IMG/VR virus record: IMGVR_UViG_3300005912_000050
Location: 1 to 24,866 of that record
Strand: one strand, 5' to 3'
Length of the DNA stretch: 24,866 nucleotides
From: a virus
Taxonomy: Duplodnaviria; Caudoviricetes
Numbering within the stretch: position 1 is the first letter of the stretch; each line of letters opens with the position of its first letter. Below are positions 1 through 24,866 of the stretch, piece after piece. A model generated the notes under the pieces. It searched no databases, was not told the origin of the DNA, and worked only from the letters and a program-made list of their open reading frames with translations. The position numbers and the translations under genes are program-made.

Positions 1-1
1 C

Positions 2-265
2 TTGAACGCAATCACAGGCGACTTATGGATTGATCACCTCGGTGATCAAATTAAATGGATCAAAGTTCCAAAGCCGGGGGAGCCATTGCGTAAAGGCTCT
101 TACACGGTAAACGGAATTTCTTGCAATGCAGAAGACCTAGTGCACCCAGCAATATTCCATCACCAGCCATGCGGGCTTAAATTGCTCAAGACATATCCGC
201 GCAAAGATATTACGGTTATTCGCAACGGTGTCTGCATCCAAGAGGGAGAACAAAATGACGATTAA
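2..265 (+). CDS. Hypothetical phage protein, probably 5'-truncated by the window edge
   Basis: Open frame from the window start; its end overlaps the start of the next small gene; no recognisable motif. Confidence 0.55.
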   Translation: MNAITGDLWIDHLGDQIKWIKVPKPGEPLRKGSYTVNGISCNAEDLVHPAIFHHQPCGLKLLKTYPRKDITVIRNGVCIQEGEQNDD

Positions 266-416
266 CAAATTCCGCAGCATCCTCTACGCAACCGCAAAAT
301 ACAGCGGAGACTTGCAAGCCGTAACGTCAAAGCGCAAGGGGTCTATCTCGCGCCGCATCATGCGCCGCATCGCTGGATACTTCACAGGGCGCGCGCTGGG
401 CAGGATGTTTCGGTGA
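255..416 (+). CDS. Small basic hypothetical protein (53 aa)
   Basis: GGGAG RBS at 244-248 before ATG 255; Arg/Lys-rich MTINKFRSILY...GRALGRMFR; directly upstream of terS. Confidence 0.65.
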   Translation: MTINKFRSILYATAKYSGDLQAVTSKRKGSISRRIMRRIAGYFTGRALGRMFR

Positions 417-441
417 CGTCCCTAATGTGGGAGTGGGCTAA

Positions 442-804
442 ATGCAAAAGGTAGGTTTCAAAAACCCCCCTAAAAATAGGCAGTTTGGGCAACCCGAGGG
501 CAACCCAAACGGCAAGACTTCAAAGCAGAAGCTCATGGAGATGGCCAACGCGGAAAAAGCAACTCTGGTTCGAGGGCGATTGCTTGATGCTGTTATTGAG
601 GCCACAGAGGCTGGAGACACTGCGTCTTTGCAATTCATTGAGGCCGGTGTGTTAAAACTGCTTAAGGACGCTGAGGATCGGGGGCTAGGCACTGCGGTGC
701 AGTCAATCAACGTGGAGAGCCCTGACGGCACTATGACGCCTTCCCGCGAGATGTCCGACGCGCAGTTGCAGGCGATTATTGAAGCCAATGCAAAGCCCAA
801 GTGA
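442..804 (+). CDS. terS: Terminase small subunit (DUF5681-like N-terminus)
   Basis: VGFKNPPKNRQFGQPEGNPNGK matches the VGYGxPPxxxxFxxGxSGNPxGR pattern; immediately upstream of and overlapping terL. Confidence 0.8.
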   Translation: MQKVGFKNPPKNRQFGQPEGNPNGKTSKQKLMEMANAEKATLVRGRLLDAVIEATEAGDTASLQFIEAGVLKLLKDAEDRGLGTAVQSINVESPDGTMTPSREMSDAQLQAIIEANAKPK

Positions 805-2191
805 CGCTGCCCAGGAACTGCTAGACCGCCGCCATGCCCGCCGAGACCTGCTGGCGTTCATCCTATACATGAACCCTGATTACATCGTGTCGCAGTTTGC
901 AATTGATGTGTGCCGCGACCTTGGCCAGTTCTACCTAGATGTAGAGTCGGGCAAGCGGCCCGTGCTGGTGTTTGAAGCGCCGCCGCAGCACGGAAAGTCG
1001 GAGATAGTCAGCCGCAACTATCCCGCATGGTTATTTGGGCAGAACCCTAACCTGTCAATCGGTGGGCTTTCATACGGGTCCGACCTTGCCAGCGACATGA
1101 ACCGCGACATTCAAAAGATTATGATGTCGCCAGCATATGCGCGCCTGTTTCCAAGGTCAGCACTTAACGCCAAGCGCGTGGTGACTGTTGAGATAGAGGC
1201 CAAGCGCAACAGCGAGACATTTGAGATTGTGGGCCATGCGGGCAGATACATCGCGCAGGGCGTGGGTGGTCCTCTAACAGGCAAGCGGCTGGACATTGGC
1301 ATCATTGACGATCCGGTCAAGAACGCTCAAGAGGCCCTATCGCCCGCTACGAAAAAGAGCATCTGGAACTGGTATCAGTCAACGTTCAAAACGCGACTAT
1401 CAAAGAACAGCGGGCAGATAATCATGGCAACGCGCTGGGCGCTTGATGATCTATCTGGGCGCGTACTTGAAGCGGACGTGAGGGCCAAGCGCATTACGTT
1501 CCAAGCAATCAATAAGCATGACGAAGCCCTAGTGCCGGATCTGCACCCGGTAGAAAAGCTGCTAGAGACCAAGGCGGGAATGTCGGAGTTCTTCTGGTCT
1601 GCCTTGTATCAGCAAAACCCTATCACGATTGGCGGCGGCATCTTCAAGGATGAATGGTGGCAGTACATAAGCGCACTGCCTGCGATTGAGTGGCGTGGCA
1701 TATATGCCGACACGGCGCTAAAAACCAAAGAGGCAAACGATTATTCGGTGTTTCAGTGCTGGGGCAAGACACAGAGCGGGCAGGCGGTTTGCCTCGACAT
1801 GATCAGGGGCAAGTGGGAAGCGCCGGAATTGCTGGTGCATGCCCGCGCTTTCTACGCCAAGCATAAGGCCATATTAGGTCTAGGCACGTTGCGCCACATG
1901 AAGGTTGAGGATAAGGCAAGCGGCACGGGCTTGATCCAAACGCTAAAGCGTGAGGGCATCCCGATTCTTGCAATCCCGCGCCATATTGACAAGCTAACGC
2001 GCTCACATGACGCATCCCCTTTAATTCAGAACGGAAACGTGATACTTCTAGAGGGACTGCCACACTTGTCCGACATGCTCGCAGAGGCATCGGCATTCCC
2101 AAACGGATCACATGATGATACGCTCGACCCCATGATGGACGCTGTGGCTGATATTTGTCGCGGATCGACCCAAACTTTCGGAGTGCTGTAG
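788..2191 (+). CDS. terL: Terminase large subunit
   Basis: Walker A PPQHGKSE, Walker B IGIIDDP, coupling motif MATRW, RNase H-like nuclease residues (YADTA, VEDKASG, HDDTLD). ATG at 788 preferred over TTG at 779. Confidence 0.97.
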   Translation: MQSPSDAAQELLDRRHARRDLLAFILYMNPDYIVSQFAIDVCRDLGQFYLDVESGKRPVLVFEAPPQHGKSEIVSRNYPAWLFGQNPNLSIGGLSYGSDLASDMNRDIQKIMMSPAYARLFPRSALNAKRVVTVEIEAKRNSETFEIVGHAGRYIAQGVGGPLTGKRLDIGIIDDPVKNAQEALSPATKKSIWNWYQSTFKTRLSKNSGQIIMATRWALDDLSGRVLEADVRAKRITFQAINKHDEALVPDLHPVEKLLETKAGMSEFFWSALYQQNPITIGGGIFKDEWWQYISALPAIEWRGIYADTALKTKEANDYSVFQCWGKTQSGQAVCLDMIRGKWEAPELLVHARAFYAKHKAILGLGTLRHMKVEDKASGTGLIQTLKREGIPILAIPRHIDKLTRSHDASPLIQNGNVILLEGLPHLSDMLAEASAFPNGSHDDTLDPMMDAVADICRGSTQTFGVL

Positions 2192-3430
2192 ATGTGGCCA
2201 TTTTCCAAACCGCTTGAAGCCAAGGACAACCCTGTCGGCGCTGCCTATATGGTTTCCAGCGGGCCAGTCTGGGCGCGGCAGAGCGGCAAGCGGGCATATG
2301 TGGACGAAGGCTATCAGATGAACGTTATCGTTTATCGAGCCCTTCGAGAGATTGTGCAGGCCGCTGTATCCATCAAAATCGAGCTGCACCAAGGCGACAA
2401 GATCCTCGACACACACCCCGCGCTAGACTTGCTCAAGCGGCCTAACGTGCTGCAATCCTATGGCCAGTGGGTTTCAGAAATGATCGTCAATCGCAACCTG
2501 TTTGGCGAGACGTTTGCCGTTGGAACGGTTGGCCCCAAGTTCGCTGAACTGTGGCCAATGAACCCGCTTGATATGGTGATCAAGCCAAGCACCTACGGCA
2601 TACCATTGGCCTATTGCCATGAGAAGAACAGCAAGGAACAGTATTTCGCCGTTGACCGGATCACGGGCCGAAGCGATGTGTTCTTTCTCAAGATGTATAA
2701 TCCTAACGACTACTGGCGCGGGCAATCTCCCCTCATGGCTGCTGCGCTTGCCGCTGATACTCACAACGCGGGCAGCAAGTGGAACTATTCGCTGCTGCGA
2801 AACAGCGCGCGCCCGTCCGGCCTGATCCGGTTCAAGGGCGGCTATCCTGCGGGCGAGATGATTGCGCGCATGAAGGAATATTTCAAGGACGCGCTTCAAG
2901 GCGCAGACAATAGCGGATCGGTTCCGATGCTTGCCGATGATGCCGAGTTTGTGGAGATGTCCAAGACGCCCGTTGACATGGATTTCCTGAACACCATGCG
3001 TGAGACTGGCAAGTATGTGGCGTCAGCGTTTGGCGTTCCCTTGCCACTGATCGACAACGACGCCTCAACGTTCAACAATTACGAACAGGCCAAGGAACGG
3101 CTCTACACCGATACCGTTATTCCGATGATGCAGGAGTTCATTGGCGCGCTTGGCCACTGGATGCTGCCCGCGTATGGCGACAACCTTGAGTTCAAGCTGG
3201 ACCTTGACAGCATCCCGGCGCTGGAAGGCTTGCGTGAAAAGATGTTCGCGCGGTCCGTGCTGGCGTTTGAAAAGGGCGTGCTGACCCGTCAGGAAAGCCG
3301 GATAATGATGGGCTTTCCAGCTGAGGGTGAGGGCGAGTTTAACCCAGCAATGGCCGCAGGCATGTTTGACCTGCCAGCGGATGAACTCAAGGCGCTTGCT
3401 TATGGGCTTGCTGACCTTGAGCGCAAGTAA
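2192..3430 (+). CDS. Portal protein, HK97 family
   Basis: 412 aa directly after terL; motifs YxxNVIVYRA, GQSPL, NSARPSG, AFGVP, STFNNYEQA. Confidence 0.95.
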   Translation: MWPFSKPLEAKDNPVGAAYMVSSGPVWARQSGKRAYVDEGYQMNVIVYRALREIVQAAVSIKIELHQGDKILDTHPALDLLKRPNVLQSYGQWVSEMIVNRNLFGETFAVGTVGPKFAELWPMNPLDMVIKPSTYGIPLAYCHEKNSKEQYFAVDRITGRSDVFFLKMYNPNDYWRGQSPLMAAALAADTHNAGSKWNYSLLRNSARPSGLIRFKGGYPAGEMIARMKEYFKDALQGADNSGSVPMLADDAEFVEMSKTPVDMDFLNTMRETGKYVASAFGVPLPLIDNDASTFNNYEQAKERLYTDTVIPMMQEFIGALGHWMLPAYGDNLEFKLDLDSIPALEGLREKMFARSVLAFEKGVLTRQESRIMMGFPAEGEGEFNPAMAAGMFDLPADELKALAYGLADLERK

Positions 3431-4212
3431 TGGCCCGCACACCCGCATTCATCACGCATGACCCCAAGCGGGAGGCGCAGATACAGTCACGGCTGCTGGA
3501 CGCGCTTGAGGCAAGGTTCCGGCGCAGGATAGCCAAGGTGCTGGCCAAAGAAGCGGCGGGGCTGCTGGCGCGCTACCGTGAGTTAGGCTTTGTGCCACCA
3601 CCCGATAATGACGACGAGCGGGCCGTGCGTGACGTCTACATGGAAATCGGCTTGCGATCTGCGCGGGTATTTGGCGCGCGTGTGATCGGCGACGGCAAGG
3701 CTCGAGGCCATGTGCTTGAGGTCAAGTTTTCATTTGCGGATTTCTTTCGGGGCGTGGCGACCGGCTGGATCAATCAAGAGGCTATCCGCAGGCGTATTAC
3801 GAGCGTCACAGAAACTGTGCGGGCGCAGATCGTCAGACAGGTAGAAAAGGGGCAGGCCGAAGGGCTTGGAACTGACGCAATAGCGCGCCTAATCCGCAAG
3901 CGCATTCCGGCTGACTCACTCACCAACGCTGCAAGGATTGCCCGCACTGAAACGCACGGGGCGGCAAACTACGCCATGCACGAGACGGCCAAGCAGACCG
4001 GCCTAACGCTGGTTAAGGAATGGGTGGCGGCTGAGGATAAAAGAACACGAACAGAGCATATCAACGCCAACGGGCAGACAAAGGCGATGGATGAACCGTT
4101 TATCGTTGGCGGCGAGCCGTTGATGTATCCTGGCGATTCATCGGGCCGCGCGTGGAACACCATTAACTGCCGATGTGCTGTCATTCACCGCGTGGCTGAT
4201 CCTGATTTCTAA
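3430..4212 (+). CDS. Minor head/head morphogenesis protein (SPP1 gp7 / Mu F-like)
   Basis: ARIARTETH, KEWVAAEDKRTRTEH, YPGD and INCRC motifs; TAATG overlap with the portal stop. Confidence 0.92.
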   Translation: MARTPAFITHDPKREAQIQSRLLDALEARFRRRIAKVLAKEAAGLLARYRELGFVPPPDNDDERAVRDVYMEIGLRSARVFGARVIGDGKARGHVLEVKFSFADFFRGVATGWINQEAIRRRITSVTETVRAQIVRQVEKGQAEGLGTDAIARLIRKRIPADSLTNAARIARTETHGAANYAMHETAKQTGLTLVKEWVAAEDKRTRTEHINANGQTKAMDEPFIVGGEPLMYPGDSSGRAWNTINCRCAVIHRVADPDF

Positions 4213-4229
4213 CCCCACACATCATAGGG

Positions 4230-4266
4230 TTTGCAACTTTGCAGAACTGTGCTAGAACTTTGCAAA
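4230..4266 (+). promoter_or_regulatory. Putative late promoter/operator element, copy 1
   Basis: TTTGCAACTTTGCAGAACTGTGCTAGAACTTTGCAAA in the intergenic gap; TTGCAA-N16-TAGAAC with a TGn extension; 31/37 identical to 9114-9150. Confidence 0.75.
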
Positions 4267-4311
4267 CGGCTGTCGTGAGACATCCTATTCCCTTTGATGG
4301 AGCTACCTTGC

Positions 4312-5034
4312 ATGTCGGACGCCACCGCATACCTCGAAAGCAAAGACAGCGCTGCTACCCTTGAGGTCAAGCTAGCCCCGTTGCAAATCAAGGCGGGCGT
4401 TGAAGACGAGGACTTTCTCACAATTTCAGGCTATGGCAGCGTGTTCGGTAATGAGGACATGGGCGGCGATATGGTCATGCAGGGCGCGTTCCTTGACAGC
4501 ATCGCCAGCGGTCGCAAGGTCAAGATGCTATACCAGCACGACACTGCGCAAGTGATCGGCGTTTTTGACAGCATGTCGGAGGATAGCTACGGCCTAAAGA
4601 TGCAAGGCCGGATCAGCAAGAAGTTTGGCAAAGGTGCTGAGGTTGCAGAACTCATTAAGATGGGCGCGATTGAGGGCTTGTCGATTGGCTTCCGCACCAA
4701 AGAATACTCCATGGACGAGGAAACGGGCCAGCGCAAGTTGACCAAGCTGGACCTGTTTGAGGTGTCGGTTGTTACGTTCCCAATGAACGAACTAGCCAGC
4801 ATCACCGGCATGAAATCAGAGAACATGACGGAGCGCGATATTGAGCGCACGTTTAAGGATATGGGCTACTCAAATCGTATGGCTAAGGTCATGGCGGGTG
4901 GCGCATGGAAGGGCCGGGACGAAGTTCTGCGAGACGCAGACGGTGCCAGTCCAGAAGTTAATCAGCGGGACGTTGATGACCTCAAAGCACTTTTGAAATC
5001 AATCACGCAAACGAAAGGGACATTAAATGTCTGA
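4312..5034 (+). CDS. Prohead maturation protease, HK97 family
   Basis: GYGSVFG, MLYQHD (catalytic His), GLSIGF (catalytic Ser), EVSVVTFPMN; GGAG RBS before ATG 4312. Confidence 0.95.
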   Translation: MSDATAYLESKDSAATLEVKLAPLQIKAGVEDEDFLTISGYGSVFGNEDMGGDMVMQGAFLDSIASGRKVKMLYQHDTAQVIGVFDSMSEDSYGLKMQGRISKKFGKGAEVAELIKMGAIEGLSIGFRTKEYSMDEETGQRKLTKLDLFEVSVVTFPMNELASITGMKSENMTERDIERTFKDMGYSNRMAKVMAGGAWKGRDEVLRDADGASPEVNQRDVDDLKALLKSITQTKGTLNV

Positions 5035-6253
5035 CTTTGCAGAAATCAAAGGGCTGGTTGAAAAAATCAATCCCGTCCTTGTTGAACTTCGCGGAGAGAT
5101 CGACGGCTTGAAAGCAAATAAGCCCGTTGATGTTGTCACCGAAGAAAAGCACAACAAAATGGTTGAAAGCATTACCGCCGGAATGGCTGAGATGCAGGCC
5201 AAGCAAGCCAAGATTGAGGCAGCTTTACAGCGCCCCGGTTCTGACGGTAAAAGCGACCGCGACACCGAAATTGAAACCAAGCACGGCGAAGCGTTCCAGT
5301 CGTATATGCGCACTGGCCAAATGCCTGCCGGGTTCAAGGTTTCGTCCGACGGCATCGAAATCAAGGCCATGTCAACTGACGTGAACCCTGACGGCGGTTA
5401 TCTGGTCCGGCCCGAACTGTCGAACAACATCATCACGCGCATATTTGAAACGTCGCCCCTGCGCGCCGTTGCCAATGTTGAGCGGACTGGTGCCAAGAGC
5501 ATCGACATTCTGATTGACGATCAGGAAGCCGCTGCGCGTTGGGCTGGTGAGGGTGCATCCGGTGGTGCAACTGACACGCCGGAATTGGGCCAGAAGGTTC
5601 TGACCGCGCACAAGATCGAAGCCGATCCGCGCATCACGACCGAGATGCTGGAAGACAGCTACCTCAACATCGAGGCATGGCTGTCTGGCAAGGTCGCGGA
5701 CAAGTTTGCACGCACGCAGAATACCGCCTTTCTTGTCGGCACTGGTGTAGGCCAGCCCCGTGGGTTCCTGACCTACCCGGCACAGGCAACCTCCGGCACC
5801 TACGAGCGCGGCGCAATCAACCAAGTCAACATGGGTTCAGCTGCTGCGCTGAATGCTGATGGCCTAATTGCCCTGCAAAACTCGCTCAAGGAAGCGTATC
5901 AGCCCGCCGCCGTATTCGGGATGAAGCGCGCAACCTTTGGCCAGGCGTTGAAGCTGAAAGGGGCTGACAATTACTTCTTTAGCCCGGTTCTGTTGCGTGA
6001 TGGGCAGGCCACCATGCAGCTTCTGGGCAAGTCGGTTGTGTTCATGGATGACATGCCAGCAGTCGGTGCCAATGCTCTGGCAATCGTCTATGCCGACTTC
6101 GGGACGGCCTATACGATCCTCGACCGTGTAGGGGTGCAGGTTCTGCGCGATCCATTCACGAACAAGGGTTTCATCACCTACTACACAACCCAACGTGTGG
6201 GCGGCGATGTGACCTCCTTTGATGCGATCAGCATCGGAAAGGTAGCTGCATAA
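5027..6253 (+). CDS. Major capsid protein, HK97 fold, with N-terminal delta (scaffold) domain
   Basis: Coiled-coil N-terminal ~113 aa, then DGGYLV, GTGVGQPRGFL, LLGKSV, YADF, RVGGDV. Confidence 0.97.
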   Translation: MSDFAEIKGLVEKINPVLVELRGEIDGLKANKPVDVVTEEKHNKMVESITAGMAEMQAKQAKIEAALQRPGSDGKSDRDTEIETKHGEAFQSYMRTGQMPAGFKVSSDGIEIKAMSTDVNPDGGYLVRPELSNNIITRIFETSPLRAVANVERTGAKSIDILIDDQEAAARWAGEGASGGATDTPELGQKVLTAHKIEADPRITTEMLEDSYLNIEAWLSGKVADKFARTQNTAFLVGTGVGQPRGFLTYPAQATSGTYERGAINQVNMGSAAALNADGLIALQNSLKEAYQPAAVFGMKRATFGQALKLKGADNYFFSPVLLRDGQATMQLLGKSVVFMDDMPAVGANALAIVYADFGTAYTILDRVGVQVLRDPFTNKGFITYYTTQRVGGDVTSFDAISIGKVAA

Positions 6254-6702
6254 TGGCACAGTTTGATACACGCAACGACGCGGAATATGGGCTTGCTCTG
6301 GGCGCTGTTCTGTCCGGCACCGCAAAGGCATCCGGCCCATGGATCGACATGCAGGGCTGGGAGGCTGTCACGTTTACAGTCGCCACTGGCGTTGTGACCG
6401 ATGCAGGCGCGGCTGGTGGGTTTGCTTTCCAAATGGAAGAAAGCGACAGTACGGCGTCGGCTGATGCAACTGCGGTTTCTGATAGTGATCTGATCGGGCT
6501 GGAATCGGCGCTGACTGTTACGGCAGACACCGACGACAACAAGCTGATTGGCTCCATCGGCTATCGCGGCGGCAAGCGTTATGTCCGCATGACAGCCACA
6601 GGCACAACCGGCACAGACGCCGCTGTCAGTGTGGCTGCCATCAAGCGCATGGGCGCGGTAATGGGCGTTGCGTCAATCGACGCAGGCACCGCCGCAACCT
6701 AA
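6253..6702 (+). CDS. Putative capsid decoration/cement protein
   Basis: TAATG-coupled to the capsid gene and upstream of the terminator; Ala/Gly/Thr-rich beta-type sequence (IDMQGWEAVTF, GYRGGKRYVR). Function inferred from position. Confidence 0.6.
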   Translation: MAQFDTRNDAEYGLALGAVLSGTAKASGPWIDMQGWEAVTFTVATGVVTDAGAAGGFAFQMEESDSTASADATAVSDSDLIGLESALTVTADTDDNKLIGSIGYRGGKRYVRMTATGTTGTDAAVSVAAIKRMGAVMGVASIDAGTAAT

Positions 6703-6710
6703 GTTTATCG

Positions 6711-6739
6711 AGGGGCTGGCCACGGCTGGCCCCTTTAAT
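6711..6739 (+). terminator. Putative intrinsic terminator after the capsid/decoration genes
   Basis: Stem AGGGGCTGGC / GCTGGCCCCT (10 bp, two G-U pairs), loop CACG, followed by a short T/A-rich tail; probably leaky. Confidence 0.7.
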
Positions 6740-6756
6740 AAGCATAGGGGCATCCC

Positions 6757-7395
6757 ATGAGATACAATCGCAAATCCGCCTACATCACCTTATCAAATGA
6801 CAGCCCTGCAATTAGCGCGGCGCTGATGAAGTCGTTTTTGCGCGTTGATGGCGATGGCGACAACGACATCATAGCGGCCTATGTCACAAGCGCGACTGAG
6901 GCGGTAAAGCAATATACCCGCACGGCGATCTTGACCGAGACGTTTGTATTCAAAGCTGATGGCTTTGTGCAGGGCGGCGGTGACGATAGGCTGCTGGCGT
7001 TGGGGCCTGGAGTTCACACCGGATCGCGGCCCTATATTCTGGGCGGCGGTGATACGTTTGACGTAGCATTCCCGCCGCTGCAATCTGTCACAAGCGTGGT
7101 GACGTTTGACCGGGGCAATAATTCACGGACGTTTGACAGCGCAGGCTATCGGGTTGACCTGCAAAGCGGGCGGATCTACCTCAACGAAGGCGTGACGTTC
7201 CCCACTGACATGCGCGCGCAAGACGCGGTGCAGATCACCTATGTTGCGGGCTACGGATCGGGCAGTATTCCCGCGCCGATCCTTGAGGCTATCCGCATGT
7301 ACGTCACGCAGCTTTATGACGGCTGTTCTGGCATGACCAATGAAGCGCGGCATATGCTGGCACCCTATCGGCGCATGGATGAACTGGCGTGGTAG
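6757..7395 (+). CDS. Head-tail connector/adaptor (HK97 gp6 / phiE125 gp8-like)
   Basis: KSFLRVD...DIIAAYVTSATEAV, ITYVAGYG, IPAPILEAI, LAPYRR; expected position. Confidence 0.88.
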   Translation: MRYNRKSAYITLSNDSPAISAALMKSFLRVDGDGDNDIIAAYVTSATEAVKQYTRTAILTETFVFKADGFVQGGGDDRLLALGPGVHTGSRPYILGGGDTFDVAFPPLQSVTSVVTFDRGNNSRTFDSAGYRVDLQSGRIYLNEGVTFPTDMRAQDAVQITYVAGYGSGSIPAPILEAIRMYVTQLYDGCSGMTNEARHMLAPYRRMDELAW

Positions 7396-7739
7396 GCTGT
7401 TGTTCCAAATACAACGCGCGTATGCTTCGGGAGCCTGTCACATTTCAACGCCTGACGCGCACCCCAGACGGCGCAGGCGGCTTTGCTGAGGCATGGGCCG
7501 CTATCACTGGAGCACCTACGCGGGCGATGGTTAAGCCTATGTCTGGTGGGGAGCGCTTCCAGTCTCAGCGCACAGAGGCAACATCTACGCATAAGGTTGT
7601 GGTGCGATACTTCGCAGACCTAACTGAGGTTGACCGTGCCGTTGTGCGTGGGCGCGCGTATCAGGTGCGGTTTATCAACAACGTGGATTTTGACGATAAG
7701 TGGCTTGAAATCAGCGCGGAAGTTGGAGTGGCAACCTAA
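7389..7739 (+). CDS. Head closure protein (SPP1 gp16-like head-tail adaptor)
   Basis: LREPVTFQ...PDGAGG...W, THKVVVRY, GRAYQV; expected position. Confidence 0.88.
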   Translation: MVGCCSKYNARMLREPVTFQRLTRTPDGAGGFAEAWAAITGAPTRAMVKPMSGGERFQSQRTEATSTHKVVVRYFADLTEVDRAVVRGRAYQVRFINNVDFDDKWLEISAEVGVAT

Positions 7740-8164
7740 TGGCCCAAAGTAATATCACTTGCGGCATCGCGTATTTCTTTCAGAACTTTGCGACCGCAGC
7801 TGGGTATGCTAAGAAAAAAGCTGTCAGGGTAACTTGCAAGCCCCTTAATAGTCACGCCAGCAAGGCCGTGTTTCAACACATTCTGAGCGCGAATGCTAAC
7901 TGCAAGTTCTATGGCTTCACTGTCTTGGCATGTTTTCGGTTGCTTTTGCGTCTTGTAAAGCGCGGCAATTTTGCGAAGCCGTTCATCCTCTTGCGCCCGT
8001 GCAGGCGTTTCTTGCAAGTAATCAATCTGGCGGCGAAGTATCTGGCGCACACGTTCGCGGGTTATCCCATTGGCTTGAGCAATGTAATCAAGAGTTTTCC
8101 CCTCAACTCTGGCGGTCATTATTCTGATGTTGCGTTGCGCAGTCTGTCCGTCAATCCGGGCCAT
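7736..8164 (-). CDS. Sigma70 region-4-like HTH fused to an RNA polymerase alpha-CTD-like domain (142 aa)
   Basis: TLDYIAQANGITRERVRQI resembles RpoD region 4.2 (TLEEVGxxFxVTRERIRQI). ELAVSIRAQNVLK...IKGL...FLSIPSCGRKVLKEIRD resembles alpha-CTD (LELTVRSANCLK...IGDL...LLKTPNLGKKSLTEIKD). ATG 8164 with a GGA RBS. Confidence 0.85.
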   Translation of the reverse strand: MARIDGQTAQRNIRIMTARVEGKTLDYIAQANGITRERVRQILRRQIDYLQETPARAQEDERLRKIAALYKTQKQPKTCQDSEAIELAVSIRAQNVLKHGLAGVTIKGLASYPDSFFLSIPSCGRKVLKEIRDAASDITLGH

Positions 8165-8254
8165 AATATTTCCATAAAAATTGATCCTGAAACATACTTG
8201 CATTGCAAGCCCGACAGGTCAACAGTCTTTTGTATTTTTGGGGTGGCGGTATGA
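7739..8254 (+). other. Antisense-overlapping 'bridge' ORF (171 codons); coding status uncertain
   Basis: Starts in TAATG at the head-closure stop (GGAG at 7725-7728) and ends in ATGA at the gp10 start; no recognisable protein features. Confidence 0.3.
8194..8222 (-). promoter_or_regulatory. Putative sigma70-type promoter for the antisense gene, with an overlapping palindrome
   Basis: Minus strand TTGACC (8222-8217), 17-nt spacer, TGc-AAGTAT (8199-8194); palindrome CTTGCA-T-TGCAAG at 8197-8209. Confidence 0.55.
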
Positions 8255-8688
8255 GCCTAGAGCTAAAGATTGAAGGCATGGCAGAGCTTCAGGCCGCGTT
8301 GCGCAGGGCCAGCGCAGAGGCGCAAGAGGCGGTAGGTGTTGCGGTGATAGGCACGGCTATGGAATTGCGCGGCGACATTGTGAAGCGCATTCAGGACGGG
8401 CCAGCAACGGGGCGCATATACGTTCGCGGCGGGGTTGAGCATCAAGCGTCCAGCGGCGAAGCGAAAGAGGCACCAGCGTCAGACACAGGTCGGCTTGCTG
8501 GCAGCGTTATATTCGACAAGACCGGCCCTATGTCTGCAACGGTTGGCAGTGATTTGGTCTATGCGGCTGTCCTTGAATTTGGAAGTGGGCGTATTGATCC
8601 TCGCCCCGCATGGGTCCCAGCGATTGAAAAGATCACGCCAAAATATATTGCCAGACTGGAAAGGGCATTAAGGGGATCGCTCAGATGA
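8251..8688 (+). CDS. HK97 gp10-family neck/tail component
   Basis: IEGMAELQAAL, HQAS...EAPASDTGRLAGS, YAAVLEFGS...PRPAWVPA. Confidence 0.88.
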   Translation: MSLELKIEGMAELQAALRRASAEAQEAVGVAVIGTAMELRGDIVKRIQDGPATGRIYVRGGVEHQASSGEAKEAPASDTGRLAGSVIFDKTGPMSATVGSDLVYAAVLEFGSGRIDPRPAWVPAIEKITPKYIARLERALRGSLR

Positions 8689-9110
8689 CGGCACCAACAT
8701 GGGGCAACCTGCGGCAAGCGCTATACACGCGGCTTGATGCGCAGCTAACGGCTGATGTGTGGTCGCCAAAAGCCCCGCAAAATTCAGAGGGCGAAATCAA
8801 CACGCCGTTTCCTTATGTCGTGATTGTTCAGGCTACGGAATCGCCGTTCAACACGTCCGGCACGCGCGGTTCGCAATTCGTGGTGCAGATTGACGGATAC
8901 GCGAGATCCACAGCGGGCCAATCCAGCGAACAGGCTATTGCGGCGCTATCATCGCAAGTTCGGGACGCGCTGGAGTGGTACGGCCTGACCGGAACGGGCA
9001 TCGTGTGGGTGGACACGGAGTTTGAAACTATGTCACTTGGCTGGTCTGATGATGGAAACACGCGGCGTTTTGTTTCGCTATACCGCGTGACCCTTGACGA
9101 AGTAGCATAG
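8685..9110 (+). CDS. Tail terminator/completion protein (DUF3168-like)
   Basis: LRQALYTRL, PFPYVVI, VQIDGYAR; ATGA overlap; directly upstream of the tail tube gene. Confidence 0.8.
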   Translation: MTAPTWGNLRQALYTRLDAQLTADVWSPKAPQNSEGEINTPFPYVVIVQATESPFNTSGTRGSQFVVQIDGYARSTAGQSSEQAIAALSSQVRDALEWYGLTGTGIVWVDTEFETMSLGWSDDGNTRRFVSLYRVTLDEVA

Positions 9111-9113
9111 CAC

Positions 9114-9150
9114 TTTGCAACTTTGCAAAACCGTGATATGAGTTTGCAAA
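9114..9150 (+). promoter_or_regulatory. Putative late promoter/operator element, copy 2
   Basis: TTTGCAACTTTGCAAAACCGTGATATGAGTTTGCAAA; TTGCAA-N16-TATGAG with a TGn extension; 31/37 identical to 4230-4266. Confidence 0.75.
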
Positions 9151-9175
9151 GCTTAACCCTAAAAGGATCTAACCC

Positions 9176-9565
9176 ATGCCAGCTTCAAACGGTCGCGCTG
9201 TACTCATTGCAATCGGGGCGACAAGCCTTGCAGACGAGTTGCGCACAAAAACGGTATCTTTCGCGGGCGAATTGGTAGACGTAACGGCTGATGGTGACAG
9301 CGGGTGGATGACCACGCTGGACGCCACTTTCAACAGCCAGATGGTTACGATTGCGCTCGACGGTGTTTTGAAGGCCACCACGCTTTCCGACATGGCGTTC
9401 ACAGGAACGCAGGAAACAATGACAATCACCATTGGCGGGCTGTTCACCCTGGATGGTGACTTCCAATTCCAGTCAGGCTTTCAAATCGGCGCGCCATACA
9501 ACGGCGAGACAACATTTTCCGGCACGCTGCAATCTGTCGGCGTCATTACTAAGGCGCCCGTGTAA
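9176..9565 (+). CDS. Major tail tube protein
   Basis: NGRAVLI, ELVDVTADGDSGW, APYNGETTFSGTLQSVG are typical of TP901-1-like tail tube proteins; AAGGA RBS. Confidence 0.88.
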   Translation: MPASNGRAVLIAIGATSLADELRTKTVSFAGELVDVTADGDSGWMTTLDATFNSQMVTIALDGVLKATTLSDMAFTGTQETMTITIGGLFTLDGDFQFQSGFQIGAPYNGETTFSGTLQSVGVITKAPV

Positions 9566-9943
9566 ATGAGCATTTTTAGGGAACAGTCATTTGAGTATCA
9601 GGGGGCAATCATTACGTTTGTTCCCTCGGTGGCATTGCTAAAACGTATCATGCGCCATGGGATTAATAACGTGGCGCTGGCAAACAAATGCGTACACGGC
9701 GGCGTTGATCTTGAGGACTTGGCAACGGCGCATTGTGAAATAGTCCGCGCATCTGGTGGGCAATGCACTGAGGAGGACAGCTACGGCTTTTTGTCTGGTG
9801 GCGATATAGCAGAAATACTCAGCTTTCAAAAGGCTTATATTTCATCCGTGCTGCCGAGTGTGGACTTTGGAAAAAAGCCAGAGGGCCAAAAGGCGCTGCC
9901 CTCGAACAAGAAGCGCAAGGCGAACCGGAAGACCACGACCTGA
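9566..9943 (+). CDS. Tail assembly chaperone (lambda gpG analogue)
   Basis: Lies between tail tube and tape measure; contains the slippery GGA-AAA-AAG (GKK) near its 3' end. Confidence 0.8.
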   Translation: MSIFREQSFEYQGAIITFVPSVALLKRIMRHGINNVALANKCVHGGVDLEDLATAHCEIVRASGGQCTEEDSYGFLSGGDIAEILSFQKAYISSVLPSVDFGKKPEGQKALPSNKKRKANRKTTT

Positions 9944-10170
9944 ATACGCTTTACTGCATCTGCCGTGGGTGGGATATATCGCCGGGTGATATATGGGGGA
10001 TGACCATTTCAGAAATCTTGCACGAGTTTGAGTGGAAGCGCCCGCACCAAAAAACAGACTACGCGGGCGGAATGAGCGAACACGAACTGGACGCGATAAA
10101 GGCAGACAGCGCAGCCCTACGCGCCGAGATGGAAGCAAAAAAGCATGGCACTGCCCCCACTCCTAGTTAA
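9566..10170 (+). CDS. Tail assembly chaperone, -1 frameshifted long form (gpGT analogue, ~201 aa)
   Basis: A AAA AAG at 9871-9877. The -1 frame is open to TAA 10168-10170 and reads ...ARGPKGAALEQEAQGEPEDHDLNTLYCICRGWDISPGDIWGMTISEILHEFEW..., with the WxMTxxE motif typical of gpT-type regions. Confidence 0.8.
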
Positions 10171-12325
10171 GATCAACGGCGATTCTAGCGGGCTAGATAG
10201 CGCGCTGGGCAAAGCGGGCGCTGGCCTTAAAAAGCTAGGCGTTGCTGCGGGGGTGGCGGCTGTTGCTGTTGTTGGCGGACTGGCAGCAATGACCGCTGCA
10301 GGCCTGCGCAACGTAGACACCAACGTAAAGCTTGCGCGGTCGATGGACGGCACCGTAAACGCGCTTACTGCTGTTCAGATCGCGGCTGGCTATGCTGGTG
10401 TATCTGTAGGCGAGGCTAACACCTCAATGCAGACGCTTAACCGCGAGCTGGCCAGCGCGAATGAGGCGGGTTCACCAGCGGCTAAGGCGCTTGAAAAGCT
10501 GGGCATGTCTGCGGCGGCTCTAAGCGCGCTTGATACAGACGACCGGATGGCGGCAATCGCTGACCGCGTTAAGGAGTTGGGGCTGTCTTCGTCACAAGCG
10601 TCCGACATCCTGCGGGACCTTGGCGTGCGGTCGCGGAACATGGCGCTCCTGATGATCCAAGGCGGGGACGCTATTCGCTCTGCGCGCGAGGAGGTCACGG
10701 CGTTCGGGCTTGAATTAACCGATGCGCAAACGGCGGGCATTGAAAGCGCAAACGACGCAATCGCGCGCATGTCATTGGTTTTTCAGGGCCTGTCGCAAAT
10801 GCTAGCGGCGGAGGTTGCGCCCGTGCTTCAGGTGATGGCAGACCGGTTCAACGCTATTGCTAGGTCAGAGGCTACGCAGGAGGCGATTCAGCGCGTTGTC
10901 GCCGCGTTCGGCCAGCTTGCAGAGGTCATATTGTCAGAGGACTTTATGGGCGCTGCGGCGTCTGGCCTTTCCATGATTGCGGGCGCTGCGGCTGGGTTGG
11001 CGGAAGGCATGGTTTTTCTTTCGCAGAACGTTGAGGCCGTGACCATTGTGACGGGTGGACTTGCTATCGCGATGGCAGCTTTGGGTGGGCCAATCACCAT
11101 TGTTGCAGCACTTTTGGGCGTGGCGCTAATTGCGCTATCGAAGTGGCGCGGGGCGGCGGATGATTCCTCGGTTGGAACCTACAATGCAGCAGCAGGGACA
11201 ACGGCACTTAATGCGGCTCTTGGAGTGTTCTACACAACAGCAGCGCCATCTGCGGGCAAAGCTGCCATTGATCTCGCCAAAGACAATCATAAGCTCGCTG
11301 CATCCGCATATGAAGCGGCCAAGGCTGAAATTGCCAAGGCAAAGGCACAAGTGGCGACCGTCCGGTCTAACGTTGAGGGCATGGGCGGGATGTTGACGAT
11401 GGAGGCCGAAGCGCGGCTATCCGCAATCGAAGCATCTAAAATGCGAGATATGATCCAAGCTGAAAAAGCACTGGAACAAGCCATACGTGACCGTAAGGTA
11501 GCGGCCAACGCGGTAACTGGCTCTGACTTCTCAACGGTTACAAACCCACTGCCAGAAACGATAACTATTGATGGTCTACCAACGGTAGTCACAGGCGGCG
11601 GCGGCGTAGGCAGCGCAGGCGCGGTCACAAACGATATGCAGGCGCGCCTCAAAGCATTGACGCAGGGCATGATGACCGAAGCCGAGACTGTGCAGGAATG
11701 GTATGAGGCGGGCGATGAAACATTGCGGGAGGCTCTTGACGCGGAGTTGATTACGCGCGCGGAATATGACGAACAAAAGCTACGCCTTGAGGCCGAGCAT
11801 CTAGAGAAAATTGCAGAGTTGCAAGGTGACGCCAGCAAGGTCGAAATCGAAATGCGAAAAAACACAATTGGGTCAGTATTGGGTTTAATGCAGATGTTCG
11901 GGCAAAAAAATAAAATACTAGCAAAGGCTGCGGTAGCTGTAAACGCAGCCCAGCGGGTTGCGGAAATACAAGCCAATACTGCCGCAGCATCGGTCAGGGC
12001 GCTTGCTGAACTTGGTCCAATCGCAGGGCCTCCAGCGGCGGCACGTATAGCAGCATATGGCGCAATCCAAACCGGGATTGCCATCGCATCGGCAGCAATG
12101 AACATGAGTAGCCCAAGCGGTTCCAGCAGCGGCGGCGGCGGGGGGAGTGCGGGCGGCGCACCGGCAGCCCCACCACAAGCCCCGCTAGAAGTGCGGATAA
12201 CGGGCTTTGGCCCCAAGGACCTGTTTAACGGCAGCATGATCACAAGCCTGTTTGACAAGCTGCAAGACGAAGCCGGGGATCGTGGCCTTAGAGACCGTGG
12301 CCTTAGAGTGAGTTTTGCAACATGA
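10145..12325 (+). CDS. Tail tape measure protein
   Basis: 726 aa, Ala/Gly-rich and helical; N-terminal LLVKINGDSSGL; follows the chaperone genes. Confidence 0.93.
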   Translation: MALPPLLVKINGDSSGLDSALGKAGAGLKKLGVAAGVAAVAVVGGLAAMTAAGLRNVDTNVKLARSMDGTVNALTAVQIAAGYAGVSVGEANTSMQTLNRELASANEAGSPAAKALEKLGMSAAALSALDTDDRMAAIADRVKELGLSSSQASDILRDLGVRSRNMALLMIQGGDAIRSAREEVTAFGLELTDAQTAGIESANDAIARMSLVFQGLSQMLAAEVAPVLQVMADRFNAIARSEATQEAIQRVVAAFGQLAEVILSEDFMGAAASGLSMIAGAAAGLAEGMVFLSQNVEAVTIVTGGLAIAMAALGGPITIVAALLGVALIALSKWRGAADDSSVGTYNAAAGTTALNAALGVFYTTAAPSAGKAAIDLAKDNHKLAASAYEAAKAEIAKAKAQVATVRSNVEGMGGMLTMEAEARLSAIEASKMRDMIQAEKALEQAIRDRKVAANAVTGSDFSTVTNPLPETITIDGLPTVVTGGGGVGSAGAVTNDMQARLKALTQGMMTEAETVQEWYEAGDETLREALDAELITRAEYDEQKLRLEAEHLEKIAELQGDASKVEIEMRKNTIGSVLGLMQMFGQKNKILAKAAVAVNAAQRVAEIQANTAAASVRALAELGPIAGPPAAARIAAYGAIQTGIAIASAAMNMSSPSGSSSGGGGGSAGGAPAAPPQAPLEVRITGFGPKDLFNGSMITSLFDKLQDEAGDRGLRDRGLRVSFAT

Positions 12326-13149
12326 GCATTTATATCAGCCCCGGCTTGGCATCGGCACTATCCACAGCAGGAACGTCAAACAATCCCGTTATAGCGTGGG
12401 ATAATCTGGCGTCTGGTACATCCCCGACAGGTATCGGAACGGCGGTTCAGTCGCGGGCGTTTGCAGTCACCGGCACGACGTATGATCGGGCGGTAATTGC
12501 TCCAGCATCCAGCCAAGTAACGATAGAAATAGACTTGGGCAGCAATACATCCATCTCTTTTGCCTCGGTCGCCGCGCACAATGCGGGCGATGTAGCGGGC
12601 GCGTTTCGCATCCAGTACAAGGTTTTGGCAGGCGACGCATGGAGCGATAGCGGATCTGGGGTGGCAATTCCGGCGGACAATCAGGCGGTGGCGTTTTATT
12701 TTACTGCGGTGTCGGCGCGGTTTTGGCGGATATACGCCACAAGCGTTACTGCCAACCTTGAAATCGGCGTGTTCTTTCTGGGCAATCCCGTCACGTTGCC
12801 TCGCACAATATATCAGGGCTATGCGCCACCAATTACGGCGAACGTGGTTGATCTGCAATCGCGGGTGTCTGAGGGCGGGAACCTGCTTGGGTCTTCTGTG
12901 GTGCGCAAGGGATCGACTGCGGCGGCGTCCCTGACGCTGGTGGAGGATAGCTATCTGCGCGCGGATGCTTGGAAGGCGTTTCAGCGTCACTTCAATACGG
13001 GCGGCGGGTTCTTCTGGGCATGGCGCCCAACGAAATACGGCGATCTATTTTATGCTTGGCGGTCGGGCGGCGTAATTGCCCCAAGCAACACCGGACCCAA
13101 AGCGCGAATGGCGTTTGATATGGCTATGAGGTTTTACGATGACGCTTAG
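12322..13149 (+). CDS. Distal tail (Dit-like) tip protein with a probable beta-sandwich insertion
   Basis: First gene after the TMP (ATGA overlap); IEIDLG...AAHN...ARFWRI resembles discoidin/galactose-binding folds; FFWAWRP near the C-terminus. Confidence 0.6.
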   Translation: MSIYISPGLASALSTAGTSNNPVIAWDNLASGTSPTGIGTAVQSRAFAVTGTTYDRAVIAPASSQVTIEIDLGSNTSISFASVAAHNAGDVAGAFRIQYKVLAGDAWSDSGSGVAIPADNQAVAFYFTAVSARFWRIYATSVTANLEIGVFFLGNPVTLPRTIYQGYAPPITANVVDLQSRVSEGGNLLGSSVVRKGSTAAASLTLVEDSYLRADAWKAFQRHFNTGGGFFWAWRPTKYGDLFYAWRSGGVIAPSNTGPKARMAFDMAMRFYDDA

Positions 13150-14917
13150 TCTTGAGCCGCTGCAAATTGTAGAGATCGACATTGATTATTGTGATCTGGT
13201 CTATGGCGCAGGCGCTTGCACCGCTGTTCTCGGAACTGACGGCGCGGCGAAGTGCTTTAACACCTTCAAGACGTGCCAAGACAAGCCGAATTTTGCCAAG
13301 GGGACAAAGACAATCCGTTTTGCAATGAACCAAAGCGGCATACCCGGCGGCGTGCTGGTTTACCCTGCTATGTCGGGGCCGGTTACTACCAATCCTGCGA
13401 CAATCAATCTTGGCGGGTCTGACAGCCGCACGGGCGCGTTAGGCAAGCGGGCGCGGGTCACGATTAACCTGCAGGACTTCCTAGAAAGCGACCTGCTGCT
13501 TGATAAGTACCAGTCGCAACGACAGAGCGGCGCAGCACTGGCCAGCGGCGTAGGGTATGACCCATACGGGCGCGGCACGTTCTTTGGACGTTTGCGGGCG
13601 CGGTTTCCCTACTATGTGGGCAGGGCGCTGCGAGTAAAGGAGGGCTATGTTGGGCAGGCATTGGCCAGCATGGTTACGCGAAACTATATCATAGATGAAT
13701 GGGACGGGCCGGACATTAACGGGCGCGTCACAATCATTGCCAAGGACGTGCTGGACCTTGCTGACAATAAAAAGGCGCTTGTGCCAGCCCCAAGCCAAGG
13801 GAAGCTAGGCGCGGACATCTCGGATTCGTATCTGGGCACGGTAACGCTCACCCCGCCTACCGTTGGTGATGATTACGCGGCAAGCAGCAAGGCGTCGATC
13901 GGCAGCGAGGTGGTCACGTTCACGCGGGCGGGTGATATTATCACGATCACGGGGCGCGGGCTGAACGGGTCCGACGCTGCCAGTCATTCTGAGGGTGATT
14001 TATTCCAGCAGTGCTATGTTGTGGAGGGCCAGACGATCCCAGCAATAGCGGAGGATGTACTTGTAAACTTTTGCAAGGCTGACCCATCTTTTCCGGACAC
14101 GCCAAATTGGGACGCGGAGGCAAGCAGGTGGCTTCAGGGATTTTTACTTAACGCTGTAATCACAAAGCCCACTGGCGCGCTGGACATTATCACAGAACTA
14201 TGCCATTTTGGCGTGGTGTTTTGGTGGGATGATGTGGCGCAGCTTATCCGCATGCGCGCAAACCGCCCTGCTGACTTTGACGAAACAATACCCGACATTA
14301 CGGACCGCGCGTCTATTATCGAGGGCAGCTTAGGCAGCAAGGATCTGACTGATGCTCGTATTAGCCGCGTCTTATTTTGGCACGGCCAGATTGACGTTAC
14401 CGGGTCGCCAACCGGCGGCGCTAACTTCCGCCGCGTCTTTGTCCCGCTGGACGCGAGCAGCGAGGGGCCGAACGAATACAACCAAGTTTCGGCCTTTGAG
14501 GTGTTTAGCCGGTGGCTTGGCGCGGGCGATGACAGCGTGGCGGGCGCAGTGGCCTCACGTCTGCAAAACAGATACCGCGACATTCCGAAAGAAATTCAGT
14601 TTGATGTAGACGTGAAGGACCGCGACTTAGTGAAGTTGGCGGCGCTTATTCGGCTCGACACCCGCGCGCTCCAATCGGAGGACGGATCAAGCCTGCCCAC
14701 GGTTATGCAAATCACGGCGGTTGATGAAGTCAATTCGGGGTCTAATCTGCGGATCAGCGCGCGCACTTTTGAGTTTCCGGGCCGATATGGCTTTATCGCT
14801 GAAGACGCGCGCCCAAATTATGATGCATCCAGCGCGGCGCAGAAAGCTAAAGGCACTTACTTCGTGGGGGGTTCTGGTGTATTCTCCGACGGAAGCGGCC
14901 CCTATATAATGTTTTAA
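13139..14917 (+). CDS. Tail tip/baseplate hub-like protein
   Basis: 592 aa; N-terminal Cys cluster (YC..C..CFNTFKTC); position after the Dit-like gene. Confidence 0.65.
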   Translation: MTLSLEPLQIVEIDIDYCDLVYGAGACTAVLGTDGAAKCFNTFKTCQDKPNFAKGTKTIRFAMNQSGIPGGVLVYPAMSGPVTTNPATINLGGSDSRTGALGKRARVTINLQDFLESDLLLDKYQSQRQSGAALASGVGYDPYGRGTFFGRLRARFPYYVGRALRVKEGYVGQALASMVTRNYIIDEWDGPDINGRVTIIAKDVLDLADNKKALVPAPSQGKLGADISDSYLGTVTLTPPTVGDDYAASSKASIGSEVVTFTRAGDIITITGRGLNGSDAASHSEGDLFQQCYVVEGQTIPAIAEDVLVNFCKADPSFPDTPNWDAEASRWLQGFLLNAVITKPTGALDIITELCHFGVVFWWDDVAQLIRMRANRPADFDETIPDITDRASIIEGSLGSKDLTDARISRVLFWHGQIDVTGSPTGGANFRRVFVPLDASSEGPNEYNQVSAFEVFSRWLGAGDDSVAGAVASRLQNRYRDIPKEIQFDVDVKDRDLVKLAALIRLDTRALQSEDGSSLPTVMQITAVDEVNSGSNLRISARTFEFPGRYGFIAEDARPNYDASSAAQKAKGTYFVGGSGVFSDGSGPYIMF

Positions 14918-14926
14918 GGCGGACAA

Positions 14927-15427
14927 ATGGCAACCTATAGAACGATCGCCGCAAGTGAAGTGGACGCAGATAGCCCCGCAACGGCTACGCTTGCTGCGGC
15001 ATTAGCTGCAAATCCGGTTGCGATTGCCGAAGGCGCAACAGGTGCGCCTCGTATTCAGGTAGGGGCGTTTTCGGGGTCTGTTGCTGGAGATGTTTTGCTT
15101 TGGGCGTCTGAGTCTGCCAGTGTTAACACTGATGAAGCTGTCACCGTCCCGCAATCACATTACAGGGCCGTTGCCTTTGGGGTGGTTCGGTTTAGGGCGG
15201 TTGTGGCGTCACAGCTAGGTACAGCACGGGCATCTTTTGTGAGGGTGCGTTTGGGCGGAAGCCCTGTAGCCCTGAATAGCGTGTCTGCCACGACAACAAT
15301 TGATGTTACTGTTTTGACCGGCGATGTGATATACCTTAGCCTAGAAGGCGGGTCCGGAGCGTCGCCGGAAATAACGGCGCACGCAGAGGCTTACACCAGC
15401 GCATTGCGCATAAATGGGGGCGGGTGA
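14927..15427 (+). CDS. Putative minor tail protein
   Basis: AAGGCGG RBS; DADSP...NPVAIAEGATGAPRI N-terminus followed by a beta-rich C-terminus; tail-tip context. Confidence 0.6.
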   Translation: MATYRTIAASEVDADSPATATLAAALAANPVAIAEGATGAPRIQVGAFSGSVAGDVLLWASESASVNTDEAVTVPQSHYRAVAFGVVRFRAVVASQLGTARASFVRVRLGGSPVALNSVSATTTIDVTVLTGDVIYLSLEGGSGASPEITAHAEAYTSALRINGGG

Positions 15428-15828
15428 TGTTTAGAAGTGTAGAGTATATATCCGCCGAACAAGACGCAATCTTGGCAACCCGCAATGATGGGTCTGGAGT
15501 TATCGTGGAGCCGGGGCACGATCTATGGGGCGATCTATCACCAACCGCGACTGCACACGTGGCGCCGTCTGCGCAAGATGCGTTAGCCAATGCCCGCGCG
15601 GCCATGCAGTGCAGCCCTGCCCAAATGCGGCTGGCACTTTTGGCGGCGGGCGTGCTGGATCAGGTGCAGGCGATTGCGGACGGCGATCCGCAGGCGTCAA
15701 TCGTTTGGGAATATGCGACAGTAATCACGCGCAATAACCCGTTAATTGCCTCGCTTGGCGGGGATAACGGGTTTACGCCAGAGCAGATTGATGCGCTTTT
15801 TATCGCCGCCATGCAGGTGAGAACATGA
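15427..15828 (+). CDS. Hypothetical protein, tail-fibre-associated/chaperone-like
   Basis: TGATG overlap; SPAQMRLALL...WEYAT...R.NPLI...FTPEQIDALFIAA pattern of proteins that follow tail fibres. The start may be GTG 15424. Confidence 0.65.
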   Translation: MFRSVEYISAEQDAILATRNDGSGVIVEPGHDLWGDLSPTATAHVAPSAQDALANARAAMQCSPAQMRLALLAAGVLDQVQAIADGDPQASIVWEYATVITRNNPLIASLGGDNGFTPEQIDALFIAAMQVRT

Positions 15829-16187
15829 GCGATAGAGAAGAACAGCTAAAGCGAGACATTCGGGACCTGCAAGCCAAGCTTGCGCAGGCAATTCGTCCGC
15901 GTGATAAGATCGTAGAGGTTCCCGTAGAGGTCATTCGCTACGTTAATAAGATCGTGGAGGTTCCCGTAGAGGCAATTCGCTACGTTGATAAGATCGTAAA
16001 GGTTCCCGTAGAGGCCATTCGCTACGTTGACAAGATCGTAGAGGTTGAACGGGTCAAAGAGGTTAATTTCATGGTAGAGGTTATTCAGACCAACACGGTT
16101 GACCGCCCCTGCAAAATTCAGGCTGCAAGAATTGCAGAGCTTGAATCTCAACTATCAATCATGGAGCGAGAATGCCAAGCCCTGTAA
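15825..16187 (+). CDS. Coiled-coil protein with DKIVEVPVEAIRYV repeats
   Basis: ATGA overlap; heptad-like termini flank ~3.4 copies of a 14-aa Val/Pro/charged repeat. Confidence 0.7.
   Translation: MSDREEQLKRDIRDLQAKLAQAIRPRDKIVEVPVEVIRYVNKIVEVPVEAIRYVDKIVKVPVEAIRYVDKIVEVERVKEVNFMVEVIQTNTVDRPCKIQAARIAELESQLSIMERECQAL
15903..16046 (+). repeat. 42-bp in-frame tandem repeat, ~3.4 copies
   Basis: Units at 15903, 15945, 15987 and a partial one at 16029; consensus GATAAGATCGTAGAGGTTCCCGTAGAGGCNATTCGCTACGTT. Confidence 0.95.
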
Positions 16188-16651
16188 TCTCTAACCAAAT
16201 GGTGATATCTGACGCTTTGCGCGGCCTAGTGTATTGCCTAACGTTTAAACGCAACGACGAGCGGGCAATCCGCGCCAAATTTAGAATGGAGTGCGGTCCC
16301 ATGGCCAAGGTTGAAACGGGTCAAGTTGATTGGCCGCGAAAAAATGACGGAAGAATTGTCATTAATTTTGTAAACGTTGAAGGCCGCCCCATTGATGTTT
16401 CGGGGGCAAACGAAATAACCTTTACAATTGCTGAGTCAACAAAAGGCCCGTCTCTTATCACAAAAACATTAAGCTCCGGTCAGATCACACTGGCCACTAA
16501 CAGCCAAGGGTTCACTTTGATAACCGACACAGAAACAAACTTGACTCCAAAAAAATACTATTACGAGTGCCGGATAACCAACGCCGATGCACAATTTCAA
16601 ACTGTTGCTGCAGGCGCGTTTGTTATTCAAGACACACTTATTGGGGTTTAA
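16172..16651 (+). CDS. BppU N-terminal-like Ig-fold protein (putative fibre attachment)
   Basis: PIDVSGA..ITFTI...YYYECRIT...GAFVI pattern. Two GGAG-preceded starts (16172 and 16301); the recognisable domain begins after 16301. Confidence 0.6.
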   Translation: MPSPVISNQMVISDALRGLVYCLTFKRNDERAIRAKFRMECGPMAKVETGQVDWPRKNDGRIVINFVNVEGRPIDVSGANEITFTIAESTKGPSLITKTLSSGQITLATNSQGFTLITDTETNLTPKKYYYECRITNADAQFQTVAAGAFVIQDTLIGV

Positions 16652-16903
16652 GCTATGCCACTTGGTTCATTTAACGCTACAATCGTAAACACGGCAGGCG
16701 ACGTTGTGCCAAATGCGCAAGTCCAAGTCCGGCGCACGTCAGACAATGGCCTTGCGACTCTGTTTTCTAACGCGGCTGGGACTGCAATGGCCAACCCGTT
16801 TAACGCTGACGGGACTACTGCGTTTGCCCAGTTCTTTGCAGAGCGGGGGACGTATACAGTTGCAGCGTCAACGGGGTCGGGGACTGTCACTTGGACAGTA
16901 GAC
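16613..16903 (+). repeat. 291-bp imperfect direct repeat, copy 1
   Basis: Aligns without gaps (offset 1198) to 17811-18101; covers the last 12 codons and stop of the upstream gene plus the first 83 codons of RBP1. Confidence 0.93.
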
Positions 16904-17458
16904 GTTGTATCTGCGTTTGAGCCGCCACTTACTAGAGAAATTGCAAACGGATCTGCGGCGGCGCCGTCCATAGCGTTTGCGTCTGACCCAAACACGGGGT
17001 TCTACCGCATTGGCGCGGATCAACTAGGGCTGGCTGAGGGCGGTGTTGATCGCGGGCGCCTCTATGCTCGCAAAAACATTCTCGGGACGGTTAGCCAGAC
17101 GGCTGGCGTTCCGACCGGGGCGGCATTTGAAAGCGGCACTAACGCAAACGGCACGTATGTGAGGTTTGCGGACGGCACGCAGATGTGCAGATTGAGAAAT
17201 ACCTCCAACCAGTCAATCGCGAAAGACGCGACGCAAGATTTCACGTGGACCTATCCCGCTGCATTTATCAGTGCGATTGATGTCCACATTGACTTTACAG
17301 CGCAACGGGCGTCCGTGGCAAACGGGTCTATTCCGGCCTTGTCAATGGCGACCTACCGGGACTCTATGTCTACCACGCAGGCGTCTTTTGGTTTGACCAA
17401 CCTTAATAGCGTTAGCTCTTTTCTTTACACAGTGACCGCGCGCGGGCGGTGGTTCTAA
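16655..17458 (+). CDS. Tail fibre/receptor-binding protein 1
   Basis: Shared N-terminal anchor; GSAAAPSIAFASDPNTGFY fibre motif; C-terminal NANGTYVRFADGTQMC...WTYPAAF...ARGRWF (gp53-like receptor-binding domain). Confidence 0.85.
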   Translation: MPLGSFNATIVNTAGDVVPNAQVQVRRTSDNGLATLFSNAAGTAMANPFNADGTTAFAQFFAERGTYTVAASTGSGTVTWTVDVVSAFEPPLTREIANGSAAAPSIAFASDPNTGFYRIGADQLGLAEGGVDRGRLYARKNILGTVSQTAGVPTGAAFESGTNANGTYVRFADGTQMCRLRNTSNQSIAKDATQDFTWTYPAAFISAIDVHIDFTAQRASVANGSIPALSMATYRDSMSTTQASFGLTNLNSVSSFLYTVTARGRWF

Positions 17459-17787
17459 TGGAGGCGAATATGCTGATAAGCTTTTCACCAATTCGTATCG
17501 ACCGAGCGCTGACCTTGCGGCGGGTCGGCACGGCGCTGGTCATCAACGGGGTGGCGTTTGACTTTGGCCCCCTGAAGGATGGCGACACAAGGCCCCGCGA
17601 TGCGGTGGACTGTGACATGCTGGATTCCGACGTGACGCGCGTCGACGGCGTGCTGCACCTGACGCTGCTGCTGCCCCATGGCGCGAACGCCCCGCAAGAA
17701 ACGCTATTCCCCGAGCCGCTGCTAGTGACGCAGGATGGAGATATTGCACTGCCACCCTACACGGCCCCGACAGAGCAACTGACATGA
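17458..17787 (+). CDS. Putative tail fibre partner/assembly protein
   Basis: FSPIR.D..L......LVINGVAFDF.PL.DG...P..AVDC......V.R.DG.LHLTLLLPHG pattern of proteins that follow this fibre type. The start is 17458 (TAATG overlap) or 17470 (GGAGG RBS). Confidence 0.7.
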   Translation: MEANMLISFSPIRIDRALTLRRVGTALVINGVAFDFGPLKDGDTRPRDAVDCDMLDSDVTRVDGVLHLTLLLPHGANAPQETLFPEPLLVTQDGDIALPPYTAPTEQLT

Positions 17788-17849
17788 GCAATATCAGCTC
17801 GAGCAAGGTTGGCGCGTTTGTTATTCAAGATACACTTATCGGAGTTTAA
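17784..17849 (+). CDS. 21-aa mini-ORF MSNISSSKVGAFVIQDTLIGV
   Basis: ATGA overlap with the upstream stop; its last 12 aa are identical to the C-terminus of 16172-16651; stops 3 nt before the RBP2 start. Confidence 0.45.
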   Translation: MSNISSSKVGAFVIQDTLIGV

Positions 17850-18101
17850 GGCATGGCCCTTGGTTCATTTAATGCAACGATTGTAGACGCGGCTGGGGAC
17901 GTTGTGCCGGGCGCTGAAGTTGAGGTCCGGCGCGCGTCAGATGGCGCGCTGGCGACTCTGTTTTCTGATGTATCGCGCACCGCAATTACAAACCCGTTTA
18001 ACGCTGACGCGACTACTGCGTTTGTCCAATTCTTTGCAGAGCGGGACACTTACACCGTGGCAGCGTCAACGGGGTCGGGGACCGTCACTTGGACTGTGGA
18101 C
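17811..18101 (+). repeat. 291-bp imperfect direct repeat, copy 2
   Basis: Counterpart of 16613-16903. Confidence 0.93.
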
Positions 18102-19910
18102 ATTACGCCGTCCAATGACGGGGCAACATACGCACCAACGCGGGCCGAGGCGCTGCTGCTGAATGTGCCAGATGCTCAGGATATTCTATTTGTTCGTAGC
18201 GGTGTTGGGTTGCTGGCGTACAAGCGCGACGCTTCAAGCTCGGCGCTAACCACAGCAGACGGGCAAAGATGGGCGCCTGACGGTGACGTGTACCCCGATC
18301 ACTGGGCGGCGAACACAACCCCCGGCACGACAGACATGCAAGCAGCGCTTGTGGGCTCTGTGGCTTACTGCTTTATTGCAGGCCGGTCCTTGCGCGGCGG
18401 TGGTCAATACTTGGCCACGGGAAACGTGCCGAACCTGTGGGATGTTACAACTAACGGGACGTGGAGCATCCTTCAAGATGGCTCCACGTGGCACGCAAAC
18501 CCTAAAGGCAACTCACAACTGGTTGTGATTTACTGCACTAACGATGGAAGCGCGCAAGCGGACGGGAGAACAGCAGCACAAGGCACCACGTTTGGATCCG
18601 CATGGGCGCGCATGCTTGCACTGGGTAGCAAGTCGGCGGATGGGCGCTGGAGAATTCAAATGGAGGCCGGAACATTTACCGATGCGGGGATTGTGATCAG
18701 CAAGGTGCCGTACTTCAGGTATCCACTTGAGGTTTTCGGTCGTTCTGCCGGGGGGCTGGGCGCGGTGCCTGAAACTGTTTGGAGCGGGACAGGCAACGCA
18801 ACCTACGCGGCAATGCGCGGCGGTCTCAGCAATTCTGAAAACGGGTTTCTAAACATAGGTTTTCAGAGCATCAAATTTGCCAATTGGTCGCAAAATGGGA
18901 TTGTTTATTGGTACGGCGGAAATGTGACGTGTAGGAACCTTCACGCAGCGAATACGCCATACCCCTTCGATTTTCGAGGGCTTCGCCTGGATATAAAGGG
19001 CGGGATTATTGACGGAGCAACAGGTGGCATTCGCTCTTACTACGGATGCAACTCCAACATTGGCGGGTTTGGGGCTAACGAGCGCATCACGTTTAACAAC
19101 TGTGAGGTGCCTTGGTCTGTCTCGCGCGGTGGGATTGCATACGTAGAAAATTGCTTGCACACCGGAACAATGACCCATAACGGCGCGGTCAGTCAATCGG
19201 CGAGGATAAGAACGCAGGGGAACACGTTTCGGGCGTCAACGTCTGAAATCATCCTCGTAGAAAACGGCATCTGGGATCAGGCGAAAGACGACGCATCGGC
19301 TGACGTTTTCCCAACTTTAACAGAAACTATGAGTGCTTACACTGCTCGCGGAACGGCATCCATTCAAGGGCTATCCGTCTTGGGCAGCAGGTTCATGCAC
19401 GTCAGGTCAGGCAGAACGGGTGGGACTAATCAGTTCACTGTGGACACTGTGGGTGGCGTCGCGTCCCTCCTGTCCGATGGATCGCTTGGCGGCGCGGACT
19501 GGGTGCCGTTTCGTCTGCCTAAATTCACACTGTTCAGCCCGACTTTTATTCTCGAGGTTGACGCGGAATTTACACTGGCAGAAGCACACTCGGGCGGGGT
19601 TTTTACTCTCCACGGTAACGGCGCGCCGAGCGCCGCCAATCTACTAGGCGTTGTAAACATTCCGTCTGTAGCAGGGTTCACACGCGGGACTATAAAGCTG
19701 CGCGTGATAAATGATCCGGGCGTTTCAGCAGGTTCTTACGAAGGGGTCTGGACCGCTGCGGGGGGCCTTAGCACTGGCTCAACTGCCAACTTGGCATCTA
19801 CTTCATTGCGGGATAATGACGCGTCGGGGTATCTTTTCAGACTGTACTGGACGCCTGCCTCAGCAGGTGACGCGGTGTTTTCAAACCTAATTACATACGT
19901 GACATTGTAG
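17853..19910 (+). CDS. Tailspike/receptor-binding protein 2, probable right-handed beta-helix depolymerase
   Basis: Same N-terminal anchor as RBP1; TPGTTDMQAAL tailspike neck motif; Gly/Asn-rich beta-helix-like central region; beta-sandwich-like C-terminus. Confidence 0.8.
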   Translation: MALGSFNATIVDAAGDVVPGAEVEVRRASDGALATLFSDVSRTAITNPFNADATTAFVQFFAERDTYTVAASTGSGTVTWTVDITPSNDGATYAPTRAEALLLNVPDAQDILFVRSGVGLLAYKRDASSSALTTADGQRWAPDGDVYPDHWAANTTPGTTDMQAALVGSVAYCFIAGRSLRGGGQYLATGNVPNLWDVTTNGTWSILQDGSTWHANPKGNSQLVVIYCTNDGSAQADGRTAAQGTTFGSAWARMLALGSKSADGRWRIQMEAGTFTDAGIVISKVPYFRYPLEVFGRSAGGLGAVPETVWSGTGNATYAAMRGGLSNSENGFLNIGFQSIKFANWSQNGIVYWYGGNVTCRNLHAANTPYPFDFRGLRLDIKGGIIDGATGGIRSYYGCNSNIGGFGANERITFNNCEVPWSVSRGGIAYVENCLHTGTMTHNGAVSQSARIRTQGNTFRASTSEIILVENGIWDQAKDDASADVFPTLTETMSAYTARGTASIQGLSVLGSRFMHVRSGRTGGTNQFTVDTVGGVASLLSDGSLGGADWVPFRLPKFTLFSPTFILEVDAEFTLAEAHSGGVFTLHGNGAPSAANLLGVVNIPSVAGFTRGTIKLRVINDPGVSAGSYEGVWTAAGGLSTGSTANLASTSLRDNDASGYLFRLYWTPASAGDAVFSNLITYVTL

Positions 19911-19952
19911 GAGGCGCGCAGCACCCTCAACGCCGCCAAAGGAATTTGCTAA

Positions 19953-20282
19953 ATGCCGAGAACTATTGCAGAACAAGTTGCCGAAATTGCAGCCATGGTT
20001 GAGCACATGAATGGTCGCGCGGAGGAGGACCGGCAAGAGCGGAAAGTTGCGCAGGCTGAAACCGAACGGGCGCGGCGTGCCACAAGCGTAGAGCTCAGTG
20101 ACATTCGGCACGGGCAAGCTGATGTTCTGCGGCGGCTGGATAATATCGAGCCTGTCACGGATCTGGTCACGTCAGTGCATGCACGAATAACCGGAGGGCT
20201 TATGCTGCTGGGCGTGCTGGGCGCGATTGCATGGGGGGGCGTCTTATTTTTCAAGGAAACAATCGTGGAGTGGTTTACTTGA
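19953..20282 (+). CDS. Membrane protein upstream of the endolysin (holin/antiholin candidate)
   Basis: Charged coiled-coil N-terminus and a single C-terminal TM segment (GGLMLLGVLGAIAWGGVLFF); AAGGA RBS. Confidence 0.6.
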   Translation: MPRTIAEQVAEIAAMVEHMNGRAEEDRQERKVAQAETERARRATSVELSDIRHGQADVLRRLDNIEPVTDLVTSVHARITGGLMLLGVLGAIAWGGVLFFKETIVEWFT

Positions 20283-20328
20283 AGGTGTACGACAAAGACA
20301 CCAAAACGATTTTGAGAGGAATGGATAA

Positions 20329-20922
20329 ATGACCTACCAGCCAGATAGCCGCGTGCAGTACATCGTGCAGCACTACAGTGCCACACCAATCGAGAGCGAC
20401 TTCACCGCTGCTGACATTGACCGAATGCACCGTGCGCGTAGTTTCCGTGAGATCGGCTACCACTACTTCATCCGAAAGAATGGTATGGTTGAGACTGGTC
20501 GCGATATGTCACAACCCGGCAAGTTTGAAGTGGGGGCGCATTGCAGGGGGTCCAACTCAAACTCAATCGGTATTTGTGTTGAGGGTGGCGTGACCCGTGC
20601 CGCCATAAACGTGGGTGTTGACAACAGAACGCCAGCGCAAATTGATGCACAGATCAAGCTGATACGGGAATTGCTGGTGCGCTTTCCTAACGCAGAAGTC
20701 GTGGGGCATAAGGACATGCCCGAAGCGGCAACGCAGTGCCCCGGCTATGACGCAGCCGCATGGTGGGCCTCTGTAGTCGCGTCCGTTGCTGTGCGGAAGC
20801 CTAGCAAAAGTGAACCACAAAACGCCAAAAGTGAACCACAAAACGCCAAAAGTGAGCCACAAGGTTGGTTCGCGCGGATCCTTGAATTACTGGCATCCCT
20901 TATTAAAGGAAGCCGAACATGA
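20329..20922 (+). CDS. Endolysin, N-acetylmuramoyl-L-alanine amidase (T7 lysozyme-like)
   Basis: IVQHYSAT, IDRMH, IGYHYFI, GAHC.G.N.NSIGICVEGG, GHKD, TQCPG (Zn ligands His/His/Cys). Confidence 0.95.
   Translation: MTYQPDSRVQYIVQHYSATPIESDFTAADIDRMHRARSFREIGYHYFIRKNGMVETGRDMSQPGKFEVGAHCRGSNSNSIGICVEGGVTRAAINVGVDNRTPAQIDAQIKLIRELLVRFPNAEVVGHKDMPEAATQCPGYDAAAWWASVVASVAVRKPSKSEPQNAKSEPQNAKSEPQGWFARILELLASLIKGSRT
20805..20862 (+). repeat. 21-bp in-frame tandem repeat, ~2.8 copies (KSEPQNA)
   Basis: CAAAAGTGAACCACAAAACGC twice, then CAAAAGTGAGCCACAA. Confidence 0.92.
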
Positions 20923-21101
20923 TGAACTTCGGACCTTTCGCACGTATCATCCTGCGCTACGGCATCGGCTATCTGGCAGGCTCACAGGTTGGCGAGACGC
21001 TGGCAATGGACCCTGACGCTGTGCTGGTGCTGTCTCTGGGCATGGGCGCAGCGGTCGAGGGCGTCTATGCGATGGCCAAGCGGCGCGGGTGGGCAACGTG
21101 A
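20919..21101 (+). CDS. Putative small holin
   Basis: 60 aa with two hydrophobic segments and a basic C-terminus (AKRRGW); coupled to the endolysin and spanin genes. Confidence 0.65.
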   Translation: MMNFGPFARIILRYGIGYLAGSQVGETLAMDPDAVLVLSLGMGAAVEGVYAMAKRRGWAT

Positions 21102-21367
21102 TCTGGGGCGCAATCCTATCCAGCCGCCCCGTGCGCTGGATATTAGGGGCCGTGGTGGCTGTCCTTGCCTTTCTGGGCATCATCTTGGCCCAGCGCAGAG
21201 ACGCAGCCGAGGATGCCCTCACAGCAGCGGAAAACGCTGAGGCACAAAACTACATAAACACGCGCAAGGAGATTGACAATGCGGATCTTGGTATTGGTGC
21301 CACTGATGATGGCAGGATTAAACGGCTGCACAACATTGCAGACAGGAAGCGCGGCGGCGGTAGTTGA
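21098..21367 (+). CDS. Putative i-spanin (Rz-like)
   Basis: GTGA overlap; N-terminal TM segment (WILGAVVAVLAFLGIILA) followed by a helical periplasmic part; overlaps a lipoprotein gene. Confidence 0.7.
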   Translation: MIWGAILSSRPVRWILGAVVAVLAFLGIILAQRRDAAEDALTAAENAEAQNYINTRKEIDNADLGIGATDDGRIKRLHNIADRKRGGGS

Positions 21368-21479
21368 CGCCAGCGCGCCGTTTGTTGGGCCGTGCGCTGG
21401 TGCACTGGCTGGCGAAAGTATGCCCGCCGCCCGTGGAAAGTGCCTGCCACTATTGGTTATCTTGGATGGCGCGATATGA
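21279..21479 (+). CDS. Putative o-spanin lipoprotein (Rz1-like)
   Basis: AAGGAG RBS at 21266-21271; signal peptide MRILVLVPLMMAG and lipobox LNG-C; overlaps the 3' end of the i-spanin in another frame. Confidence 0.72.
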   Translation: MRILVLVPLMMAGLNGCTTLQTGSAAAVVDASAPFVGPCAGALAGESMPAARGKCLPLLVILDGAI

Positions 21480-21772
21480 CCGAACCCCTGCGCATATCAT
21501 GCCTGCATGAGGCGGCAAACCTGACATCCGGCGATCGAAACGAAACCTACGGCCCGCCTGTCCAAAACATGCAGCATATTGCGGACATATTTAACGCATG
21601 GACAGGGCGAGACCTGACCGCGAGGGAAGTGGCACAGCTTCACATAGCAACCAAGCTGGCCAGATCACAGACAAGCCCAACGCACAGGGACAGCTATGTT
21701 GACGCAATGGCCTATCGAGGCATAGAGTATGAATGTGCCGTTGAAGAATTTACACAGGAGCCGACACCATGA
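21476..21772 (+). CDS. DUF6378-like protein
   Basis: GDRNETYGPPVQNMQHIA...KLAR...HRDSYVDAMAY pattern; ATGA overlaps at both ends. Confidence 0.8.
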   Translation: MTEPLRISCLHEAANLTSGDRNETYGPPVQNMQHIADIFNAWTGRDLTAREVAQLHIATKLARSQTSPTHRDSYVDAMAYRGIEYECAVEEFTQEPTP

Positions 21773-22059
21773 AAAACCTTATCGCAGTCCTTGCTGTTGC
21801 AGCGTTCGCCACCCCTGCCCTTGCTTCTGAAAATTGCGCGCTCCGGCCTGTTGTGCTCGAGCACCTCGCTAGCAAATACAGCGAATCCATTAGGAGTATT
21901 GGGCTCATGGAAAACGGTGCCGTGCTGGAGATGTTTGCAAGTGCCACAAGTGGCACATGGACTATGTTAGTAACAAGACCGGACGGCGTAACATGCCTCA
22001 TTGCCAGCGGCGTTTCGTTTGAGGGGTTTTTGCCGCCGCCGGAGGGAATTGACGGATAG
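21769..22059 (+). CDS. Small secreted/periplasmic protein
   Basis: Sec signal peptide ending ALA; two Cys; C..R......L...Y.E...GL...G...E.FAS...GTWT...T.PDG..C pattern that I associate with alphaproteobacterial phage proteins. Confidence 0.75.
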   Translation: MKNLIAVLAVAAFATPALASENCALRPVVLEHLASKYSESIRSIGLMENGAVLEMFASATSGTWTMLVTRPDGVTCLIASGVSFEGFLPPPEGIDG

Positions 22060-22073
22060 CGGGGGCGAAGCCG

Positions 22074-23213
22074 GTGCCAACGCCGCCGATGTCACATGAA
22101 AAGATGCAAGAGGCCATTGACGCTGTGGGCGCCCACGGGTCGCAAAAAGATGCGGCGCAGGCAATCGGCATTCCGCACGGCACATTCCGAGGCCGGTACC
22201 AAGCTGCAAAAAGGGCGGGCTTGCACTTGTCCAGCGGTGCACAGAAGGCCATGAATAATGCGGGGCTAAACGGCGTTGAGGCCAAGGGCGGGTGGATACA
22301 CAATTACGACTCGAAAACGGGCAACAAGACCGGCACAACGCGGTGGACCGCGCCGGTTGAAACATCGGAGGATGTTCTTGGCCGAATGCGCGAGGCGTTC
22401 GAGGGTATGACGCCACTAGCGCCGGTATTGCGTCCTGAGAGCACAGTTGCAGATCTGTGCAACGTGCTGCCCCTATTCGATGTGCATTGGGGCATGGCCG
22501 CATGGGGTGAAGAAACGGGCGGGCAAGATTATAACCTGACACTTGCGCGTGATGATCTTATGCGAGGCATGGAAAAGGTCTTATCCCGGGCAGCGCACGC
22601 TGACACTTGCGTGCTGTTGCTGGGCGGGGACTTCCTCCACGCTGATGACGACAAGGCGCAGACCCCGGGGAGCAAGCACCCACTCGACGTTTCCGCGCGC
22701 ATGTACAAAGCGCTTGATACCGGGATTGCCATAATCAAGTATGCAGTCACGCGCGCGCTTGAGCATCACGATCGGGTTTTAGTGCGGGTGCTGCGCGGAA
22801 ACCACGACCCCAACTCGCACCGCGCGATTGCGTTCGCTTTGCGCGAATGGCTGGCAAACAACGACAGGGCTCGCATTGACATGACGCCTGCTGAACTGTT
22901 TCAATTCCAATGGGGGCGCACTGCGATATTCGGGCAGCACGGCGATAGAATGACACCCACAATGCTTGCGCTCAAGTTGGCAGACGTTTGCCCATTTTGG
23001 ACCGAATGCAGGCACCGCCATGCCTACACCGGGCACAAGCACAATCTAGCTGCGGCACGGATCGGCGGGCTGAATTGGCAACGGCTGGAGCCTTTCGCGC
23101 CTACTGACGACTATGGTTCATCGTGGGTGAATCGGCGCGGCATGAAGCTCGACACGTACGACAAGCGGGACGGCTGGGTTGGCGGCGCTGGCGACCCGCT
23201 AGAGCGGGATTAG
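22074..23213 (+). CDS. Calcineurin-like metallophosphoesterase with an N-terminal HTH
   Basis: All five motifs present: DVH, GD, GNHD, HG, GHKH; N-terminal GSQKDAAQAIGIPHGTFRGR HTH; GTG start. Confidence 0.88.
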   Translation: MPTPPMSHEKMQEAIDAVGAHGSQKDAAQAIGIPHGTFRGRYQAAKRAGLHLSSGAQKAMNNAGLNGVEAKGGWIHNYDSKTGNKTGTTRWTAPVETSEDVLGRMREAFEGMTPLAPVLRPESTVADLCNVLPLFDVHWGMAAWGEETGGQDYNLTLARDDLMRGMEKVLSRAAHADTCVLLLGGDFLHADDDKAQTPGSKHPLDVSARMYKALDTGIAIIKYAVTRALEHHDRVLVRVLRGNHDPNSHRAIAFALREWLANNDRARIDMTPAELFQFQWGRTAIFGQHGDRMTPTMLALKLADVCPFWTECRHRHAYTGHKHNLAAARIGGLNWQRLEPFAPTDDYGSSWVNRRGMKLDTYDKRDGWVGGAGDPLERD

Positions 23214-23402
23214 CGCCTCTGCCTCCTGTGGCGTGGGGGTTATGGTGATTGTCTCTTGGGCGCCGGGGAATTGCTTTAGACCCTCGCAAAGCTTTGCCGC
23301 GCAGGCATTGCAGATTGGGCCTGTGCTATTGTACCCGCTGGCCTTGTTTACCCATGATATTGATATTGTTTTGTCGGGGTGGTCGCAAAATGAAATAACC
23401 AT
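23199..23402 (-). CDS. Small hypothetical protein (67 aa, Cys/His-containing)
   Basis: AGGAG RBS then ATG 23402; CDH...CNAC; overlaps the convergent gene end by 15 nt. Confidence 0.55.
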   Translation of the reverse strand: MVISFCDHPDKTISISWVNKASGYNSTGPICNACAAKLCEGLKQFPGAQETITITPTPQEAEALIPL

Positions 23403-23430
23403 TATTCTGACTCCTGTGGCGTGGGGGTTA
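23223..23430. repeat. Perfect 20-bp direct repeat pair
   Basis: CTCCTGTGGCGTGGGGGTTA at 23223-23242 and 23411-23430. Confidence 0.92.
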
Positions 23431-23838
23431 AAGCATGTCATGCAGGTGTACTGAAGCCCCGCCAATTGTTGTTAAATCATCCCCATCTTCTGTTGATACG
23501 CTAAGCGGGGTGAGGTCCGTCCATCCGGCTACCCCGTCAATCATTGTGGCAACCATATGCACGGCCACTTGCGGGCTTGCGGCCTCCCTCGATATAAACC
23601 TCAATGCGGCGGCTAAGTCTTTTGCGTCCATCGTTCTATCCTTTCGGGCTATGCGCCCTGTTGCTGTTGCGGCTTTTTCCCAACCCTCCAGCGCCGCGAT
23701 GTGCTCACGCTGGGCGATGATGTGCGCGGCGGCTTCGTCCATAAGTGCCGTTTCGCTCCCCCACGCTATGCCTTCGCCCATGTTAATCATGTTCGACTTC
23801 AATCGAAGGCGGTCAGGTAGTGTTTGTTCCGGTGTCAT
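23428..23838 (-). CDS. Hypothetical protein, possibly two in-frame fused genes
   Basis: GGAG RBS before ATG 23838 (MTPEQ); internal AAAGGA RBS before in-frame ATG 23631 (MDAKD). Confidence 0.6.
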   Translation of the reverse strand: MTPEQTLPDRLRLKSNMINMGEGIAWGSETALMDEAAAHIIAQREHIAALEGWEKAATATGRIARKDRTMDAKDLAAALRFISREAASPQVAVHMVATMIDGVAGWTDLTPLSVSTEDGDDLTTIGGASVHLHDML

Positions 23839-23840
23839 AT

Positions 23841-24041
23841 TCAATCTCCAAATTCGCCGCAGGTGTCGCACTCGATGCCGTTTGCCCAATCCGCCATCAC
23901 ACCCCCGCACGGCTTGGGCCTGTATCCGCGCGGCTGTTCTTCGTCTGGCTCTGGGTATCGTCCGCACGTCTCGCCCTCCTCGCTGCCGATCTCGGTGCGC
24001 TCTTCAAATGGGTTTGCGGTCAGTCGGTCATAGGGGGTCAT
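23841..24041 (-). CDS. Small acidic protein with a putative Zn-binding site
   Basis: ATGA overlap with the upstream gene; four Cys including CDTCG. Confidence 0.65.
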   Translation of the reverse strand: MTPYDRLTANPFEERTEIGSEEGETCGRYPEPDEEQPRGYRPKPCGGVMADWANGIECDTCGEFGD

Positions 24042-24232
24042 ATCAGCCCCTTTTCCAGCGCAAGCCATTCGGGCAGCGTCACAGTGACAATCCCGCCGAT
24101 CCCCGTTTCCTCAATCTCGATCTGTGACAAAGCCAGCCACGCGGCTTCCTCCTTGTTGCCTGTGTGGAACAACACGGCCTTTTCGGTGCGCGCCTCAATG
24201 GCCCCGTCAATGTCGATCACGTTGCTTTTCAT
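24038..24232 (-). CDS. Phage hypothetical protein (64 aa)
   Basis: TEKAVL...WL.LSQIE...VTLPEWLA.EKGL pattern typical of a small phage protein family; AAGGG RBS. Confidence 0.8.
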   Translation of the reverse strand: MKSNVIDIDGAIEARTEKAVLFHTGNKEEAAWLALSQIEIEETGIGGIVTVTLPEWLALEKGLI

Positions 24233-24233
24233 A

Positions 24234-24413
24234 TCAGTGTCCCTTCGGTAATTCTGTGGGCATCGCGCCCCATGTGATCCAAGCCGCGCTAGCGATAAGC
24301 GCCAGCAGGGCTATGCGGCCCGCCCATTCAATCGCAGCATCGCGGCGGGCTTGGCGGCGCCGTGGCTTTACCGGGCGGAGGATGCGCCATAGGGCGGCAA
24401 AAATACGGTTCAT
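24234..24413 (-). CDS. Small membrane protein (59 aa)
   Basis: GGAGG RBS before ATG 24413; basic N-terminus and one TM segment. Confidence 0.65.
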   Translation of the reverse strand: MNRIFAALWRILRPVKPRRRQARRDAAIEWAGRIALLALIASAAWITWGAMPTELPKGH

Positions 24414-24414
24414 G

Positions 24415-24510
24415 TTAGCCTCCAAAGCCAAACGCGATAAAGTTGAGGAGAAACGGCAGGGCCATGATGCAGCCCGCCCCGATAACGTCACCGATAAATG
24501 CGCGGATCAT
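24415..24510 (-). CDS. 31-aa hydrophobic peptide MIRAFIGDVIGAGCIMALPFLLNFIAFGFGG
   Basis: Below the ORF-track cutoff; AAGGAGG RBS and ATGA overlap with the upstream gene; its 3' end supplies the RBS of the next gene. Confidence 0.7.
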   Translation of the reverse strand: MIRAFIGDVIGAGCIMALPFLLNFIAFGFGG

Positions 24511-24848
24511 TGTGCAGCCTCCTTTGTCAGCAGGTTATCAGTCATGGCGCACGACACGCCGCGAAGGGGGGCAACGTATTCCTCTGCAATGCTATGCTCT
24601 GTGGCGTAGTCAACCGCCGATGCAACGCGGGTAAGGTATTCGCGGGTTACGGCTTCCTCTGGGCTGGGGATGGCGGCGATGTAGTCATGGGCTGCGGCGA
24701 TGCAGCCAGAGACAGAATCCGCATAAAAAATCTTGTATTCATTGCCATCGAAATGGAGTGCTTCATCGCTCGCGTCAATATAAATGCTGGTTCTAGAAGA
24801 TCCGATTGTTATTCGCGCCTGTGGGCCTTTGATTGCCTTTTCAGACAT
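24507..24848 (-). CDS. Hypothetical protein (113 aa)
   Basis: GAGG RBS; first gene of the coupled minus-strand cluster visible in the window. Confidence 0.7.
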   Translation of the reverse strand: MSEKAIKGPQARITIGSSRTSIYIDASDEALHFDGNEYKIFYADSVSGCIAAAHDYIAAIPSPEEAVTREYLTRVASAVDYATEHSIAEEYVAPLRGVSCAMTDNLLTKEAAQ

Positions 24849-24866
24849 TTCGGCCTCAAGTGCAGC

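Follow-up and report, generated by a model that had tools for sequence, protein, structure and literature searches.

Why should a tailed phage carry, between two genes of its neck module, a single gene that is read against the direction of the late operon and whose product resembles parts of the host RNA polymerase? The DNA analysed here (the window, 24,866 nt) is filled by the late region of such a phage, with genes for terminase, portal, protease, capsid, neck, tail tube, tape measure, fibres and amidase, and the ORF map together with Pfam and PHROG matches places all its late genes on the plus strand. The same phage, in permuted form, is represented by a 37,674-nt record (G001, 99% complete), whose other half contains Sak4-like, SSB, RecE-like, helicase and primase genes as well as a small gene for an HTH protein; among 59 ORFs scanned (29 in that half and 30 in the window) there was no integrase. 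The sequencing runs richest in the window's DNA are salt-lake metagenomes, with at least half of its words present in six of the 24 listed runs (five being possible sources), and no RNA run is among the listed runs with the window's words. No cultured phage was found at 60% identity for the capsid or the primase. A first-pass annotation had described the antisense gene as the only convincing minus-strand gene, which fits the ORF map, on a scan of some of its minus-strand ORFs. The gene and its neighbours are:

7389 to 7739, plus strand: head closure protein Hc1 (PF05521, phrog_25)
7736 to 8164, minus strand: gene for a 142-aa protein with a sigma4-like HTH, a long helix and an alpha-CTD (ORF, Pfam, family profile and structure model)
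8251 to 8688, plus strand: Neck1, an HK97 gp10-like protein (PF04883, phrog_5)

Read from its first ATG the minus-strand ORF spans 7736-8203 and encodes 155 aa, while the form in the protein collection has 142 aa and starts at the ATG at 8164. The longer form was set aside because its start lies inside the candidate promoter described below, and both the collection's call and the family alignment favour the shorter one; residue numbers follow the 142-aa form and agree with the numbering of the first-pass annotation. The domains are arranged as follows:

8024 to 8110, minus strand: Sigma70_r4 match, residues 19-47, with the recognition helix at residues 35-42 (Pfam)
7949 to 8059, minus strand: continuous helix, residues 36-72, the recognition helix extending into the linker (AlphaFold2 prediction)
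7763 to 7915, minus strand: alpha-CTD-like domain, residues 84-134 (Pfam, family profile and alignment to solved alpha-CTDs)

The proposed recognition helix of sigma region 4.2 is borne out, as Sigma70_r4 (PF04545) matches the 142-aa protein with 25.6 bits against a cut-off of 24.1 and the motif TRERVRQI occupies residues 35-42. The alpha-CTD with its retained contact residues stands in part. R92, N95, G124 and K126 fall on the conserved R, N, G and K in the alignment to solved alpha-CTDs, which correspond to E. coli residues 265, 268, 296 and 298 of the '265 determinant'. However, RNA_pol_A_CTD (PF03118) scores 19.9 bits for the protein alone, below the cut-off of 23.8, and the window allele has S122 and V127 at the equivalents of N294 and S299, so that the set of DNA contacts is incompletely kept. 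The absence of sigma2 and alpha-NTD also holds: sigma region 2 has no match in the 142-aa protein and every NCBIfam sigma model is far below its cut-off, PF01000 and PF01193 are not matched, and the rpoA models reach 17-23 bits against cut-offs of 228-406. The protein matched no PHROG family.

A full HMMER search found 87 proteins at E<=0.001, of which 23 matching over the query's length in one stretch were aligned with the query, while the other 63 were left out. RNA_pol_A_CTD is matched by all 24 aligned rows and Sigma70_r4 by 18 (E<=0.001), and the profile built from this alignment finds the B. subtilis alpha-CTD 3gfk (E 6.6e-20) and SigA 7ckq (E 6e-10) among solved structures; a profile match of the C-terminal half to alpha-CTD, which the annotation had named as one test of its reading, is found throughout the family. 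Atlas neighbour clusters, viral and bacterial and of 121-137 aa, carry one or both Pfam families, which makes the architecture a family and no one-off, and the possibility, raised in the annotation, that similar architectures exist in databases is borne out (23 full-length relatives and several Atlas clusters). Sequence comparison thus confirms that the antisense gene is real, that its two-domain anatomy is correct and that it belongs to an uncharacterised family; a literature search that covered few subscription papers found neither a characterised sigma4/alpha-CTD fusion nor a stop-free frame of the kind described below. The word-index homologue search recovered only the antisense protein itself, and tblastn against cultured phages gave no match. 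A supposed homologue in locus L004 lies within a methyltransferase-like ORF and was rejected as a chance match. No further neck-module cassette turned up when viral contigs were scanned by pattern, and in the loci so recovered both domains were found by profile only in the window copies and in L050. In L063 and L066 a 192-aa protein (2047-2625, minus strand) resembles by eye an HTH, a degenerate alpha-CTD and a second HTH; the first HTH alone scored, and the alpha-CTD profile missed it. The tree of the 24 rows is mostly poorly resolved; P0002 and P0003 group together (94/91), and a clade uniting this group with P0004 is neither supported nor rejected (p-AU 0.39).

The most constant residues in the HTH are R38 and R40 (each in 23 of the 24 rows), followed by Q41 (18) and E37 (16), and in the alpha-CTD R92 and G124 (24 each), K126 (21) and N95 (19). 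At column 122, where the window protein has S, 17 of the 24 rows have N, and at column 127, where it has V, 14 have S. Judged from the alignment, the conserved columns of the family are the DNA-facing positions. Of four variants listed (of eight differences) in runs X8 and X9, three are synonymous in the antisense frame and the fourth is S122N, the family consensus, which we take as a sign of selection on the minus-strand protein. The distance from R40 to R92 varies from 38 to 68 residues in the family, and this, together with a pTM of 0.51, does not imply a fixed -35/UP geometry. A heptad test on the linkers gave p<=0.05 in only five of the 24 rows, the window protein not among them, and dimerisation is therefore unsupported.

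The AlphaFold2 model from the 24-row alignment (mean pLDDT 91.9) has predicted helices at residues 6-20 and 25-32 and a long one at 36-72, followed by a linker predicted with low confidence and by four helices that form the C-terminal domain; a single-sequence fold was discarded (pLDDT 50). In this predicted monomer there is no sigma-type fold-back helix after the recognition helix, which weakens the suggestion of the first-pass annotation that the protein might occupy the beta-flap. As a sigma4 mimic on the core flap it could act as an anti-sigma factor or redirect the polymerase, and Sigma70_r4 above its cut-off and a phmmer match to SigA that reaches a proline-containing stretch beyond the recognition helix agree with such a role. 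The flap pocket requires both ends of sigma region 4. The one predicted helix from 36 to 72, the merely 4-19 residues before R11 across the family and the absence of the proline from the conserved columns all argue against flap binding, which we consider very unlikely.

Compared with known proteins, the N-terminal part is similar to sigma70 region 4.2 (PF04545; SigA/RpoD) in its score above the cut-off and its primary-sigma-type helix RERVRQ, while it differs from sigma70 factors in having no regions 1-3, a short loop, a predicted 37-residue helix and no fold-back end. The C-terminal part is similar to RNA polymerase alpha-CTD (PF03118; PDB 3gfk, 1z3e, 9zum) in the family profile match, the retained R, N, G and K and the predicted four-helix domain. 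Unlike RNA polymerase alpha, however, the window protein is joined to an HTH and, having no alpha-NTD, is not tethered to the core, and S122 and V127 occupy two usual contact positions. KorA/TrfB and Mu Mor/C, regulators in which an HTH is combined with a long helix, have an HTH layout similar to that of the antisense protein. A weak Pfam KORA match (E 0.01; 16.5 bits against a cut-off of 26.7) and a neighbouring Atlas cluster, 41% of whose members contain Mor, recall these regulators, but they carry no alpha-CTD, and neither is among the families shared by the 24-row alignment. Among the sigma-domain proteins of phages, single-domain proteins, mostly sigma4, are the commonest class (bioRxiv 10.64898/2026.10.08.757525); that study tests no function of these sigma4-only proteins, and the terms 'CTD' and 'alpha subunit' do not occur in its main text, while its supplements may list fusions.

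Phages fuse alpha-CTD to many unrelated partners, including proteins of the cultured Ruegeria phage V16 (gp23), Roseobacter phage CRP-701 (gp9) and Bacillus phage Goe8 (c00050). These score above the cut-off for PF03118 but have no Sigma70_r4 and other partners, are co-oriented with their neighbours and have closed in-register antisense frames. The alpha-CTD of V16 gp23 (L047, 2923-3789) is N-terminal and the RefSeq annotation is pyrophosphatase; in four loci of GC-rich phages (L130, L133, L139 and L142) a 202-aa alpha-CTD-containing ORF directly follows a gene resembling the terminase large subunit. The breadth of such fusions is one reason to consider that the alpha-CTD and sigma4 surfaces serve as a decoy, which would titrate away activators of the host, or other factors that bind alpha-CTD, and damp stress or defence responses, DNA binding being secondary; another is the basic residues after the recognition helix (R or K at 45 in 17 and R at 48 in 13 of the 24 rows). 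Yet it is DNA-facing residues that are invariant, and the family varies at the acidic '261' and '287' activator patches, whose positions are I85/A88 and P113/S115/F116 here. Such a decoy is thus an unlikely main function, if a conceivable one.

The claim that the gene interrupts two normally adjacent neck genes is upheld by 39 head-closure loci, in 34 of which Neck1 is also present: 31 of these show direct overlap of the two genes, and the three with a gap are window copies. Relative to the empty allele the cassette is delimited as:

7725 to 8239, no strand assigned: 515-nt insert (locus comparison; joint from 7724 to 8240)

The joint from 7724 to 8240, bypassing these 515 nt, was found in contigs from three of four DNA runs, and runs X1 and X8 contain both the filled and the empty form. 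A near-identical cassette is present in X8 and X9 with 20 and 12 loose letters differing from the window's flanks, and this short evidence suggests that the cassette moves between neck backgrounds. The ends of the insert bear an imperfect repeat of the 3' end of the head-closure gene, and the GC content of the insert is 0.48 against 0.56. Two complete related genomes, G002 (which covers 18,563 nt of G001 at 89.7% identity) and G003, contain neither domain, whereas G001, used as the positive control, scores. To the annotation's question whether related phages lack the gene at this site the answer is that most do, and the comparison of loci and genomes shows the gene to be dispensable. In being a discrete insert of lower GC with its own candidate promoter, missing from relatives at the same site, the cassette is like phage morons, the accessory genes of late operons. 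It differs from these, and from ordinary stop-start coupling, in being antisense, in having no significant terminator (two were found against 1.6 expected) and in being spanned by a coupled stop-free frame. As regards expression from a prophage (lysogenic conversion), the phage shows no integrase among the 59 ORFs scanned.

The genomic context could be read for three of the 24 aligned members, the window, L069 and L077, and in all three the gene is antisense within the neck module. The best homologue (43% identical), in L069, is antisense between head closure and Neck1, and L074 represents the corresponding empty allele, with a head closure protein 94% identical. The second (37% identical), in L077, is antisense between the adaptor Ad1 and head closure Hc1. 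Of 35 loci checked for this junction, 27 have it closed and eight could not be scored. That the two closest homologues are likewise antisense inside neck modules is new here. The 3' end of the L077 regulator overlaps that of the adaptor by 31 nt. The whole L077 locus, on a contig from a Verrucomicrobiales bin, consists of a phage module spanning head, neck and tail, in which a capsid fragment is 85% identical to the window's; this may reflect either a host link or mis-binning. Its label was set aside as host evidence, L077 being a metagenome-bin contig with a phage module.

Overlooked in the first-pass annotation is an open frame on the late strand opposite the gene:

7739 to 8254, plus strand: 'bridge' frame of 171 codons without a stop, sharing the register of the antisense gene (ORF map; codon statistics)

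The start ATG of the bridge overlaps the head-closure stop and its end overlaps the Neck1 ATG. The same holds in all three loci (171, 198 and 171 codons), where the frame starts on the stop of the upstream gene and ends on the ATG of the downstream one; target-site duplication may be a partial source of these overlaps. Among the 36 Leu and 23 Ser codons of the three antisense genes TTA, CTA and TCA are never used, against 17% use in the long ORFs of G001-G003. By chance the frame would be open with probabilities of 0.028, 0.034 and 0.016 for the three genes and 0.13, 0.077 and 0.31 for the parts outside them, which are not fully independent since the three frames, in three contexts only, share ancestry. 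Background blocks of 142 codons were open in five of 107 cases. Of 30 other alpha-CTD-matching ORFs (the three window copies dropped, some near-duplicates kept) four were open in register, all with GC3>=0.62, and none of the 19 with GC3<=0.55 was open, while the GC3 of the three cassettes is 0.47-0.53.

One explanation for the open frame is that it encodes a functional protein, such as a partner or inhibitor of the antisense protein or a virion component, and its being open and coupled in three of three loci over 171-198 codons would fit this. The bridge peptide, however, has no Pfam or PHROG match, and the aligned identities between the three peptides (28/95, 12/43 and 31/120) are low compared with those of the antisense proteins (55/122, 45/125 and 45/120). 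Moreover, three of the four variants listed in X8 and X9 change the peptide, none introducing a stop. A functional bridge protein is in consequence improbable, and selection looks to act on the openness of the frame and not on the peptide sequence. On general grounds a stop-free coupled frame would keep translational coupling and avoid polarity. The bridge is thus likely to let ribosomes cross the insert, so that the neighbouring virion genes remain coupled; no clear Rho-loading signal was seen (C against G on the late strand of the insert 0.24/0.24). What is new, as far as these comparisons indicate, is a cassette placed antisense in the neck module and spanned by a stop-free bridge that looks to be under selection. 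Such a bridge would be a statistically supported case of a frame held open apparently for ribosome traffic, could explain how antisense genes enter tightly coupled operons, and is a warning for annotators that long antisense ORFs may be selected without being protein genes.

Upstream of the antisense gene two candidate regulatory elements were found:

8194 to 8222, minus strand: candidate promoter of sigma70 type, TTGACC (8222-8217), 17 nt, AAGTAT, immediately preceded by an A-rich tract (inferred from sequence)
8197 to 8209, no strand assigned: palindrome of 13 bp whose half-sites resemble a -35 element and which overlaps the spacer and -10 of the promoter, a candidate operator (sequence; CTTG-N5-CAAG likewise in L069)

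The proposal that the gene has a promoter of its own is only partly sustained. The candidate TTGACC-17-AAGTAT has a consensus score of 8/12 and its region aligns ungapped with the upstream region of L069 (1 of 3000 shuffles as high), but a consensus promoter scan gave no sites in 7300-8800. The L077 upstream region shows no significant similarity (2861 and 647 of 3000 shuffles) and no evident palindrome. When the promoter pattern common to the window and L069 was used for a scan, 22 loci matched, the three window copies and 19 without the gene. Copies of CTTG-N5-CAAG are not enriched in G001, G002 and G003 (2, 2 and 3), and hence no regulon is seen. The antisense position inside the late operon in three of three known contexts, and the candidate operator over the gene's own promoter in two of the three, could also mean that antisense transcription, tuning the timing of the late genes, is the main output of the cassette, with the protein merely autoregulating that promoter. 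This is unlikely, as two different junctions are in use, the cassette is absent from most relatives and simple autorepression needs no alpha-CTD.

The annotation had also proposed that the protein might regulate the phage's own promoters. A 37-nt intergenic repeat (84% identical; 4230-4266 and 9114-9150, plus strand) lies ahead of the protease and tail tube genes. It contains three TTTGCA boxes whose spacing is fixed, and is likely a late promoter of this phage group. The antisense protein might activate or read it, since the TTTGCA boxes resemble the half-sites of the palindrome upstream of its own gene. However, the motif is matched in 30 of 46 loci, many without the gene, and G002 and G003, neither of which has the gene, contain the motif three times each; with the repeat kept in such relatives the antisense protein is not its required reader, and a role at the late promoters, weakened accordingly, is scarcely probable.

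Promoter occlusion and self-regulation, by comparison, are plausible, and the reading that we prefer, although we regard it as evenly poised between right and wrong, is that the cassette encodes a DNA-binding regulator of -35-like sites and an adjoining A/T tract, which represses its own and host-type promoters while the bridge protects the late operon. Early in infection the host sigma70 holoenzyme would transcribe the antisense gene from TTGACC-17-AAGTAT. The RERVRQ helix would read TTGAC/TTGCA half-sites and the alpha-CTD grip the adjoining minor groove, and two molecules bound to the inverted half-sites that cover the spacer and -10 of its own promoter would feed back negatively, limiting antisense transcription into the late operon, while surplus protein would occlude strong host promoters. 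In the late phase, ribosomes that have finished the upstream neck gene would reinitiate on the bridge and pass on to the neck gene that follows, which would keep coupling and avoid polarity, with the bridge peptide probably a by-product. More tentatively, and possible rather than probable, an aquatic phage lineage may trade a junction-hopping cassette selected on both strands, one encoding a single-chain copy of the polymerase's -35/UP reader that shuts off host-type promoters (and perhaps those of co-infecting relatives) and the other serving as a cost-free ribosome bridge. If this is true, the bridge would let the cassette enter any coupled virion-operon junction at no cost. A -35 reader fused to a reader of UP elements would be an undescribed phage route to host transcription, and the fusion a compact natural model on which the holoenzyme's upstream half could be tested.

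Three further repeats occur in the tail region and beyond. A 42-nt tandem repeat (15886-16046, plus strand) lies inside a 120-aa ORF among the tail genes, which has a Pfam IMCp match of 29.6 bits, above the cut-off. A 294-nt repeat (81%; 16613-16906 and 17811-18104, plus strand) forms the starts of two ORFs of the tail-fibre region (267 and 685 aa) and is a possible fibre-exchange module. A 25-nt repeat (96%; 23218-23242 and 23406-23430) is located close to a flip in GC skew and a change of coding strand.
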